Of a stretch of 64,000 bases of DNA, positions 1 to 64,000 are shown one piece after another. A model generated the notes under the pieces. It saw only the letters and a program-made list of their open reading frames with translations, searched no databases and was not told the DNA's origin. The DNA lies in sequence record MZ065353.1; one strand, given 5' to 3'. The stretch comes from Escherichia virus KFS-EC3. The translations under genes were made by a program, and so were the position numbers. The number at the start of each line of letters is the position of its first letter. Position 1 is the stretch's first letter.

Positions 1-2
1 TT

Positions 3-1697
3 ATCCGCAGTCGTTCAGGTGGCAGATACGTCCTTCTTAAGAAACTCTGGGATTACGATAAAAAGTATGCATATATTCTTATACATCGCAAAAATGTATC
101 ACTAGAAGACATTCCAGGAGTTCCGGAAATTAGCACCGAGCTCTTTACTAAAGTTGAATCGAAGGTCGGTGATGTTTATATCAATAAAGATACTGGAGCT
201 CAAGTAACTAAAAATGAGGCAATTGCTGCATCTATTGCGCAAGAAAATGATAAACGTTCTGACCAAGCTGTAATCGTTAAAGTTAAAATTTCCCGTAGAG
301 CAATTGCACAAAGTCAGTCATTAGAATCTTCTAGATTTGAAAGCGAATTATTCCAGAAGTATGAATCTACCGCAGCTAATTTCAATAAACCTGCTACCGC
401 TCCTTTAATTCCCGAAGCAGAAGAAATGAAACTTGGAATTAATTCATTAGCTTCTAAAACTAAGGCAGCAAAAATTATTGCCGAAGGAACCACAGATGAA
501 CTTCATTATGACTATAAATTCTTTTCAAAAAGTGAGGTTAATGAAGTTTCTGAAAAAATTAAAGACGTAATTTTTAACGCGATCAAAAATGAACCGACTA
601 CTTCAATAAAATGTTTAGAGAAGTATGCAGCAGCTATTAATAAATTCTTTGAAGAATATAAAGATAATTGGCTTGATAAACATAATAAAACCCGTAAAGG
701 ACAGCCAGATGAAGTCTGGGAAGAAATGACTAAAAATTCCTGGAACGCAGCAAAAACTAAATTCCTCAAAAGAATGATTTATAGTTTTTCTGGAATTGGT
801 GCAGGTCCAATGATTGATATTACTATTGCCCGTGATGGTTCTAAATATACTCCATCACAAAAGCGCGGCATTAGAGAGTATTGCGGTTCAGGATATACTG
901 ACATCAATAATCTTCTTTTAGGACGCTACAATCCAGAACGATATGATGTAATGAGTGAAAAAGAAATTGAATCTGCTATAAATAACTTAGATTCAGCTTT
1001 TGAAAATGGTGACCGTATACCAGAAGGCATTACAGTTTATCGTGCTCAAAGTATGACTGCTCCTATATACGAAGCACTAGTTAAAAATAAAGTGTTCTAT
1101 TTCAGAAATTTTGTATCTACTTCTTTAACTCCTATCATTTTTGGACGTTTTGGAATTACACATGCTGGTATTGGTCTTTTAGAACCAGAAGCTCGTAATG
1201 AACTGACAGTTGATAAAAATGAAGAAGGAATAACTATTAATCCAAACGAAATAAGAGCGTATAAAGAAAATCCTGAATACGTTAAAGTTCAAATAGGATG
1301 GGCAATTGATGGAGCTCATAAAGTTAATGTTGTATATCCAGGAAGTCTCGGAATAGCAACAGAAGCTGAAGTTATTCTACCACGCGGATTGATGGTCAAA
1401 GTTAATAAAATAACTGATGCTTCTAATAATGACGGAACAACATCTAATAATACAAAACTCATTCAAGCTGAAGTTATGACTACGGAAGAACTCACCGAAT
1501 CAGTAATTTATGACGGTGATCGTCTAATGGAAACTGGTGAAGTAGTTGCAATGACAGGTGATATTGAAATAGAAGACAGAGTTGACTTTGCATCATTTGT
1601 TTCATCAAATGTTAAACAAAAAGTAGAATCATCTCTTGGAATTATTGCGTCTTGCATAGATATTACAAACATGCCTTACAAGTTCGTTCAAGGATAA
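3..1697 (+). CDS. Alt-like ADP-ribosyltransferase paralog, 5'-truncated by the window edge (reading frame is open from nt 3; the track's 423-aa ORF is only its C-terminal part)
   Basis: Frame 3 is open from the window start through the stop at 1697. Residues before M426 (RYVLLKKLWDYDKKYAYILIHRKN...ISRRAIAQ) parallel residues ~140-230 of the downstream 685-aa Alt-like ORF. C-terminal half carries the R / STS / E-x-E ADP-ribosyltransferase signature (KRGIREY, FYFRNFVSTSL, EAEVILPRG). Confidence 0.75.
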   Translation: MRSRSGGRYVLLKKLWDYDKKYAYILIHRKNVSLEDIPGVPEISTELFTKVESKVGDVYINKDTGAQVTKNEAIAASIAQENDKRSDQAVIVKVKISRRAIAQSQSLESSRFESELFQKYESTAANFNKPATAPLIPEAEEMKLGINSLASKTKAAKIIAEGTTDELHYDYKFFSKSEVNEVSEKIKDVIFNAIKNEPTTSIKCLEKYAAAINKFFEEYKDNWLDKHNKTRKGQPDEVWEEMTKNSWNAAKTKFLKRMIYSFSGIGAGPMIDITIARDGSKYTPSQKRGIREYCGSGYTDINNLLLGRYNPERYDVMSEKEIESAINNLDSAFENGDRIPEGITVYRAQSMTAPIYEALVKNKVFYFRNFVSTSLTPIIFGRFGITHAGIGLLEPEARNELTVDKNEEGITINPNEIRAYKENPEYVKVQIGWAIDGAHKVNVVYPGSLGIATEAEVILPRGLMVKVNKITDASNNDGTTSNNTKLIQAEVMTTEELTESVIYDGDRLMETGEVVAMTGDIEIEDRVDFASFVSSNVKQKVESSLGIIASCIDITNMPYKFVQG

Positions 1698-1700
1698 ATC

Positions 1701-3758
1701 ATGGAACTTATTACAGAATTATTTGACGGCGCTTCGGCGCCGGTTGTTAACTTAAATCCTAAGCATAAAATACCTCAAATTTTTGCTATTCAAGCCGGTG
1801 AAGAAAGCGTGCTTCCTGGATTTAGATTTTGTACATACACCTCTGGCGGTGATACAAATAAAAACGTTAAGCCAGGCGATAAAATGATGCATATCGTAAT
1901 GATAGGTGTCAATGAGAAACTATCATTAGTTAAACTTAAAAACTTGGGTGGAAATCCAATTGGTGTCATTAATGCGGTTTTTGATACTGCTCTTCAAACA
2001 ATGAAACAGTATAAAATTGATGCATGCCTATTCCGCGTACTAAAAAGTAAAACAAATGGCGCAGCTCGTCAAATGCAAGTTATTGCTGACCGTTTAGTAC
2101 GTACTAAAGGAGCAGGTCGATATGTTCTTTTAAAGGAAATCTGGGATTATGATAAAAAGTATGCATATATTATGGTTTACCGTAAAAATGCCAATTTAAA
2201 AGACATTCCAGGTGTACCTCCTATTTCAACTGAGTTATTCACAAAAGTTGAATCAAAGGTTGGTGATGTTTATGTAGATGTTAAAACAGGTAATGCTGTT
2301 CCTAAAGCTGTTGCTGTTGCTGCTTCTATTGCTTTAGAAAATGATAAGCGCACGGATCAAGCTGTTATTCAGAAAACTAAAATTAGTCGTCGATTGGCAG
2401 CACAAGCTCAATATTCTACTGTCGATGCTTCGCTTCAGGGTGATAGCTTCGCTGCCAAGAAATATCAAGAGTTTGAATCTAAAGTTCCGGTATATAAAGC
2501 AGAAGGACCAATGAACTCTGGTGTTATTCAGATTGGTTCAAACTTCGGCAAAGGAGCTATCGGTGGTATGAGAAGTGCTTCTCGTTTTAAATCTAACGAT
2601 TATGAACTAGAAAGCTTCCGAAATCATATTGCATTGGCCCATGCACGTTTACGTGATCCGTCTATCAGACTGCAGAGCGATATAACACATCAAGGTTCTC
2701 AAGAATATTTAAAGAATAAAGAATTTTTTGATTATAAAACCGATAAAATTTTGAGCGATCTCGCTGACATTAATATTTCTAATAGCTTTGATGTTATTAA
2801 GAAAATTATCAATGATTTAGTTAAAGGTTCTAAAGCCACACCAGACGAAAAGGTAGCTATTATTCAATTTGTCATGAATGGCATTTATAAATTGATTAAT
2901 GAATCTGCTGCTCAGGCATATGAATACGCAAGCACCGAAGTAACTCCAAAAGGACTGACTCAGGCTGAGTCTGATGTAATTGAAGATTATTGTGCAGATT
3001 CATATGTTGAAATGAACTCGTTCCTCTTGGGTAAACCAGATTCTACCCGTGAAGAATATATGGAACGAGCTATTAAACACATCGAGACGCTGGATTCTGC
3101 CTTTGCCAAAGGTTCAGTTCTTCCTCCAGGAACTACGCTTTATCGTGGACAAGAAGTTACTTTTAAAACTTTACGCCATAATATTGAAAATAAAATGTTC
3201 TATTTCAAGAACTTCGTATCAACATCGCTTAAACCAAATATCTTCGGTGAGCATGGTAAAAACTATATGGCTCTAGATGATTCCGGCGCAGTATTTTCTG
3301 GTGAAGGAGAAGGTTCTGTTGATGCTGAAGATTTAATGCATATGGGCAGTCATTCTGCTTATGCGAATGAAGATGCTGAAACTAGCGTAGGTATGGTAAT
3401 AAAAGGAGCTGAGCGAATTAAAGTTATCGTTCCAGGTCATTTATCGGGATTTCCATCAGAAGCTGAAGTTATTCTACCGCGTGGAATTTTGTTGAAGATT
3501 AATAAAGTAAGCACGTACATGATGAAAGAAACTGCTTATAACAAGTATCTAATCGAAGGCACAATCGTTCCTCCTTCTGAACAATTAGAAGAATCGGTAT
3601 ATGATGGCGATCATCTAATGGAAACTGGTGAAGTTCGTCCAATGGCTGGGTTTAATCAATTCCTTGTAGAAGAATCAAAAGAAGAGGAAAACGAAGTTTC
3701 TCAAATCTTGGCTTCTTTGGTTAACATCAACGGAATGTCTAAAAAGTTCAAGATGTAG
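1701..3758 (+). CDS. alt: Alt ADP-ribosyltransferase (packaged, injected with DNA), 685 aa
   Basis: Length matches T4 Alt (~682 aa). R-STS-ExE motifs present (FYFKNFVSTSLKP, EAEVILPRG). N-terminus MELITE| fits the prohead protease (L/I)xE cleavage consensus. Sits next to gene 54 as in T4. Confidence 0.8.
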   Translation: MELITELFDGASAPVVNLNPKHKIPQIFAIQAGEESVLPGFRFCTYTSGGDTNKNVKPGDKMMHIVMIGVNEKLSLVKLKNLGGNPIGVINAVFDTALQTMKQYKIDACLFRVLKSKTNGAARQMQVIADRLVRTKGAGRYVLLKEIWDYDKKYAYIMVYRKNANLKDIPGVPPISTELFTKVESKVGDVYVDVKTGNAVPKAVAVAASIALENDKRTDQAVIQKTKISRRLAAQAQYSTVDASLQGDSFAAKKYQEFESKVPVYKAEGPMNSGVIQIGSNFGKGAIGGMRSASRFKSNDYELESFRNHIALAHARLRDPSIRLQSDITHQGSQEYLKNKEFFDYKTDKILSDLADINISNSFDVIKKIINDLVKGSKATPDEKVAIIQFVMNGIYKLINESAAQAYEYASTEVTPKGLTQAESDVIEDYCADSYVEMNSFLLGKPDSTREEYMERAIKHIETLDSAFAKGSVLPPGTTLYRGQEVTFKTLRHNIENKMFYFKNFVSTSLKPNIFGEHGKNYMALDDSGAVFSGEGEGSVDAEDLMHMGSHSAYANEDAETSVGMVIKGAERIKVIVPGHLSGFPSEAEVILPRGILLKINKVSTYMMKETAYNKYLIEGTIVPPSEQLEESVYDGDHLMETGEVRPMAGFNQFLVEESKEEENEVSQILASLVNINGMSKKFKM

Positions 3759-3787
3759 TTTACAAGTCCCTCGTGTTGTGTTATAGT
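3758..3787 (+). promoter_or_regulatory. T4 early-type promoter (GTTTAC -35, ~18-bp spacer, TATAGT -10)
   Basis: GTTTAC at 3758-3763 and TATAGT at 3782-3787, upstream of the 96-aa ORF. Confidence 0.45.
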
Positions 3788-3818
3788 AATCTTACTGACA
3801 TAACATGAGGAACACAAA

Positions 3819-4109
3819 ATGAAATCTTCTTTACGCTTTTTAGGTCAAGAACTTGTAGTTGAAGGCGTTATTCCTGCTGATAACGCTTTTAATGAAGCAG
3901 TTTATGATGAATTTATCAAAATTTTTGGAACAGATAAAAAGTTCGGAATTTTTCCTTCTGAAAATTTTTCAAAGCCAGAACAGACTGAAAGCATTTTCCA
4001 AGGTGTAGTAACAGGTAAATTTGAGTCAGAAGCTCCGGTAAAAATTGAAGTTTATATTGAAGACAGTTTAGTTGCTTCAGTTGCTGCTTTCATTTCATTC
4101 CGTAAATAA
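3819..4109 (+). CDS. hypothetical small protein (96 aa) between alt and gene 54
   Basis: ORF with start codon about 30 nt downstream of an early-type promoter; followed by a hairpin terminator. Confidence 0.5.
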   Translation: MKSSLRFLGQELVVEGVIPADNAFNEAVYDEFIKIFGTDKKFGIFPSENFSKPEQTESIFQGVVTGKFESEAPVKIEVYIEDSLVASVAAFISFRK

Positions 4110-4115
4110 AAATAT

Positions 4116-4133
4116 GGGGACCTTTCGGTCCCC
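4116..4133. terminator. bidirectional stem-loop (GGGGACC-TTTC-GGTCCCC) between convergent genes
   Basis: 7-bp GC-rich stem with 4-nt loop, flanked by A/T-rich sequence on both sides. Confidence 0.55.
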
Positions 4134-4137
4134 ATTG

Positions 4138-5103
4138 TTATATTGCTCCTAATATTTTACTTTGCGAATTGACAATTCCTGTCATAGTATTAATGTTTGA
4201 AATGCTTCCAGCAGTTCCCCCTAATCTACTAAGTCGTGAAAGCGAATTAGATAATCCAGTAACACCTCCACTATTTCCGAGAACGCTTTGAATGCCATTT
4301 ATAGCAGCAGATTCAAGCCACTCAAGCGCAGCTTGTCTATCAACCGACCCGGCCTGCATGACTCTATACGCAAAAGTAACATCAAATGTAGTTATTTGGT
4401 TATCTCCATCATATGATAACTCAGGAGCGCTCACTGACACTGGAATGCATCCGGTGAACATCACCGCAGTATGAGGTAATCCATTACGAGCATGAAGATT
4501 AACCTGAATATCTGCCTCGACATCTTGCGGCAAAGCACGCAGTCCAGTTACTGGGTCTTGAACAGCGTTAACCCAGTCTTGCATTGCACGATAGTTACAA
4601 GCTTCTGAATCCATTCTAAATGAAATAACCAAAGGGTCTAATTCTCTCCCAGTTATACGAATATTAGGAGAGTTATAATTCCAGTCAGTTTCATAGGATA
4701 ATCTATTCTCTGGCATTTTTACAGAATATATCATCAATCCAGATGAGTTATATGCCATATTAAAGAAGTCAATTAAATATGTACCAACTGTAAATGAGCC
4801 CAATAAACTTTGAACTGTACGTTGACTCATGGCACCAATAAGATATTTACTAACCCCTGATTTTCTTATCAGTTTTTGTGTGCCAGCAGTAATTAGCGTG
4901 GTAATTCCCTGATTAATATCGCCTTGAGACAATCCTAACCAGTCTGAATTTAGACCCAAGTTATTATAAGAAAAGTTGCTAATTGAACTTATCAACGAAG
5001 AGCTTTTAGTTGATGGAGTTGTCGCAAAAACGCAGCTAAACATATTATTACGCTGGAAATCTGCGTTTATTGCTTGATTATTAAATTCCTCTAAAGAATA
5101 CAT
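4138..5103 (-). CDS. 54: gp54 baseplate tail-tube initiator
   Basis: 321 aa; position and length match T4 gp54; start overlaps the gp48 stop. Confidence 0.85.
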   Translation of the reverse strand: MYSLEEFNNQAINADFQRNNMFSCVFATTPSTKSSSLISSISNFSYNNLGLNSDWLGLSQGDINQGITTLITAGTQKLIRKSGVSKYLIGAMSQRTVQSLLGSFTVGTYLIDFFNMAYNSSGLMIYSVKMPENRLSYETDWNYNSPNIRITGRELDPLVISFRMDSEACNYRAMQDWVNAVQDPVTGLRALPQDVEADIQVNLHARNGLPHTAVMFTGCIPVSVSAPELSYDGDNQITTFDVTFAYRVMQAGSVDRQAALEWLESAAINGIQSVLGNSGGVTGLSNSLSRLSRLGGTAGSISNINTMTGIVNSQSKILGAI

Positions 5104-6197
5104 TAAAAAGTCCCCGCATATAAAGAAGCACGGTTTAACGTGATAATTTCTCTCATAGTAATCTCAAGAGTAAATGTACTAGGGAGGTTTGGAGCAATAG
5201 CTAATCCGTTAAAGTTACCATTAGGTGTTTTATCAAATCTGATGCTCTGTATTTGACATGGGCCAAATATTTCCGTTTTTCCATCAAACTTAGATGTTGC
5301 ACCAAAGTTTTTCACCATCCAAATTGTTGGGTTTGAAACTACTAGAACGTTAGTTAAACTCGATGTCATTTTCTCAAATAGTGTTTTATTTTTAGCTGCG
5401 TCTTCCGGAGATAAAGGTTCAATTAACGTAGAACGATACCAATCATCTAAATACCCCTTTATTTCAGCAGCATATTGAGATTTGCCCGTTTCACCATAAG
5501 AAAAATAGTTAAAATATTGATAGATATTGATAATAGCCATCAAATCTTCTGTTGAACGTGGAGTCAAATCCCATGTAAACACTTTAGTTCTATTCTCAGC
5601 ACCGCCATACATACTTCTGGCTGTCGTATAAATCTGTTCATTATTATCAGCCATTATACCTTGTGTTATACTTTCCAGTGCCCCAAATACTGCAGTTGAA
5701 GCAATATTACTTAACACACCAGTAGCAGTACCTCCGCCTCTGCTGATAAGACTTTCTTGAACATCATTAAATCTATGTGATGATGTATCAACGTCAGATT
5801 TAGATCTCGGTAAAAGAATGTTTGCGACAGGAGCTTTACTTATTGTTCCTGAATTATTGTTTGATATTAATCCATTTGATAGTTTTGATACTGTACTACT
5901 AATAGTGTTTCTAGCTGTACTTAAAATACTCGAAGATGAAGAAGAGTAGTTAGATCTCATCGATCTAAGACTTCCAGAATCCCTAGATGACATATTGTAT
6001 GCAGTAAATAATAATCCATTCTTATATAGATCTGTTACCTGGAAGTCCCCTGTAGTGTCATTACCACTAGCACGCCCAGTTGGAAACTGGGCAGTGTATG
6101 TTTTAGTTGCTACTTCTGATTTAGTACTCTGTCCGGCTGAAATTTTCTCACCGGACTTTTTAATTAAATCAGCAGTTATTTCTTTAACAATTGCCAT
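5103..6197 (-). CDS. 48: gp48 baseplate tail-tube cap
   Basis: 364 aa, T4 gene order and length. Confidence 0.85.
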   Translation of the reverse strand: MAIVKEITADLIKKSGEKISAGQSTKSEVATKTYTAQFPTGRASGNDTTGDFQVTDLYKNGLLFTAYNMSSRDSGSLRSMRSNYSSSSSSILSTARNTISSTVSKLSNGLISNNNSGTISKAPVANILLPRSKSDVDTSSHRFNDVQESLISRGGGTATGVLSNIASTAVFGALESITQGIMADNNEQIYTTARSMYGGAENRTKVFTWDLTPRSTEDLMAIINIYQYFNYFSYGETGKSQYAAEIKGYLDDWYRSTLIEPLSPEDAAKNKTLFEKMTSSLTNVLVVSNPTIWMVKNFGATSKFDGKTEIFGPCQIQSIRFDKTPNGNFNGLAIAPNLPSTFTLEITMREIITLNRASLYAGTF

Positions 6198-6205
6198 ATT
6201 ATTCC

Positions 6206-7978
6206 TTAATTAACTCCAGTCGCATCAAATACACCAGGAGCAGTCGTGCTCGTTACAGGTGTCATATTATGAACGACAGTATTTTTCTTAATAACATTAT
6301 TAGTATTATTGATCGAAGGAGATGCTTGTTGAACAGGAGCTTGCTGTGCTTTGTTCTTTTCTATTACCTGGACTTGTTTTGCTTCTGGCGATTTAGCAGA
6401 AGTTTCAGGTTTGGCATTAGGCTGATTTTTCTTGAGCTCTTGATAAGTAGCATCAATTTTAGAAAATCTAGCAGCAAGTTCTTTTTTAACTGCCGGTGAA
6501 TTATTTAAATCCGGGTCATCCATTCGTTTTTTAAGGTCTTCATAGGCAGCTTCAACTGATTTAACCGTTGAGTCTTTACTCATATCAGCCGAATCAGCGT
6601 ATTTTTCAAAACGAATCATCGCGGCACGAGCTTCATTAGCTTTCATTAAAGCATTTTTTCTTTCTTCAGGTGAAAGTTGCTTTAATTTTTCTTCTTCTGC
6701 TGCGCGTTCTTCATCGGTTGTCAATGCTTCTTTATTATCAACGCCACGAATCCAGTTAGATGCACGGGTTTTCCAATTAGCAATTTTATCTAATCCTTTT
6801 GCTATTGGACCAAGATCGTCATTCATTCGTTTATCTTGATAATTTGCTACTTTTTCTTGGTCTTCTTTATTGAGAGATGCTCCAGTAGAATTTTGGAAAT
6901 TTTCCAGCGCTCTTCCTTCTACTTCATCAGCGGTATCCTTCATACCAGGAATAACTCGAAGAATTGCTGCTGATAATTTAGCCATTCCAAGCTGAATAAG
7001 TTCTCCTAAATTATAAAGAACCTTTCCAAGCCCTTCTACAATAGCTACCGTCAAACCGCCCCAATCTCCCTCTTCCCAGAATTTTTTAATTTCATCAATA
7101 GAACTAAAGATGCTCTGTAATAAAGGACCCCATGTTCCGGTTTCGCTAGAGAATTTAGTAAAGTTTGAACTAAACAAATCCCAAGCCTGCGAAAATTTAT
7201 CTGACCAATATTTAAAGTGAACCATCAGCAAATCTATTCCAACAACAACAGCCAATATCATTGCAGTCATTTTAGCAGCTTCAATAGCAGCACTGACAGT
7301 ATACTTAAATAGCATGCTTGATATTTTATCAGTAATTGAAATAGATTTCTTAAATCCGAAATCAACAGTCTTTGTTAATTTATCTAAAGCTTGAGATAAT
7401 TTTAAGTTAAATGCGTCTTTTTTCTGTTTTTCTTCTGGCGATTCTTGTTTGGGTTCAACTGGCTGAGGGGTAGGGAAAAAATCAGCATCAGGATCATTAT
7501 TAACTGCTTCAGGAGCCGGTAATAAAGGACCCACGGATTCAGCTGTATCGTCCTCAACAACTTTAACAGGAATAGCGCTTTCAACCGTAGCTAAACTAGT
7601 TCCTGTTTGTTGAATTCCGGCTGTCTGGATTTTTTGCTCTAGTAAACTCGTTAATTTATCTAATTTACTTCCGAGCGATTCGCCAATTTCTTTATTAATA
7701 TTGTTGCCAATTTCGACAGTTTCAGCAATTAACTCAGAACCAGCAGTAGTATCACTCACTGCGTTTTCTACGTTGTCAATTGCTCCAATTATTTCATTCG
7801 ATTTTTCTTCGACAGTTTGAGCAATTAATTCAGAAGCAGCTTGAGCATCATCCAATTTCGTAGATATATCGTTAAGTCCAGATAGAGTATTGGAAGCGGA
7901 TTTAGCCGCTTCCTGTGTTGGTTTATTATCTGAAATAACTTTTCTACGCATCGTTTGCATTTCTTGTGGCTTTTTCAT
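6206..7978 (-). CDS. 29: gp29 baseplate hub / tail length determinator (tape measure)
   Basis: 590 aa, matches T4 gp29 length and position. Confidence 0.85.
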   Translation of the reverse strand: MKKPQEMQTMRRKVISDNKPTQEAAKSASNTLSGLNDISTKLDDAQAASELIAQTVEEKSNEIIGAIDNVENAVSDTTAGSELIAETVEIGNNINKEIGESLGSKLDKLTSLLEQKIQTAGIQQTGTSLATVESAIPVKVVEDDTAESVGPLLPAPEAVNNDPDADFFPTPQPVEPKQESPEEKQKKDAFNLKLSQALDKLTKTVDFGFKKSISITDKISSMLFKYTVSAAIEAAKMTAMILAVVVGIDLLMVHFKYWSDKFSQAWDLFSSNFTKFSSETGTWGPLLQSIFSSIDEIKKFWEEGDWGGLTVAIVEGLGKVLYNLGELIQLGMAKLSAAILRVIPGMKDTADEVEGRALENFQNSTGASLNKEDQEKVANYQDKRMNDDLGPIAKGLDKIANWKTRASNWIRGVDNKEALTTDEERAAEEEKLKQLSPEERKNALMKANEARAAMIRFEKYADSADMSKDSTVKSVEAAYEDLKKRMDDPDLNNSPAVKKELAARFSKIDATYQELKKNQPNAKPETSAKSPEAKQVQVIEKNKAQQAPVQQASPSINNTNNVIKKNTVVHNMTPVTSTTAPGVFDATGVN

Positions 7979-8508
7979 TCAAATAATCCAATAATATTGC
8001 CAATTCCGGTTATTGGACCATTAGGGCCAGGAATTGCTAAAGTTGTAAAAATATCATTTGCCCATTTTAAAACGAATGCTGGCATCTCAAGAAAATTAAT
8101 TTCTTTAACTTCATCATTGACCTTAAGCAAGCATTTGGATAACATATCGCTCACCGTTAAAAATTGTTCAAATTTTCCAGGAGGTCTAAAATAAAATGTA
8201 TTTCCTTGGTATTGAAATTCCAATCTTTGGCATACATAAACATCATTAATGTCATAAGTATAACCATCTATTTCTTTACGAGATTTAATCTTTCCATTAA
8301 ATTCCAATAGATGAATAGAAACGAAATCAACTTCTGCCGGTGATAAATTCGGACAAATAGAATCAATAAGAAGTTTTAAATTTTCATCAGGACCTTTAAC
8401 ATCTTTTAAAATGTTATAATGTTTAAGACCCATTTTAGGAATAGAAACTTCTTTATTGCTTATTGGAAGAACTACTTTCTTCAGTGGTAGTATCAGATTT
8501 AAATTCAT
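7975..8508 (-). CDS. 28: gp28 baseplate hub distal subunit
   Basis: 177 aa as in T4; 5' end overlaps the 3' end of gene 27. Confidence 0.8.
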
Positions 8509-9628
8509 TTTTAACCTTAACTGGGTCTATTGTTTCCAGTTTCGTTGCATTAGTGAACATATATAGATGAGTTACTGAATTATTATTGGATAATTCATGG
8601 ATAACTTCATCAACGTAAAATTCTGTTTTAAATTGGTTTTTACTATCATTAAAAATAATTTTAACGCCAGGAGTCAAGTTAAAATTACCGACAGTAGAAC
8701 ATTTAGCATAACCATCGTATTGTGCCATAGTTTGAAGACGAATAGCTTCTTCATATCCATTCCTATAAGTCATTTCAGAATAAGCACCTGACCTTGATAC
8801 TACAATAGAGTTTTCTCCCTTTCCTGTAGTAATCATTGGCAATGAAGAATCCAAAAACGAATGCGCATAGATAGTAGCGTTTTTCATTGGGTCACGTTTG
8901 TGAGGATTCGATTTAGTCAACCAAACGAAATCATATGCCAATGGATATTTTAATTCTTGGATGAATTGACCTATTAAAGATGGCTCACCGACAATCATTG
9001 GATATGGTTCTTGATTTATCATCATATCATAGTCCATCATGTTAACTCCCATGATGTCTTGCCACACAAATACAAATTTGTCACTTCCTACAGCTAGAGC
9101 AACTTCTCTGACATATGACAAATAGTTTTCAAATGTACTAGTCCACGGAATATCAGGAACATAAGCATTTATTGCATTTATTGCTGGAGTTAATAACGTG
9201 CGATCCTGATAAATGACACCAAGCATTTCCTTTATAGATTCACCTGCATCAGAGAAAAACGGTCTGCCAAATTTAAGATTTTCTATAGAATGAATAGTTC
9301 CCAATTCAATAGCAATGATGTTATCACCCTTTGAATCTACAGATACAGAAAAATGCTTACATCCATAAATTCGTGTTTTAACATTATTAATATCGTTTGC
9401 ATTAGCTACAGAAATCTGAATTATTTCATTTCCATCCATTTTTGTATGGATATTTTTAGAATCATAAAACTGCAGCATTCCTTCATTTCGGCCATAAAGA
9501 GAATCCCGCATAGTTAATGTGGTAATAGTAGCAGCTAATTCAACAAATCTATTATTACTCCAAGCGTCGTAGCTATCAAATAATTTAACGCTGAGATTTG
9601 GATATCCTGGGCGTTGCAACATACTCAT
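8453..9628 (-). CDS. 27: gp27 baseplate hub subunit
   Basis: 391 aa as in T4 gp27. Confidence 0.85.
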
Positions 9629-10377
9629 TATTGTTTATCCTTCTCAATCAGTTTTAATACGAATCCGCGCTCGGCAGGAATCATTTTCATTATTGAATTT
9701 AAGCTATAATTACTTTTTACGAGTGTGTGATTAATTTGATAAAAAGTAAATATCTCATCTGGGTTAACTAATAGCTTAAACACATCTACTATATCAGTGT
9801 ATTTTTTTACATACTTATTACAACATGACATATGCAATGTTAAATTAATAGGATTCATTGCATCGAGAATTTTTTCTAATGTTTCTATCTCGATGGCATC
9901 AACAAGTTCTATTTGACTTGATTCGCTAATTTCATTCCAATCATACCACATTTCATCTACTTGAACGGAATGAATATTTTCAGTAATCATCTTTGCTTTA
10001 TTTTCATAAAACTCAGAAGGAAACTTTAATTTAATTTTAACATTAGCTACATCAAAAACAGGTTCCTTTAATTCTTTTTGATATATTTCAAATGGAACTG
10101 TCTTTTCTTTTTTACATTTTGGACATACAAATGTGACCGGTACTTTAGTTTTACCTATTGACCCTACAAATACCTGCAAAAATATAAATGGTTGCCAAGT
10201 CTTCGGATAGTCTCCAAAATAATCGGCAATTAAATCAGCAATTATTTCTTTTTGTTCTTGTGGTGACCGATGTTCTATATCGTTTCGAACTAACAAAAAA
10301 TCTCGATAATCTTCTACCGTAAATGGTTTAAAACGATGAACACCATCTGGTAATTTACAACGAATAATGTTTGCCAT
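9628..10377 (-). CDS. 51: gp51 baseplate hub assembly catalyst
   Basis: 249 aa; Cys-rich CPKC motif; T4 order. Confidence 0.8.
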
Positions 10378-10394
10378 AGATGCTCCTTTTATTC

Positions 10395-10406
10395 TATTTA
10401 TAAATA
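10395..10406. promoter_or_regulatory. divergent overlapping late promoters (TATAAATA on both strands) for genes 51 and 26
   Basis: tatttata at 10395-10402 (reads TATAAATA on the minus strand, toward gene 51) and tataaata at 10399-10406 (plus strand, toward gene 26). Confidence 0.6.
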
Positions 10407-10427
10407 TGATAAATAAAGGAGCTAAAT

Positions 10428-11054
10428 ATGTATGAATACAAATTTGATGTGAGAGTTGGTTCTAAAATAATCAACTGTCGCGCATTTACTCTTAAAGAAT
10501 ATCTAGAACTTATTACTGCTAAAAAGAACGGTTCAGTAGAAGAGATCGTTAAAAAGCTAATTAAAGACTGCACAAATGCAAAAGATTTAAACCGCCAAGA
10601 ATCAGAACTACTGTTGATTCATTTATGGGCGCATTCTCTTGGAGAAGTTAATCACGAAAACTCCTGGAAGTGCACCTGTGGAACTGAAATACCAACCCAT
10701 ATAAATCTATTACATACACAAATAGATGCACCAGAAGACCTCTGGTATACACTGGGTGACATTAAAATTAAGTTCCATTACCCTAAAATTTTTGATGATA
10801 AAAATATAGCCCACATGATAGTATCATGTATAGAAACGATTCATGCTAACGGTGAAAGCATTCCAATTGAAGACTTAAATGAAAAAGAGTTGGAAGATTT
10901 ATATTCTATCATCACAGAGTCAGATATTGTAGCTATAAAAGATATGCTTTTAAAGCCTACTGTTTATTTGGCTGTTCCAATTAAGTGTCCAGAGTGTGGA
11001 AAAACTCACGCTCATGTAATAAGAGGACTCAAAGAATTCTTTGAGCTATTGTAA
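10428..11054 (+). CDS. 26: gp26 baseplate hub subunit
   Basis: 208 aa as in T4. Confidence 0.8.
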
Positions 11055-11452
11055 TGGCAAATATTAATAAGCTTTATTCTGACATTGACCCAGAAATGAA
11101 AATGGATTGGGACAAAGACGTTTCCAGATCTCTTGGATTAAGGTCAATTAAAAATAGCCTTTTAGGAATTATTACAACCAGGAAAGGGTCAAGGCCATTT
11201 GACCCAGAATTTGGATGCGATTTATCTGATCAGCTTTTTGAGAATATGACTCCTCTTACTGCTGATACTGTTGAGCGTAACATTGAAAGCGCAGTAAGAA
11301 ACTACGAGCCACGTATTGATAAATTAGCAGTTAATGTAATACCGGTTTATGATGATTATACTCTGATAGTAGAAATACGCTTTTCGGTCATCGATAATCC
11401 TGATGATATTGAGCAGATAAAACTACAACTGGCTTCCAGTAATAGAGTATAA
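11054..11452 (+). CDS. 25: gp25 baseplate wedge subunit (lysozyme-like fold)
   Basis: 132 aa, N-terminus [15 protein letters not shown] as in T4 gp25. Confidence 0.9.
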   Translation: MANINKLYSDIDPEMKMDWDKDVSRSLGLRSIKNSLLGIITTRKGSRPFDPEFGCDLSDQLFENMTPLTADTVERNIESAVRNYEPRIDKLAVNVIPVYDDYTLIVEIRFSVIDNPDDIEQIKLQLASSNRV

Positions 11453-11478
11453 TGCTTCACGTATAAACGTGGTATAAT
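11451..11478 (+). promoter_or_regulatory. MotA-dependent middle promoter upstream of uvsY
   Basis: MotA-box-like aaTGCTTCA at 11451-11459, 13-nt spacer, TATAAT at 11473-11478. Confidence 0.55.
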
Positions 11479-11518
11479 GAATCTAAGTCCATCCAATAAC
11501 AATTGAATAGAGAACAAT

Positions 11519-11932
11519 ATGAAATTAGAAGATCTTCAAGAAGAATTGAAGAAAGATGTGTTTATAGATTCGACTAAATTACAGTATGAAGCAGCTAATA
11601 ATGTGATGTTATATAGTAAATGGCTCAATAAGCATTCAAGTATTAAAAAGGAAATGCTTAGAATTGACGCACAGAAAAAAGTTGCTCTTAAAGCTAAATT
11701 AGACTACTACTCGGGACGAGGAGATGGTGATGAATTTAGTATGGACCGTTATGAGAAATCAGAAATGAAGACAGTTCTATCAGCTGATAAGGATGTTTTA
11801 AAAGTTGATACTTCATTACAGTATTGGGGAATTTTATTGGATTTCTGTAGCGGAGCTCTTGATGCTATTAAATCACGCGGATTTGCTATTAAGCATATTC
11901 AAGACATGCGAGCATTTGAGGCTGGAAAATAA
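11519..11932 (+). CDS. uvsY: UvsY recombination mediator
   Basis: 137 aa; sequence is recognisably T4 UvsY. Confidence 0.9.
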   Translation: MKLEDLQEELKKDVFIDSTKLQYEAANNVMLYSKWLNKHSSIKKEMLRIDAQKKVALKAKLDYYSGRGDGDEFSMDRYEKSEMKTVLSADKDVLKVDTSLQYWGILLDFCSGALDAIKSRGFAIKHIQDMRAFEAGK

Positions 11933-12153
11933 TGAAAAGCATTGATGATGCTTTTAATTATGAAGAAGAATTTGAAACGGAAATTCAATTCTTAATGAAA
12001 AAGTATAATCTCAAGCGTCAGGATATTCGTATCCTGGCTGACCATCCATGCGGTGAAGATGTACTTTATATTAAAGGAAAATTTGCCGGATATCTTGATG
12101 AATATTTTTATTCTAAAGATATGGGCATTGATATGCATATGAGAGTTATATAA
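11932..12153 (+). CDS. uvsY.-1: uvsY.-1-like small protein
   Basis: 73-aa ORF immediately downstream of uvsY with an overlapping start/stop. Confidence 0.6.
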   Translation: MKSIDDAFNYEEEFETEIQFLMKKYNLKRQDIRILADHPCGEDVLYIKGKFAGYLDEYFYSKDMGIDMHMRVI

Positions 12154-12181
12154 ATAGATATATAATTTAGAGGAGACAATC

Positions 12182-12349
12182 ATGTCAGATAAGATTTGTG
12201 TTGTCTGTAAAACTCCAATCGATTCTGCATTGGTTGTTGAAACAGACAAAGGTCCTGTACATCCTGGGCCTTGTTATAATTACATTAAAGAACTACCAGT
12301 TTCAGAAAGTTCGGAAGAACAATTAAATGAAACACAACTTTTGCTATAG
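12182..12349 (+). CDS. uvsY.-2: uvsY.-2-like small Cys-rich protein (55 aa; not in the ORF track)
   Basis: ATG at 12182, stop TAG at 12347-12349; CxxC...C pattern (CVVCKTP...PGPC). Confidence 0.45.
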   Translation: MSDKICVVCKTPIDSALVVETDKGPVHPGPCYNYIKELPVSESSEEQLNETQLLL

Positions 12350-12404
12350 TGTGACCTTTAGTCTATAGTTTTGGCCCTTCCTTTTTGGTTGGGCCTTTTT
12401 TAAT

Positions 12405-12635
12405 TTAAAAGCTTTCTTCTACTTCATCGTCTGAATCTTCTAATTCAGCTCTTTTTCCTGCCAAAGCATCTCTCACAGAGATGTCATCAGTATCTTTTAA
12501 TTCAGTTTCTTTAACTCTTTTCTTATAATAAGCTTCAAGTTCTTCTAGACCTTCTAATGTTTGGCAAGAGGCAATTTTACCCATAAATTCATCAATAGAA
12601 GCTTCATAAAGAAATTGTTTAAATTCTAGTAACAT
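12405..12635 (-). CDS. uvsW.1: UvsW.1 (76 aa)
   Basis: The track start at 12647 is a TTG; the ATG at 12635 gives 76 aa, the T4 UvsW.1 length, with a GGAG ribosome-binding site upstream. Confidence 0.7.
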   Translation of the reverse strand: MLLEFKQFLYEASIDEFMGKIASCQTLEGLEELEAYYKKRVKETELKDTDDISVRDALAGKRAELEDSDDEVEESF

Positions 12636-12646
12636 CTTTTTCTCCA

Positions 12647-12662
12647 AAGGGCCGAAGCCCTT
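12647..12662 (-). other. stable hairpin (UUCG tetraloop on the transcribed strand) between the HNH gene and uvsW.1
   Basis: AAGGGC-CGAA-GCCCTT palindrome overlapping the HNH stop codon. Confidence 0.4.
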
Positions 12663-13353
12663 ATAAATTAACTGTTTTTCTAAGTATTCTTAGTTTGTAC
12701 ATTGATAATCCAGTAGCTTTAGAAGCATCTTTCATACATTTATACTTAACACCATTTACTTCTATAGGTTTAGCAGCTGGGTTATTAGCTCCTGAATTAT
12801 CTGGCATATTATCTTTAATTTTCTGAATAGATTTAGCGGAATGTTTCCTTCCATACATGCCATTATTTTTACCTGATTGATTGATAGAATGCAATCTTTT
12901 AGCTTCTTCAGTCCATTTTGTTGGGTTCATTCTTTTAGTTTTACTAATTTTACTTCCCCATGTAATTGGACGATTTTTCATGAGTTTTGACATATATTGT
13001 TTATGTTCTTCCGTATGGTGTTTTCCGTAAAATGGATTACCTTCACCTGATTGAAGTTCTGCCATTTTACGACGTTCCCAGGCGTAAGATTTATTAACGT
13101 GTCTTTCATGAGTCTTTGAATTCATCCCCATACATATAACGGCTTTAATTATACCGTAATGGTTTGGATGAATTTTAGCTAAAAGTTTATGAGCTATAAA
13201 ATGCTCTTCAGCTGTTAGTTCTACCAAATTACACTTATCATCTGTACCGCCCATACATCTAGGAATTATATGATGAGTTTCAGTGTATCCATTAAGGCGA
13301 GCCCGATTCTGGGCTCTATTAATTAAATTATCGTATATTAATTTATAATTCAA
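12661..13353 (-). CDS. free-standing HNH homing endonuclease (230 aa) inserted between uvsW and uvsW.1
   Basis: HNH core HHIIPRCMGG...NLVELTAEEHFIAH; C-terminal basic DNA-binding repeats; start ATG overlaps the uvsW stop (ATGA). Confidence 0.8.
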   Translation of the reverse strand: MNYKLIYDNLINRAQNRARLNGYTETHHIIPRCMGGTDDKCNLVELTAEEHFIAHKLLAKIHPNHYGIIKAVICMGMNSKTHERHVNKSYAWERRKMAELQSGEGNPFYGKHHTEEHKQYMSKLMKNRPITWGSKISKTKRMNPTKWTEEAKRLHSINQSGKNNGMYGRKHSAKSIQKIKDNMPDNSGANNPAAKPIEVNGVKYKCMKDASKATGLSMYKLRILRKTVNL

Positions 13354-14858
13354 AGTTTAACCTCTTTCATCACATAATTAAACTTCTCATCAGCATAACG
13401 CTGAATACGATCAAGTCCATGTTTTAAAAGATAGTTTAAATGCGAGTATTTTTTAGAAGATGTTTTTGATTTAGAAACTACGCCCGCGTCATCTATGAGG
13501 TCCCAGACCGTTGCGATTGTTTTAGAACCATGCTTACGTAATACGCGACCTATTGTTTGCAATACAATAATTTTAGATTTAACACCGTGTGCTAAAACAA
13601 CGTGATGCAGATTTTTAACTGAAATGCCAGTAGAAAATACACCATAACTAGCTACTATAATTATTCCTTTACCGTTTTCAGCTAAGGTTTTCATTATATT
13701 GCGGGTTTCGGTATCAACTTCCCCTGATACGTAATAAACTTTATCGTATTCATTTTTAATTAAATCGAAAATAGCTTTACCATGTGATACATGCTTAAAC
13801 ATGACAAAAGCGTTTTCATCTTTTTGCGCAAGCTTAATAGCTAATTTAGCGATCCATTTATTTCTTTTACTGAGTCCAGTAATAATTTTTATTTCTTCTT
13901 GGTAAGTTTTTCCCTTTAATTTAGTAGTGAACTCATCGGGATAGCGAAGAAAAATACTATTAATTTTTAACTCAGTTACTTGTCCATCTTCCATTAATTT
14001 AGAAGTCGTTACTGGCTTAAATATTTCACCGAACATTCCAACATACTGCATGATATTAGCTTTGCCATCACGTAATGAACCAGACAAACCGAATTTGAAC
14101 ATGCAGTTATTTAAACCTGATATGATAGATGAAATACTTTTTCCTGTGGCAAGATGGCATTCATCATTCATCATCATTCCAAACTGTGAGAACCATTCTT
14201 TCGGTTGTTTTACTACAGTTTGCCATGTACCAACAACGACTGGTGCATCATTTTTATATTTATCATCTTTTGATGCTCCACCGCCGATTTTCTTTATCAT
14301 TGCATGACTGAATAAACGATAGTCAACAAAGTCATCAGCCATCTGAGTTGTCAGAGCAGTTGTTGGAACAATGATAAGAATTTTACCTTCATAATTTTCC
14401 AAATAATAACGTGCAAGCAAAGCTTGAATTAAGGATTTACCTGCAGATGTTGGAAGATTAAGAATTCTACGACGATTAACTAATCCTTCGAACACTGCAT
14501 CTTTTTGATACCAATGCGGTTCAATTCTTTTATTTCCTGAATAGATTTCTAATTTAGAAAGCCATTCATCAAAATCTTTTCTTGATAATTCTTCTTTTTC
14601 GTTAATCTGTGGGTCAATCCAGGCTTTATAGCCAAAGTTATCACAGAACTTTTTAATTTGCCCGACTAAGCCGAATGGAAGAAGACGATTATAATCTAAA
14701 AGACGGATTCGTCCATCCCAGTTGCCATATCTGAAGCGAGGATTAAACCTATATCCATCGGCCTCAAACGAAAAGAAATCTCTTAATTCGTGGAACGTGC
14801 TCTCTTCACAATCGATGCGTACATGACTGAAGTCGTGAAAATGTACTTTAATATCCAT
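13350..14858 (-). CDS. uvsW: UvsW DNA/RNA helicase (SF2)
   Basis: 502 aa; N-terminus MDIKVHFHDFSHVRIDCEE and Walker A PTSAGKS match T4 UvsW. Confidence 0.9.
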   Translation of the reverse strand: MDIKVHFHDFSHVRIDCEESTFHELRDFFSFEADGYRFNPRFRYGNWDGRIRLLDYNRLLPFGLVGQIKKFCDNFGYKAWIDPQINEKEELSRKDFDEWLSKLEIYSGNKRIEPHWYQKDAVFEGLVNRRRILNLPTSAGKSLIQALLARYYLENYEGKILIIVPTTALTTQMADDFVDYRLFSHAMIKKIGGGASKDDKYKNDAPVVVGTWQTVVKQPKEWFSQFGMMMNDECHLATGKSISSIISGLNNCMFKFGLSGSLRDGKANIMQYVGMFGEIFKPVTTSKLMEDGQVTELKINSIFLRYPDEFTTKLKGKTYQEEIKIITGLSKRNKWIAKLAIKLAQKDENAFVMFKHVSHGKAIFDLIKNEYDKVYYVSGEVDTETRNIMKTLAENGKGIIIVASYGVFSTGISVKNLHHVVLAHGVKSKIIVLQTIGRVLRKHGSKTIATVWDLIDDAGVVSKSKTSSKKYSHLNYLLKHGLDRIQRYADEKFNYVMKEVKL

Positions 14859-14860
14859 AA

Positions 14861-15478
14861 TTATGCCTTACTAAATTTGCCTTTAGAATCTCTTTTCATG
14901 AGACGACCTTTAATAAATCCGTCGGGAATAATACCGTCTGGTTGTATTAATTTATTTATTGCGCCATTATTGACCCAAAAAGTTCCTGTTGTAGTCGGTT
15001 TGACTTTACATCCTTTTCTGGACTTTCTATTAGGATGAACCATCCCTTTTACAAATCCTTCTGGAACAAGTTCTCCAGGCTTAATAAAAATATTTTTAGT
15101 TCCATTAGTGTAACAAGTTGTACCTAATACCGTGCCCGGTGAGTTTTCAAATCTCTTAGCGGAAGATTCTTTCATCTTTGCTATAACCTCTGTAGTCATA
15201 ACAATTCCACCAATTCCACCAGGTTTCATATTATAATAATTTTTGCTTTTTATCAGTTCAGGAGTTATAATTTCTTCTTCATACATGTACGCTTCTTCGG
15301 AAGTTTTAAACTCTTTTAGTATTTTTCTAGAGAAATTGTTTTCACCATATTTCTTTATAGCCTGCTGAATTGCCTTACCGGAACCAAGGTAGCCATCATT
15401 CAGGTCGTCAGTAGAGTGCTTTCCTATATACTTTTTACCATTTATTAGATTTGTTGTTTCGTATACAAAGTGGTACAT
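14861..15478 (-). CDS. segD: GIY-YIG homing endonuclease (seg family; segD position)
   Basis: N-terminal GIY-YIG-type motif (YHFVYETTNLINGKKYIGKHS) and C-terminal repeated basic DNA-binding motifs; lies between uvsW and inh as segD does in T4. Confidence 0.65.
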   Translation of the reverse strand: MYHFVYETTNLINGKKYIGKHSTDDLNDGYLGSGKAIQQAIKKYGENNFSRKILKEFKTSEEAYMYEEEIITPELIKSKNYYNMKPGGIGGIVMTTEVIAKMKESSAKRFENSPGTVLGTTCYTNGTKNIFIKPGELVPEGFVKGMVHPNRKSRKGCKVKPTTTGTFWVNNGAINKLIQPDGIIPDGFIKGRLMKRDSKGKFSKA

Positions 15479-15527
15479 ACTATTTTCCGAGTAATAAATA
15501 TATCTATATTTATACTGAGGAAATATT

Positions 15528-16208
15528 ATGATAGATAAAGATTATATTGCAGAGCTGAAGGCTCTTGATGATAATAAAGAAGCTAAAGCTAAATTAGCTG
15601 AATATGCTGAACAGTTTGGTATAAAGGTCAAAAAGAATAAATCTTTTGATAATATCGTTAATGATATTGAAGAAGCCCTCCAGAAGCTCGCTAGTGAACC
15701 TATGCCAGAGACTGATGGGTTATCTATTAAAGACTTAATTGATGCTGCTGATGCTGCAGACGGATTAAAATATGACGATGAAGAAGTCAATCCAGAGGCA
15801 GCACTTCTGATTGATTCTCCGGTTAAATCTGACATTAAAATTGAAGTAGTAGAAACGGATAAAATTCCTGAAAATACCGATGTTTTGATTGAAGATACTC
15901 CTTTTGTTGAAGAAAAATTCGAGCAGGCTGTAGCTGAGATTATTGAATCTGAAAAGCCGTCTGTATTTACTCTTCCGGAAAACTTTAGTCCGAATCTTCA
16001 GCTGATTGGAAAAAATCCAGGATTCTGCACCGTTCCTTGGTGGATTTACCAGTGGATTGCTGAAACTCCGGATTGGAAATCTCACCCAACTAGTTTTGAA
16101 CACGCGTCAGCACACCAAACTTTATTTAGCTTAATTTACTACATTAATCGTGACGGATCAGTTCTAATTCGTGAAACACGTAATTCTTCTTTCGTAACAT
16201 TAAAATAA
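15528..16208 (+). CDS. inh: Inh-like acidic protein (putative inhibitor of prohead protease)
   Basis: 226-aa acidic protein between segD and hoc; assigned by position and length only. Confidence 0.5.
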   Translation: MIDKDYIAELKALDDNKEAKAKLAEYAEQFGIKVKKNKSFDNIVNDIEEALQKLASEPMPETDGLSIKDLIDAADAADGLKYDDEEVNPEAALLIDSPVKSDIKIEVVETDKIPENTDVLIEDTPFVEEKFEQAVAEIIESEKPSVFTLPENFSPNLQLIGKNPGFCTVPWWIYQWIAETPDWKSHPTSFEHASAHQTLFSLIYYINRDGSVLIRETRNSSFVTLK

Positions 16209-16217
16209 GGATAACTT

Positions 16218-17636
16218 ATGGCTTTTACAGTTGATATAACTCCTAAAACACCTACTGGAGTTATAGATCAGACTCAGCAGTTTACTGCTACACCCAGTGG
16301 TCAAACTGGAGATGGACCTATTACATATGCTTGGACTGTAGATGATGTTCCACAAGATGGAGCTGAAGCAACTTTTAGTTATGTACTAAAAGGACCTGCC
16401 GGTCAAAAGACTATTAAAGTAGTTGCAACAAACACAGTTCCAGATACTGATGCTGAAACGGCAGAAGCTACTACAACTATCACAGTTCAAAATAAGACAC
16501 AGACAACTACCTTAGCTGTAACTCCTAATAGTCCTCCAGAAGGAGTAATCGGAACAGCTGTTGAATTTACTGCTGCCTTAGCTTCACAGCCATCGGGCGC
16601 ATCTGCTACGTATCAATGGTACGTAGACGGTTCTCCTGTGGGCGAAGCAACTTCTGCTACATTCAATTACACTCCTTCCACAAGCGGAGTTAAAACAATT
16701 AAGTGTGTAGCTCAAGTAACCGCGACAGATTATGATGCAAAGGAAGTTACTTCTAATGAAGTGTCACTGACTGTTAATAAAAAGACGCAGACAACTACCT
16801 TGACAGTAACTCCTGATAGTCCTCCAGCAGGAGTTATTGGAACCCCAGTTCAATTTACTGCTACCTTGGCTTCTCAACCTGATGGAGCGTCTGCCACGTA
16901 TCAGTGGTATGTAGATGATTCACAAGTTGGTGGAGAAACTAACTCTACATTTAACTATACTCCAACTACAAGTGGAGTAAAAAGAATTAAATGCGTAGCT
17001 CAAGTAACAGCGACAGATTACGATACAAAAGAAGTTACTTCTAATGAAGTGTCATTGACAGTTAATAAGAAAACAATGAATCCACAGGTTACATTGACTC
17101 CTCCTTCTATTAATGTTCAGCAAGATGCTTCGGCTACATTTACTGCTAACGTTACGGATGCTCCGGAAGAAGCGCAAATTACTTATTCATGGAAGAAAGA
17201 TTCTTCTCCTGTAGAAGGGTCAACTAATGTATACACTGTTGATACATCATCTATTGGAAGTCAAACTATTGAAGTTACTGCAACTATTACTGCAACTGAT
17301 TACGATAGCAAAACTATTACAGCAGAAGGTCAAGTTCAGGTAACTGATAAAGTTGCTCCAGAACCAGAAGGTGAACTACCTTATGTTCATCCTCTTCCAC
17401 ATCGTACTTCAGCTTACATCTGGTGCGGATGGTGGGTTATGGATGAAATCCAAAAAATGACTGAAGAAGGTAAAGATTGGAAAACTGAAGATCCAGATAG
17501 TAAATACTACCTGCATCGTTACACTCTTCAGAAGATGATGAAAGACTATCCAGAAGTTGATGTTCAAGAATCGCGTAATGGATACATCATTCATAAAACT
17601 GCTTTAGAAACTGGTATTATCTATACCTATCCATAA
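16218..17636 (+). CDS. hoc: Hoc, highly immunogenic outer capsid protein, with one extra Ig-like domain (472 aa)
   Basis: Tandem Ig-like modules followed by a C-terminal capsid-binding region; position between inh and rnlB. Confidence 0.8.
   Translation: MAFTVDITPKTPTGVIDQTQQFTATPSGQTGDGPITYAWTVDDVPQDGAEATFSYVLKGPAGQKTIKVVATNTVPDTDAETAEATTTITVQNKTQTTTLAVTPNSPPEGVIGTAVEFTAALASQPSGASATYQWYVDGSPVGEATSATFNYTPSTSGVKTIKCVAQVTATDYDAKEVTSNEVSLTVNKKTQTTTLTVTPDSPPAGVIGTPVQFTATLASQPDGASATYQWYVDDSQVGGETNSTFNYTPTTSGVKRIKCVAQVTATDYDTKEVTSNEVSLTVNKKTMNPQVTLTPPSINVQQDASATFTANVTDAPEEAQITYSWKKDSSPVEGSTNVYTVDTSSIGSQTIEVTATITATDYDSKTITAEGQVQVTDKVAPEPEGELPYVHPLPHRTSAYIWCGWWVMDEIQKMTEEGKDWKTEDPDSKYYLHRYTLQKMMKDYPEVDVQESRNGYIIHKTALETGIIYTYP
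16491..17063 (+). repeat. in-frame tandem duplication inside hoc (two ~285-bp units, 16491-16775 and 16776-17063)
   Basis: Encoded peptides NKTQTTTLAVTPNSPPEGVIG...EVSLTV and NKKTQTTTLTVTPDSPPAGVIG...EVSLTV are near-identical. Confidence 0.85.
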
Positions 17637-17641
17637 TCATA

Positions 17642-17663
17642 GGGGCTTCGGCCCCTTTCTTCA
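17642..17663 (+). terminator. rho-independent terminator after hoc (GGGGC-TTCG-GCCCC followed by a T-run)
   Basis: GC stem with UUCG loop followed by tttcttcatttt. Confidence 0.7.
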
Positions 17664-17724
17664 TTTTGAAAGCACACAAAACACAATCGGAAAACGATGT
17701 ATATAATGGCACCAACTCGATAAC

Positions 17725-17940
17725 ATGAGATTGATTATGAGAACTGAGGTTGTGGTGTTTACACTCCATGAGTCTGGAAAGTCATTCATTGAAATTGCTC
17801 GTGAATTGAACTTACAGGCAAAGGAAGTGGCTGTATTATGGGCTCGAGCTATGACTGCTAAGAATAAATTTGAGACTCGAGAAAAAGTTGTCTATAGAAA
17901 AAGACATATTAATAAAAAGGTGAAAAATGGAACAGTATGA
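17725..17940 (+). CDS. hypothetical small protein (24.3 position)
   Basis: 71-aa ORF between hoc and rnlB. Confidence 0.45.
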   Translation: MRLIMRTEVVVFTLHESGKSFIEIARELNLQAKEVAVLWARAMTAKNKFETREKVVYRKRHINKKVKNGTV

Positions 17941-18205
17941 TCTTTATGAAAATGAATCTTTTGCTAATCGATTACGCGAAAAAGCACTTAAAAGTAAACA
18001 GTTTAAGCTAGAGTGTTTTATTAAAGATTTTTCGGAACTTGCTAATAAAGCAGCTGAACAAGGTAAAACATATTTTAGTTATTATTGTACTGCTCGCGAT
18101 AAATTGATTACTGAAGAAATTGGTGATTGGCTGAGAAAAGAAGGATTTAGCTTTAAAGTCAATAGTGATCAGCGTGATGGTGATTGGTTAGAAATTACAT
18201 TTTGA
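17927..18205 (+). CDS. hypothetical small protein (24.2 position)
   Basis: 92-aa ORF directly upstream of rnlB. Confidence 0.5.
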   Translation: MEQYDLYENESFANRLREKALKSKQFKLECFIKDFSELANKAAEQGKTYFSYYCTARDKLITEEIGDWLRKEGFSFKVNSDQRDGDWLEITF

Positions 18206-18214
18206 GGATTAATT

Positions 18215-19219
18215 ATGTTTAAAAAGTATAGCAGTCTTGAAAATCATTACAACTCTAAATTTATTGAAAAACTTTACAGTTTAGGATTGACTGGCGGCGA
18301 ATGGGTAGCTCGTGAAAAGATTCATGGCACAAATTTCTCACTGATTATTGAACGCGATAAAGCAACTTGTGCTAAACGTACTGGACCGATTCTTCCTGCT
18401 GAAGATTTCTTTGGGTATGAAATTATTCTAAAGAATTATGCTGATTCCATTAAAGCAGTACAAGATATTATGGAAACTTCAGCGGTTGTATCTTATCAAG
18501 TCTTTGGCGAATTCGCTGGACCTGGCATTCAGAAGAATGTCGATTATGGCGATAAAGATTTTTATGTATTTGACATTATTGTTACTACCGAAAGTGGTGA
18601 TGTGACTTATGTCGATGATTATATGATGGAATCATTCTGTAATACATTTAAATTTAAAATGGCTCCACTTTTAGGTCGCGGTAAATTTGAAGAGCTTATT
18701 AAATTGCCAAACGATTTAGATTCTGTCGTTCAAGATTATAATTTTACAGTAGACCATGCTGGATTAGTTGATGCAAATAAATGCGTTTGGAATGCCGAAG
18801 CAAAAGGCGAAGTATTTACCGCTGAAGGTTATGTATTGAAACCTTGCTATCCTTCTTGGATGCCTAATGGCAATCGCGTAGCGATTAAATGCAAGAACTC
18901 TAAATTTAGTGAAAAGAAAAAGTCTGATAAGCCTATTAAAGCTAAAGTTGAACTGTCAGAAGCTGATAACAAATTGGTGGGAATTTTAGCTTGTTACGTT
19001 ACACTGAACCGAGTAAATAACGTTATTTCTAAAATTGGCGAAATTGGTCCGAAGGATTTTGGAAAGGTGATGGGACTAACTGTTCAAGATATTTTGGAAG
19101 AAACTTCTCGTGAAGGTATTACTCTAACTCAAGCGGATAATCCTTCTTTGATTAAAAAGGAATTAGTTAAAATGGTACAAGATGTACTTCGTCCAGCTTG
19201 GATTGAATTGGTAAGTTAA
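18215..19219 (+). CDS. rnlB: RNA ligase 2 (Rnl2)
   Basis: 334 aa; nucleotidyltransferase motif I KIHGTN (lysine adenylylation site); T4 position. Confidence 0.9.
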
Positions 19220-19226
19220 ATAAAAA

Positions 19227-19250
19227 GGGACCTTTCGGTCCCTTTGTTTT
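19227..19250. terminator. bidirectional terminator hairpin (GGGACC-TTTC-GGTCCC followed by a T-run) between rnlB and gene 24
   Basis: Stem-loop followed by tttgtttt on the plus strand and A/T-rich on the other side. Confidence 0.65.
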
Positions 19251-20532
19251 ATTCATCAACGATAATTTTTGGTAGCTTAACGCCTAATAAAACAGACAAA
19301 TCTGAACGACCCGCCATTTTATCCATGTCTCCACCATCAATTATTCTTGCTTCTTTTTCGTCTTTTGCTACAGTGTAAGGATTTGCAGATAAAGCATATC
19401 TAACCAATAAACCGATAGATGGCTGCAAACTTTCTGGATCAACTACAACTTTAAATGCACCTACATGTTCAGGGTCATCTAAGTCAAGACCTTCTGTATA
19501 CGGAGCATAGAAAATTGATCCGACAATTTCTTTTTCGCCAATATTTTCTACCACGCCAACGATTACATAATCTAATGGGCTGTTAGTATCGCAATAAAGC
19601 GGTAAACCATTAGCTAAGAACCCATAGGCATTTTGTGAAAGATATTTATCATCTTCTGGTTTATGTTTTAACCAACCTGATGCAGCAAGAATCGCAGCGG
19701 CACGAGCTGAAGCAACACAGAACGTTGCTGTATAAGTTGATTCTTTTTGGATATGCGAAACCATTTCACACACCATTCGGTATAATGAACGACCAGCTTC
19801 AGGTGCAGATGCATAACTCAAATCAATGAATCCAGTATCAGTAATTCCTGTAACTTTATAGCGTTTTGACACTGTAATCAAAGACTGTAGAATATCTTTA
19901 TTGATTTCATCCGCCATTTCAGTTGCAAGCAAATCTTCCAAGAAATTAGGAGCATCGAATCCATTTGCTTCTAAATCTTGTGCTAATTCAACTGTAATGC
20001 CAGTTTTAAGTTTACGAGATTTAACTGCGGTTTGCCATTTATTAATCTGGAATCTAGCATCAGCAATTTCGCTATCAGAGCTTTCAAATTTGCTCGTTGA
20101 CGCTGCGTCAGAAAATAGACGAACCTTTAAAAGAACAATTGCAATCTGAAGAGCTAGTTCTAAATCGCTTTCTTCAATGGTAGCAAATGGTGTATCTTCT
20201 AATACTTTATAAACGATATTATTATATTTGAATAAATCGCCTTTATTGAGAGTTAATTTAGACTCTTCTGTTAATTCTGTGATTTGTTCTCGGTCTACAT
20301 ACCCAGCTTCGCCAGCGTAAGTAGCACCAGTTTTAAATGTAAATTCATTATCTGGGTTAAGGTATTTGATACCATAAAAAGCAGCAACAGGTTGATTAGT
20401 TCTTTGCGTTGCTACAATGTCAGAATATATTAATTTAGTGGTAGCGCGAGTCAAAGCAACGAGATTTGGGCGACCGATTGAGTTGCTATTCGTTGTGGTT
20501 GATTCGCGCAGAAGTTCGTTGATTTTAGCCAT
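19249..20532 (-). CDS. 24: gp24 capsid vertex protein
   Basis: 427 aa as in T4. Confidence 0.9.
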   Translation of the reverse strand: MAKINELLRESTTTNSNSIGRPNLVALTRATTKLIYSDIVATQRTNQPVAAFYGIKYLNPDNEFTFKTGATYAGEAGYVDREQITELTEESKLTLNKGDLFKYNNIVYKVLEDTPFATIEESDLELALQIAIVLLKVRLFSDAASTSKFESSDSEIADARFQINKWQTAVKSRKLKTGITVELAQDLEANGFDAPNFLEDLLATEMADEINKDILQSLITVSKRYKVTGITDTGFIDLSYASAPEAGRSLYRMVCEMVSHIQKESTYTATFCVASARAAAILAASGWLKHKPEDDKYLSQNAYGFLANGLPLYCDTNSPLDYVIVGVVENIGEKEIVGSIFYAPYTEGLDLDDPEHVGAFKVVVDPESLQPSIGLLVRYALSANPYTVAKDEKEARIIDGGDMDKMAGRSDLSVLLGVKLPKIIVDE

Positions 20533-20559
20533 TGCGCTTTCCTTTTGGTTTATATGATT

Positions 20560-20567
20560 TATTTATA
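20560..20567 (-). promoter_or_regulatory. late promoter TATAAATA for gene 24
   Basis: tatttata on the plus strand, about 30 nt upstream of the gene 24 start. Confidence 0.6.
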
Positions 20568-20584
20568 CCATAAAAACAACTAAA

Positions 20585-20600
20585 GGGACCCGAAGGTCCC
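20585..20600 (-). terminator. terminator hairpin after gene 23 (UUCG loop on the minus-strand transcript, then a T-run)
   Basis: GGGACC-CGAA-GGTCCC; the minus-strand transcript continues with uuuaguuguuuuu. Confidence 0.65.
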
Positions 20601-20615
20601 TTAAATCGTCAAAGA

Positions 20616-22181
20616 TTAGATACCTTTAACATATACACGGCGGAAGTAAGCGTTTTTACCAAGGCTATTCAGAATAGAAGGCATACCGCTCTGGATGCGA
20701 GAAGCCGGAGCCTGAGCAGCGGATTCTGCAAATGGGTTGATACCGATACCGTAACGAGTTTTGAATCCCATTACTGGTTGGAAGTTCTTCGGATCGGAAC
20801 CACGCAGCGGAGTCAGAGCTACATATGGAGCATAGTAAATACCAGCATCCATTTCGTTCGGACCTTTATAACCTACAGTGAAATAATCCTGTTTAGCATA
20901 CTGGTCGATATATACACGGTATTTACCACCCAGAACACCAGCAAATACTGACTTGGTAGTATCAGTGTTAAAGCCGGTAGCCAGACCTTGTGCAGCATAA
21001 GAAATGCCAGTATCAACTGAAGCCAGAACGTTAACTACGTTACGGGAAGCGATAATGAAGTTACCTTCACCACGACCGGTCTGACGAGCAATTTCAACTG
21101 CTTCTTTGTCAATCTGGAACAACAGAGCTTTAAAGGATTCACCCGCCCAGCGAGCACCACGAATATCAATCGGATCCTGGAAGTCAAATACACCAGCTTT
21201 AGAACCCGGAGTCAGGGTCATACCAGATTTACCAACCTGAGCTGAGTAGTTAATCCAATCAACAACTTCACGGTTGATTTCCAGCATGATTTCGGTAGCC
21301 AGAATACCAGACAGTTCAGCATCAGCATCCATACCGTGAACAGCGCGGAGGTCTTGTGCTAATTCGATAGAGTAAGCAGCTTTCAGCTGACGAGATTTAG
21401 CTTCGATAACTTGTTTATCGATACGGAAGCCCATTTCATTCCATGGGTTATCGGTAGAACCGTTGAAACTTTCCTGAAGTTCAGCGATAGAAGTAGCCAT
21501 ACCTTCAGCGATTTCTACCAGTGCACCAGCTTCCATTTGTTTCTTAATTTCAGCATCTAATTTAGCTGCATCAGTTGCGCCAGCATCGATTGTTACTACA
21601 GCAGAAGCCTGCAGATACACAGTACCAGTGTCCTGGAAGAAGTGAGTATAGATATCACCCACAACGGTTTGTGTACTAGCAGCCAGAGCTGGGAATTTCT
21701 TAGCAGCACCCTGACCAGAGAACATTGCATCTGGACCATACATTGGGTGGAATGCTTCTTTAGCACCGGCAGCGATTGGGTCTTTACCATATACTGCGCG
21801 CAGTGCAAATACCTGACCAGTCGGGCTGTTCATCGGCTGAACACCACAAATATCGAAAGCAATCAGGTTAGGAATAGCACGACGTACCATACCCATAACA
21901 GCTGGGCCAATCTGAGTTACTGCGCCAGAAGTCTGACCAGCAGCGATGTTAGTAGCATTGTAACCGTGGTCACCGCCGATTTCAGCTTCTGTTAAGAAAG
22001 AACCAAATGCCTGAGCAATTTTTTCGTCTTTGTACTCTGGAGCTGTCTGGAAATCTTTTTCCTGGTTTTCAAAGATTTTAGCGATAATCGCTTGTTTGCT
22101 ATTAGCAATTTCCGGTAAACCTTCACCTTCCAGTAATGGCTTCCATTTGTTCAAAAGTTCAGCTTTAGTTTTGATAGTCAT
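20616..22181 (-). CDS. 23: gp23 major capsid protein
   Basis: 521 aa as in T4 gp23. Confidence 0.95.
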   Translation of the reverse strand: MTIKTKAELLNKWKPLLEGEGLPEIANSKQAIIAKIFENQEKDFQTAPEYKDEKIAQAFGSFLTEAEIGGDHGYNATNIAAGQTSGAVTQIGPAVMGMVRRAIPNLIAFDICGVQPMNSPTGQVFALRAVYGKDPIAAGAKEAFHPMYGPDAMFSGQGAAKKFPALAASTQTVVGDIYTHFFQDTGTVYLQASAVVTIDAGATDAAKLDAEIKKQMEAGALVEIAEGMATSIAELQESFNGSTDNPWNEMGFRIDKQVIEAKSRQLKAAYSIELAQDLRAVHGMDADAELSGILATEIMLEINREVVDWINYSAQVGKSGMTLTPGSKAGVFDFQDPIDIRGARWAGESFKALLFQIDKEAVEIARQTGRGEGNFIIASRNVVNVLASVDTGISYAAQGLATGFNTDTTKSVFAGVLGGKYRVYIDQYAKQDYFTVGYKGPNEMDAGIYYAPYVALTPLRGSDPKNFQPVMGFKTRYGIGINPFAESAAQAPASRIQSGMPSILNSLGKNAYFRRVYVKGI

Positions 22182-22199
22182 TTGTGTTAACCTTTAAAA

Positions 22200-23009
22200 T
22201 TAGAAACGAGATGCGACTTTCGCATATACACTTACAATATCTTCTGCACCAGGTGCAGCTTTATCTTCTACAGCTTCAGTGACGAAATTCAGTCCGGCTG
22301 CTTCAGTATCAGGAGTATTTATACCCTCAGTAATAGTGCTTTCATCTTTATTAGACTTCTTCACCATTTCTACGATGGCACTCAATTTACTTGAGAATGC
22401 ATCTGAATAATCCATACCTTCGACCAGAGCAGAGACTTTTTCTTTTTGAGACTCAGTCAGATCTTTAGTACTTTCGCTCAATGCCACTTCACGCTGCACA
22501 TAATTGATATATGCGTCGCGCATATTGAGTTCTTCGAACAGACGAGCTGATTCTTCTTTATGTTCTTGCAGCTCTTCTTCCATTTCAGCTACAACATCAA
22601 CTGATTCTTCTGGAACAACAACGTTGTGTTCAACAAAGAGCTCTTTTAATCCACCAAGCATGGATTCAAACAGTTCGGCTTTGATGCCTTTATCAACTGC
22701 TAATTTATTTTCAGCGAGCCATTCTTTCGCAAGATGGTCGATGAATTTAGAAGCTTGCTCAGCGATTTTCTTCTCAGCTTTTTCTTCGGCTTCTTCTTTA
22801 TTTTTTTCTACTTCTTCTTCTGCTTTTTCAGCAATTTTAGCGATATGAGATTCAGCTAATTTAACGGCGTGCTGCTTGACGGTAGCTTCGAATACAGTGC
22901 CGAAAGTTTCTTTTGCTTCCGGAGAAATATTAACTGATTCGAAAATACTATCAAGAGCAACGGAAGCATCAATTTTTTGCGCTTCAGCAATCAGTTGTTC
23001 TTTAAGCAT
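22200..23009 (-). CDS. 22: gp22 prohead core scaffold protein
   Basis: 269 aa, acidic coiled-coil-rich. Confidence 0.9.
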   Translation of the reverse strand: MLKEQLIAEAQKIDASVALDSIFESVNISPEAKETFGTVFEATVKQHAVKLAESHIAKIAEKAEEEVEKNKEEAEEKAEKKIAEQASKFIDHLAKEWLAENKLAVDKGIKAELFESMLGGLKELFVEHNVVVPEESVDVVAEMEEELQEHKEESARLFEELNMRDAYINYVQREVALSESTKDLTESQKEKVSALVEGMDYSDAFSSKLSAIVEMVKKSNKDESTITEGINTPDTEAAGLNFVTEAVEDKAAPGAEDIVSVYAKVASRF

Positions 23010-23026
23010 TTTGTAGTCCTGTTGTT

Positions 23027-23034
23027 TAGATAAT
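23027..23034 (-). promoter_or_regulatory. late promoter TATAAATA for gene 22
   Basis: tatttata on the plus strand, about 20 nt upstream of the gene 22 start. Confidence 0.55.
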
Positions 23035-23039
23035 AATAT

Positions 23040-23678
23040 TTATAACGCTTTTTTCATGGCCTCTGCGAGAGCCATATAGGCGTCATCGGCACTTGTATCG
23101 GCTTCCGCCGTCTGTGATTCGGTAATTTCCTTAGGAGTTACCCATGCATCTGGAGCACTTGGACCCCATACTGCATCAACACCTACAGTTAATTTGAATC
23201 CTTCGTTTACGATACGATAACCTTTATTTGTGTCAGTCAATGAACCTAATCCACGAGAAGAAACTCCTGGAATCCATCCGGCACGAATATTAGCTGCTAA
23301 TTTATCTCCAGGACCATGGTCACCTTCAATAACACGAGCTCGTCCGTATACGTCATTTCCTTTCCACCACATATCTTCTATAATGATAGCGGCTTGCATC
23401 GGGTCAACATTAGCGCGTGGAGGATGATTTAATTCTCCGAGAGCTTGTTTAGTTAAAACTTGCTCATTGATATAGTCTTTTACCGCTTTTTCTAATATGC
23501 GTTTTGGATAAAGACGTTTATTTCTATTGACGACTTCCGCTTGCATGAATATTCCTTCGATGTATAAACCGGGTTTTAAACCTAGGTCTTTTCCATCATG
23601 AGATTCAAGCATTGGCACGCCATCAATAATTTCGCCAGGTTGACCCCAAGTTTCAATTAGTAATTGGGGTTCATTCAT
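23040..23678 (-). CDS. 21: gp21 prohead core protease
   Basis: 212 aa as in T4 gp21. Confidence 0.9.
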   Translation of the reverse strand: MNEPQLLIETWGQPGEIIDGVPMLESHDGKDLGLKPGLYIEGIFMQAEVVNRNKRLYPKRILEKAVKDYINEQVLTKQALGELNHPPRANVDPMQAAIIIEDMWWKGNDVYGRARVIEGDHGPGDKLAANIRAGWIPGVSSRGLGSLTDTNKGYRIVNEGFKLTVGVDAVWGPSAPDAWVTPKEITESQTAEADTSADDAYMALAEAMKKAL

Positions 23679-24103
23679 TAGCTTAATCCTAATGCTTTAC
23701 GGCGTTTAAGAGCTTTTTTACGCTTACGCTGAGCACGAGATTGACCTGCTGGATTGGCAATCTTCGTTTTGGTAGCTTTGCGAGCAATTTGTCTACGTTT
23801 TGCTTTAGACAGCCCGGTGGTTTGAAATGCATTACGTTCACGCGTCTTGCGGTCTTTAGTACGTGTAATTTCACCACGAGCAGAAACATGTTTAACGATG
23901 AATTCATTTAGCGGCATATCTTCATTAATAGAAGCTAATGCAATTGCTAAATCAGTTTCATCATCAAGCATATTCTCGACAATTGTATTTATATCGTCTT
24001 TATTTAAAGCAGAAGACAATTCGTCAAAGCGACCCTGTGCTTCAGGAATAAGTGCTTCGACATTCTCGAGAACTAATTCATGAGTTTCAGGGATCAGAAG
24101 CAT
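23678..24103 (-). CDS. 68: gp68 prohead core protein
   Basis: 141 aa; position between 21 and 67. Confidence 0.8.
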
Positions 24104-24344
24104 TATTCATCATCCTCGTCTTCGTCAGAGTCTTTGTCTTTTTTGTCGTCTTTATCATCGCTATCTTCGTCATCATCCTCGTCTTCGTCATCATCAGGTT
24201 CTTCACCTTCGATTAAGAAATTACGAGCGATAGCGATTTTTTCTTCTTTAATTAAATCAATCGTTCTTGCAGCCATGGCTTCAGCAAATAATTTACGAGC
24301 GGCTACGAGGTCGTTTGATTTAATAGCTTCAATTAAACCTTCCA

Positions 24345-24345
<1 letters not shown>
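24103..24345 (-). CDS. 67: gp67 prohead core protein (acidic C-terminal tail)
   Basis: 80 aa with an Asp/Glu-rich C-terminus. Confidence 0.8.
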
Positions 24346-25997
<1,652 letters not shown>

Positions 25998-26002
25998 TCA
26001 TT

Positions 26003-26494
26003 TTATTCCCAATAATCGAGAGCAAGAGTTACTTCAAAGGTTTGGATTTCATTGTTTGAATCCCAATCTAATTGAAGTTCACCCACGTTAGTAGGCCACA
26101 GGCCTTTAATTTCGACTTCTTTTGTTACAGTTTTAGCATCACGAGCATATTGGCGAACAATAGCGCTCTTTTTATACTCTGCTGGTTTTCCACCAGTAAT
26201 TTCATTCCCCTGCCCAGCAGCAATGCTTTGCCAATCAACAAACTTCTGGCGAGCATCATGTGCCTCATCGTTCATTACTGTAACAGTCCAGTCATCGAAT
26301 GTACGATCGCCTGCTACGTTAATTTTACGGTTCATAAATCCGACTGGAATTTTTTCTACAATACCAGCTGGTAAAGCAGTGGCTTTACATTGAAACGTAA
26401 AATTTTGTCCAAGATAAGAAATTTCTACTTGGAATAAGTTAGGTCGAGCAAAATCACCAGATTCAAACGCTCGTGTTACATCATCTACAAACAT
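26003..26494 (-). CDS. 19: gp19 tail tube protein
   Basis: 163 aa as in T4. Confidence 0.9.
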   Translation of the reverse strand: MFVDDVTRAFESGDFARPNLFQVEISYLGQNFTFQCKATALPAGIVEKIPVGFMNRKINVAGDRTFDDWTVTVMNDEAHDARQKFVDWQSIAAGQGNEITGGKPAEYKKSAIVRQYARDAKTVTKEVEIKGLWPTNVGELQLDWDSNNEIQTFEVTLALDYWE

Positions 26495-26567
26495 ATTAGC
26501 CTCTGTAGTATTTATATCCCTATGTTTAACCTAGGGCATATAGAATTAAAGAATTAAGGATATAGTG

Positions 26568-26575
26568 TATTTATA
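26568..26575 (-). promoter_or_regulatory. late promoter TATAAATA for gene 19 (a second copy lies at 26509-26516)
   Basis: Two tatttata octamers upstream of the gene 19 start. Confidence 0.5.
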
Positions 26576-26610
26576 TGGCCTGCCGAAACAGGCCTTTAGA
26601 ATGCACCGTA

Positions 26611-28590
26611 TTAACCTGCAAGACCAGTTAACTCATCGAAATCTGCACCAGTAGCAGTTGCTACGAAGTTTAAGGTAATGTAGTTAATGCTTCTAGCCGG
26701 TTGAATGTAGAATGTTGCAACAAACTCATTTCTATCAATTACTGACGGAGTGTTATTTGTTGTATCGCAAACTACACGATATTCATAAATTCCACCGAGA
26801 GCTTTAATTCCCTGCAAGTACTGGGAAGTTTCTGTGCGGAACGATGAACGAGTAAACGCGTTGTTTAATTCGAACAAACGATATTTTGAACTACGTCCGA
26901 TATTCGTTTTTAACATATTAAACAGACGACGAACGTTAATACGATCAAATGGAGAAGGAACAGAAGTAGCTGTTTTATCACCATATAATACGTAACCATC
27001 ACCACCTGTACCAGTTACTGGGTTGATAGCTTCTTGGTATAAACGGTCGCGCTGCGCCTGGCGAGTTTCAATAGCAAGTTTAATAACGTTAAGAATCTGG
27101 CCACGATTATAACCAGCCGGAGACATCCAAGTCTGAGAAACGTTATCAGTTCTTGCGCATAAACCAGCAATATCAGCTGCTAATGGAACCCAACGATTCA
27201 CATCATTATATTTGTCATACTGATACTTGTAGTTACCATCGATTGCTGCATAGGTTGAACTGATATTAAAGTTGTTATCAGTGTATGAACCTGCTGCAGT
27301 TCTCCAATTGACTAAGTTATCAACAGCACGAGTTACAGGAATTCCAACTACAGTTTCGCGCGGCGGTGAGCACAATACTAAGCAATCTTGGCGAGCATCA
27401 CCAATTGAAACGACATGTTTTTGGACAGTAGATGCTGTTTCTAAAGATTCGCCGGCGCAAGAACCCGCAATAAACAACTGAACGTCAACAGATTCACGGT
27501 CAGCAAAGAAGTCCCAAGCTTCCATCAAATCTCCTGCTGTTACTTCAGCATTTGACGATAATCCACCAGACAGAGTTAAAATTCCAGAGAAGCCTTCTGG
27601 CCAGTTTTGTGCAGTTGCAAAAATATATTCTGAACCACCTTTTGCGAAAAAGTCATCAATATAGATGTTACTATCGTAAATATCTTTTTCACCACGCTTC
27701 GTTGAAAGAACAACGCTTTGAACAATAGCATCATTGCGACGAACTATAATAGCGTATTGTGAATCAGTTTGTGGTCCGTATCCAAACACTGCTTTGGCAG
27801 TAGATGCGCGTGTGCCGCCGCCTGGATAAATTGGAAGTAATGCAGAAGCACCTTTTGCGTAGTCAGCTTTAGATACGATTTCAATTTCGATTTTATCGCC
27901 CAACTCGCCTGGATAAAGAGCTACTACTCCTGGAATTCCATATTTTTCGAGATTTGCTTGAAAGTCAACAGCTGTCATGGCAGCTTCAGCATTTTCAATT
28001 TCAGCTAATAAAATACCAGAATCAGTAATAATTTTTCCAAGAGTTATTACTGCAGCTAAACCAGAGGAAGACGAAGAAATTTCCGCGGTCCAGTTAGAAC
28101 CTAATGTTGGATATTCACCGACTTCTTTCGCTTTAGCGATAATTTTTGCGGTAGGAATATTAATTTTCTTAATTTTTCCATCAGCATCTACTTCGGTAAC
28201 TTTACATTCTGTTTCAATGTCTTCTGAAACATACTTAACCGTGATTTTATCTCCAACCGCGTAGTTACTACCTGGGGTAGAAATAGTGTATTCAATATTA
28301 CCGGCAATTGGAGATGAGTTTTTAGCGGTATCTCTATCGACAGCACGCACAACTCGCAAATCATTTCCGTATTGTAAGAAATTCATTGCAGACATAAAAT
28401 AGTCAGCAGTTTCAGCTGTAGGTTGACCAAAAGTATTAACTAAATCTACTTCATTTGTAACCTGTTTAATTTGAAAAGCAGGACCCCACTGGAATTTACC
28501 GGCCAAAGCTGCTGTACCAGTAGAGTTATTAACCACGGTGCTTTGAACCGTAGTTTCTTTGAGCTCAATGCCCGGAGATAATAAAGTCAT
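26611..28590 (-). CDS. 18: gp18 tail sheath protein
   Basis: 659 aa as in T4. Confidence 0.95.
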   Translation of the reverse strand: MTLLSPGIELKETTVQSTVVNNSTGTAALAGKFQWGPAFQIKQVTNEVDLVNTFGQPTAETADYFMSAMNFLQYGNDLRVVRAVDRDTAKNSSPIAGNIEYTISTPGSNYAVGDKITVKYVSEDIETECKVTEVDADGKIKKINIPTAKIIAKAKEVGEYPTLGSNWTAEISSSSSGLAAVITLGKIITDSGILLAEIENAEAAMTAVDFQANLEKYGIPGVVALYPGELGDKIEIEIVSKADYAKGASALLPIYPGGGTRASTAKAVFGYGPQTDSQYAIIVRRNDAIVQSVVLSTKRGEKDIYDSNIYIDDFFAKGGSEYIFATAQNWPEGFSGILTLSGGLSSNAEVTAGDLMEAWDFFADRESVDVQLFIAGSCAGESLETASTVQKHVVSIGDARQDCLVLCSPPRETVVGIPVTRAVDNLVNWRTAAGSYTDNNFNISSTYAAIDGNYKYQYDKYNDVNRWVPLAADIAGLCARTDNVSQTWMSPAGYNRGQILNVIKLAIETRQAQRDRLYQEAINPVTGTGGDGYVLYGDKTATSVPSPFDRINVRRLFNMLKTNIGRSSKYRLFELNNAFTRSSFRTETSQYLQGIKALGGIYEYRVVCDTTNNTPSVIDRNEFVATFYIQPARSINYITLNFVATATGADFDELTGLAG

Positions 28591-28618
28591 TTTTAATCCT
28601 CTTTAATATGCTTTAATA

Positions 28619-31759
<3,141 letters not shown>

Positions 31760-31800
31760 GATTTCTCCTAATCTGGGCTTTAATTAGTTTATAATATTTA

Positions 31801-33502
<1,702 letters not shown>

Positions 33503-33515
33503 TTAAAAATCCTTT

Positions 33516-33531
33516 GGGGCCTTGCGGCCCC
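33516..33531 (-). terminator. terminator hairpin after wac (GGGGCC-GCAA-GGCCCC followed by a T-run on the minus strand)
   Basis: GC-rich stem with GNRA loop; the transcript continues aaaggauuuuu. Confidence 0.65.
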
Positions 33532-33534
33532 ATG

Positions 33535-34998
33535 TTATGCTGGTGATAAAAAGGTAGAAAGTAATACCCATTCGCCGTCTTTACGAACGTAAGCTTGACC
33601 ATCTTTTGGAGCTTCAGGAATATAACCTGCTTCTTGTAGAGCTTGAACATCACCTTGCAGAGAAGATATACTACCTTTGGCTGTATTCACTTCTTGTGTA
33701 ACTGATGCAATGTTGGTTTCGTTAGCTTTTATTGAATTGGTTAATCCACGTTCTTCGACAGTTGAACCGTTTGGATTAGTTCCATTTACTAAAGTATTTA
33801 ACGCTACAACTTGCCCTTTAATTCCTGTGCTGTTATTACCAATCTCTACTTGTAGGTTCTGAACATCGTTATTCAAACCTGAAACAGAAGTTTCAATTGT
33901 AGAAACTCGGTTTAAAAGAGACCCAGGAGGAGAAGGTTGTCCACCGCTAGAATCAGTTCCAACAATTTGGTTTAACCACGAAACATTCGCTCTTAAACCA
34001 GATGAAGTGTTTTCACCGACGATTCCATTTAGAGCTTCGATTGAAGTTGTATTATCTTTGATTTGACCTTTAATACTCGAAGGAATATCATCTGAACCAA
34101 TAGAAGTTTCAATAACGGTTAAACGCTGTTTAATACCTCCACTTTGATTTAGCTCTAAATTAATAGATGCAATATTATCAGTGTTTGTATTAACACTCGT
34201 AATAATCGAATTATTTCCTGGATATCCTATTGAGGTCTTAATAGCACTAATGTCAGATTCAACTGCTGTCTGTTTAGTGTCAATTTCATTTAAGCGACTG
34301 TAAACAGTTTGTGAAAACGATGGTGGTTTTGGTCCAAGCTCTTCACGGAGATTACCAACTTCAATAGTCAAAGAACCTACATCAGATTCAATAAATTTTG
34401 TTTCTAATTCGCTTAAACGTATTCCTTGTGAAGTAATGACATCAGTATTATTAATAATGCGATGCTTCATTCCTGTGCTAGGATTTCCTACAACAGGAAG
34501 ACCATTAATATCTTGGCCTGTATATTGTCCAAGTTCACGCTTTATCCACAGTAAATCATTTCTGATCGTTCTGTATACAGAGTTGGCCTCGGAGTTAAAT
34601 GGACCAATATCAGCAAGAATGCTGTCAACCGTACTATTAGTCCCATTTAATATTTCTGTATGTTCACTGGTTAGCGTTTTAAGGTCAGAAATATCCTTTT
34701 TATTGATACTTATTTGGGCCAAAGCTTCAATATCACCAGATACATCTAAGATGCCCTGAATTGTTTTAATATCACTATTCGCGGATTCTAAAGATGTTTT
34801 GAGTATTCCGATGTTTTTATCGAGAACTTCAACATTTCTTAGTACAGAAACTGTAGGTCTATTCATTGAGCCTTCACTTCCATACTGTGTGTCAGCTCCT
34901 AATATTTCTTCGCCGTTTTTAATCCAGGAAATGCGGCTCTGGCCCTTTGCAGGAGGGCCGTCAACGAATGGTAAGTCATTCAGTACAATATCTGTCAT
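33535..34998 (-). CDS. wac: fibritin (whisker antigen control) with C-terminal foldon
   Basis: 487 aa; C-terminus [27 protein letters not shown] is the foldon trimerisation domain. Confidence 0.95.
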
Positions 34999-36578
34999 TC
35001 TTTTACCTTAATTATGTAGTTTAAAGAAATGTTCCATGGACGTGTTTCATTTCCAATTAATTCGGGACGATTTAATGTATATTTGGAATTTCGTTGTGAT
35101 GCTGGGTCAATTTCATATCCGTCATTGGTGAAGTATGAACGGTTATCCCAGTCAAGTCCTTTACGTGTACCAACAAAATTTGATCTACGGGTATTACCGA
35201 ATGCTCCAGAATCATCATGCTCACCAAATCCGCCAGCGTGTTTATGATAAGACATCTGCTGTTTTTGTACTTCGCCAACATATCCACCGGTACAACCTAC
35301 ACCTAATCTAGGCTTACCAAATTGGTCATTACCATTAACGTTTGGATTTGTTAAGTGAGAGCCACGACCAGAGCCACGAACAAAAAGACCACGCATATCA
35401 GGTAATCCAGGATTTGATGAGCTTCCGCCGTATCTTGTTCCAATTCTAGAAGCATATAACGGACAATCTGATGCTGAAACAGTTCCACCATGACAGAAGC
35501 GCCAAGCATCACTAGGAAGACTATCTGCCGCCCACATCATAATAGCTCCGACAGGAATAGTTCTATCTATTTCATTCTGTGTTACAACACGCTTACCTTG
35601 AATATAACCACCAGTCATGTTAACTGTTCCGGTAATATTTGCTCCACCTGAAGCTATTGTAAGCGTATTATTAATGCGAAGTGTTCCATTAATCGTTTGA
35701 CCACCTCTTTGGTGGATAACATCAGCATTCCAAGCTAGTGCTGATGAAGCATCACCTCCACTCTGTGAGCCGGCGGTTGTAGTTAATTTAACTACGCCTC
35801 TCATTGACGTTGTAGAACCACGACCATTAAGAGTTGCGCCAGTAACTGCAACAGAAGCATTATTCGAGTTAACTTCTGATTGTGTTCCTAATTTAATTAC
35901 GCCTTTATATTCTTCAGTAGCAGTAGAATTCATTAACGTATAAGGAGAAATTGCATAACCTTCTCTTAATGTTCCTTGACGAACTTGAGCTACTGTCGCT
36001 AATTGAACAACACCTTGGTCCGATTCGGTAGCTGTGGTTTCAGAAGGAGCGATTTGCGCAATTAATTTAATAGCTAACTGTTGTGTTTTTAATGGAGTCA
36101 TCGCAGTAGTATCATCTGCGCCAGCTAATGCTTGTGGTAGAGATGAAATTTTAATAACTCCATTTGATGATTCAGTTGAAACTCGTGTTTCAAAGGCATT
36201 ATTAAGGGCAACAGTAAATTTAGCGGGAGTTATAGAAGATTCATTATTAACTCCGGCAATTGCTTCATCATTGGTTGAATATCTTGTTAATCCGTAAACA
36301 GTTTCAGTTGCGTTTGGATAAGATAATCTTGTTGCCAACGTTGCTGGTGTAACTGCTTTGGTATTATCAGTTCCGTCGATAACTTCCTGTTCAGTGGCAA
36401 GAAATAAAATTCCTTTTGTTGTTGATGATGCATCAGGAACTCCATTTACACCAGCAGGAGAAATGGCTGCTATAGCAGCCTGAACATCAGTAATCTCTGC
36501 CGGAAAATTTGTACCAGTTGGATCAAATTTTACATAGCGAGATTCATTAGAAACGTGTTGATATGTATTATTACTCAT
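34995..36578 (-). CDS. 12: gp12 short tail fibre
   Basis: 527 aa as in T4. Confidence 0.9.
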
Positions 36579-37234
36579 GCTGTTCTCTCAAAATGATAAA
36601 GTACTATTGGAGTTTGCTGATTATCTAAAGTTACAGTTTGTGCACCAAGCAAATTCCATGTGCCATATCCAGGCTTAGATTCTGAAATAATTTCTTGGGA
36701 AATAGTTATTCCATATGTAGAATATGTGCTTAATACGTGTTTTTGATTATCTAAATAAGTAACTTCTAATTTACTACCATCGGTTGGATGGTCTTTATAT
36801 GAATTGATAGCAGTAAATGACGCAATAGCTTCTTGTAGCGCAACGCGAACTTTGGCAACAAACTCGATAGCTGTCATTCCGGTTGTTGCTGAAACCGGAA
36901 GACCAAATACTAATACAGTAACAGGAGAACCAGGAGGAAGCGAATCATCTGTCACAGTTCCTGAAAATGCCCAATAATCAGTTTGAGAAACACCCTCAGG
37001 AGAAACGCCGGTTTTATTAGTAATAATTGTACCAACGTCTTTTATAGAAAAATTATGAACATCATTAATAGCTGATTCTACGTTTGGTTCATAAAATCCT
37101 TTCGCTAATTGAGAAATTGTCACTGACCCAACTGATTGACGATTCATTACATCGATGTCGCCAGTTTTAGGTCTAAAACCAAGAAAATCGGCTAAGCGGG
37201 AAATAACTCCCGCTTTATTATTAAGTAAACTCAT
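36575..37234 (-). CDS. 11: gp11 baseplate wedge / short tail fibre attachment
   Basis: 219 aa when started at the Met of MSLLNNK (the track ORF is extended upstream to 37252). Confidence 0.85.
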
Positions 37235-39042
37235 TATGCAATCCTTATCCAACGATAAACTGTAATATATGGTTGAATGTTAGTTATTGATGTTGGCGGA
37301 GTGTGAGTAGAGTTAGTAGATGCTTTAGCTTCACGGTATTTCGTGTAAACTGGACCAGATTCATCTGGATCGTATTGACATCCACCAACAATGACTGATC
37401 CATTTTCATCAACTATTAGAACTTCTTCATCTGTCTCAGTTGCAGGAAGATTAGCATTTTCCAATGTAACAGAAGTAGAACCACCTGTTCCGCCTGCAGT
37501 ATGTGAAGGATTTCCACCCGAATCTAAATCGTTGTTATTTAGAGCAAAGTTAGGGTCCGAAATATCTTCATTCCATCCAACTAAAACTTTTCCTTGCCCA
37601 AATAATTTCCATGAGCCGAATCCCATATATGTAACAGGGTTATTTGGATTAACAGCGTTTTCATATATAGTTCCAATAGGATAAATCGTATCAAAGATAT
37701 TTGAAACAGCATTAAATTCACGTTGATAGGATTGAACTGCTTCTACATTTGGCCAACCAATTTTATCGAAGTCTGTTAAATTTACATCACCGGAAATATC
37801 TACTCCTGGTCCTTGCGATACATAGAGATTATCAGTTTCATCAATAATCTCATCTTTTGTTAATAATGTACCTAAATCATTATTAAACCAGGTGATATTA
37901 ATAATGTCGCCATGCTCAAATACTCTATCGAAGTGCAATGTTTCTGGTATGCCGTTTTCATCAGTTTCAACTGAATAGTCAGTATGAGACTGTTCCCAAG
38001 TTCCACCTAAAACAGAGCATTCTACTTCATCGTCTGAATCGGCACCAACACAATGAAATAATGGCATTCCAACTGTTCCAGCCAATTCTTGTAAAATTCC
38101 ATTAAAACGGACCTCGAGAGAATTAGGATTAATAGGTTCACCTGGAATTAATCCAAAAGCTGAAAACGGAATTGATTTCATTGTTGATAAATCAGTAACG
38201 TAAATGCTTCCTTCTAAAGAAGTCTTTGACGTTAATTTTGAATCTAACAATCTAATTTGACGTCTTGTATATGAACTTCTCCACTGTGATACGCCATCCA
38301 TAAATGTTTCAATTTGAACAGTATCGCCAATATTACAAGGCTGTCTTAATCGAATATTAAATCCATCAAGAGGAACTAATTCGCCTTCATTTTCGCCCGG
38401 AGAGCCAAAATCGCTGTTTTCACTAAATACATCGCCGTAATACAATTCGTTACCACGATGTTTTACTCTGATGTTATTTACATTATAACTAGTTCCACGG
38501 AAAACATCTAAAAAGTCTGTCTGTCCTTGGACTTCAACTAAAAATTCTTTACGAGCTACATTACTAATGTCTGAACTGGTAATTTTGTCAATTTGCTTAT
38601 TTTTGACATATTCCCAACGTCCTGGGGCGCAATACACTAATTCCAAATCGCTGAATTGAACATTAATTTCAACTGGTACTGCAGACCCTTTAATCGTATC
38701 GCCGGAAGCAGCTACTAATGTAACTGGGTTGACGTTCCATGTAGCAAATACGTCTCTAGCTCTAATTACCTTGTTGTAATCATTGACAGTTCCTTTTGGA
38801 AGATTTATAGTTACTCTTCCAGAAGAGGTATTAATAGCGTATGATTTTCCCCACTCAGCTTTTAGTGTTTGGCCAGATGAAGCATCATAAGTTTTCCAGG
38901 CACCGGCTGAATATGGAACATCTCCATCACCAAGCTCATAATAAAGCTCATCAAAGTTTTCATTTATTTTTATACCACCTTTACGCAGGTAGTCACCGGT
39001 ACCATCATCAACAACATTACCGATATTAATATTTTGTTTCAT
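37234..39042 (-). CDS. 10: gp10 baseplate wedge subunit and tail pin
   Basis: 602 aa as in T4. Confidence 0.9.
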
Positions 39043-39908
39043 TATTGAGCCACCCCGATTTTCTGCGTAGCGATAACTTTAACTGCTGCTCTCATACCGA
39101 CAGTTGCAGAACTTATAGTCGCCGTTACATAATTTTCTTTAATACTAAATGCAATATTAGCGATTTCGTCTTCTTCGGTTTCATTCCCAACCCGCATGAC
39201 AGCATATTCAGAAGAAATGACCTCTGAATTAACAGTATCCACAAGAATATTTATTTCTGCTGTTTTAATTTTTCTTCCATCTACTGATTGGCATGTAACT
39301 AGCAATTTAGCCATATTGTATTCAGTGCGATGAAATAGTGGAATATCAACTGATCCGGATGTAGAAATATTCCATGTACCTTCAGCTGGTGATTCCTTTT
39401 GTCCAAACATGCTTTCAATAGAATAATTCCAAACCGATGTAGAATTATCAGATGAAATACAGCGTAAAGTTACTTTACTATATGGGCTAGTCACTACTAA
39501 ATTACCCGAAACACCTTTAATTGAATCAATCGCTTGAATCGTTAAAGGATTAGTAACTGATATAGATCCATTTGAGTTAATAAATTCAACGCAGTCGCCA
39601 AGTTCGCCTCTTTCAATGATAACTTTAACACCTACAGTAGAGGTATCAATATCATGCCTAGTGCCAACTTTTACTGGAGTTGCGTACTCTGCAATAGAGT
39701 GTTTTTGATAATATCCAGTAGCATGGATAATTTGGCCATCTGCTCCAGTTCCATTTGCTACTGCCATTTTACGTTGATCGCCAAACGCATTATAAATTGC
39801 GTTAAAATCACTATTAATTTTATTACCACCGTCGAATAAGATATCACCAGTAGAAGCGTTACCAATTTCGCCGGTATCAATCAATTTCTTTGGTTCTTGA
39901 ATGAACAT
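39042..39908 (-). CDS. 9: gp9 baseplate wedge, long tail fibre socket
   Basis: 288 aa as in T4. Confidence 0.9.
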   Translation of the reverse strand: MFIQEPKKLIDTGEIGNASTGDILFDGGNKINSDFNAIYNAFGDQRKMAVANGTGADGQIIHATGYYQKHSIAEYATPVKVGTRHDIDTSTVGVKVIIERGELGDCVEFINSNGSISVTNPLTIQAIDSIKGVSGNLVVTSPYSKVTLRCISSDNSTSVWNYSIESMFGQKESPAEGTWNISTSGSVDIPLFHRTEYNMAKLLVTCQSVDGRKIKTAEINILVDTVNSEVISSEYAVMRVGNETEEDEIANIAFSIKENYVTATISSATVGMRAAVKVIATQKIGVAQ

Positions 39909-39932
39909 AGCGGTTTCCTTATGAGTTTATAG

Positions 39933-39940
39933 TATTTATA
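39933..39940 (-). promoter_or_regulatory. late promoter TATAAATA for gene 9
   Basis: tatttata on the plus strand, about 25 nt upstream of the gene 9 start. Confidence 0.55.
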
Positions 39941-39948
39941 AAGAAAAA

Positions 39949-39966
39949 GGGAGCCCATGGGCTCCC
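39949..39966 (-). terminator. terminator hairpin after gene 8 (GGGAGCC-CAUG-GGCUCCC followed by a U-run on the minus strand)
   Basis: 7-bp stem; the downstream minus-strand sequence is tttttcttt. Confidence 0.6.
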
Positions 39967-39971
39967 TTAAG

Positions 39972-40976
39972 TTAAAATGTAAACAGAATATTGATTTCTT
40001 CTGTTTGATCCATTGCCATGATAATAGGTGGCCTATTTTCCATATAAATCATTTCGCCCGAATGCCTCATTAAATCTTCCGGATCATAATAATCCTTTTC
40101 AGCTTTAACGTTTGGGTCATTTGGATGAGCTTTAGCTTCAAGAGGATTCGTGATTATTGATATTTGTCTAAATCCTTTATTTCCCGGCAATGCAGCCTCA
40201 GGAAAATAAACTGAATCTAAATATGCTTTAAAACGGATAGTATTTGCCTTAACACGGTAAATTAATCCAAAATCATCTTGTTGCCAAGTGAGATTATCTT
40301 CATACCCCCATCTAGCCGGGTCTTCTTTTAATTCCTCAGGCCAAGGAACCACGATATATTCATTCGTGCATCTATTTATAGATACATCAGGCGGAATCTC
40401 AAAAAGATATTCCCAAACATATCCGTCTCCAGGCTCGATTGTTCCTTCCGCATCTCCTCGACCTTCAGGAGGAGTCATTGACCTAGCGGAAGGAGTCCAT
40501 TTTCCACCTAACTTAAGGCATTCATCTTTATCAGTTAAAGACTCAATTGAGCACATTCCAGTATCAGGAACATCTAAACAGCGATATACTAACCAGCCTG
40601 CGCCTGATTCGGTAGCATTGTAAGGAGCTGAGTTACATACTACAATATCGTTAATTCTAAATGTGTATGGATCCGGATATCTAGTATCTCCCCAATCTCG
40701 ACGAGGAATAACTGCATCAAGCATAGATGGAAGAACCTTTACAGTTCCCATCATATGAGTCCACATGTCAGTTACACCTAATACAGAATCGGTGGGATAA
40801 GGTGGGGCAAATCCCACCTCATTTTCATTTGATGACCATGGTTCTGATCTTCCAAATGTGATAAAGATAGTGTTTTTATCCGGACCACTTCCAATTGAAT
40901 TATAAAAATTCAACATTTTTTCTGTTCTAAATTTTGAAGTAACTATCGCACGATAGATAACACTTGAATCATTCAT
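39972..40976 (-). CDS. 8: gp8 baseplate wedge subunit
   Basis: 334 aa as in T4. Confidence 0.9.
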   Translation of the reverse strand: MNDSSVIYRAIVTSKFRTEKMLNFYNSIGSGPDKNTIFITFGRSEPWSSNENEVGFAPPYPTDSVLGVTDMWTHMMGTVKVLPSMLDAVIPRRDWGDTRYPDPYTFRINDIVVCNSAPYNATESGAGWLVYRCLDVPDTGMCSIESLTDKDECLKLGGKWTPSARSMTPPEGRGDAEGTIEPGDGYVWEYLFEIPPDVSINRCTNEYIVVPWPEELKEDPARWGYEDNLTWQQDDFGLIYRVKANTIRFKAYLDSVYFPEAALPGNKGFRQISIITNPLEAKAHPNDPNVKAEKDYYDPEDLMRHSGEMIYMENRPPIIMAMDQTEEINILFTF

Positions 40977-43900
40977 CTATTTTAACCTGTGTTGGATTTT
41001 CAGGGTCTCTTGGATTTCCTATATTATCTTTTAGACGTTTATTAACTAAATCTCTAAATTGTGCAAATGTTGTTCCAGATGCATCGAATAAAGGACTCAT
41101 TAATTTACGTCGTTCAGATGGCAATTGACCTTGAAATATTGAATTATTATTTTCAGCATTATAGTCATCAGGAAGAGGATATTTTACACCAGCCATTGGG
41201 CCAGGTTCATAAATTGCTTCGCCTGTTACCGAATCATGCTCAATTTCACCGGTTGGAGTCAATTTAGCTACTCTATCAGCATATTCAGTAGGCAATCCAG
41301 AATCCCATTTATAGTTTTTGTATTTATTAATTATAGTCTCTGTATGTTTAAGAGTTAAACCAACATTAATAAACATTGTTAAAAGGGTAATTGCTATAAA
41401 TCCAAATCCTACTGGATGAACAAAACGAATAACGTCAGATTTCCAGCGGGAAGAAGGCAAATTGGATTTAATTTTCATTACATAATATGACCGACTTCTA
41501 TTAATATAGTCTATATTATTTTGAAGCAAATCCTTCCCTTTAACTCCACGAATAATTTCGCCTTCAAAACTAGGAAGTCTTTCTGCTTTAACTTCTTGAC
41601 CGGCAATTAATCTTCCCAAAAGATTATGAATAGTTACGGTCCATTGTAATTTACCGTTAGAATAGCTTCTTTCTATATAAGTAACATTACATCTTCCTGT
41701 GGCTGTATAAATCGTTTGTCCTACTAAATCTTCAGTCAAAGAATCGGATTGAACGATTATATCATATTCAGTACCAGCTCCAGATTCAATTTCAATTTCA
41801 ACCTCTTCATTATAAAGAACTTTAAAAAGAAATTTGTATGATGCTTCAATTCCTTTAGTAGAATAAAAATCATAGCTACGTGATTCGAAAAATCTTGCAA
41901 CAGCATCACGTTTGTCAGCATTTAAATAAATGTTTCTTTTATATATCTCTGACCACAAATATTCCCATGCATGCTCTTCTCGTGGATATTTGTTACGAAT
42001 TAAATTTCGTAAATTGTTATACTGAGTTCCATATCCATCAGAAAGATACTGAATATATGCTTCGCAAAATGCCTCAAAATTCGAATCCTGCAACAAATAA
42101 GAATCAGGCATCATTGTGCCAATCAATGGTCTTAAATCAGGGTCAGCTAATCCACGCTCTTCTTCAGGCGACCAGGGGGTTTCATGTTCTTGGTTTTGTA
42201 AAAATGCTTTTAAAAATACTTCAGTTGGCTTCCAAATAATTTCGACAGTGTCTCTAACACGATAGTTAAAATCATAGTAAGAAATTATTTCACCAGAGGC
42301 TTTATAGAAAAGCATCCCAGATGCATATTTTTTAAATCCAGTGAATTTAACATTTGGCATTACTATAGTGCAATCGCCATCATCCCAGTATTCATGAACT
42401 AATCTATCTGGTGATGTTTCCGGAATATTTTCTATAACTTTAGTGTATTTTAAATCAGCATAAACTACTACAACCCTATCGGAGTTGTTTATCCAACAAC
42501 GTGTGTTAGATTTTTTAGACCAGTTAAAGAACGGTTCTGCGTAGTATTTCATCGGCTGAGGAGTAAAAGTTTCCCAATCAGACTTTTCATCTGCTATAAA
42601 TGCCATCATATGATAATGCTTATCAGCTAACCATTCGCGAGGAAATTCATATTTAACAGCACCGATTAACTGATATTTTGCTGCAGTTTCAGGGTCATTA
42701 ACAACATTATCACTTAAAAATTTAAAATTACTCGATGATAGAGAAACTAATTTACCATCAGTTGACATATTCGCGTACCCTGGTTGAATACGTCTTCTTT
42801 CTTCTTCAGTGTTGCCAAAAACTCTTTTCCACGTTTTTGTGTCGTGATTTAAAACATATATTCCTTTATCAGCAGAATCAATTATTTTTGATGTTCTAGG
42901 ATTAGCATTTAATGTTTCAACTTCACCAATAATAAGAGCAAAAACTTTATCACCGATAGAATCCATTTTATAGCATACTGCTTTAGGATTTCCGGTTATA
43001 GTCATTGTATCAGGTTCAAAAAGCCTTTCCGAATATGTTGGAGATAATGGATCAGAATCTATAGGTGCATTGCTCGTTTTTATGTATCTAACTTTGTCTC
43101 TGGCGACAACGTAAATGTAATCATCGGTACAAGTAATAGCTTCTGCAATGCGATATACATTCGCTGGTAAAGTCGCGTAAGTGGCAAAAATTTCTACATC
43201 AAATCCTAAATGTAATTGGTCGCCAAGTTTAGCAAATGTTATATCCTGAGAACTAAATCTGACATCATCAGCTGACCATCTAACATCAGTCGATTTGCGG
43301 CCATAGAAAATCTTGTCGTATCCTAGAACGTATGTTGTGTTCGCAGATTGGTAATATACTGTCTTAGATAAAGGATATCCTACGCGGTCATTGAAGAGCT
43401 TTACAGCTTTCCAAGTTTGTCCTTTATCATTGGATACTTTAACTACAGGTTGATAACGCTCAAAAAGGTATAAAATCCCTTCTGATTCCATCAAATAAAC
43501 TCGGTTAATATCCTTACATACTTGCTGAATAGAACCTTGTATTTCATGATACTCATTTTCACCAATAATAAAATTGCTTATTGATGAAACATCAACATAT
43601 GATGGACTGAATTGAAAAGATTCATTCATCAATGCAGCCATTATAGTGTCATTATTAAAATTAACATAATCAGAATTATTAAGAGTAAATTTTTCCTGAA
43701 TGAATTTATTGGCTAATTGCATTTCAATCATGTTTTGAAATGTATAAGCATTTGTAGCAAAAGTTTCAAATTCTTCGGTATAAATCCAATCAGACTGCTC
43801 AAAATCTTGTGCAGCTGTAGCTACTCTAATAACGTATGATGTCAATGGGTCAGCATCATCAAAAAAGAAGCTGTTATTTGCAGTATATCCTAAGTTAATC

Positions 43901-44067
43901 CATCTGTATTGATTACTCGGAAGATTTTCCCCCGAGTTTGTTTTTGTCTCAGCGATTTCTACAAAATAGTAGAAATTAGCACCAACGTCATCCCAGCGTA
44001 CTTGCACCTGATTTGCGGATAACTTGGAAATTCTGAGACTAGTGACTGAAGGTGCTTTTACTGTCAT
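40969..44067 (-). CDS. 7: gp7 baseplate wedge initiator
   Basis: 1032 aa as in T4. Confidence 0.95.
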   Translation of the reverse strand: MTVKAPSVTSLRISKLSANQVQVRWDDVGANFYYFVEIAETKTNSGENLPSNQYRWINLGYTANNSFFFDDADPLTSYVIRVATAAQDFEQSDWIYTEEFETFATNAYTFQNMIEMQLANKFIQEKFTLNNSDYVNFNNDTIMAALMNESFQFSPSYVDVSSISNFIIGENEYHEIQGSIQQVCKDINRVYLMESEGILYLFERYQPVVKVSNDKGQTWKAVKLFNDRVGYPLSKTVYYQSANTTYVLGYDKIFYGRKSTDVRWSADDVRFSSQDITFAKLGDQLHLGFDVEIFATYATLPANVYRIAEAITCTDDYIYVVARDKVRYIKTSNAPIDSDPLSPTYSERLFEPDTMTITGNPKAVCYKMDSIGDKVFALIIGEVETLNANPRTSKIIDSADKGIYVLNHDTKTWKRVFGNTEEERRRIQPGYANMSTDGKLVSLSSSNFKFLSDNVVNDPETAAKYQLIGAVKYEFPREWLADKHYHMMAFIADEKSDWETFTPQPMKYYAEPFFNWSKKSNTRCWINNSDRVVVVYADLKYTKVIENIPETSPDRLVHEYWDDGDCTIVMPNVKFTGFKKYASGMLFYKASGEIISYYDFNYRVRDTVEIIWKPTEVFLKAFLQNQEHETPWSPEEERGLADPDLRPLIGTMMPDSYLLQDSNFEAFCEAYIQYLSDGYGTQYNNLRNLIRNKYPREEHAWEYLWSEIYKRNIYLNADKRDAVARFFESRSYDFYSTKGIEASYKFLFKVLYNEEVEIEIESGAGTEYDIIVQSDSLTEDLVGQTIYTATGRCNVTYIERSYSNGKLQWTVTIHNLLGRLIAGQEVKAERLPSFEGEIIRGVKGKDLLQNNIDYINRSRSYYVMKIKSNLPSSRWKSDVIRFVHPVGFGFIAITLLTMFINVGLTLKHTETIINKYKNYKWDSGLPTEYADRVAKLTPTGEIEHDSVTGEAIYEPGPMAGVKYPLPDDYNAENNNSIFQGQLPSERRKLMSPLFDASGTTFAQFRDLVNKRLKDNIGNPRDPENPTQVKIDE

Positions 44068-46046
44068 TGTGATATAGGCTCCAAATCGATAGTTAAGTAT
44101 TGTGGACGTAAGTCATTTTCAAATACAATCAGTGAACCGTCGCGAGTAAAAATAACATCATCGGTTGGGTCAGAATATAATTCGATGGTCTGAACTTCAA
44201 ATTTTTCAGATGTTAAATTAATTTTAGCGATATTCCAATAAATCACATCAGCTGGATAATTTATTTCACCGATAACATAGTATTTGTCGCGTCCATCAGA
44301 ATTTGCTAATTTGTTAAAATCGTTGCCTGTATATGGCTGAATGTTTTCATTTTCTGTAACATCGCCAGAAGCAAATGGACCAATAATAACTTTACCAATT
44401 CCTTTAGAATCTCGGTCTGTTGATACTATGCGAACGTCATATAATACATCTTCTTCTAAACCAGTATCAGGATTTACAACCTTTCGTCCAGAATTAAATG
44501 AAAACGTATTAGATTCCATAGAACGATCTTTTATTTGATTATTGTATTTAATACCTGCTTCAGGCGTTTTATAGAAGTTTTGTACTTCACGAACAATTTG
44601 AATTGTCGCTGATGAACCAATGATAGAATGATCTGCATCATCTACATATGTCAACATCTTAGATTTAGCGAAAGATGAGTTAAAAATTTCTACATCTTCG
44701 GTATAATAACGATCAATTTTATCAATTATTTGACCTTCGAGCCACTGTTCGGATTCTTGCAGCTTATTTAAAGCATATGTGACTTTTAAATTAGTCTTAA
44801 TAAAAAGATAATTAGGAGAAATAATTGATGGCGTAATAGGAGCTAAATTATAGTCTTTGAGATAATTTTTAATATCTTCGCGCTGTACGGTAGTTAAATA
44901 CAGACCTGATTTAGGTTTAGCAGCAATAAATGCATAACCAGGTTTAGTAGAATCAGTGAACGTCTGAACTGCTTGAATAATAGAACCAAATCTCTCTGAA
45001 ACGAATGTATCATAGTCAGTCGCAGTTACGCAGCGTTGCTGGGTTTCGCGTTTAATAGTACCCAATTCGCGAATACGTTCAATATCTTCTGGATCGCCGC
45101 CGCCATCTGCCCCAACAAAATCTGGGTCATCGTTTGGATTTTCATTAATGTTGATGACAGTTATATTTGTTAATGTATCTGCATATGAAAATCCGACTGC
45201 ACCATTCGCATCTGCACCGTTAGTACTGATGTACTCAATAACAATCGTAGAGTTCTGGGTAGGCTTAAGACCTCCAATATAATTAGCAGTCAATGCTCCT
45301 TCTGCCGCATTAACAGAAATCTCGCCTTCACCAAAATAAAACTCAGTATTTCCATCAATAGTTTCACGCATGTAGTAAATTGTCGATGTAGAACCAGCAT
45401 GAACCATTGACTTTCTTGTCCAGTTAATCCATTCTGCTCCATCAACATATAGTTTAACTTGGTTTCTATCTATATTTTTGTCATAAATGATAATAGGTGT
45501 TAATTTATCATAAATGATTTCAGTTCTTACTATACGTCCCTGGGCCAATTTTAAACGTGGAAAATATTGGTTATTTTTATCGCGAATAGCAATAACATCT
45601 TCGGTAGATACAAAGTTGTAAGGATTAACGGAAGTATCCTTTGCATATGCTAAAAAGCGAGTACCACGAGGAATAGTAATGTAATTTCTATTCAATGCGT
45701 CTGTACAAGTTAGCATAATTTCAGTTTGAGCAGCTGATTTTGAAGTAGGTAAATATCCATTATCTTGTGCAGCTTGAACTACTGAACTACGCAAATTAGC
45801 AGTACGCATAAAGCTTTCATACAAGGCAGCATTACCAAACTGCTGAATGTATAATGTATTATAAGCCAAAAGGTCGCACAGAACGTTTAATCTTGAGCCT
45901 TCAAAATCATAATCCAAAAATTCATTTTGGCCATTAAGCCATTCAATGAGGTTTTGTTTTATTTCAGCAAATGTACCCCCGACGAATATCTCGGGAATAG
46001 CATTTGCTGTTCTTGTTAATTGATAATTTACAGGGGTATTTGCCAT
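44064..46046 (-). CDS. 6: gp6 baseplate wedge subunit
   Basis: 660 aa as in T4. Confidence 0.95.
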   Translation of the reverse strand: MANTPVNYQLTRTANAIPEIFVGGTFAEIKQNLIEWLNGQNEFLDYDFEGSRLNVLCDLLAYNTLYIQQFGNAALYESFMRTANLRSSVVQAAQDNGYLPTSKSAAQTEIMLTCTDALNRNYITIPRGTRFLAYAKDTSVNPYNFVSTEDVIAIRDKNNQYFPRLKLAQGRIVRTEIIYDKLTPIIIYDKNIDRNQVKLYVDGAEWINWTRKSMVHAGSTSTIYYMRETIDGNTEFYFGEGEISVNAAEGALTANYIGGLKPTQNSTIVIEYISTNGADANGAVGFSYADTLTNITVININENPNDDPDFVGADGGGDPEDIERIRELGTIKRETQQRCVTATDYDTFVSERFGSIIQAVQTFTDSTKPGYAFIAAKPKSGLYLTTVQREDIKNYLKDYNLAPITPSIISPNYLFIKTNLKVTYALNKLQESEQWLEGQIIDKIDRYYTEDVEIFNSSFAKSKMLTYVDDADHSIIGSSATIQIVREVQNFYKTPEAGIKYNNQIKDRSMESNTFSFNSGRKVVNPDTGLEEDVLYDVRIVSTDRDSKGIGKVIIGPFASGDVTENENIQPYTGNDFNKLANSDGRDKYYVIGEINYPADVIYWNIAKINLTSEKFEVQTIELYSDPTDDVIFTRDGSLIVFENDLRPQYLTIDLEPISQ

Positions 46047-46054
46047 TTTAAATC

Positions 46055-46348
46055 CTATTTAATGAATACTTTAGATGATGCCTGAGCCACTGTATCACCG
46101 CATGATATTGGATCAGCCATTTGAACAGCTTTCTTTCCAGTGACATATACCTTAGAAGTTCTAGGTTGTGTCACTCCGCCATGTGTTTCATATGGCTTTT
46201 TAATTTCTGTATGTTCTGTAATTGGATCACCTGCTACGAGAACAGCAATTCCTCCAGTGAATACTTTACTTTGCGTAGCATTCACAACTGTTGGAGGCCA
46301 TGCTTCATGGCCGGCAGTAACACACTTATCATAACTTAATCCTGACAT
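46055..46348 (-). CDS. 5.4: gp5.4 PAAR-repeat spike tip protein
   Basis: 97 aa; small protein directly upstream of gene 6, with the length and position of T4 gp5.4. Confidence 0.85.
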
Positions 46349-46906
46349 TTATGGCCTCTCATACACGTAGCTTCTCAATTTATTAGCCCAACGGCTCCAA
46401 TTTCCAACTATAGTTTTTGTATAATTTTTAACAAGAGTTTTTCTTATTGGAGCTGGAGGATCAGTTGGTTCAGTAGTATCAGAAGATGACCTAGAATTAC
46501 TGCCAGAACCTCCAGATTCACCTTGTTCTTGGTAGTCATATATTAATGTTACTTCGTAAGTGAATGTCTTCTGGAGGTTTTGAGGAGCTTTCCATAAATA
46601 TAACTGAGTATTAGAATCAGTTGGAAGGTCTTCCCATGAAGCAGCAGTTTTAAATTCATTATCTAAACGATATTTCAACGCATCATTTCCAAATCCAAAT
46701 ACAGATTCATACGTTCCATATAAACGATTTTCTTCTACTAAAACCCCAGGAGTTTCTTCGTAACTAGTTATATTTATAGATACTAACGTTTCACCTGTTT
46801 CTAATTGAGCGGTAAAGGTGACGTCGATAGAAGAACCTTCCATGGATTCTCCTAAATCAGCGCTCATTGGAAGTATATTAGCCAATGTCAATCCTCGATC
46901 CATCAA
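46349..46906 (-). CDS. 5.1: gp5.1-like conserved hypothetical protein (the true start may be an internal Met, e.g. 46843)
   Basis: ORF between gene 5 and 5.4; the annotated 5' end overlaps the gene 5 stop by 29 nt. Confidence 0.55.
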
Positions 46907-48605
46907 TTGTGTATTGACCAGATGAAATAGAACTCATAGATGCCATTTTTTCTGTCCAATCACCACCAACGTCCCAATCAACTGTCCCAGCAACTTTCCA
47001 AGAAAGATTTCCATTTACTGTATTAGTCTGATTTCCTTCAACTAAAGTGGTAGCATCTCCTTTAACTGTAATGTCAGCATTACCTTCAACTACAATAGTA
47101 ACATTACCTTTGACTAGGATAGTTCCATTACCTTCAACCGTCTTAGTTTCATCGCCACGCACAAATATTGTATTGCTTCCATCTATTTGGTGGAGACGAT
47201 TATCCATGTTGTAATAAATTTCTGACCCACCGACGTTAGTCTTTTTATCGCCAGCTACCAAAAAATTACCATCAGCATTTGTTATATCATACAAATTATC
47301 AACAGTTTTTCTTGTTCTTCTTCCTGACGGTGATACTTCCTCATATGTTCCAGTCGGATGAACTAATCTGTATCGTTCTTGCCCAGGGGTATCATCAAAT
47401 TCCTGAATATGACCGCTTTCAGTTTCCATTGTGTGAACATACGGATATTCGCCTTTATATGAAGAAACAGGTTCTTTAAATAAAATTCTCGAATCATTCG
47501 GAATAGGAGGGTCAGCTGGATCAGAAGACTTTGCTACAGCAGCAGCCATTGCTGACAAAGACCTAGCCGGTGTTTTCACTTCAATACCGTATGATTCCAA
47601 ATTACCCGTAAGAATAATCATGGTAACACGGGATGCACGGCCTTTTGTTTGTTGATACCACAATGAATCACGACCAGCTTTATATGCTTTTTCCCAATCT
47701 CCGGCTAACATAGCAGTTAACATTGTGTTAAATTTAGCTACACCGCCAACACCCATCTGAAATGCCATATTTTCTAATGCCATTTGACGAGAACGATTAA
47801 CTGCCTGCCAAACTGGGCCAACTTTAGAATGTGATTTAATGTCACGTTGCATATCAGCCAAATCACGTTCAAATAAAGTTACCGCTTCTTCCATTGTAAT
47901 AGAACCTGGATTTCCGGTAATTTCACGACCAACTTGTTTTGATAAAACTTTATTAATTTGAGTCATATCACGAACTGGCTGCTTCATGATAAGATGACCA
48001 ATACCAATTGTCGGATATCCTTCAGTATCCCAATAAACTTTTAGTCTTAATCCTTCATCACGGCGAAGCATTTCAGCCATTGACATATTTGGATTATCAT
48101 CAGTTGGAATTTCTGACAGCGGTCTATCATCAGGATTTATCGCAGTGTCTAGATTACTGTCTTGGATAATATTAGAAGACGAATCATATCCTACTTCTCC
48201 GCCTTGGTTTAATACGTTAGTATCATTTCCTAGACGTCTAGGATACTGTCCAGTCGGGTCAGAAAATCCTTCAAGTCTATTAGGCTTTTCGCGAACTATT
48301 CCACCATACGTGCCAAGGACAATTCCGTTAGTTTTCCATTTGTCTAAAAAATGACCATAAACTCTAGTTCCTTCTACTGGACCAGTAACGGAGCCTCCAA
48401 TTCCAGACATTGCTGCAGAAGTTATAGGTTGAATAACTGACATCCATGGTAATTTATCAGTTGGAATACCCATTACGTCGCCTTGTGCTCTTTGAGGTGG
48501 ATGCAGACCAACTACACGAACACGAACACGACCTAATTTTAATGGGTCCATTCTATCTTCAACAACACCAACAAACCAATTAAGGTTATTACTTATCATT
48601 TCCAT
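46878..48605 (-). CDS. 5: gp5 baseplate hub + tail lysozyme (cell-puncturing device)
   Basis: 575 aa as in T4 gp5; the central region carries a T4-lysozyme-like domain (compare gene e: DTEGYPTIGIGHL). Confidence 0.95.
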   Translation of the reverse strand: MEMISNNLNWFVGVVEDRMDPLKLGRVRVRVVGLHPPQRAQGDVMGIPTDKLPWMSVIQPITSAAMSGIGGSVTGPVEGTRVYGHFLDKWKTNGIVLGTYGGIVREKPNRLEGFSDPTGQYPRRLGNDTNVLNQGGEVGYDSSSNIIQDSNLDTAINPDDRPLSEIPTDDNPNMSMAEMLRRDEGLRLKVYWDTEGYPTIGIGHLIMKQPVRDMTQINKVLSKQVGREITGNPGSITMEEAVTLFERDLADMQRDIKSHSKVGPVWQAVNRSRQMALENMAFQMGVGGVAKFNTMLTAMLAGDWEKAYKAGRDSLWYQQTKGRASRVTMIILTGNLESYGIEVKTPARSLSAMAAAVAKSSDPADPPIPNDSRILFKEPVSSYKGEYPYVHTMETESGHIQEFDDTPGQERYRLVHPTGTYEEVSPSGRRTRKTVDNLYDITNADGNFLVAGDKKTNVGGSEIYYNMDNRLHQIDGSNTIFVRGDETKTVEGNGTILVKGNVTIVVEGNADITVKGDATTLVEGNQTNTVNGNLSWKVAGTVDWDVGGDWTEKMASMSSISSGQYTIDGSRIDIG

Positions 48606-49179
48606 AAGATTTCTCCATTATACGTATAAGGTCGTTCATAAATGAATTGATGTCTGATTTTGCTATTATTTTTATTTGACGAAGTTTTTCATTTTCAAGA
48701 ACAGCAGCTTCATACGTATCGACCGCAGCAAGTGCTCCTTCATATTGAGGATATTTTCTAGCTTTATCGCCTTTGTCATACCAAACATATGGATTATCAT
48801 CGTATGATATTAAATTATAAAATTTTTCACCGTTCTCATTCACATGATATACTATTTGGTCTCCACCTACATTTTTGTATTTTTGTATAGATGCTTGATA
48901 AGCAGCTTCTTGCGAAGTAATCCATCCATAATACGGATCATAATTATCATTACACATCAATAAAACCCAATACAACTGCGGATTTCCATATATAGCATTT
49001 GCTAATTCTTCCGGGCGTGGTGAACCTTTGATATAGTAAGTGCGTAAGCGATATCCCGCAAGAGCGCGTTTGAAATAGTCTTTATAGTTTCTAAAAATAT
49101 CTGTCATAGGAATAGTCGGCGCGTTTTTATTCACCGTTTTGGCCGCATATTCAATCGGATCAAAAAATGTAAAGAGCAT
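48589..49179 (-). CDS. 53: gp53 baseplate wedge subunit
   Basis: 196 aa as in T4. Confidence 0.9.
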   Translation of the reverse strand: MLFTFFDPIEYAAKTVNKNAPTIPMTDIFRNYKDYFKRALAGYRLRTYYIKGSPRPEELANAIYGNPQLYWVLLMCNDNYDPYYGWITSQEAAYQASIQKYKNVGGDQIVYHVNENGEKFYNLISYDDNPYVWYDKGDKARKYPQYEGALAAVDTYEAAVLENEKLRQIKIIAKSDINSFMNDLIRIMEKSYGNDK

Positions 49180-49192
49180 GGGCCCTCCTGTT

Positions 49193-49215
49193 TATAAATA
49201 TATTATCTATTTATA
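49193..49215. promoter_or_regulatory. divergent late promoters (TATAAATA on both strands) for genes 4 and 53
   Basis: tataaata at 49193-49200 (plus strand, toward gene 4) and tatttata at 49208-49215 (minus strand, toward gene 53). Confidence 0.6.
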
Positions 49216-49226
49216 AGGAGAATCCA

Positions 49227-49679
49227 ATGGCATATTCTGGAAAATGGGTTCCTAAAAATATATCAAAATATAGAGGTGACCCTAAAAAAATTACGTATAG
49301 ATCAAATTGGGAAAAATTCTTTTTTGAATGGTTAGATAAAAATCCAGAAATTATTGCATGGGGTAGTGAAACAGCAGTAATTCCTTATTTTTGTAATGCA
49401 GAAGGGAAAAAACGTAGATACTTCATGGATATTTGGATGAAAGATTCTTCTGGTCAAGAATTTTTTATTGAAATAAAACCTAAAAAAGAAACACAACCAC
49501 CAGTTAAACCAGCACATCTAACAACTGCAGCGAAGAAAAGATTTATGAATGAAATTTATACATATTCCGTTAATACTGATAAATGGAAAGCAGCGCAAGC
49601 TTTAGCTGAAAAGCGCGGAATAAAATTTAGAATTCTAACAGAAGATGGATTACGAGCTCTTGGCTTTAAGGGGGCATAA
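49227..49679 (+). CDS. 4: gp4 head completion protein
   Basis: 150 aa as in T4. Confidence 0.85.
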
Positions 49680-50506
49680 TGGCTATTTTTCAAATAATTA
49701 ATGAAAGCACTCCCCAAGTTCCAAAGGTTAAGCAATCATTAAACGAAAAGAAATGGATTCAGATAGGTCTTGAATACAAAAAGGCCAAAGCAAAAGGAAT
49801 GACAGGAAAGCAATTTGCTGAAGAAAGAGGAATCAAATACTCTACGTTTACTTCAGCAATGTCAAAATATGCTTCAGGAATTAAAACAGCTGAAAAGATT
49901 CAAAAGCTTGAATCAAAACCAATGAATAAACTCAATAAGCAAGAAAGACAACTGCTTATGATAAATTCATTCAGGCAAACGTTGCGTGATAAAATTCGTA
50001 ATGAAGGTGCAGCAATTAATAATAAAACCAGAAAGTGGTTTGCTGAAACTATTAAGCAGGTAAAAGGACATAAAGTTGTTCGCCCGCAGCCGGGACGAAT
50101 ATATGCTTTTGCTTATGATGCTAAACACAAGGAAACTCTTCCTTATTGGGATAAATTTCCTTTGATAATTTACCTCGGTTTAGGTAAACACAATTTAATG
50201 TACGGATTGAACTTGCACTATATTCCACCTAAAGCTCGTCAGCAATTTCTAGAAGAGCTTTTAAAGCAATATTCAAATACACCTACTATTACTAATAAAA
50301 CGAAATTAAAAATTGATTGGAGTCAAGTGAAAGGATTTAGGGGTGCAGACCAAATGATTAAGGCATATATACCTGGTAATATTATGGGTAGCCCTGTTGA
50401 AATCGCCCCGAAAGACTGGGCGAACGTTGTGTTAATGCCACTCCAAAGCTTCTACTCCAAAGGAAAACGTTTCTCTGCAAACAAAGTTTGGAGCAATGTA
50501 CGATGA
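49679..50506 (+). CDS. 2: gp2 DNA end protector protein
   Basis: 275 aa (T4: 274). Confidence 0.85.
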
Positions 50507-51162
50507 ATTATGAAAAAATTTATAATTCACTAATTGATAGGGCTCGCAATAGAGCCCTTACTGGATATAAAGAAAGACATCATATTATTCCGAAATGTTT
50601 AGGCGGTAGTAATGATGCTTCTAACTTGGTTGATTTAACTCCAGAAGAGCATTATGTTGCACATCAGCTATTAGTAAAAATACACCCAAATTCTTTAAAA
50701 TTATCTTATGCAGCCATAAAAATGACGGTTTCAACTAAATATGTTAGGAGAAATAATAAAGTTTATGGTTGGTTAAAAAGAAAACATGCAAATAATATTT
50801 CAAATACACAAACTGGACGAAAATATTATAATAATGGTAAAAGATGTATAAAATTACATGATGGAGATATAATTCCTGGGGGATTTATTTTAGGAAGAGG
50901 ATGGAGTCCGACACAAGGAACAACTCATTCTAGAAAAAATGACACGTTTAAAAACAAAAAGCTTCAATCTGCTTTAGCTAATAAACGGTGGGAAAAAGAA
51001 AAGAAAATAATGTTAGATAACTTTGGAGTTAACACTATTGATGAAGCAAAGAAAATTGTTCTTGATTTTAAATCAACTTGTCATCCAAGATATTGGCGAA
51101 AGCCAACTTTAGAAAAATTTCCATTTATGACTTCTGCTCGTTTAAGAAGTCTAATAAATTAA
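50503..51162 (+). CDS. free-standing HNH homing endonuclease (219 aa), paralog of the one at 12661..13353, inserted between genes 2 and 3
   Basis: The track start at 50488 is a TTG; the ATG at 50503 overlaps the gene 2 stop (ATGA). HNH core [11 protein letters not shown]...[14 protein letters not shown]. Confidence 0.8.
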
Positions 51163-51268
51163 TTCTATTATCTTCCATTCTTTTCTATTGTTTGTTCTAA
51201 TTGGAATTGAATGGAAGGGACTTAGACCCATTATACCACCAACATTTATAAAGCATTATGAGGAATAT

Positions 51269-51799
51269 ATGTCGCAAGCACTACAACAAATTTTTAACCA
51301 AGCAAATACAACTAACTTTGTAGTATCAATACCACATAGTAATACTACATCTGCTTTTACTTTAAATGCTCAGTCAGTTCCTATTCCGGGAATTAGGATA
51401 CCTGTTACTGATACCGTGACTGGGCCGTTTGGACTAGGCCGAGCACAGCGTCCAGGAGTTACATTTGAGTATGATCCACTCATCGTGAGATTTATAGTTG
51501 ATGAAGAGCTTAAGTCGTGGATAGGAATGTATGAATGGATGCTAGGAACTAGTAACTATCTTACAGGCGAAAATACTGCCCAAAAAACAGGTCCTGAATA
51601 CATTACGCTTTACATTTTAGATAACAGTAAAACTGAAATCGTGATGTCAATAAATTTTTATAAGCCTTGGGTTTCTGACCTGTCTGAAGTAGAATTTAGC
51701 TACACGGAAGATTCAGACCCGGCTTTAGTATGTACAGCAACGATTCCTTATACGTATTTTCAAGTAGAAAAAGATGGCAAAATTATAGCAGAAGTTTAA
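51269..51799 (+). CDS. 3: gp3 tail tube terminator / tail completion protein
   Basis: 176 aa from the ATG at 51269 (the track ORF is extended upstream to 51188); AGGA ribosome-binding site. Confidence 0.85.
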   Translation: MSQALQQIFNQANTTNFVVSIPHSNTTSAFTLNAQSVPIPGIRIPVTDTVTGPFGLGRAQRPGVTFEYDPLIVRFIVDEELKSWIGMYEWMLGTSNYLTGENTAQKTGPEYITLYILDNSKTEIVMSINFYKPWVSDLSEVEFSYTEDSDPALVCTATIPYTYFQVEKDGKIIAEV

Positions 51800-51848
51800 T
51801 GCTTCAGTTTCATGTGTTATAATCTTAACTAAATTTGAGGAGAAACAT

Positions 51849-52561
51849 ATGAAACTAATCTTTTTAAGTGGTGTAAAGCGTAGTGGAAAAGATACTACTG
51901 CAGATTTTATTATGAATAATTATTCTGCAGTTAAATATCAACTTGCTGGTCCTATTAAAGATGCATTGGCTTATGCATGGGGTGTATTTGCAGCAAACAC
52001 TGACTATCCTTGTTTAACTCGTAAAGAGTTTGAAGGAATTGACTATGATCGTGAAACTAATTTAAATCTGACTAAATTAGAAGTAATTACGATTATGGAA
52101 CAAGCATTTTGCTATCTTAATAGTAAAAGCCCAATTAAAGGTGTGTTTGTTTTTGATGACGCAGTTAATTTCGTAGCATTTAACAAGATTGCTGACGTTA
52201 TAAATAATATTGAAGATCAATGGTCAGTCCGTCGTCTGATGCAAGCCCTAGGTACGGATTTGATTGTTAATAACTTCGACCGCATGTATTGGGTAAAATT
52301 ATTTGCTTTAGATTATCTTGATAAATTTAACTCAGGTTATGATTATTATATCGTTCCTGATACTCGTCAAGATCATGAAATGGATGCGGCTAGGGCGATG
52401 GGTGCTACAGTAATTCATGTAGTTCGTCCTGGTCAAAAATCCAATGATACACATATTACAGAAGCTGGATTGCCAATTCGTGATGGCGATTTAGTAATTA
52501 CAAACGATGGTTCTCTTGAAGAACTTTTTTCTAAAATTAAAAATACACTAAAGGTACTATA

Positions 52562-52562
<1 letters not shown>
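51849..52562 (+). CDS. 1: gp1 deoxynucleoside monophosphate kinase
   Basis: 237 aa; N-terminus MKLIFLSGVKRSGKDT (P-loop) as in T4 gp1. Confidence 0.9.
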
Positions 52563-53259
<697 letters not shown>

Positions 53260-53271
53260 TTTCACAAAGTT

Positions 53272-53301
53272 GTTTACATGCTGATGAGGTAGTGATACTA
53301 T
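53272..53301 (+). promoter_or_regulatory. early promoter module, copy 1 (TTCACAAAGTTGTTTACA...GTAGTGATACTATTA)
   Basis: GTTTAC at 53272-53277; -10-like GATACT/TACTAT at 53294-53301. Confidence 0.6.
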
Positions 53302-53331
53302 TATCTCATCAAAATTAATTAGGAAAATAAA

Positions 53332-53589
53332 ATGAAAACTTTCAAAGAGTTTGCTACAAAAACCACTATCACTGAATCTTCTCACGGTATGGAAGTAAAG
53401 CTTGGAATGGCTTTAGCTGAAGCTGAGCGTCTTTTCTCTCGTATTAAAGAACTTGCTGCTGCAGTCGATCCTTCATCTTTTAAAGGAGACCAAACTAAAG
53501 TTAAAGCACTTTTAGCGTTATGCTCCGATGCAGGAGAAATTGCTAAAAATGGTTCTAAGATGAAGAAACGATTAGAAGATTTAAAATAA
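53332..53589 (+). CDS. internal-protein-like small protein with capsid targeting sequence (85 aa)
   Basis: N-terminus MKTFKEFATKTTITE|S has the IP-type leader ending in an (L/I)xE protease site; early promoter upstream. Confidence 0.65.
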   Translation: MKTFKEFATKTTITESSHGMEVKLGMALAEAERLFSRIKELAAAVDPSSFKGDQTKVKALLALCSDAGEIAKNGSKMKKRLEDLK

Positions 53590-53601
53590 TTTCACAAAGT
53601 T

Positions 53602-53631
53602 GTTTACACAGGGTTTTAGTAGTGATACTAT
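53602..53631 (+). promoter_or_regulatory. early promoter module, copy 2
   Basis: Same 18-mer TTCACAAAGTTGTTTACA as copy 1; GTTTAC at 53602-53607; GTAGTGATACTATTA at 53619-53633. Confidence 0.6.
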
Positions 53632-53665
53632 TACCCTATCAAAACAAAATCAAATGGAAATCAAA

Positions 53666-53899
53666 ATGAAAACTTTCAAAGAGTTTATCGCTGAATCTTC
53701 TGATGTAAAAGTTGAGTTTATTTACACTGGCAAGAAAGATAAAATGGGTGAAATGCCTTATGGAGTTCTTCGTGATGCATTAGATAATTTCGGTCAACTC
53801 GCCGCAGAAGATTACGGTGATAAAATTGTTGTTACTGGTCCTGCTGCAGTTATTGAAAAATGGGCAGCAGAAAATAAATCAATTTTTCGTAAAAAATAA
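53666..53899 (+). CDS. internal-protein-like small protein with capsid targeting sequence (77 aa)
   Basis: MKTFKEFIAE|S leader (IAE site). The track ORF at 53600 is extended upstream through the promoter. Confidence 0.6.
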   Translation: MKTFKEFIAESSDVKVEFIYTGKKDKMGEMPYGVLRDALDNFGQLAAEDYGDKIVVTGPAAVIEKWAAENKSIFRKK

Positions 53900-53929
53900 G
53901 TTTACTTTTAGATGGGGTAGTGATACTAT
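53900..53929 (+). promoter_or_regulatory. early promoter module, copy 3 (partial upstream half)
   Basis: GTTTAC at 53900-53905; GTAGTGATACTATTATCTCATCAA repeated as in copy 1. Confidence 0.55.
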
Positions 53930-53957
53930 TATCTCATCAACTACTGAGGAGAATAAA

Positions 53958-54143
53958 ATGAAACGTTGTGAATTAATTCGAAATGTTGCTATTGCAATTT
54001 CTGCTTCTGCTTTTAGTTTTTCAATGTTTGTTGGATTTATATGCGGATTATTGACTACAGCAGAAAATGTTTTTTCACTTGTAGTAGCATTTTTAATTGG
54101 TTTAATTGCTATCGTTATGGATAAAATTTCTAAAGGTGAATAG
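53958..54143 (+). CDS. small hydrophobic (membrane) protein, 61 aa
   Basis: MKRCELIRNVAIAISASAFSFSMFVGFICGLLTT... has two hydrophobic segments; ribosome-binding site GAGGAG upstream. Confidence 0.5.
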   Translation: MKRCELIRNVAIAISASAFSFSMFVGFICGLLTTAENVFSLVVAFLIGLIAIVMDKISKGE

Positions 54144-54144
54144 A

Positions 54145-54525
54145 ATGTACAAAGTGTATGCGGATTATCAGGCTAATCCATCTGAAAAGCCAGGTTGTCA
54201 AATTGGATGGGCTCATGATACTTTGCTTGAAGCAGTAGATGCTGCTCAAAAATTGGGATATAAATATGTAGAGATTGTTCAACCGTCAGGAAAAGTTATT
54301 ACTCTTGAAGAGTTCAATAACATTAAACCAAACTTTTTACTTTTTGCAGGTGATAATTATTATCCTCGTGGTGGATATGCTGATTTAATAGCGAAAGCCA
54401 CCACTGAAGATGAACTCCGTGACATTATCAAAGAAAATGAAAACAAACCAGATTATGGTTCTAATCGCTTTGATTGGTGGCAAATTGTAAATGCCAATAC
54501 GCATACTATTGTTGATGAAGGTTGA
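54145..54525 (+). CDS. hypothetical protein (126 aa)
   Basis: ORF with ribosome-binding site GGTGAA; start/stop coupled to neighbours. Confidence 0.5.
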   Translation: MYKVYADYQANPSEKPGCQIGWAHDTLLEAVDAAQKLGYKYVEIVQPSGKVITLEEFNNIKPNFLLFAGDNYYPRGGYADLIAKATTEDELRDIIKENENKPDYGSNRFDWWQIVNANTHTIVDEG

Positions 54526-54818
54526 TAATGATTCTTTATGCGAAAGTATCATCCATTGAAAATGGATATAAATATGATCAAGACGCGGCTAAAGCCTTGA
54601 TTGATGATTATGGCATTTTAACATATTTTGAAGTTGAAAAGGTTTACATTGACCGTTCATCTTCACAAGTTAAATTAGTGAAGGAAGACCGTAAATTTAA
54701 TACAGTAAATTTTGATTTCTTTATCGAAACAGAAAAAGGTCCTCTTGAATATGATATTTTCAAGAATCCTTTGGGTCTTGAATGTATTAAATATACTTAC
54801 ATTAATGCAGCGTGGTGA
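54522..54818 (+). CDS. hypothetical protein (98 aa)
   Basis: ORF overlapping its neighbours by 4 and 7 nt. Confidence 0.5.
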   Translation: MIMILYAKVSSIENGYKYDQDAAKALIDDYGILTYFEVEKVYIDRSSSQVKLVKEDRKFNTVNFDFFIETEKGPLEYDIFKNPLGLECIKYTYINAAW

Positions 54819-55336
54819 AAATGAATATTTGTTTAGGTACTACAATTCCGCAGGGCTACGTAATTGATGTCACTACCTGGGAAAATGATGGTGACAACTA
54901 TAAAACCAAAACATTGTTTGGCGTAGAAGAGCATGAAATCTTACAATTTCAGTATCTTTTAAAGAAGTTTAAAAGCAGATATTCTAGTACTAAAATTGAG
55001 CGCTATTGTGGTAATGGTTTGTTCAGCGAGCAATCTCTTTTTATTTATGAATACTTGGTTGAAGGACTGTTCTCAGATCAGCTTTATCCAGAATTCATTA
55101 AAAAGGTCTTTCGCATAGAAGTTGATCTTGGTAATAAATCTGAAGAAGATGAAGAACGTGTATTTGACTTATTCTTTGTGAATGGTAATAAAGTGCTTGA
55201 AGGACTTATTAATATTTTAGGTAATGCTTCTGAGTATTATGATTATGATTTTTTGCGTGTAGTTGAGAGTGTTAAATACTCTTATATAGAAGAAGAAATT
55301 GTTTTGCCGACCGTTAAAATGTTTAATTTGCTTTAA
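54812..55336 (+). CDS. hypothetical protein (174 aa)
   Basis: ORF immediately upstream of the tRNA cluster. Confidence 0.5.
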   Translation: MVKMNICLGTTIPQGYVIDVTTWENDGDNYKTKTLFGVEEHEILQFQYLLKKFKSRYSSTKIERYCGNGLFSEQSLFIYEYLVEGLFSDQLYPEFIKKVFRIEVDLGNKSEEDEERVFDLFFVNGNKVLEGLINILGNASEYYDYDFLRVVESVKYSYIEEEIVLPTVKMFNLL

Positions 55337-55422
55337 GAATTATTTGTTATTATTAACTCATACCGCACTGATTAATACCCTCTATCATCAAGGGTTCTTG
55401 CTTGAGAGCCTTTGTTAATAAT

Positions 55423-55495
55423 TGGGAATTAGCCAAGTTGGTAAGGCACTGGATTTTGATTCCAGGATGCAAAGGTTCGAGTCCTTTATTCCCAG
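55423..55495 (+). tRNA. tRNA-Gln (anticodon TTG)
   Basis: Manual cloverleaf: acceptor tgggaat/attccca, anticodon loop ttTTGat, T-arm ggttcgagtcc. Confidence 0.8.
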
Positions 55496-55496
55496 C

Positions 55497-55583
55497 GCGA
55501 GAATGGTCAAATTGGTAAAGGCACAGCACTTAAAATGCTGCGGAATGATTTCCTTGTGGGTTCGAGTCCCACTTCTCGTACCA
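55497..55583 (+). tRNA. tRNA-Leu (anticodon TAA), long variable arm, encoded CCA
   Basis: Acceptor gcgagaa/ttctcgt, anticodon loop ctTAAaa, T-arm ggttcgagtcc, 3' ...a-cca. Confidence 0.8.
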
Positions 55584-55589
55584 AAGTTT

Positions 55590-55661
<72 letters not shown>

Positions 55662-55673
55662 AAATTTAATTTA

Positions 55674-55747
55674 CTCCGTGTAGCTCAGTTTGGTAGAGCG
55701 TCTGCTTTGGGAGCAGAATGTCGTAGGTTCAAATCCTGCCGCGGAGA
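55674..55747 (+). tRNA. tRNA-Pro (anticodon TGG)
   Basis: Acceptor ctccgtg/cgcggag, anticodon loop ttTGGga, T-arm aggttcaaatcct. Confidence 0.8.
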
Positions 55748-55749
55748 CT

Positions 55750-55836
55750 GGAGGCGTGGCAGAGTGGTTTAATGCACCGGTCTTGAAAACCGGCAGTCGC
55801 TCCGGCGACTCATAGGTTCAAATCCTATCGCCTCCG
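55750..55836 (+). tRNA. tRNA-Ser (anticodon TGA), long variable arm
   Basis: Acceptor ggaggcg/cgcctcc, anticodon loop ctTGAaa, T-arm aggttcaaatcct. Confidence 0.8.
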
Positions 55837-55843
55837 TAATTTC

Positions 55844-55916
55844 GCTGATTTAGCTCAGTAGGTAGAGCACCTCACTTGTAATGAGGACGTCGGCGGTTCG
55901 ATTCCGTCAATCAGCA
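55844..55916 (+). tRNA. tRNA-Thr (anticodon TGT)
   Basis: Acceptor gctgatt/aatcagc, anticodon loop ctTGTaa, T-arm cggttcgattccg. Confidence 0.8.
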
Positions 55917-55922
55917 TATCAA

Positions 55923-55994
55923 GGCCCTGTAGCTGGAAGGTTCAAGCAAGCGACTCATAATCGCCAGATGGTGGTTCAATTCCACCCAGGGCCA
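55923..55994 (+). tRNA. tRNA with CAT anticodon (Ile by T4 precedent, lysidine-modified; Met by sequence alone)
   Basis: Acceptor ggccctg/cagggcc, anticodon loop ctCATaa, T-arm ggttcaattcc. Confidence 0.75.
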
Positions 55995-56035
55995 TATTTT
56001 GAGAACATAAATACTCTTAGAAATAGGAGATATTT

Positions 56036-56701
56036 ATGTTCCATTACATTTATAAAATAACAAATAAAATTAATAATAAAATCTATATAGGCGCTCATTC
56101 TACCGAAAATTTAGATGATGGATATATGGGTTCTGGCAAATTATTAAAAAGAGCCCAAGACAAGTATGGTATAGAAAATTTCTCTAAAGAAATATTAGAG
56201 TTCTTTGACGATAAAACCTCTATGTTTGAGTCAGAAAAGAATATTGTGACTGAAGAGTTTTTAAAGCGCCCTGATGTTTATAATTTGAAATTAGGTGGTG
56301 AAGGTGGTTGGGACCATTTAAACACTAAAGAATATTTGGATAAAAAGAAAGAAGCTTCCTTAAAAGGAGCTGCCGCTTTTAAAACCAGATTTGAGAACGA
56401 CCCAGACCTTAAAGAAAAATATCGTAAAATGGGTTCAGAAAGGTTTAAACAGCTTTGGGATAATCCTAAGTATAGAGAGAAATTTTTAAATACTAAATCT
56501 TTCTTGGGTAAGACCCATACTCCTGAAACTATTAATAAAATGAAAGAATCTCACGCCAGAAATAAACACCAACAGGGCGAAAAGAATTCCCAATTTGGTA
56601 TGATGTGGATTCATTCATTAGATGAAAAAGTTTCTAAACGTATTAAGAAAACTGACCCAATTCCAGAAGGATGGTTTAAAGGTCGAAAAATGAAATTTTA
56701 A
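56036..56701 (+). CDS. segB: GIY-YIG homing endonuclease SegB-like, embedded in the tRNA cluster
   Basis: 221 aa; N-terminal GIY-YIG-type motif FHYIYKITNKINNKIYIGAHS; located between tRNA-Ile and tRNA-Arg as T4 segB is. Confidence 0.8.
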   Translation: MFHYIYKITNKINNKIYIGAHSTENLDDGYMGSGKLLKRAQDKYGIENFSKEILEFFDDKTSMFESEKNIVTEEFLKRPDVYNLKLGGEGGWDHLNTKEYLDKKKEASLKGAAAFKTRFENDPDLKEKYRKMGSERFKQLWDNPKYREKFLNTKSFLGKTHTPETINKMKESHARNKHQQGEKNSQFGMMWIHSLDEKVSKRIKKTDPIPEGWFKGRKMKF

Positions 56702-56704
56702 TTA

Positions 56705-56781
<77 letters not shown>

Positions 56782-56784
56782 AAC

Positions 56785-57097
56785 AAGAAACCGGGTCGCT
56801 ACCGGTAAGTCGTCGGACTGATGTTCCCTGAGTAAGGAATTGCGTTAATAATCTTTACGTTTATTGATGCCCCCTTATATCACAGCAGAAACGGCGCACC
56901 GAATTATCGATTCGAGGAAATATCTTTGCCGTAAGCCGAGTAGCGTTTTTGACGGAACGTTCGGATACGGTCGAGATATGGCCTTTTAAAAAATATTGAG
57001 TAGCGTCAACTGCTTAATAACCGGGTTCGAATCCCGGCGTTTCGTACAAACACTTGCCTTAGCAGGTGGAACCCCGACAAGGTTGCCGCAAGGCTTA
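56785..57097 (+). ncRNA. small stable RNA region (T4 species 1/2, rnaC/rnaD-like), including a tRNA-like element with a canonical T-arm at about 56953-57045
   Basis: No ORF; ccgGGTTCGAATCCcgg T-arm with a pairing acceptor stem (cggaacg/cgtttcg); ends at a strong terminator; same position as the T4 stable RNAs downstream of tRNA-Arg. Confidence 0.5.
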
Positions 57098-57125
57098 GCC
57101 CCGACCGAAAGGTTGGGGCTTTTTA
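57098..57125 (+). terminator. rho-independent terminator (9-bp stem, GAAA loop, T5)
   Basis: gccccgacc-gaaa-ggttggggc followed by ttttt. Confidence 0.75.
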
Positions 57126-57126
57126 G

Positions 57127-57134
57127 TATAAATA
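57127..57134 (+). promoter_or_regulatory. late promoter TATAAATA upstream of the IP-like gene
   Basis: Exact TATAAATA about 40 nt upstream of the ATG at 57175. Confidence 0.55.
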
Positions 57135-57174
57135 TAGTAGTATATTAAATCCACGAATTAAAACAGGAAATAAG

Positions 57175-57648
57175 ATGAAATCATATGCTCAATTTTTAAA
57201 TGAAGCGGTGTTAAATGAAGCATCTAGCACCGAAATTCAAGCTGTCGCAAAAGCTGCCATTGCCGCGGGTAAATATTCCTATAAAGATGCTTCCGATGAA
57301 TCACGATTCCAATTTGCTCGTGATATGAAAGCCGAAGGATTTACAGGGAATGCAGTTAGTATGGCTTGGAAAAGTTTAGTTGCTACTGGCGCTGCTTTTG
57401 CAAAGGCTTCGGGTAAACCTGCTCCTAAAGCAGATCCTAAAGTCGCACAAGAGAAAAATATTGTTAAAGGAATTATCTCCAAATATGAAGCTATCCTTAA
57501 AGAGCTTTTAGTAATCAAAACTGAAGGCCAAAAACTGGCTCGTGCTTATAGTTTCAAAGATAACCCACATGCTCACTCTCTTGAGTATGTTGAAGACATC
57601 CAAAAAATTATTAAAGACCGCATTTGGTCTGCTAAACAAATCAAATAA
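57175..57648 (+). CDS. internal-protein-like protein with capsid targeting sequence (157 aa)
   Basis: MKSYAQFLNE|AVLNE|A gives two (L/I)xE prohead-protease sites near the N-terminus; flanked by terminators. Confidence 0.6.
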   Translation: MKSYAQFLNEAVLNEASSTEIQAVAKAAIAAGKYSYKDASDESRFQFARDMKAEGFTGNAVSMAWKSLVATGAAFAKASGKPAPKADPKVAQEKNIVKGIISKYEAILKELLVIKTEGQKLARAYSFKDNPHAHSLEYVEDIQKIIKDRIWSAKQIK

Positions 57649-57655
57649 CATTCTT

Positions 57656-57683
57656 AGCCCTAGCCGAAAGGTTGGGGCTTTTT
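57656..57683 (+). terminator. rho-independent terminator, near-duplicate of the one at 57098
   Basis: gccctagcc-gaaa-ggttggggc followed by ttttt. Confidence 0.7.
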
Positions 57684-57805
57684 GGTATCTAGACCTTTCC
57701 AGGCCTCTCTAGACATCATTTAGTTTCTACCCTTTATAATATATTATCCTATCCTTTGATTTCCCCTCCCTGCCCTAGAATTCCCCAAAACTTTTTAAAA
57801 ATTTT

Positions 57806-57846
57806 TTCACAAAACTGTTTACATCCTTGTCCTTCCATGGTACTAT
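57806..57846 (+). promoter_or_regulatory. early promoter, diverged fourth copy of the TTCACAAA..TGTTTACA module
   Basis: ttcacaaaactgtttaca with GTTTAC at 57817-57822; -10 TACTAT at 57841-57846. Confidence 0.55.
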
Positions 57847-57889
57847 ACAACTATCAACTACTGATACAGAAAACAACTTGGAGAATGAA

Positions 57890-58153
57890 ATGGATAATTA
57901 CGGTGAACTGTTCAACTTCTTTATGAAATGTGTTTCAGAAGATTTTGGTCGTACAGTGAATGATATTAAAGTTATCGGTCCTGATCATCCGATGTTTGAA
58001 ACTTACGCAGTAATGGGTAATGAAGATGGTCAGTGGTATACTGTAAAGGTTGTGATTAACATGTTCACAGCAGAAGGTTATGTTAAACTGTCTTCTAAAG
58101 TTTACCACGATAACGACGAAATCGCAGAAGAATATTTCAATAATATGAAATAA
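57890..58153 (+). CDS. hypothetical small protein (87 aa)
   Basis: ATG at 57890 with GGAG ribosome-binding site; the track ORF at 57827 is extended upstream. Confidence 0.5.
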   Translation: MDNYGELFNFFMKCVSEDFGRTVNDIKVIGPDHPMFETYAVMGNEDGQWYTVKVVINMFTAEGYVKLSSKVYHDNDEIAEEYFNNMK

Positions 58154-58182
58154 GTTTACACAGGCTCATGATTGAGATATTA
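58153..58182 (+). promoter_or_regulatory. early promoter (GTTTAC...GATATTAT) with the -10 embedded in an 8-bp inverted repeat
   Basis: GTTTAC at 58153-58158; inverted repeat aggctcat...atgagcct at 58161-58188. Confidence 0.5.
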
Positions 58183-58209
58183 TGAGCCTGTAACTTGAGG
58201 AAAACTGTT

Positions 58210-58740
58210 ATGTCTCTTTATACCGAACTAAATGAAACTTCCGAAAAATCTTTTGATGGTATCTTATCAATAATGCAAAAGCAGGTATTAGAACAACTTA
58301 GTGAAGCCGCAAGCAATGGGCACAAGGCTTGTCGAGTCCAAAGCCCACATCGTCGCATGTATGAACGCCCTCTTATTAATTGGTTAGAAAGCGAAGGTCT
58401 TACGGTTAAGATTTGCCCTGCTAAATTTGATGTCCCACGTATTCTTAATATTTACTGGGATAAACCGGTTGATAAACCGGTTGAGAAAAGTGACCCTTGG
58501 GTTGTTAATGTAAAAACATGTGATAATGGATGCTCACTTGAGGTGTCTGCTGTAATTAAAGGCACTCACGGTGAAAAAACGTGGGGTTGGCCTGGTAAAG
58601 ATAAAGAAATCGTGTTAAGTGTAAAAGCTACTAGTATTAGTACTCCTATAGCTAAAAGCATTATCACTGCCGCTGTTGAAGAAGCTGAACGAATTTGTAA
58701 AATTAAAAATAGTTTACATCTCTTAAGTAGCATGATATAA
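58210..58740 (+). CDS. hypothetical protein (176 aa)
   Basis: ATG at 58210 in frame with the track ORF; no recognisable motifs. Confidence 0.5.
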   Translation: MSLYTELNETSEKSFDGILSIMQKQVLEQLSEAASNGHKACRVQSPHRRMYERPLINWLESEGLTVKICPAKFDVPRILNIYWDKPVDKPVEKSDPWVVNVKTCDNGCSLEVSAVIKGTHGEKTWGWPGKDKEIVLSVKATSISTPIAKSIITAAVEEAERICKIKNSLHLLSSMI

Positions 58741-58741
58741 T
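58712..58741 (+). promoter_or_regulatory. early promoter (GTTTAC, 18-nt spacer, TATAAT) inside the 3' end of the preceding gene
   Basis: GTTTAC at 58712-58717; TATAAT at 58736-58741. Confidence 0.55.
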
Positions 58742-58783
58742 TTTTCTGTAAATTTTAATTTCTAATCAACCTAAGGAAATACT

Positions 58784-59377
58784 ATGAACACACTGAAGAA
58801 AATTGTTGAGTTTATTCGCACTAAACTTGGTTCTGCTATGGCTAAAAATCTATCTGTTGAAGAGCAGTATACTGCTGCGGCAGCAAAACTACTTGATAAA
58901 ATTAAAGACCTAAAAACTGCTTCTATTAAATCTATTAATGAAGAAAAACGTATTCGTGAACTTATTGTCGAAAAGAATAAGCAGGCCGAATCAAAAGAGC
59001 GTGAAATTCGCAAGCTTCTTTCCGAAGGTCAAGATGTAACAATGCATGCTAAACTTGGTTTACTATATCGTCGAACAGCTGAGCAGTTGACTACTAAGGC
59101 TGACGGTTATGCCGAAATGCGAATTGAAATCGCTAAGAAAGTAGTTGAGTTAGATGATGCTCGCCAAGAACTTGCAGTTAAATTGGAATATATCCGTGAA
59201 ACTCGTGCGGCAAATGCCCTTGGAATTAGTACTGCTGATGATGTAGTTGAAATTGCAGCACTGACTAAGGTTGATATTGAAGATACCCTTGCTCGAGTTG
59301 AAACCTTTAACGGTAATATTTCTGGGGTTGAAACCACCTCTGCCGATGTCCAGGAATATATTAATTCTCTGAAATAA
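58784..59377 (+). CDS. hypothetical coiled-coil protein (197 aa)
   Basis: AAGGA ribosome-binding site; heptad-rich, charged sequence; followed by hairpin GGGGC-TTCC-GCCCC at 59383-59398. Confidence 0.55.
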
Positions 59378-59418
59378 TGATAAGGGGCTTCCGCCCCTAT
59401 TACTTGGAGTAAATAGGA

Positions 59419-60024
59419 ATGAAAATGCAAAGTGATTTCAATTCAATGTTTGAAGAGTTCCAAAGACAGGTTGATGTTCCAGATCAATTACTAAATGCTC
59501 TTAAACGTATGGCAGAAGGACGTAATTACTATTGGGGGTCTTCATACGAAACTGATGAAAGTCTTTCTGGATTTTATAAAGGTAAAAAGTCTTTAATACG
59601 TCCTGGAATACTCATTAAAAGTATTGAATCAATTCATTCATTGACGTGTGATTTTGATGTTGAATTTACTGATTTCATTTCTCCTGAATGGACAGTTTGT
59701 TATTTAAATGACGATTATGATTATCTTGGCGTTTACAGTTTAAGTGACGCATGGTTTAAACGTAATTTACAAAAGTCAAATTTGTTCTATATTGATACTA
59801 CGGTAAAATTTCAGGGAAAGAAATATTTCTTTACTCTTATAGTTGACTCTGAAACGAAGCATGAAAATAAACGTATTCTTAGTAAAAGAAATATCTTGAA
59901 TATTGTTGATGATCTTTTTGATAAATTAGTGGAAAATCCTAATTTTGAAAGTGATTTATTACTAGAAAAATTTGTTAAGGAATGTAGAGAATATGTCAAA
60001 GCCATCACTATACCTTCCAAGTAA
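59419..60024 (+). CDS. hypothetical protein (201 aa), first member of the junction-linked tandem family
   Basis: C-terminal FVKECRE motif; its 3' coding sequence contains the ribosome-binding site and start of the next gene. Confidence 0.5.
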   Translation: MKMQSDFNSMFEEFQRQVDVPDQLLNALKRMAEGRNYYWGSSYETDESLSGFYKGKKSLIRPGILIKSIESIHSLTCDFDVEFTDFISPEWTVCYLNDDYDYLGVYSLSDAWFKRNLQKSNLFYIDTTVKFQGKKYFFTLIVDSETKHENKRILSKRNILNIVDDLFDKLVENPNFESDLLLEKFVKECREYVKAITIPSK

Positions 60025-60385
60025 ACCTTTGAAGTATGAATTAAAGCGCCAGCTAATTCCTACTGATGTATTAATAGGTCCTGTTATACTCATATCATTT
60101 GTAATTCTATTGATTATTGGAGGTGTTTTAGATGTTATGACTGATATTGATTCTGGCGAAATACTTGTGTTAATGCTAATTCTTCCATTAATAGTTCCAC
60201 TTTTATTAGTACCTGTAAATTGGGTAGGATACTGGTATCAAGGAAGGCATTATCGTAAACGCGTACGTGATTGGAAAGCACAGTGTAAAAAGATTAAAAA
60301 GGAACATCAGCTTAAACTTGCTGCGTATGAATTTGATGAAATTATGAAATTTGTTAAGGAATCACGATGCAAAAGCCAAAACTAA
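59993..60385 (+). CDS. small membrane protein (130 aa), tandem family member
   Basis: Two hydrophobic helices (LIGPVILISFVILLIIGGVL, LVLMLILPLIVPLLLVPV); C-terminal FVKESRC motif. Confidence 0.5.
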   Translation: MSKPSLYLPSKPLKYELKRQLIPTDVLIGPVILISFVILLIIGGVLDVMTDIDSGEILVLMLILPLIVPLLLVPVNWVGYWYQGRHYRKRVRDWKAQCKKIKKEHQLKLAAYEFDEIMKFVKESRCKSQN

Positions 60386-60729
60386 ATAAAGTCAAATATT
60401 CGCTTCCTGAGTCATTTTTAATTTTTGCTGTGGCGTTGGCTGCAGCTCTTGCGGGTAGTCTTTTTGGATTATTAATTGACTGTCTTATTTTAAACATCGA
60501 CGGCACAGTAAATATAATAGAAGTTTGGAGTGAACTTCGCTATACTAAAATTATTTCATTATTTTCATTCTTTGGTACCATGCTATATTTTCATTATGAT
60601 AATTTTAAAATAAATTGGCAAAGAAAAAAGGATTACAAAATACAATTAAAAGAATATAATAGCTACATGTCTTATATTGAAAATGAATCAATGAAAGAGT
60701 TTGTGAGTGATTGCAGGAAAATCAAATGA
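60367..60729 (+). CDS. small membrane protein (120 aa), tandem family member
   Basis: Hydrophobic segments; C-terminal FVSDCRKIK; stop overlaps the next start (ATGA). Confidence 0.5.
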   Translation: MQKPKLNKVKYSLPESFLIFAVALAAALAGSLFGLLIDCLILNIDGTVNIIEVWSELRYTKIISLFSFFGTMLYFHYDNFKINWQRKKDYKIQLKEYNSYMSYIENESMKEFVSDCRKIK

Positions 60730-61210
60730 TTTTAAAAACTCGCTGGTATGATTTAGATGACGGGGATGATGGCATTTCAGTTGATAGAGTTGACTGGAAT
60801 GGCTGTTCCGAAGATATGAAAAATTTGCTGATTAGGGAGTTTAGAATGGGATATCAACCAGTTAAGCCATCTACTGCAACAGATGATAAATTCGTGTGTA
60901 TTCATAATGGTCGCGCTAAATTAACGAACGCTGATTGGTTCACAGATAAGATTATGATTCTGTGGTATATTATTAGTTTTCCTGTGACATCATTTGTATT
61001 TTGCTTCTTTGGAGAAAGTCCAGTAGGCAGAACGGAAGATTGGATTCTTTTAATTATACTTGTTAATATTTTTACAGCAGCAGTACTATCAGGAATATGG
61101 TGCGTGTTCATTGAAATGCCATGGCGGCTACGCAGACAACAAAAGATTTTTGATGAAAAGAAATACGCTCAAAATTTAAATAACTTTATCACTGAATGCA
61201 GGAAATTAAA

Positions 61211-61214
<4 letters not shown>
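60726..61214 (+). CDS. small membrane protein (162 aa), tandem family member
   Basis: The track start at 60711 is a TTG; the ATG at 60726 sits in an ATGA overlap. Hydrophobic segments; C-terminal FITECRKLK. Confidence 0.5.
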
Positions 61215-62183
<969 letters not shown>

Positions 62184-62187
62184 AGCT

Positions 62188-62217
62188 GTTTACTTTCTAC
62201 TAGAATTGTGATAGTAT
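62188..62217 (+). promoter_or_regulatory. early promoter (GTTTAC, 18-nt spacer, TAGTAT)
   Basis: GTTTAC at 62188-62193; TAGTAT at 62212-62217. Confidence 0.5.
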
Positions 62218-62271
62218 ATTCACAGTTGCTTGAAGAGACAAATTACTAATTAAAATATTTAAAGGAAACAT

Positions 62272-62745
62272 ATGAAAACATATCAAGAATTTATCACTGA
62301 AGCAGTTATTAATTCTCAAATTATTGCTGAATCTTTTACTGATCTTTTGAAATTTAAAAAAGGTCAAAAAATTACTGCTGTATTAGATGATGGTACAGAA
62401 GTTGAGATGGATGTACAGGGATATAATTATGCAGTAGATGGAAAACTGTATAATAAATCTCATGCTAAATTTGATTCATTTGACGACTTTGTTAATACAG
62501 TTGAAGATGAAAAAACTCGTCGATCCATTGCAACTGGTGATGCTAAGGTTCTTATGGCGCACGGTCATGAACGTATCCGCGCCAAACAGAATAAAATGGG
62601 CGAAGATAATTTTGCATTAGTTGGTTATCAATCTGGTAAACAAACTTATGGTTATCAGCGTACTGCTACCATGTATAACAAAAATGGTAAAATTGCCTTT
62701 GTAAATAGTAAAGGTTCTATTCAGTACGTTAAATCGTTCAAATAA
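62272..62745 (+). CDS. internal-protein-like protein with capsid targeting sequence (157 aa; ipII/ipIII position)
   Basis: MKTYQEFITE|AVINSQIIAE|S gives two (L/I)xE sites; adjacent to e, as the T4 ipII/ipIII genes are. Confidence 0.65.
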   Translation: MKTYQEFITEAVINSQIIAESFTDLLKFKKGQKITAVLDDGTEVEMDVQGYNYAVDGKLYNKSHAKFDSFDDFVNTVEDEKTRRSIATGDAKVLMAHGHERIRAKQNKMGEDNFALVGYQSGKQTYGYQRTATMYNKNGKIAFVNSKGSIQYVKSFK

Positions 62746-62823
62746 TATGGGAACAGCCTGGACCTCATTTGAGGTATTCCCGCCAACCTGTGATAAGGTC
62801 GAGCCAAAGCGCGGTAATGGGTA

Positions 62824-63420
62824 ATGCAGGAATGGACAACTCATGTGCCATGGAATGGCCCAAAAATTAAGAGAGAAAATATGAGAACATTTTTAACTGG
62901 CCCGTATCTATCCCTGATGAATGCTTTTACACACCATTCTGATGCTAGAGTAGAAGAACTCTGTAAGAATGATTATCTTCCACCAATGGAAGATGTGCTC
63001 AAACAGTACTGCACACTTCGACTAGATGGTGGACGTCAATCTGGTAAATCAACTGCTGTGACTAACTTTGCTGCTAATTGGCTGTATGACGGTGGAACAG
63101 TTATTGTTCTTTCTAATACTTCAGCTTACGCTAAAATTTCTGCAGGCCACATTAAAAAAGAATTTTCTCGTTATTCTAGTGATGATATTCGATTCCGCTT
63201 ATTTACTGATTCTGTCCGTAGTTTTATCGGTAATAAAGGAAGCAAGTTCAGAGGTTTATCGCTTTCTCGAATTTTGTATATAATTGATGAGCCTGTTAAA
63301 TCTCCTGATATGGATAAGATTTATAGCGTCCATATTGACACTGTACACTACTGCTGTAATAGTAAATGTTGCATTGGTGGTATTACTCGTCCGCAGTTTT
63401 TCGTAATCGGAATGCAATGA
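62824..63420 (+). CDS. hypothetical P-loop NTPase (Walker A GGRQSGKST, Walker B-like LYIIDEP), 198 aa
   Basis: Motifs read from the translation; start uncertain (alternative Met at 62881). Confidence 0.5.
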   Translation: MQEWTTHVPWNGPKIKRENMRTFLTGPYLSLMNAFTHHSDARVEELCKNDYLPPMEDVLKQYCTLRLDGGRQSGKSTAVTNFAANWLYDGGTVIVLSNTSAYAKISAGHIKKEFSRYSSDDIRFRLFTDSVRSFIGNKGSKFRGLSLSRILYIIDEPVKSPDMDKIYSVHIDTVHYCCNSKCCIGGITRPQFFVIGMQ

Positions 63421-63746
63421 TGACAGACACACAGCTTTTCGAATATCTTTATTTTTCGCCAAAAACTATTAAAAATAAATTGGTGAATCATTTTGAAATT
63501 TTGGCAAATAACAACGTCTTGAGCGAATTTTATCCTAAGCAATACAAATTACAAAAAGGTGTATTCAAAGGATGCAGAGTTTTGTGTACTGCTCCTAATG
63601 CAAGATTAATGAATAAAATTCCATATTTTACCATGGAATTTATTGATGGACCTTTTAAAGGACTAATCACCCAAAGTTTAATGGCATATGATTCTGAGCC
63701 ATTTTTAATTAAAGAACAGTCTTGGATAAATTTATTTTCTAATTGA
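63417..63746 (+). CDS. hypothetical protein (109 aa)
   Basis: ATG at 63417 overlaps the upstream stop (ATGA); the track ORF at 63366 is extended upstream. Confidence 0.45.
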   Translation: MMTDTQLFEYLYFSPKTIKNKLVNHFEILANNNVLSEFYPKQYKLQKGVFKGCRVLCTAPNARLMNKIPYFTMEFIDGPFKGLITQSLMAYDSEPFLIKEQSWINLFSN

Positions 63747-63752
63747 GGTTAT

Positions 63753-64000
63753 ATGAAAGCATATCAAATTCTTGAAGGCACACATAAAGGTACTATTTAT
63801 TTTGAAGATGGTATTCAAGCACGAATTATTGTTTCTAAAACCTTTAAAGAGGACTCTTTTGTAGACCCAGAAATTTTCTACGGTTTGCATGCCCGTGAAA
63901 TTGAAATTGAACCACAGCCTACAGTTAAAATTGAAGGTGGTCAACACCTGAACGTTAACGTTCTACGTCGTGAAACTCTGGAAGATGCAGTTAGGCAGCC
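63753..64000 (+). CDS. hypothetical protein, 3'-truncated by the window end
   Basis: ATG at 63753 with GAGG ribosome-binding site; open to the end of the window ([20 protein letters not shown]...). Confidence 0.4.

Follow-up and report, generated by a model that had tools for sequence, protein, structure and literature searches.

A shared C-terminal tail encoded at the abutting gene junctions of e.5, e.4, e.3 and e.2 in a T4-like phage

Promoter-early stem-loops (PeSLs) are mobile regulatory cassettes associated with modular gene shuffling in T4-type phages (Arbiol et al., 2010, PMC2839356; Comeau et al., 2014, PMC4122927). They are intergenic and combine a sigma-70-like promoter with a terminator stem-loop (PMC2839356; PMC4122927), and their circular excision products can be sought by inverse PCR on infected cells (PMC2839356). 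We regard PeSL-mediated shuffling as the closest known concept to the gene junctions analysed here, which we regard as a coding-sequence variant of it. In both systems a short conserved sequence recurs at the boundaries between genes of hyperplastic regions, its 3' end providing the Shine-Dalgarno sequence and the start ATG for the gene that follows; in both, recombination between copies cleanly removes or swaps whole ORFs, with the crossovers in the present case apparently falling inside the repeat. In contrast to PeSLs, the e-junctions contain no intergenic DNA, promoter or stem-loop, and their repeat is protein-coding and conserved in amino acids.

Deletions between short direct repeats are also familiar in T4 from the classical rII deletion studies. 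The crossovers described below likewise lie in short identities of 7–13 nt (TGCAGGAAA, GAGGTTC, AATG); the difference is that the repeats here are functional junctions, so that the deletion products would stay fully expressed operons, and they do persist in nature. About half of the T4 genes have no known function, and the e.2–e.8 block is a classic 'hyperplastic' region.

Positions 59419–61214 of the window, by which we mean the whole 64 kb stretch of DNA that was analysed, hold orthologues of T4 e.5, e.4, e.3 and e.2 (formerly msp4–msp7; PHROGs 2607, 2604, 2330 and 2203), followed by nudE and e. Their matches to the T4 proteins and PHROG families have E-values of 1e-107, 6e-71, 4e-60 and 2e-79 respectively, and the DNA of the block is 93.5% identical to T4 (AF158101) and 98% identical to vB_EcoM_G50. 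Gene order is as in T4, with the block lying between e.6 and nudE/e, 3' of the tRNA cluster. The T4 match and this synteny bear out the location in the T-even e.2–e.8 block that was proposed in a preliminary description of the DNA, and by sequence the block belongs to a Tequatrovirus (T4-like phage) genome. The e.2 gene is intact in the window (162 aa); in the T4 reference, −1/+1 indels disrupt the gene, and its annotated product is 102 aa. The genes of the run and their upstream neighbour are as follows.

58784–59377, + strand: e.6 orthologue, 197 aa, phrog_1203; upstream neighbour of the block, without the tail motif.
59419–60024, + strand: e.5 orthologue, 201 aa, phrog_2607; predicted soluble, no transmembrane (TM) helix; ends ...EKFVKECREYVKAITIPSK, then stop.
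59993–60385, + strand: e.4 orthologue, 130 aa, phrog_2604; two predicted TM helices, N-in/C-in; ends ...MKFVKESRCKSQN, then stop.
60367–60729, + strand: e.3 orthologue, 120 aa, phrog_2330; one strong and one weaker predicted TM helix; ends ...KEFVSDCRKIK, then stop.
60726–61214, + strand: e.2 orthologue, 162 aa, phrog_2203; predicted N-terminal cytoplasmic domain and two TM helices; ends FITECRKLK, then stop.
61211–61651, + strand: nudE (Nudix hydrolase; PF00293, E 6e-13); last gene of the gap-free run.

Orthologues of each of e.5, e.4, e.3 and e.2 occur in three or more T-even-like coliphage genera. Databases class the four proteins as unrelated families (precomputed Pfam identifiers are PF26876 for e.5 and PF26896 for e.2), and a common tail is not mentioned in the database or record annotations inspected for e.5–e.2. 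A full-text literature search found no paper on these genes, whose names collide with figure and section numbers.

The five genes from e.5 to nudE have no intergenic DNA between neighbours. As the preliminary description had it, stop and start codons overlap exactly as ATGA at two of the junctions, e.3/e.2 and e.2/nudE; the overlaps of e.5/e.4 (32 nt) and e.4/e.3 (19 nt) are longer. The ribosome-binding site of each next gene had also been placed within the DNA coding for the tail of the preceding protein. This holds well for three genes, each with its Shine-Dalgarno sequence 7 nt before the start: e.3 (AAGGAA at 60356–60361, ATG at 60367), inside the e.4 motif codons; e.2 (AGGA at 60715–60718, start at 60726), inside the e.3 tail codons; and nudE (AGGA at 61200–61203, start at 61211), inside the e.2 tail codons. 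It holds less well for e.4, whose candidate signal, AAGGA (59977–59981), is 11 nt from the ATG and therefore sub-optimal, with only a weak GAG closer by. In its two ATGA overlaps, its 19 nt and 32 nt ones and its Shine-Dalgarno sequences within the upstream gene, the run resembles known operons with ATGA-type translational coupling. Overlapping pairs are in themselves common, 12 of the 36 same-strand neighbour pairs in the window overlapping by a crude gene calling; what differs from such ordinary pairs is that here the overlapped codons spell one conserved peptide in four successive genes. The overlaps would permit the translational coupling that the preliminary description assumed throughout, but independent initiation is equally possible because no RNA structure hides the Shine-Dalgarno sequences. 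RNA folding of the four junctions was no better than that of shuffled sequence (z = 0.73, 0.30, −1.53 and 0.74), and no Rfam family was found within the block.

Two elements upstream of the run may bear on its transcription.

58713–58741, + strand: sigma-70-like (T4 early-type) promoter, TTTACA-17-TATAAT with TG, 11/12 matches, 5' of e.6.
59383–59398, + strand: GC-rich hairpin between e.6 and e.5.

The promoter, rated strong, is the nearest good one upstream of the e.5–nudE block, and the old T4 record L13089 annotates −35/−10 signals at the equivalent relative place. No promoter-like site was found at the four junctions, and the 16 such sites in total are no excess over shuffled sequence (13.8 ± 3.5). 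Transcription of e.5–nudE is probably read-through from the early promoter ahead of e.6. The hairpin, where L13089 likewise annotates a stem-loop, is the sole intergenic element ahead of the gap-free run and might possibly act as an attenuator.

The four proteins end in a common tail with the consensus hydrophobic-x-x-F-[IV]-x-[ED]-C-R-[KE]. The motif F[VI].[ED][CS]R occurs four times in the six frames of the 64 kb window, compared with 0.42 occurrences expected from residue frequencies and a mean of 0.48 (maximum 3) in 100 Markov-1 simulations. All four copies fall no more than 18 aa from the C-terminal end of their ORFs, which are four neighbours in a window with 64 ORFs of at least 100 aa. 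The common tail at four gene junctions is thus confirmed as real and beyond chance. The motif copies of e.5 and e.4, and the DNA repeats at the junctions, are located as follows.

59971–59988, + strand: tail motif FVKECR of e.5; the AAGGA within it serves e.4.
60350–60367, + strand: tail motif FVKESR of e.4; the AAGGAA within it serves e.3.
59968–59983, + strand: junction repeat A, copy 1 (AAATTTGTTAAGGAAT), 16 nt, 100% identical to copy 2.
60347–60362, + strand: junction repeat A, copy 2, 16 nt (repeat family D9).
60700–60729, + strand: junction repeat B, copy 1, coding for FVSDCRKIK-stop, with AGGA and ATGA overlap (family D2).
61185–61214, + strand: junction repeat B, copy 2, coding for FITECRKLK-stop, with AGGA and ATGA overlap (family D2).

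The repeat B copies are 30 nt long and 80% identical, and the A and B pairs each score above 99.9% of random window pairs. The junctions had been described as reusing a single sequence; repeats are indeed found, but as two DNA repeat pairs rather than one common sequence. Similarly, the motif F-[VI]-x-[ED]-C-R attributed to all four proteins is present in e.5, e.3 and e.2, but in e.4 the Cys position is occupied by Ser. The Cys of e.4 comes two residues later, where it results incidentally from the e.3 start (cgATGc) that overlaps it, and the e.4 tail of Gaprivervirus has no Cys at all. Because e.4 lacks the motif Cys, a Cys-centred mechanism cannot hold for all four proteins, and a shared four-Cys metal site was set aside.

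Beyond the tail, the proteins resemble one another unevenly. In agreement with the earlier count of three membrane proteins among the four, e.4, e.3 and e.2 each have two hydrophobic helices and are predicted to be two-TM hairpin proteins with a common layout: a cytoplasmic N-terminus (a 75 aa domain in e.2), two TM helices, a basic cytoplasmic helix (in e.4, for example, the C-terminal helix is predicted to be basic) and the tail. The positive-inside rule places the tails on the cytoplasmic side. The end of e.5 (LLLEKFVKECREYVKAITIPSK, then stop) is also a predicted helix, and AF2 secondary structure has the tails helical at low confidence, the models being poor (pLDDT 55 for e.5, from a 9-sequence alignment, and 48 for e.2, from 11 sequences). 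Profile comparison of e.3 with e.4 by hhalign gave a probability of 90% (E 1.7e-6) over 42 columns, BLASTP aligns the two collinearly over their full length (22% identity, E 0.019), and both begin M[SQ]KP.L; they look paralogous. The match of e.3 to e.2 covers 18 tail columns (hhalign probability 82%) and that of e.5 covers 14 tail columns only (probability 25%); e.4 and e.2 did not match significantly, and the TM regions did not align in the comparison of the e.4, e.3 and e.2 families. The description of the locus as a tandem family therefore suits e.3 and e.4; for e.2 and e.5 the resemblance stops at the tail. The likeness of e.2 and e.5 to the others, confined to these 14–18 residues, may reflect convergence, tail capture or common descent.

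Searches of Pfam, NCBIfam and PADLOC returned no match for any of the four proteins, and thus no PADLOC model of a known anti-phage defence or counter-defence family; a PDB sequence search with e.5 was also negative. A superinfection-exclusion or anti-defence role, at which the preliminary description hinted, would be conjecture. Nearly all homologues retrieved with e.3, e.5 and e.2 as queries were close relatives. Several GenBank records label e.3 a rhodanese/sulfurtransferase, but no rhodanese domain and no Pfam or NCBIfam match was found; the label appears to be annotation noise on a 120 aa TM hairpin, and the idea of a rhodanese-like 'CRK' active site, prompted by such labels, was rejected because the domain is absent. 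The opening ∼36 nt of e.2 also resemble the opening ∼35 nt of nudE, though read in a different frame (repeat family D8). We reject this resemblance as evidence of origin because the N-terminus of e.2 (W7, D11, D12) is conserved in distant genera.

We lean, though not strongly, towards an explanation in which e.5–nudE is a gap-free single operon whose products share an interaction tail, with dual-coding junctions and recombination of cassettes. Each of the four e-proteins would end in a short cytoplasmic amphipathic-helix tail maintained by protein selection and, because the genes abut, the tail codons would also have been recruited as the Shine-Dalgarno and start region of the next gene, making this a dual-coding sequence. 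The e.4 and e.3 proteins would be paralogous two-TM hairpins arisen by tandem duplication; e.2 would have the TM-TM-tail layout with an additional N-terminal domain, and e.5 would be a soluble tail-bearing protein. The T4 recombination machinery would use the short homologies of tail and junction to delete, convert and probably insert whole cassettes and, after an exchange, the upstream protein would retain its tail and the downstream gene its start. We infer that the tail is an interaction module that may bring soluble e.5 and the membrane proteins into one inner-membrane complex or, alternatively, dock all four on one partner; the gap-free arrangement would help their joint production.

A pure constraint on translation initiation would account for the motif differently, as the incidental coding of a Shine-Dalgarno sequence, a spacer and an A/U-rich start region, with the tail itself having no role. 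In the window, each next gene's Shine-Dalgarno sequence does sit in motif codons, AAG-GAA (K-E) and AGG-AAA (R-K) are Shine-Dalgarno-like, and the additional Cys in e.4 clearly arises from the ATG that overlaps it. We nevertheless consider this explanation improbable. Protein-level conservation in relatives had been chosen beforehand as the point on which selection of the peptide could fail, and the tail proved to be kept in all the orthologues that were examined from Mosig-, Dhaka-, Gapriver- and Kanagawavirus, other regions being only 20–45% identical, and in all distant relatives of e.2 found by an exhaustive phmmer search (only 10 representative proteins among 1.84 billion). Among distinct DNA variants, Arg is encoded by both codon families (AGG 7, CGT 8, AGA 5, CGA 2, CGC 1), Cys by TGT 12 times and TGC 9 times, Phe by TTT 21 times and TTC 3 times, and Ile/Val by four codons; Phe, Ile/Val and the hydrophobic residue at −3 are, moreover, not accounted for by a Shine-Dalgarno sequence. 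The position of the Shine-Dalgarno sequence also shifts while the motif persists. It lies at motif positions 3–4 in most cases; Tequatrovirus e.3/e.2 and Mosigvirus e.2 have two extra codons and carry it at positions 6–7. In the Dhaka/Gapriver e.5-like gene it is 3' of the motif, whose codons (ATT ACT GAA TGT CGT), 22 nt ahead of the next start, contain none. The tail is the sole BLASTP match between this e.5-like protein and Tequatrovirus e.5, for which hhalign adds one more collinear block in the body (72% probability). Because the motif is kept in diverged relatives, the codons vary and the Shine-Dalgarno position shifts, these comparisons indicate that the tail is selected at the amino-acid level, beyond being a mere by-product of the ribosome-binding site. 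Nucleotide constraint on the start region of the next gene certainly adds to the conservation, and is not fully separable from protein selection.

Rearrangements in relatives indicate that the junction repeats are recombination substrates for clean whole-gene loss. In T2-type phages (T2 and L012) exactly e.2 is missing, between the two junction repeats; because the hybrid junction reads gattgcaggaaattaaaATGAaaaca, the crossover is placed inside TGCAGGAAA. By record counts, e.2 is missing in roughly 50–60 of about 500 Tequatrovirus records. Similarly, two Dhakavirus-like lineages have lost precisely the e.4 stretch between its junction repeats, at differing crossover points: L015/L018 (junction aaagaggttcaaaATGgag) and, independently, L044 (junction aaagaggttcgtaATG); L014 keeps e.4 flanked by the repeats taaagaggttcaaaATG and taaggaggttcgtaATG. 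Junction-to-junction conversion is indicated by the e.3 tail, which in Tequatrovirus has the e.2 format (CRKIK-stop) and elsewhere ends CRK-stop or CKS-stop, and the tail/ATGA junction is followed by different genes in different genera. The e.2 and e.4 losses are what the preliminary description had predicted in proposing cassette recombination with breakpoints at the junction motif, but three viable rearrangements lie elsewhere: in-frame fusions in A2 (e.5::e.4) and UFV05 (e.4::e.2) and, in phiE142, a deletion within e.3. Inactivation of these genes is frequent, the T4 e.2 indels being one case, so the block can be dispensed with, in laboratory hosts at least. An IMG/VR search with TTYATYNNNGARTGYMGNAAATGA gave 19 matches. 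Genomes of the known Mosig-, Dhaka- and Gapriver types account for 11 of them, and the remaining eight are chance matches without ORFs, so that the junction was not found outside T-even-like phages in that collection.

Such events raise the alternative of a neutral relic, in which the tails are alike through recent duplication or gene conversion at the junctions and are under no selection. The identical 16 nt repeats, the 30 nt repeats at 80% identity and the apparently converted Tequatrovirus e.3 tail are what it would predict. We give it as little credence as the initiation constraint, since the tail is kept in four or five genera at 20–45% identity elsewhere, where the junction DNA itself differs, and is the best-conserved segment in both e.5 and e.2.

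Less probable again is a nascent peptide acting in cis, its C-terminal residues slowing termination or elongation from within the exit tunnel and so promoting re-initiation on the next gene. Conservation at the amino-acid level would suit such a peptide, as would the location of the motif in e.3 and e.2, never more than a few codons from the stop/start overlap, and coupling, if any, for which no RNA structure offers an explanation. Against this, the next AUG lies anywhere from −1 nt to +22 nt relative to the motif Arg codon, the e.5 stop is 11–15 codons 3' of the motif, and the tails have no known arrest-peptide signature. Least credible of all is an RNA operator, the junction being a translational repressor site (RegA-like, at A/U-rich starts) or another RNA signal common to the four starts. 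The junctions are A/U-rich with an AUG, and AAAUUUGUUAAGGAAUGU may resemble RegA-type sites, but the codon pattern favours protein selection, the two junction pairs are unlike at the DNA level, and neither an Rfam family nor significant structure was found at the junctions.

Returning to the dual-coding operon with a shared interaction tail, a bolder form of it, which we put forward tentatively and think rather unlikely, makes the tail a portable 'address tag': a cytoplasmic helix end of ∼10 residues that recruits otherwise unrelated early proteins (soluble e.5 and the membrane hairpins e.4, e.3 and e.2) to one membrane complex or target, its code doubling as a recombination-competent expression junction. 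Were this so, a gene recombined behind the tail would be translated at once and one recombined in front would acquire the tag; the junctions would be the coding counterpart of PeSL cassettes, tying gene shuffling to complex membership.

The common, selected C-terminal peptide and the presence of the genes in at least three genera argue that the four form a single functional system and are not a set of unrelated ORFans. The shared tail makes an uncharacterized gene block experimentally testable, without revealing its function, with ready controls in T2, which naturally lacks e.2, and in the Dhakavirus-like phages that naturally lack e.4. Junction-mediated modular shuffling in T4-type phages, of which the known cases are intergenic promoter/terminator cassettes, would be extended here to a dual-use coding sequence, in which the constraints of a protein motif, a ribosome-binding site and recombination homology can coexist in about 25 nt.

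The 58.7–62.2 kb region of the window is collinear with the T4 segment e.6-e.5-e.4-e.3-e.2-nudE-e, with a DNA identity of 93.5% to AF158101 and 98% to phage vB_EcoM_G50, and is matched by 504 phage records, nearly all Tequatrovirus. Its genes from e.5 onwards are as follows.

59419–60024, + strand: e.5, ORF of 201 aa
59993–60385, + strand: e.4, ORF of 130 aa
60367–60729, + strand: e.3, ORF of 120 aa
60726–61214, + strand: e.2, ORF of 162 aa
61211–61651, + strand: nudE, ORF of 146 aa
61689–62183: e (lysozyme), ORF of 164 aa

The genes e.5, e.4, e.3 and e.2 are themselves already known T4 ORFs. Each matches its own PHROG, with function unassigned; none matches Pfam, NCBIfam or PADLOC, e.5 has no sequence match in the PDB, and precomputed labels place e.5 (PF26876) and e.2 (PF26896) in separate families of newer Pfam releases. 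Literature searches turned up nothing on these genes or on their common tail; the gene names hamper searching, so an existing description could have been missed. In various GenBank records e.3 is named ‘sulfurtransferase’ or ‘DNA primase’ and neighbours ‘glutaredoxin’ or ‘major capsid protein’, and ‘host specificity protein’ occurs among the annotations under the match; these names are annotation noise, none of them backed by a domain match in Pfam or NCBIfam. In the T4 reference, annotated nudE begins at an upstream ATG (MQEIKMKTL..., window 61196) that lies within the e.2 motif codons and lacks a Shine-Dalgarno sequence. The T2 and A2 records start the gene at the ATG at 61211, which AGGA precedes by 7 nt. 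A NudE of 146 aa, not 151 aa, is the probable product. Elsewhere in the window, eight tRNA genes (Rfam) are clustered at 55423–56778, with a 221-aa ORF (56036–56701) between the seventh and eighth; the arrangement matches that of the T4 tRNA region, which carries the homing endonuclease segB, and confirms the origin and orientation of the window.

A six-frame search of the 64 kb window for F[VI].[ED][CS]R gives exactly four matches where 0.42–0.48 are expected, and all four copies lie in the last 18 residues of the adjacent ORFs e.5, e.4, e.3 and e.2. The ORF translations give the same four C-termini as the preliminary description, and the shared tail is real and non-random. That description also had one sequence serving all junctions. 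The tail codons do double as the start region of the next gene, but at the DNA level there are two repeat pairs, one of 16 nt and perfect (e.5/e.4 and e.4/e.3), the other of 30 nt and 80% identical (e.3/e.2 and e.2/nudE). AAGGA lies within the e.5 motif, with the e.4 start 11 nt away, and AAGGAA within the e.4 motif, 7 nt upstream of the e.3 start; e.3/e.2 and e.2/nudE are ATGA overlaps, each with its start 7 nt after AGGA. The e.4 motif has Ser where the other three have Cys, and the Cys two residues further on arises from the e.3 start that overlaps it (cgATGc). DNA similarity between e.2 and nudE also extends over their first ~36 nt (60742–60761 versus 61226–61245, 20 nt at 80%, in different frames), prolonging the 30-nt repeat at an offset of 1 nt. 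The resemblance may have been left by duplication or conversion of the junction, or may be chance; conservation of the e.2 N-terminus in distant genera speaks against a recent origin.

We gathered the locus from other genera, namely Mosigvirus, Gaprivervirus, Dhakavirus and Kanagawavirus (a Klebsiella phage; e.2 tail only).

C-terminal tails in other genera (dots, further residues)
Mosigvirus: e.5, ..FIMECREYVK..; e.4, ..FVKEIRCKSLNS-stop; e.3, ..FIKECRK-stop; e.2, ..FITECRNLR-stop
Gaprivervirus and Dhakavirus: e.5-like, ..FI[TAK]ECREYAK..; e.4, ..FIKE[IV]RNGTA-stop; e.3, ..FIKECKS-stop; e.2, ..FI[EK]ECRK-stop
Kanagawavirus: e.2, ..FIKGCR[DN]G..-stop

The tail is conserved at the amino-acid level. 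An exhaustive phmmer search with e.2 returned ten representative proteins only, and every full-length distant one among them (34–40% identity) ends with FI[KE][EGM]CR[KN]. The distribution is narrow, in T-even-like phages nearly all of enterobacteria. The e.5-like protein of Gaprivervirus and Dhakavirus (about 184 aa) matches Tequatrovirus e.5 by BLASTP only in the tail; because profile comparison adds one further collinear block (72% probability), the two are probably very diverged orthologues. Among distinct DNA variants, the motif Arg is encoded by AGG (7), CGT (8), AGA (5), CGA (2) and CGC (1), Cys by TGT (12) and TGC (9), Phe by TTT (21) and TTC (3), and Ile/Val by four codons. The Shine-Dalgarno sequence varies in position relative to the motif: AAGGAA falls at motif positions 3–4 in most cases, AGGAAA, accompanied by two additional codons, at positions 6–7 in Tequatrovirus e.3/e.2 and Mosigvirus e.2, and in the Dhakavirus and Gaprivervirus e.5-like gene AAAGAGG lies well downstream, the motif codons containing no Shine-Dalgarno sequence. 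A tail conserved purely as a footprint of the next ribosome-binding site, the alternative raised in the preliminary description, is at odds with tails kept across genera while codons vary and the Shine-Dalgarno sequence shifts. These comparisons lead us to the conclusion that selection acts on the amino-acid motif in its own right. Its conservation is surely reinforced by nucleotide constraint in the start region of the following gene.

Two clear TM helices are predicted in e.4 and e.2, and one strong and one weaker helix in e.3, so that three of the four are predicted membrane proteins, as previously proposed; e.5 is soluble. Charge distribution (the positive-inside rule) puts both termini of e.4, e.3 and e.2 in the cytoplasm, the C-terminal segments having net charges of +9 (e.4) and +5 (e.2). 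Hydrophobic tail residues at −3, 0, +1 and +4 (L/M/I, F, I/V and C) have the i, i+3, i+4, i+7 spacing of a helix packing face, with acidic and basic residues flanking, and AF2 predicts helical tails in low-confidence models (pLDDT 55 for e.5, 48 for e.2). Proteins e.3 and e.4 align over 42 columns from the TM2 end to the tail (hhalign, probability 90%, E 1.7e-6), give a full-length collinear BLASTP alignment at 22% identity and both start with M[SQ]KP.L. Given the hhalign and BLASTP similarity, they are likely tandem duplicates. The alignment of e.3 with e.2 covers 18 tail columns only (probability 82%), and profile comparison found no significant similarity past 10–14 residues between e.4 and e.2, or between e.5 and the other three. 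The proposed tandem family thus probably covers e.3 and e.4; e.2 shares their layout and the tail, e.5 the tail only.

Gene e.6 is flanked by a strong early-type promoter upstream (58713–58741) and a GC hairpin downstream; the genes from e.5 through nudE leave no intergenic base between them. None of the four junctions contains a promoter-like site or folds better than shuffled sequence (z = 0.73, 0.30, −1.53 and 0.74). Translational coupling is possible but not implied, because the Shine-Dalgarno sequences are predicted to be unstructured and could act independently; overlaps are common in the window (12/36 same-strand pairs, by crude gene calling).

At least three cassette losses run from junction to junction. 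In T2 and a second T2-like genome (L012) e.2 is missing exactly, and e.3 ends in FVSDCRKLK-stop (T2) or FVIDCRKLK-stop (L012). The T2-type junction is a hybrid, its left half from e.3/e.2 and its right half from e.2/nudE, with the crossover inside TGCAGGAAA and the ATGA overlap with nudE kept. This type accounts for about 50–60 of roughly 500 Tequatrovirus records (from record counts), and is a loss rather than the primitive state because e.2 lies upstream of nudE in Mosigvirus, Dhakavirus and Kanagawavirus. In VR26 the repeats taaagaggttcaaaATG and taaggaggttcgtaATG stand on either side of e.4; two IME341-like genomes (L015 and L018) lack e.4 and have aaagaggttcaaaATGgag, and a third e.4-less genome (L044) has aaagaggttcgtaATG. 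The crossover points differ, so these e.4 losses are independent. The Tequatrovirus e.3 tail (CRKIK-stop, Shine-Dalgarno in AGG-AAA) has the e.2-tail format, unlike e.3 elsewhere (CRK-stop or CKS-stop), which suggests junction-to-junction conversion. The e.3 junction is followed by e.2 in Tequatrovirus and by a gene from an unrelated family of small proteins in Mosigvirus, Gaprivervirus and Dhakavirus, the e.2 junction by nudE in Tequatrovirus and a 78-aa ORF elsewhere. Losses with crossovers in the repeats, and different genes behind the same junction, bear out one part of the preliminary interpretation, which is partly supported overall, namely a cassette array recombining at its junctions.

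The small proteins directly after the e.3 junction in those three genera form a second tandem family, soluble and of 65–101 aa, absent from the 64 kb window and without a Pfam match.

L005 3731–4525: Mosigvirus SA35RD ORFs 137, 136 and 135
L007 3484–4272: VR7 ORFs 142–140
L014 (VR26) and L015 (IME341-like) 4351–5376: further members

Every member ends in G-x-W-[VF]-x-S-S-x-x-C-stop, and the junctions, tgcTAAggaa..(a/t)tATG, comprise stop, Shine-Dalgarno sequence and start. The design principle is the same, a conserved C-terminal motif with a conserved junction.

Recombination at the junction does not account for every rearrangement, however, as some bypass it. Shigella phage A2 gp132 (L003 1626–2363) is an in-frame e.5(1–~120)::e.4 fusion, and phage vB_EcoM-UFV05 (protein P0111) carries a natural in-frame e.4(1–31)::e.2(88–162) fusion, joined inside TM1 in a common ‘GPV/PVT’ stretch and retaining the N-terminus/TM/TM/tail layout. 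In phiE142 (L031 2470–2595) an internal out-of-frame deletion reduces e.3 to a 16-codon ORF, and the tail/junction sequence tttattaaggaatgtagaaaATGA still precedes the next gene, which fits a requirement for the junction in downstream translation even without a tail product. Compared with window 60726–61214, e.2 of the T4 reference (AF158101.6, L001 4430–4918) carries a −1 and a +1 indel separated by 76 nt; a stop codon in the interval limits the annotated protein to 102 aa and leaves the tail, back in frame, unannotated. The indels reflect either a genuine lesion of the laboratory strain or a mistake in the old sequence; other isolates have truncated forms of 102 and 122 aa. In the BYEP02 record (L004 2540–3015) the e.4 tail contains a tandem duplication of 10 nt (ATTATGAAAT) and e.3 a duplication of roughly 90 nt; both shift the frame and strip the tails, and could be real or assembly errors. 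In view of the fusions, deletion and indels, the e.5–e.2 genes are dispensable and often decaying, as expected for accessory genes.

The nearest described mechanism is modular shuffling mediated by the promoter-early stem-loop, PeSL (PMC2839356, PMC4122927), which the e.5–nudE junctions resemble in their 3' Shine-Dalgarno/ATG and clean ORF indels. Unlike PeSL, they lack a promoter and a stem-loop, its two defining features, and are coding sequence under protein-level selection; we therefore do not class them as PeSL. We propose that the tail would act as an interaction surface, either assembling e.5 with the membrane hairpins or docking all four proteins on one partner. The gap-free arrangement would aid their joint synthesis, and junction homology may make clean loss, gain and conversion of cassettes more frequent. 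Candidate roles are membrane-associated early functions such as exclusion, counter-defence or envelope control, none of which we favour here. With the shared tail, four orphan genes become one testable system, and modular shuffling gains a coding-junction case.

Follow-up and report, generated by a model that had tools for sequence, protein, structure and literature searches.

The vs.8-vs.7-vs.6 locus of a T4-like phage: a terminase-ATPase-like P-loop protein and a candidate structured RNA in the spacer before its gene

Why does a small P-loop protein lie beside the lysozyme and internal-protein genes of a T4-like phage, and what could it do there? The question was raised by the end of a 64-kb stretch of DNA from Escherichia virus KFS-EC3 (the window, by which we mean this whole stretch of 64,000 nucleotides). 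[quoted passage not shown] It found this gene unexpected next to e and the ip genes, and took it for an uncharacterised P-loop NTPase with a variable early function. The interest of the protein, as it turns out, lies in why phages keep a miniature terminase ATPase. We add a corrected start codon, a conserved and probably coupled gene pair, and invariant counterparts of all catalytic residues of the terminase large subunit gp17.

Gene identity, gene order and start codons

The end of the window is an early region of the T4-like (Tequatrovirus) type, read on the plus strand (Table 1). The three ORFs are orthologues of T4 vs.8, vs.7 and vs.6 and form the start of the conserved run that extends from vs.8 to vs.3 and regB; for the P-loop ORF, the identity as vs.8 is essentially certain. 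Megablast matched a 2.4-kb stretch of this locus to 828 phage records, for the most part with an identity of at least 90-95%, and in Escherichia phage KIT03 the same three ORFs are annotated as vs.8, vs.7 and vs.6. T4 has the order e, ipIII, ipII, denV, vs.8, vs.7, vs.6, vs.5, vs.4, vs.3, regB, and the order of the window, from e to vs.8-vs.7-vs.6, is that of T4 and KIT03. These are genes already known from T4, in their usual place, and no new gene is present.

Table 1. Features at the downstream end of the window (positions are those of the whole window)
Feature	Position	Strand	Remarks
nudE	61196-61651	+	
Lysozyme gene e	61689-62183	+	
Ip4-like internal-protein gene	62272-62745	+	Pfam DUF7412, E=1.5e-95
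Conserved non-coding spacer, ip gene to vs.8, 135 nt	62746..62880	+	Candidate structured RNA or leader
Predicted core three-way junction, 52 nt	62776..62827	+	Covariance model R1, 61.5 bits, E=2.9e-17
Predicted 3' hairpin GCCAU-GGA-AUGGC	62847..62859	+	22 nt before vs.8 start
vs.8 orthologue, 179 aa + stop (likely start)	62881..63420	+	94% identity to T4 Vs.8 over 179 residues; PHROG 1488
Walker A DGGRQSGKS, residues 49-57, terminase-type Arg-Gln	63025..63051	+	DGGRQSGK (D49-K56) invariant in 21-member alignment; aligns with gp17 LSRQLGKT
Walker B and putative catalytic glutamate, ILYIIDEP, residues 131-138	63271..63294	+	Invariant or nearly so in 21-member alignment; aligns with gp17 MIYIDEC
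vs.7 orthologue, 109 aa	63417..63746	+	98% identity to T4 Vs.7; PHROG 2049, E=3e-54
vs.6 orthologue, GrcA-like autonomous glycyl-radical cofactor	63753..64000	+	First 82 codons only, cut by window end

The surprise at a P-loop gene beside e and ip was justified in one respect, as denV gave no tblastn match anywhere in the 64-kb window. In T4, however, vs.8 directly follows denV, so the comparison with the T4 e-ipIII-ipII-denV region that had been proposed as a check shows a gene that is not out of place. T4 Vs.8 (NP_049732.1, T4p119) shares with its orthologue in the window the neighbours vs.7 and vs.6, the conserved upstream spacer and the orientation; the gene on the upstream side is denV in T4 and the Ip4-like (DUF7412) gene here. 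denV is missing beside e and ip because it has been lost or relocated, not because a novel gene has come in.

The wider comparison covered 35 T4-like loci from IMG/VR, recovered with a profile of the vs.8 family. In all 35, vs.8 sits at the downstream edge of the shuffled e/ipII/ipIII/ip4/denV block. It is followed by vs.7 in 27 loci, at least 15 of which have abutting coordinates that indicate an ATGA overlap of the two genes, and vs.7 is undetectable in the remaining eight. Only about a dozen loci continue with vs.6, and most of the 35 then have vs.4 and regB. A tblastn search found Vs.8 in 1009 phage records, and the 40 rows that were sampled all came from T4-sized genomes (about 160-172 kb) except for one record of 100 kb. 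These synteny data refute a reading in which vs.8 is a lineage-variable early gene that has replaced denV beside the e and ip genes: denV is indeed missing between e/ip and vs.8 in the window, but vs.8 holds its position whatever lies upstream, and we give such a replacement virtually no credence. The variable part of the region is the upstream ip/denV block, not vs.8. Of the predicted variable early function, only the timing has stood, with T4 vs.8 listed, like vs.7, as early in both RNA and protein, and vs.6, vs.4 and vs.3 as early in RNA and middle in protein (PMC9697503, supplementary tables).

The ORF of 198 aa (62824..63420) is present as described, and its Walker motifs are conserved in 21 relatives down to 40% identity. 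Its upstream bound is a different matter, since the gene likely starts not at 62824 but at ATG 62881, which gives a protein of 179 aa. At this ATG begins the conserved N-terminus MRTFLTGPYLSLMNAF, with the family consensus M-R/K-T/Y-F/L-L-T..Y-L-S/T-L-M-N/H-A-F; a purine-rich Shine-Dalgarno (SD) sequence, GAGAG (62871-62875), precedes it, and in 19 of 35 related loci the reading frame is closed by a stop 0-4 codons before the corresponding ATG. Annotation has extended the protein beyond this point, to 198 aa in the ORF of the window and to 219 aa in the RefSeq entry of T4. These gene-caller extensions are not conserved as protein, because T4 and the window differ upstream of 62881 by a 1-nt indel and by longer ones, which break the frame. 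The N-terminal extension of T4 Vs.8 runs through the conserved spacer, where the frame is closed or shifted here and in most relatives. The corrected start matters to anyone who expresses Vs.8, as the RefSeq form of the T4 protein is 40 residues longer.

The predicted ATGA overlap exists as well (63417-63420), though it joins the stop of vs.8 to the start of vs.7 and not the second ORF to the third, and given this overlap vs.8 and vs.7 are likely to be translationally coupled. Between vs.7 and the vs.6 start at 63753 there is instead a gap of 6 nt; the vs.6 start is preceded by TGAGGTTATATG, and the gene has an SD sequence of its own (GAGG). Vs.7 had no match in the copy of Pfam that was searched, and its database relatives carry a precomputed PF26834 label. 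Its AF2 model was poor (pLDDT 57, from an alignment of only five sequences) and was left out of the fold search. The Vs.6 fragment is 96% identical to T4 Vs.6 and matches the GrcA family TIGR04365 (E=1.8e-15) as well as Pfam Gly_radical. In a distant T4-like phage, a relative of Vs.8 (P0053, E=2e-9) is encoded one gene away from a Gly_radical protein of 217 aa, a neighbourhood that weakly hints at a second association of vs.8-type and Gly_radical-type genes.

Vs.8 and the terminase ATPase

Vs.8 belongs to a narrow family. The profile of PHROG 1488 matches over its full length (residues 22-198 of the 198-aa ORF against profile positions 2-177 of 177, E=2.2e-78), and profile searches found no Pfam or NCBIfam family for the protein. 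An exhaustive profile search among 1.84 billion representative proteins recovered only 50 clusters of the family, nearly all of them stand-alone proteins of 160-185 aa. We aligned 21 family members, down to 40% identity, and because the Walker motifs are conserved across this range they are not a chance occurrence. Besides these motifs, R113, R124-G125 and a C-terminal F-F-V-I-G-x-Q are invariant or nearly so; in Vs.8 the protein ends with FFVIGMQ, of which G177 and Q179 are invariant.

Several comparisons point from this family to the large subunit of the terminase. The terminase large subunit profile PHROG 2 matches Vs.8 with E=1e-5. Pfam Terminase_6N (PF03237) gives 14.7 bits (E=0.024), over residues 69-119 only and below its cut-off of 22, against 193 bits for the window's own gp17 (28625-30454, minus strand). 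When the Vs.8 family was aligned with that gp17 by hhalign, residues 50-156 were placed over gp17 residues 160-275 with E=0.0025 and, for a template of a single sequence, a probability of 12%. The alignment pairs GGRQSGKS with SRQLGKT, a conserved xRG with the VRG before Walker B, and ILYIIDEP with MIYIDEC. A Terminase_6C match was absent from the Pfam search of Vs.8, and sequence searches of the PDB gave only sub-threshold matches, to a DNA translocase coupling protein and to FtsY.

Structure prediction, which had been suggested for the 198-aa protein, led in the same direction. The AF2 model of Vs.8 (pLDDT 81.3, pTM 0.83) has a pair of helices at the N-terminus and then a P-loop alpha/beta core of five strands. 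Foldseek matched it in the PDB to the first RecA-like domains of SF1/SF2 helicases (SLFN11, DSH9, RecD, RadD) and to the packaging ATPases P74-26 TerL, the N-domain of phi29 gp16 and T4 gp17 (2o0h, 2o0j), with E-values of about 2e-4 to 3e-2 and TM-scores of only about 0.4-0.47. Among predicted viral structures it matched many uncharacterised proteins of 145-175 aa from large phages of Proteus, Vibrio, Aeromonas, Stenotrophomonas, Dickeya, Pseudomonas and Acinetobacter.

By its sequence and its model, Vs.8 is predicted to be a single-domain ASCE P-loop protein whose counterpart in the terminase large subunit is the ATPase core, and the modelled fold places it in the RecA-like ATPase class rather than the kinase-GTPase class. 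Like the gp17 ATPase, it keeps counterparts of the P-loop Arg, Lys and Ser/Thr and of the Walker B Asp-Glu. Unlike gp17, it has only about 180 aa and lacks both subdomain II and the C-terminal RNaseH-like nuclease domain. The terminase C-motif, TTT in gp17, which we take to be the Thr/Ser triplet after the strand following Walker B, is also missing from Vs.8, which has G-x-Q there, at its very C-terminus. The two genes further differ in timing, vs.8 being early and the terminase late.

A housekeeping enzyme with conserved synteny had been named as the finding that would speak against a variable function; the gene order is indeed conserved, but the searches matched Vs.8 to no known enzyme. The most obvious enzyme of this kind would be a small nucleotide or nucleoside kinase. 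Such kinases commonly have about 180 aa and a Walker A motif of this kind, and the tk gene is a few genes further downstream, but the hhhhDE form of Walker B with its putative catalytic Glu, like the Foldseek neighbours, is of the ASCE type of helicases and terminases, and not one kinase was matched in the sequence searches of Pfam, NCBIfam and the PDB. We reject this highly implausible reading on fold and motif class.

Possible roles of Vs.8 in infection

Vs.8 has recently surfaced in a study that used AlphaFold 3 (AF3) to screen the proteins of T4 against EcAvs2, an immune sensor; it is described there as an uncharacterised ATPase-like protein that is homologous to the T4 terminase ATPase domain and in which both Walker motifs, A and B, are conserved (PMC13601566; Nat Commun, August 2026). 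[quoted passage not shown] Its authors propose that activators of this sort may serve in anti-defence, and they leave the native role open. The original prediction is thus right about a P-loop NTPase, but the protein is not wholly uncharacterised, given its published likeness to the terminase ATPase and its activation of EcAvs2. Our analysis independently confirms the terminase-ATPase relationship.

The same work describes two further Avs2 activators that are not terminases, Ksap1 and Ksap2 (PMC13601566). Like vs.8, they are small, lineage-restricted phage proteins with a terminase-ATPase-like structure, and they are also predicted to sit in the Avs2 pocket. By their description they are set apart from Vs.8, as they come from other phage groups and share structural similarity only, whereas Vs.8 shows sequence homology and Walker motifs. 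Vs.8 may be regarded as an early-made miniature of the terminase ATPase, the molecular pattern that is detected by Avs-type bacterial immune sensors.

We consider it moderately probable that Vs.8 is an ATP-binding look-alike of the terminase ATPase which acts in the interplay between phage and host defence, probably together with Vs.7. The protein would bind ATP, and probably hydrolyse it, by means of the P-loop residues R52, K56 and S57 and of D136-E137. It would probably work with its translationally coupled partner Vs.7 and, being made minutes before the real terminase, would take part in the defence interplay at that stage. In this role Vs.8 might serve as a decoy or in anti-defence, and some alleles of Avs2 could have learned to detect it. 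The gene shares its run with those of two sponges, Vs.3 and Vs.4, the latter of which we take to be the Acb2 sponge. Vs.3 has been shown to be TadIV-1, which acts as a sponge against Thoeris of type IV; in that study Vs.3-Vs.8 were expressed from "the promoter of vs.8" (PMC13243611). An anti-defence role of Vs.8 could be suggested by this company, that is, by guilt by association. To trigger Avs2 is harmful to the phage and does not by itself amount to anti-defence activity.

The same fold would also suit a protein with work of its own to do. Vs.8, with Vs.7, could be a working nucleic-acid-dependent ATPase of early infection, with, for example, DNA or RNA of the host or the phage as its substrate during takeover; Avs2 would then recognise it incidentally, through the shared fold. 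This is consistent with the invariance of the full set of catalytic residues, with the nearest folds (the first RecA-like domain of SF1/SF2 helicases and the terminase ATPases), with the similar small proteins in many large phages and with a distant Vs.8 relative that adjoins a UvsX/RecA-like gene. A single RecA-like domain, with neither a second domain nor a recognisable nucleic-acid-binding module, argues against it, as does the narrowness of the family with its 50 clusters, and we regard this account as rather unlikely.

A role closer to the terminase itself appears still less probable. The homology to the gp17 ATPase core and the early expression of vs.8, compared with the late expression of the terminase, might fit a packaging modulator, in which an early mimic of the gp17 ATPase would occupy gp16 (the small terminase), the portal or other gp17 partners and so time packaging or prevent it from starting prematurely. 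However, gp17 subdomain II and the parts of gp17 outside residues ~130-290 are missing from Vs.8, and to our knowledge T4 vs.8 has not been described as essential, which also counts against such a modulator; we consider it quite improbable.

A candidate structured RNA in the spacer before vs.8

The spacer between the ip gene and vs.8 has a G+C content of 47%, compared with 36% for the window. In an alignment of the window, KIT03, teqhal and T4, most of the spacer consists of invariant columns, despite a different upstream gene and indels that break the reading frame, and the element is found upstream of vs.8 in nearly all T4-like loci. From these sequence patterns and the base changes described below, the spacer is likely to contain a functional structured RNA.

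Its core is predicted to be a compact three-way junction with a covarying closing stem and the consensus ACCUGURAWAAGGU-CGAGCC-NAAG-YGC-GGUAA; the match of the covariance model to this core (Table 1) is the only convincing one in the window. We read the structure by hand and then counted its pairs on 30 distinct copies. The closing stem would be formed by the pairs A62785-U62818, C62784-G62820, C62783-G62821 and G62782-U62822, with G62819 bulged out. It would enclose a core hairpin, ACCU(62786-89)/AGGU(62796-99), and a mini-hairpin, GC(62803-04)/GC(62811-12), next to a conserved junction GGUAA, which reads GAUAA in two of the 30 copies. The three central pairs of the closing stem can form in 30, 30 and 29 of the 30 sequences, with 4, 4 and 2 pair types. 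The covariation score of 0.331 compares with 0.092 +/- 0.017 in shuffles, none of which scored as high in 500, and with at most 0.111 in slid controls.

The other helices vary in a similar manner. In the A-CCU/AGG-U hairpin, the A-U pair is replaced by G-C in two of the 30 aligned copies, and the GC..GC mini-hairpin has the variants GCG/CGC, GCC/GGC, GUC/GAC and GAGAC/GUCUC. A 5' flanking stem shows compensatory changes, with GGGAA/UUCCC here and AAAGG/CCUUU, AAAGA/UCUUU or AAAGC/GCUU elsewhere. The 3' hairpin is conserved in all loci, including those with an ip gene between it and the core, and is swapped in one relative to GGCAU/AUGCC. The G-U pairs favour the plus strand for the core RNA. 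When the spacer was folded as a single sequence, neither strand reached a significant z-score, and from the raw MAFFT alignment RNAalifold retrieved no more than the small hairpin.

The core is not confined to T4-like phages. The covariance model finds one or two copies per T4-like locus, always beside vs.8. The core is also present in Vequintavirus and in at least one other group of large phages, with copies in Pseudomonas phage PsgM04F and its metagenomic relatives, and there no Vs.8 homologue accompanies it. The core motif AACCTGTRAWAAGGTCGAGCCNAAGCGCGGTAA is nearly unchanged in these non-T4 phages, and a few positions vary in more distant T4-like phages. In Vequintavirus and in PsgM04F and its relatives the core lies in or beside clusters of tRNA genes, in the orientation of the tRNAs. 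Two further matches to the core pattern in metagenomes (L013 and L015) were dismissed as chance, given their unrelated G+C-rich contexts and low model scores.

Other origins and affinities of the element were examined and set aside. None of the 4227 covariance models of Rfam 15 matched a 151-nt stretch at E<=10, and none matched the spacer at E<=1 when 1.9 kb were searched. We reject a host origin, as the core gave no match in 5,426 E. coli genomes or, as a core pattern, in 185,579 species genomes. Mimicry of the 16S rRNA 530 loop by the core junction (GCC..AGC.GCGGUAAU) comes down to a chance 9-mer; when locally aligned with the rrnB operon of E. coli, the core did no better than its shuffled versions, 127 of 300 of which scored as high, and the same held for the junction (155 of 300) and for the element as a whole (248 of 300). 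Kinship with T4 rnaC/rnaD was found neither by blastn-short nor by covariance model (T4 tRNA region L007 included), and the same two methods detected no similar sequence elsewhere in the window. A particle of Vs.8 and RNA in the manner of the phi29 pRNA was also considered; an obligatory pairing of the two is unlikely because Vequintavirus has the core and the Vs.8 matches listed are T4-sized except for one record of 100 kb.

We tentatively propose that the element is an undescribed class of phage structured RNA, possibly a stable or processed small RNA or else an RNA-level regulatory or anti-defence element, and not a mere spacer or promoter. If confirmed, it would be a new phage RNA motif that spans unrelated phage families. 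The closest known parallel in setting may be the PeSL promoter-terminator cassettes of T4-like phages, which mediate gene shuffling (PMC4122927). Both the spacer and PeSL are conserved cassettes between genes that border a region where genes are shuffled (PMC2839356, PMC4122927), but PeSL combines a simple stem-loop with an early promoter, of the form TTTACW-N17-TAYWAT in T4/PST-type phages, whereas the spacer element has a three-way junction and a nearly invariant core that is shared with unrelated phage families. No recognisable promoter follows the core in the window's copy, in the T4 group or in the type-C relatives, and the nearest promoter candidate in the window, TTTACT-N17-TAGTAT at 62189, lies upstream of the ip gene. 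A promoter of the T4 early type (TTTACA-N16/17-TAYWAT, score of at least 10 of 12) stands directly after the core in about 15 relatives. In four loci the core and the 3' hairpin stand apart, with an inserted ip gene between them, and three loci have the core twice in tandem.

Non-coding element and start codon of vs.8

The spacer between the ip gene and vs.8 holds a conserved, G+C-rich non-coding element, whose core folds into a three-way junction with covariation and which matched no family in Rfam. In Vequintavirus and in further large phages, the same core adjoins tRNA clusters. The start codon of the original prediction, 62824, lies 2 nt 3' of the closing stem of this core.

T4 vs.8 is given as 219 aa in RefSeq (locus L003, NC_000866, 4254-4913, minus strand), and its 40 additional N-terminal residues traverse the conserved spacer element. 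These residues lack conservation at the protein level, as the stretch contains frame-breaking indels and, in relatives, stops. To judge from the sequences, the vs.8 product is likely the 179-aa form, and the choice between 179 and 219 aa bears on the design of expression constructs.

Upstream of the ip gene we found an early-promoter-like site and a MotA-box-like sequence. Transcripts starting there would cover the ip gene and the spacer element and extend into vs.8.

Features of the spacer and of the region upstream of the ip gene
Feature	Position	Strand	Remarks
Conserved G+C-rich non-coding element, 5' of vs.8	62746-62880 (core 62776-62827)	+	
T4-type early-promoter-like site, 5' of ip gene	within 62189-62271		TTTACT-N17-TAGTAT; 11/12 positions
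MotA-box-like site	within 62189-62271		TTGCTT; ~35 nt 5' of ip start codon

Variable block between e and vs.8

Across the 35 T4-like loci from IMG/VR (L020-L054), the block between e and vs.8 differs between phages: within ~2 kb 5' of vs.8, denV, ipII, ipIII and ip4-like genes vary in order and number. In four loci (L036, L038, L039, L048) an ip gene separates the 3' hairpin from the RNA core, and three others carry two tandem cores (L029, L040, L051). The conserved element 5' of vs.8 may act as a recombination joint.

RegB labels and distant Vs.8 relatives

Many phage records label homologues of vs.8, vs.7, vs.3 and vs.1 as 'endoribonuclease (RegB)', for example the GenBank records under H3, H14, H31 and H34 and the database proteins P0005, P0006 and P0070. 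No search with Vs.8 or Vs.7 returned similarity to RegB, and the label looks like annotation spill-over from the adjacent regB gene.

In the most distant Vs.8-like proteins (P0055, P0056, P0058, P0060) Walker A is altered, with histidine instead of lysine in RRSGHSS, RQSGHTT and RQTGHTT; P0055 (RQTYKST) has tyrosine in place of the glycine preceding this lysine. The histidine-type proteins also lack the glutamate that follows the Walker B aspartate and may be non-catalytic.

In the distant T4-like phage PP397179.1 (L058, 3840-5516), a Vs.8 relative is separated from a 217-aa glycyl-radical-domain protein by one gene, which has a faint HNH match. This pairing recalls the vs.8-vs.7-vs.6 layout of T4, in which vs.6 is GrcA-like.
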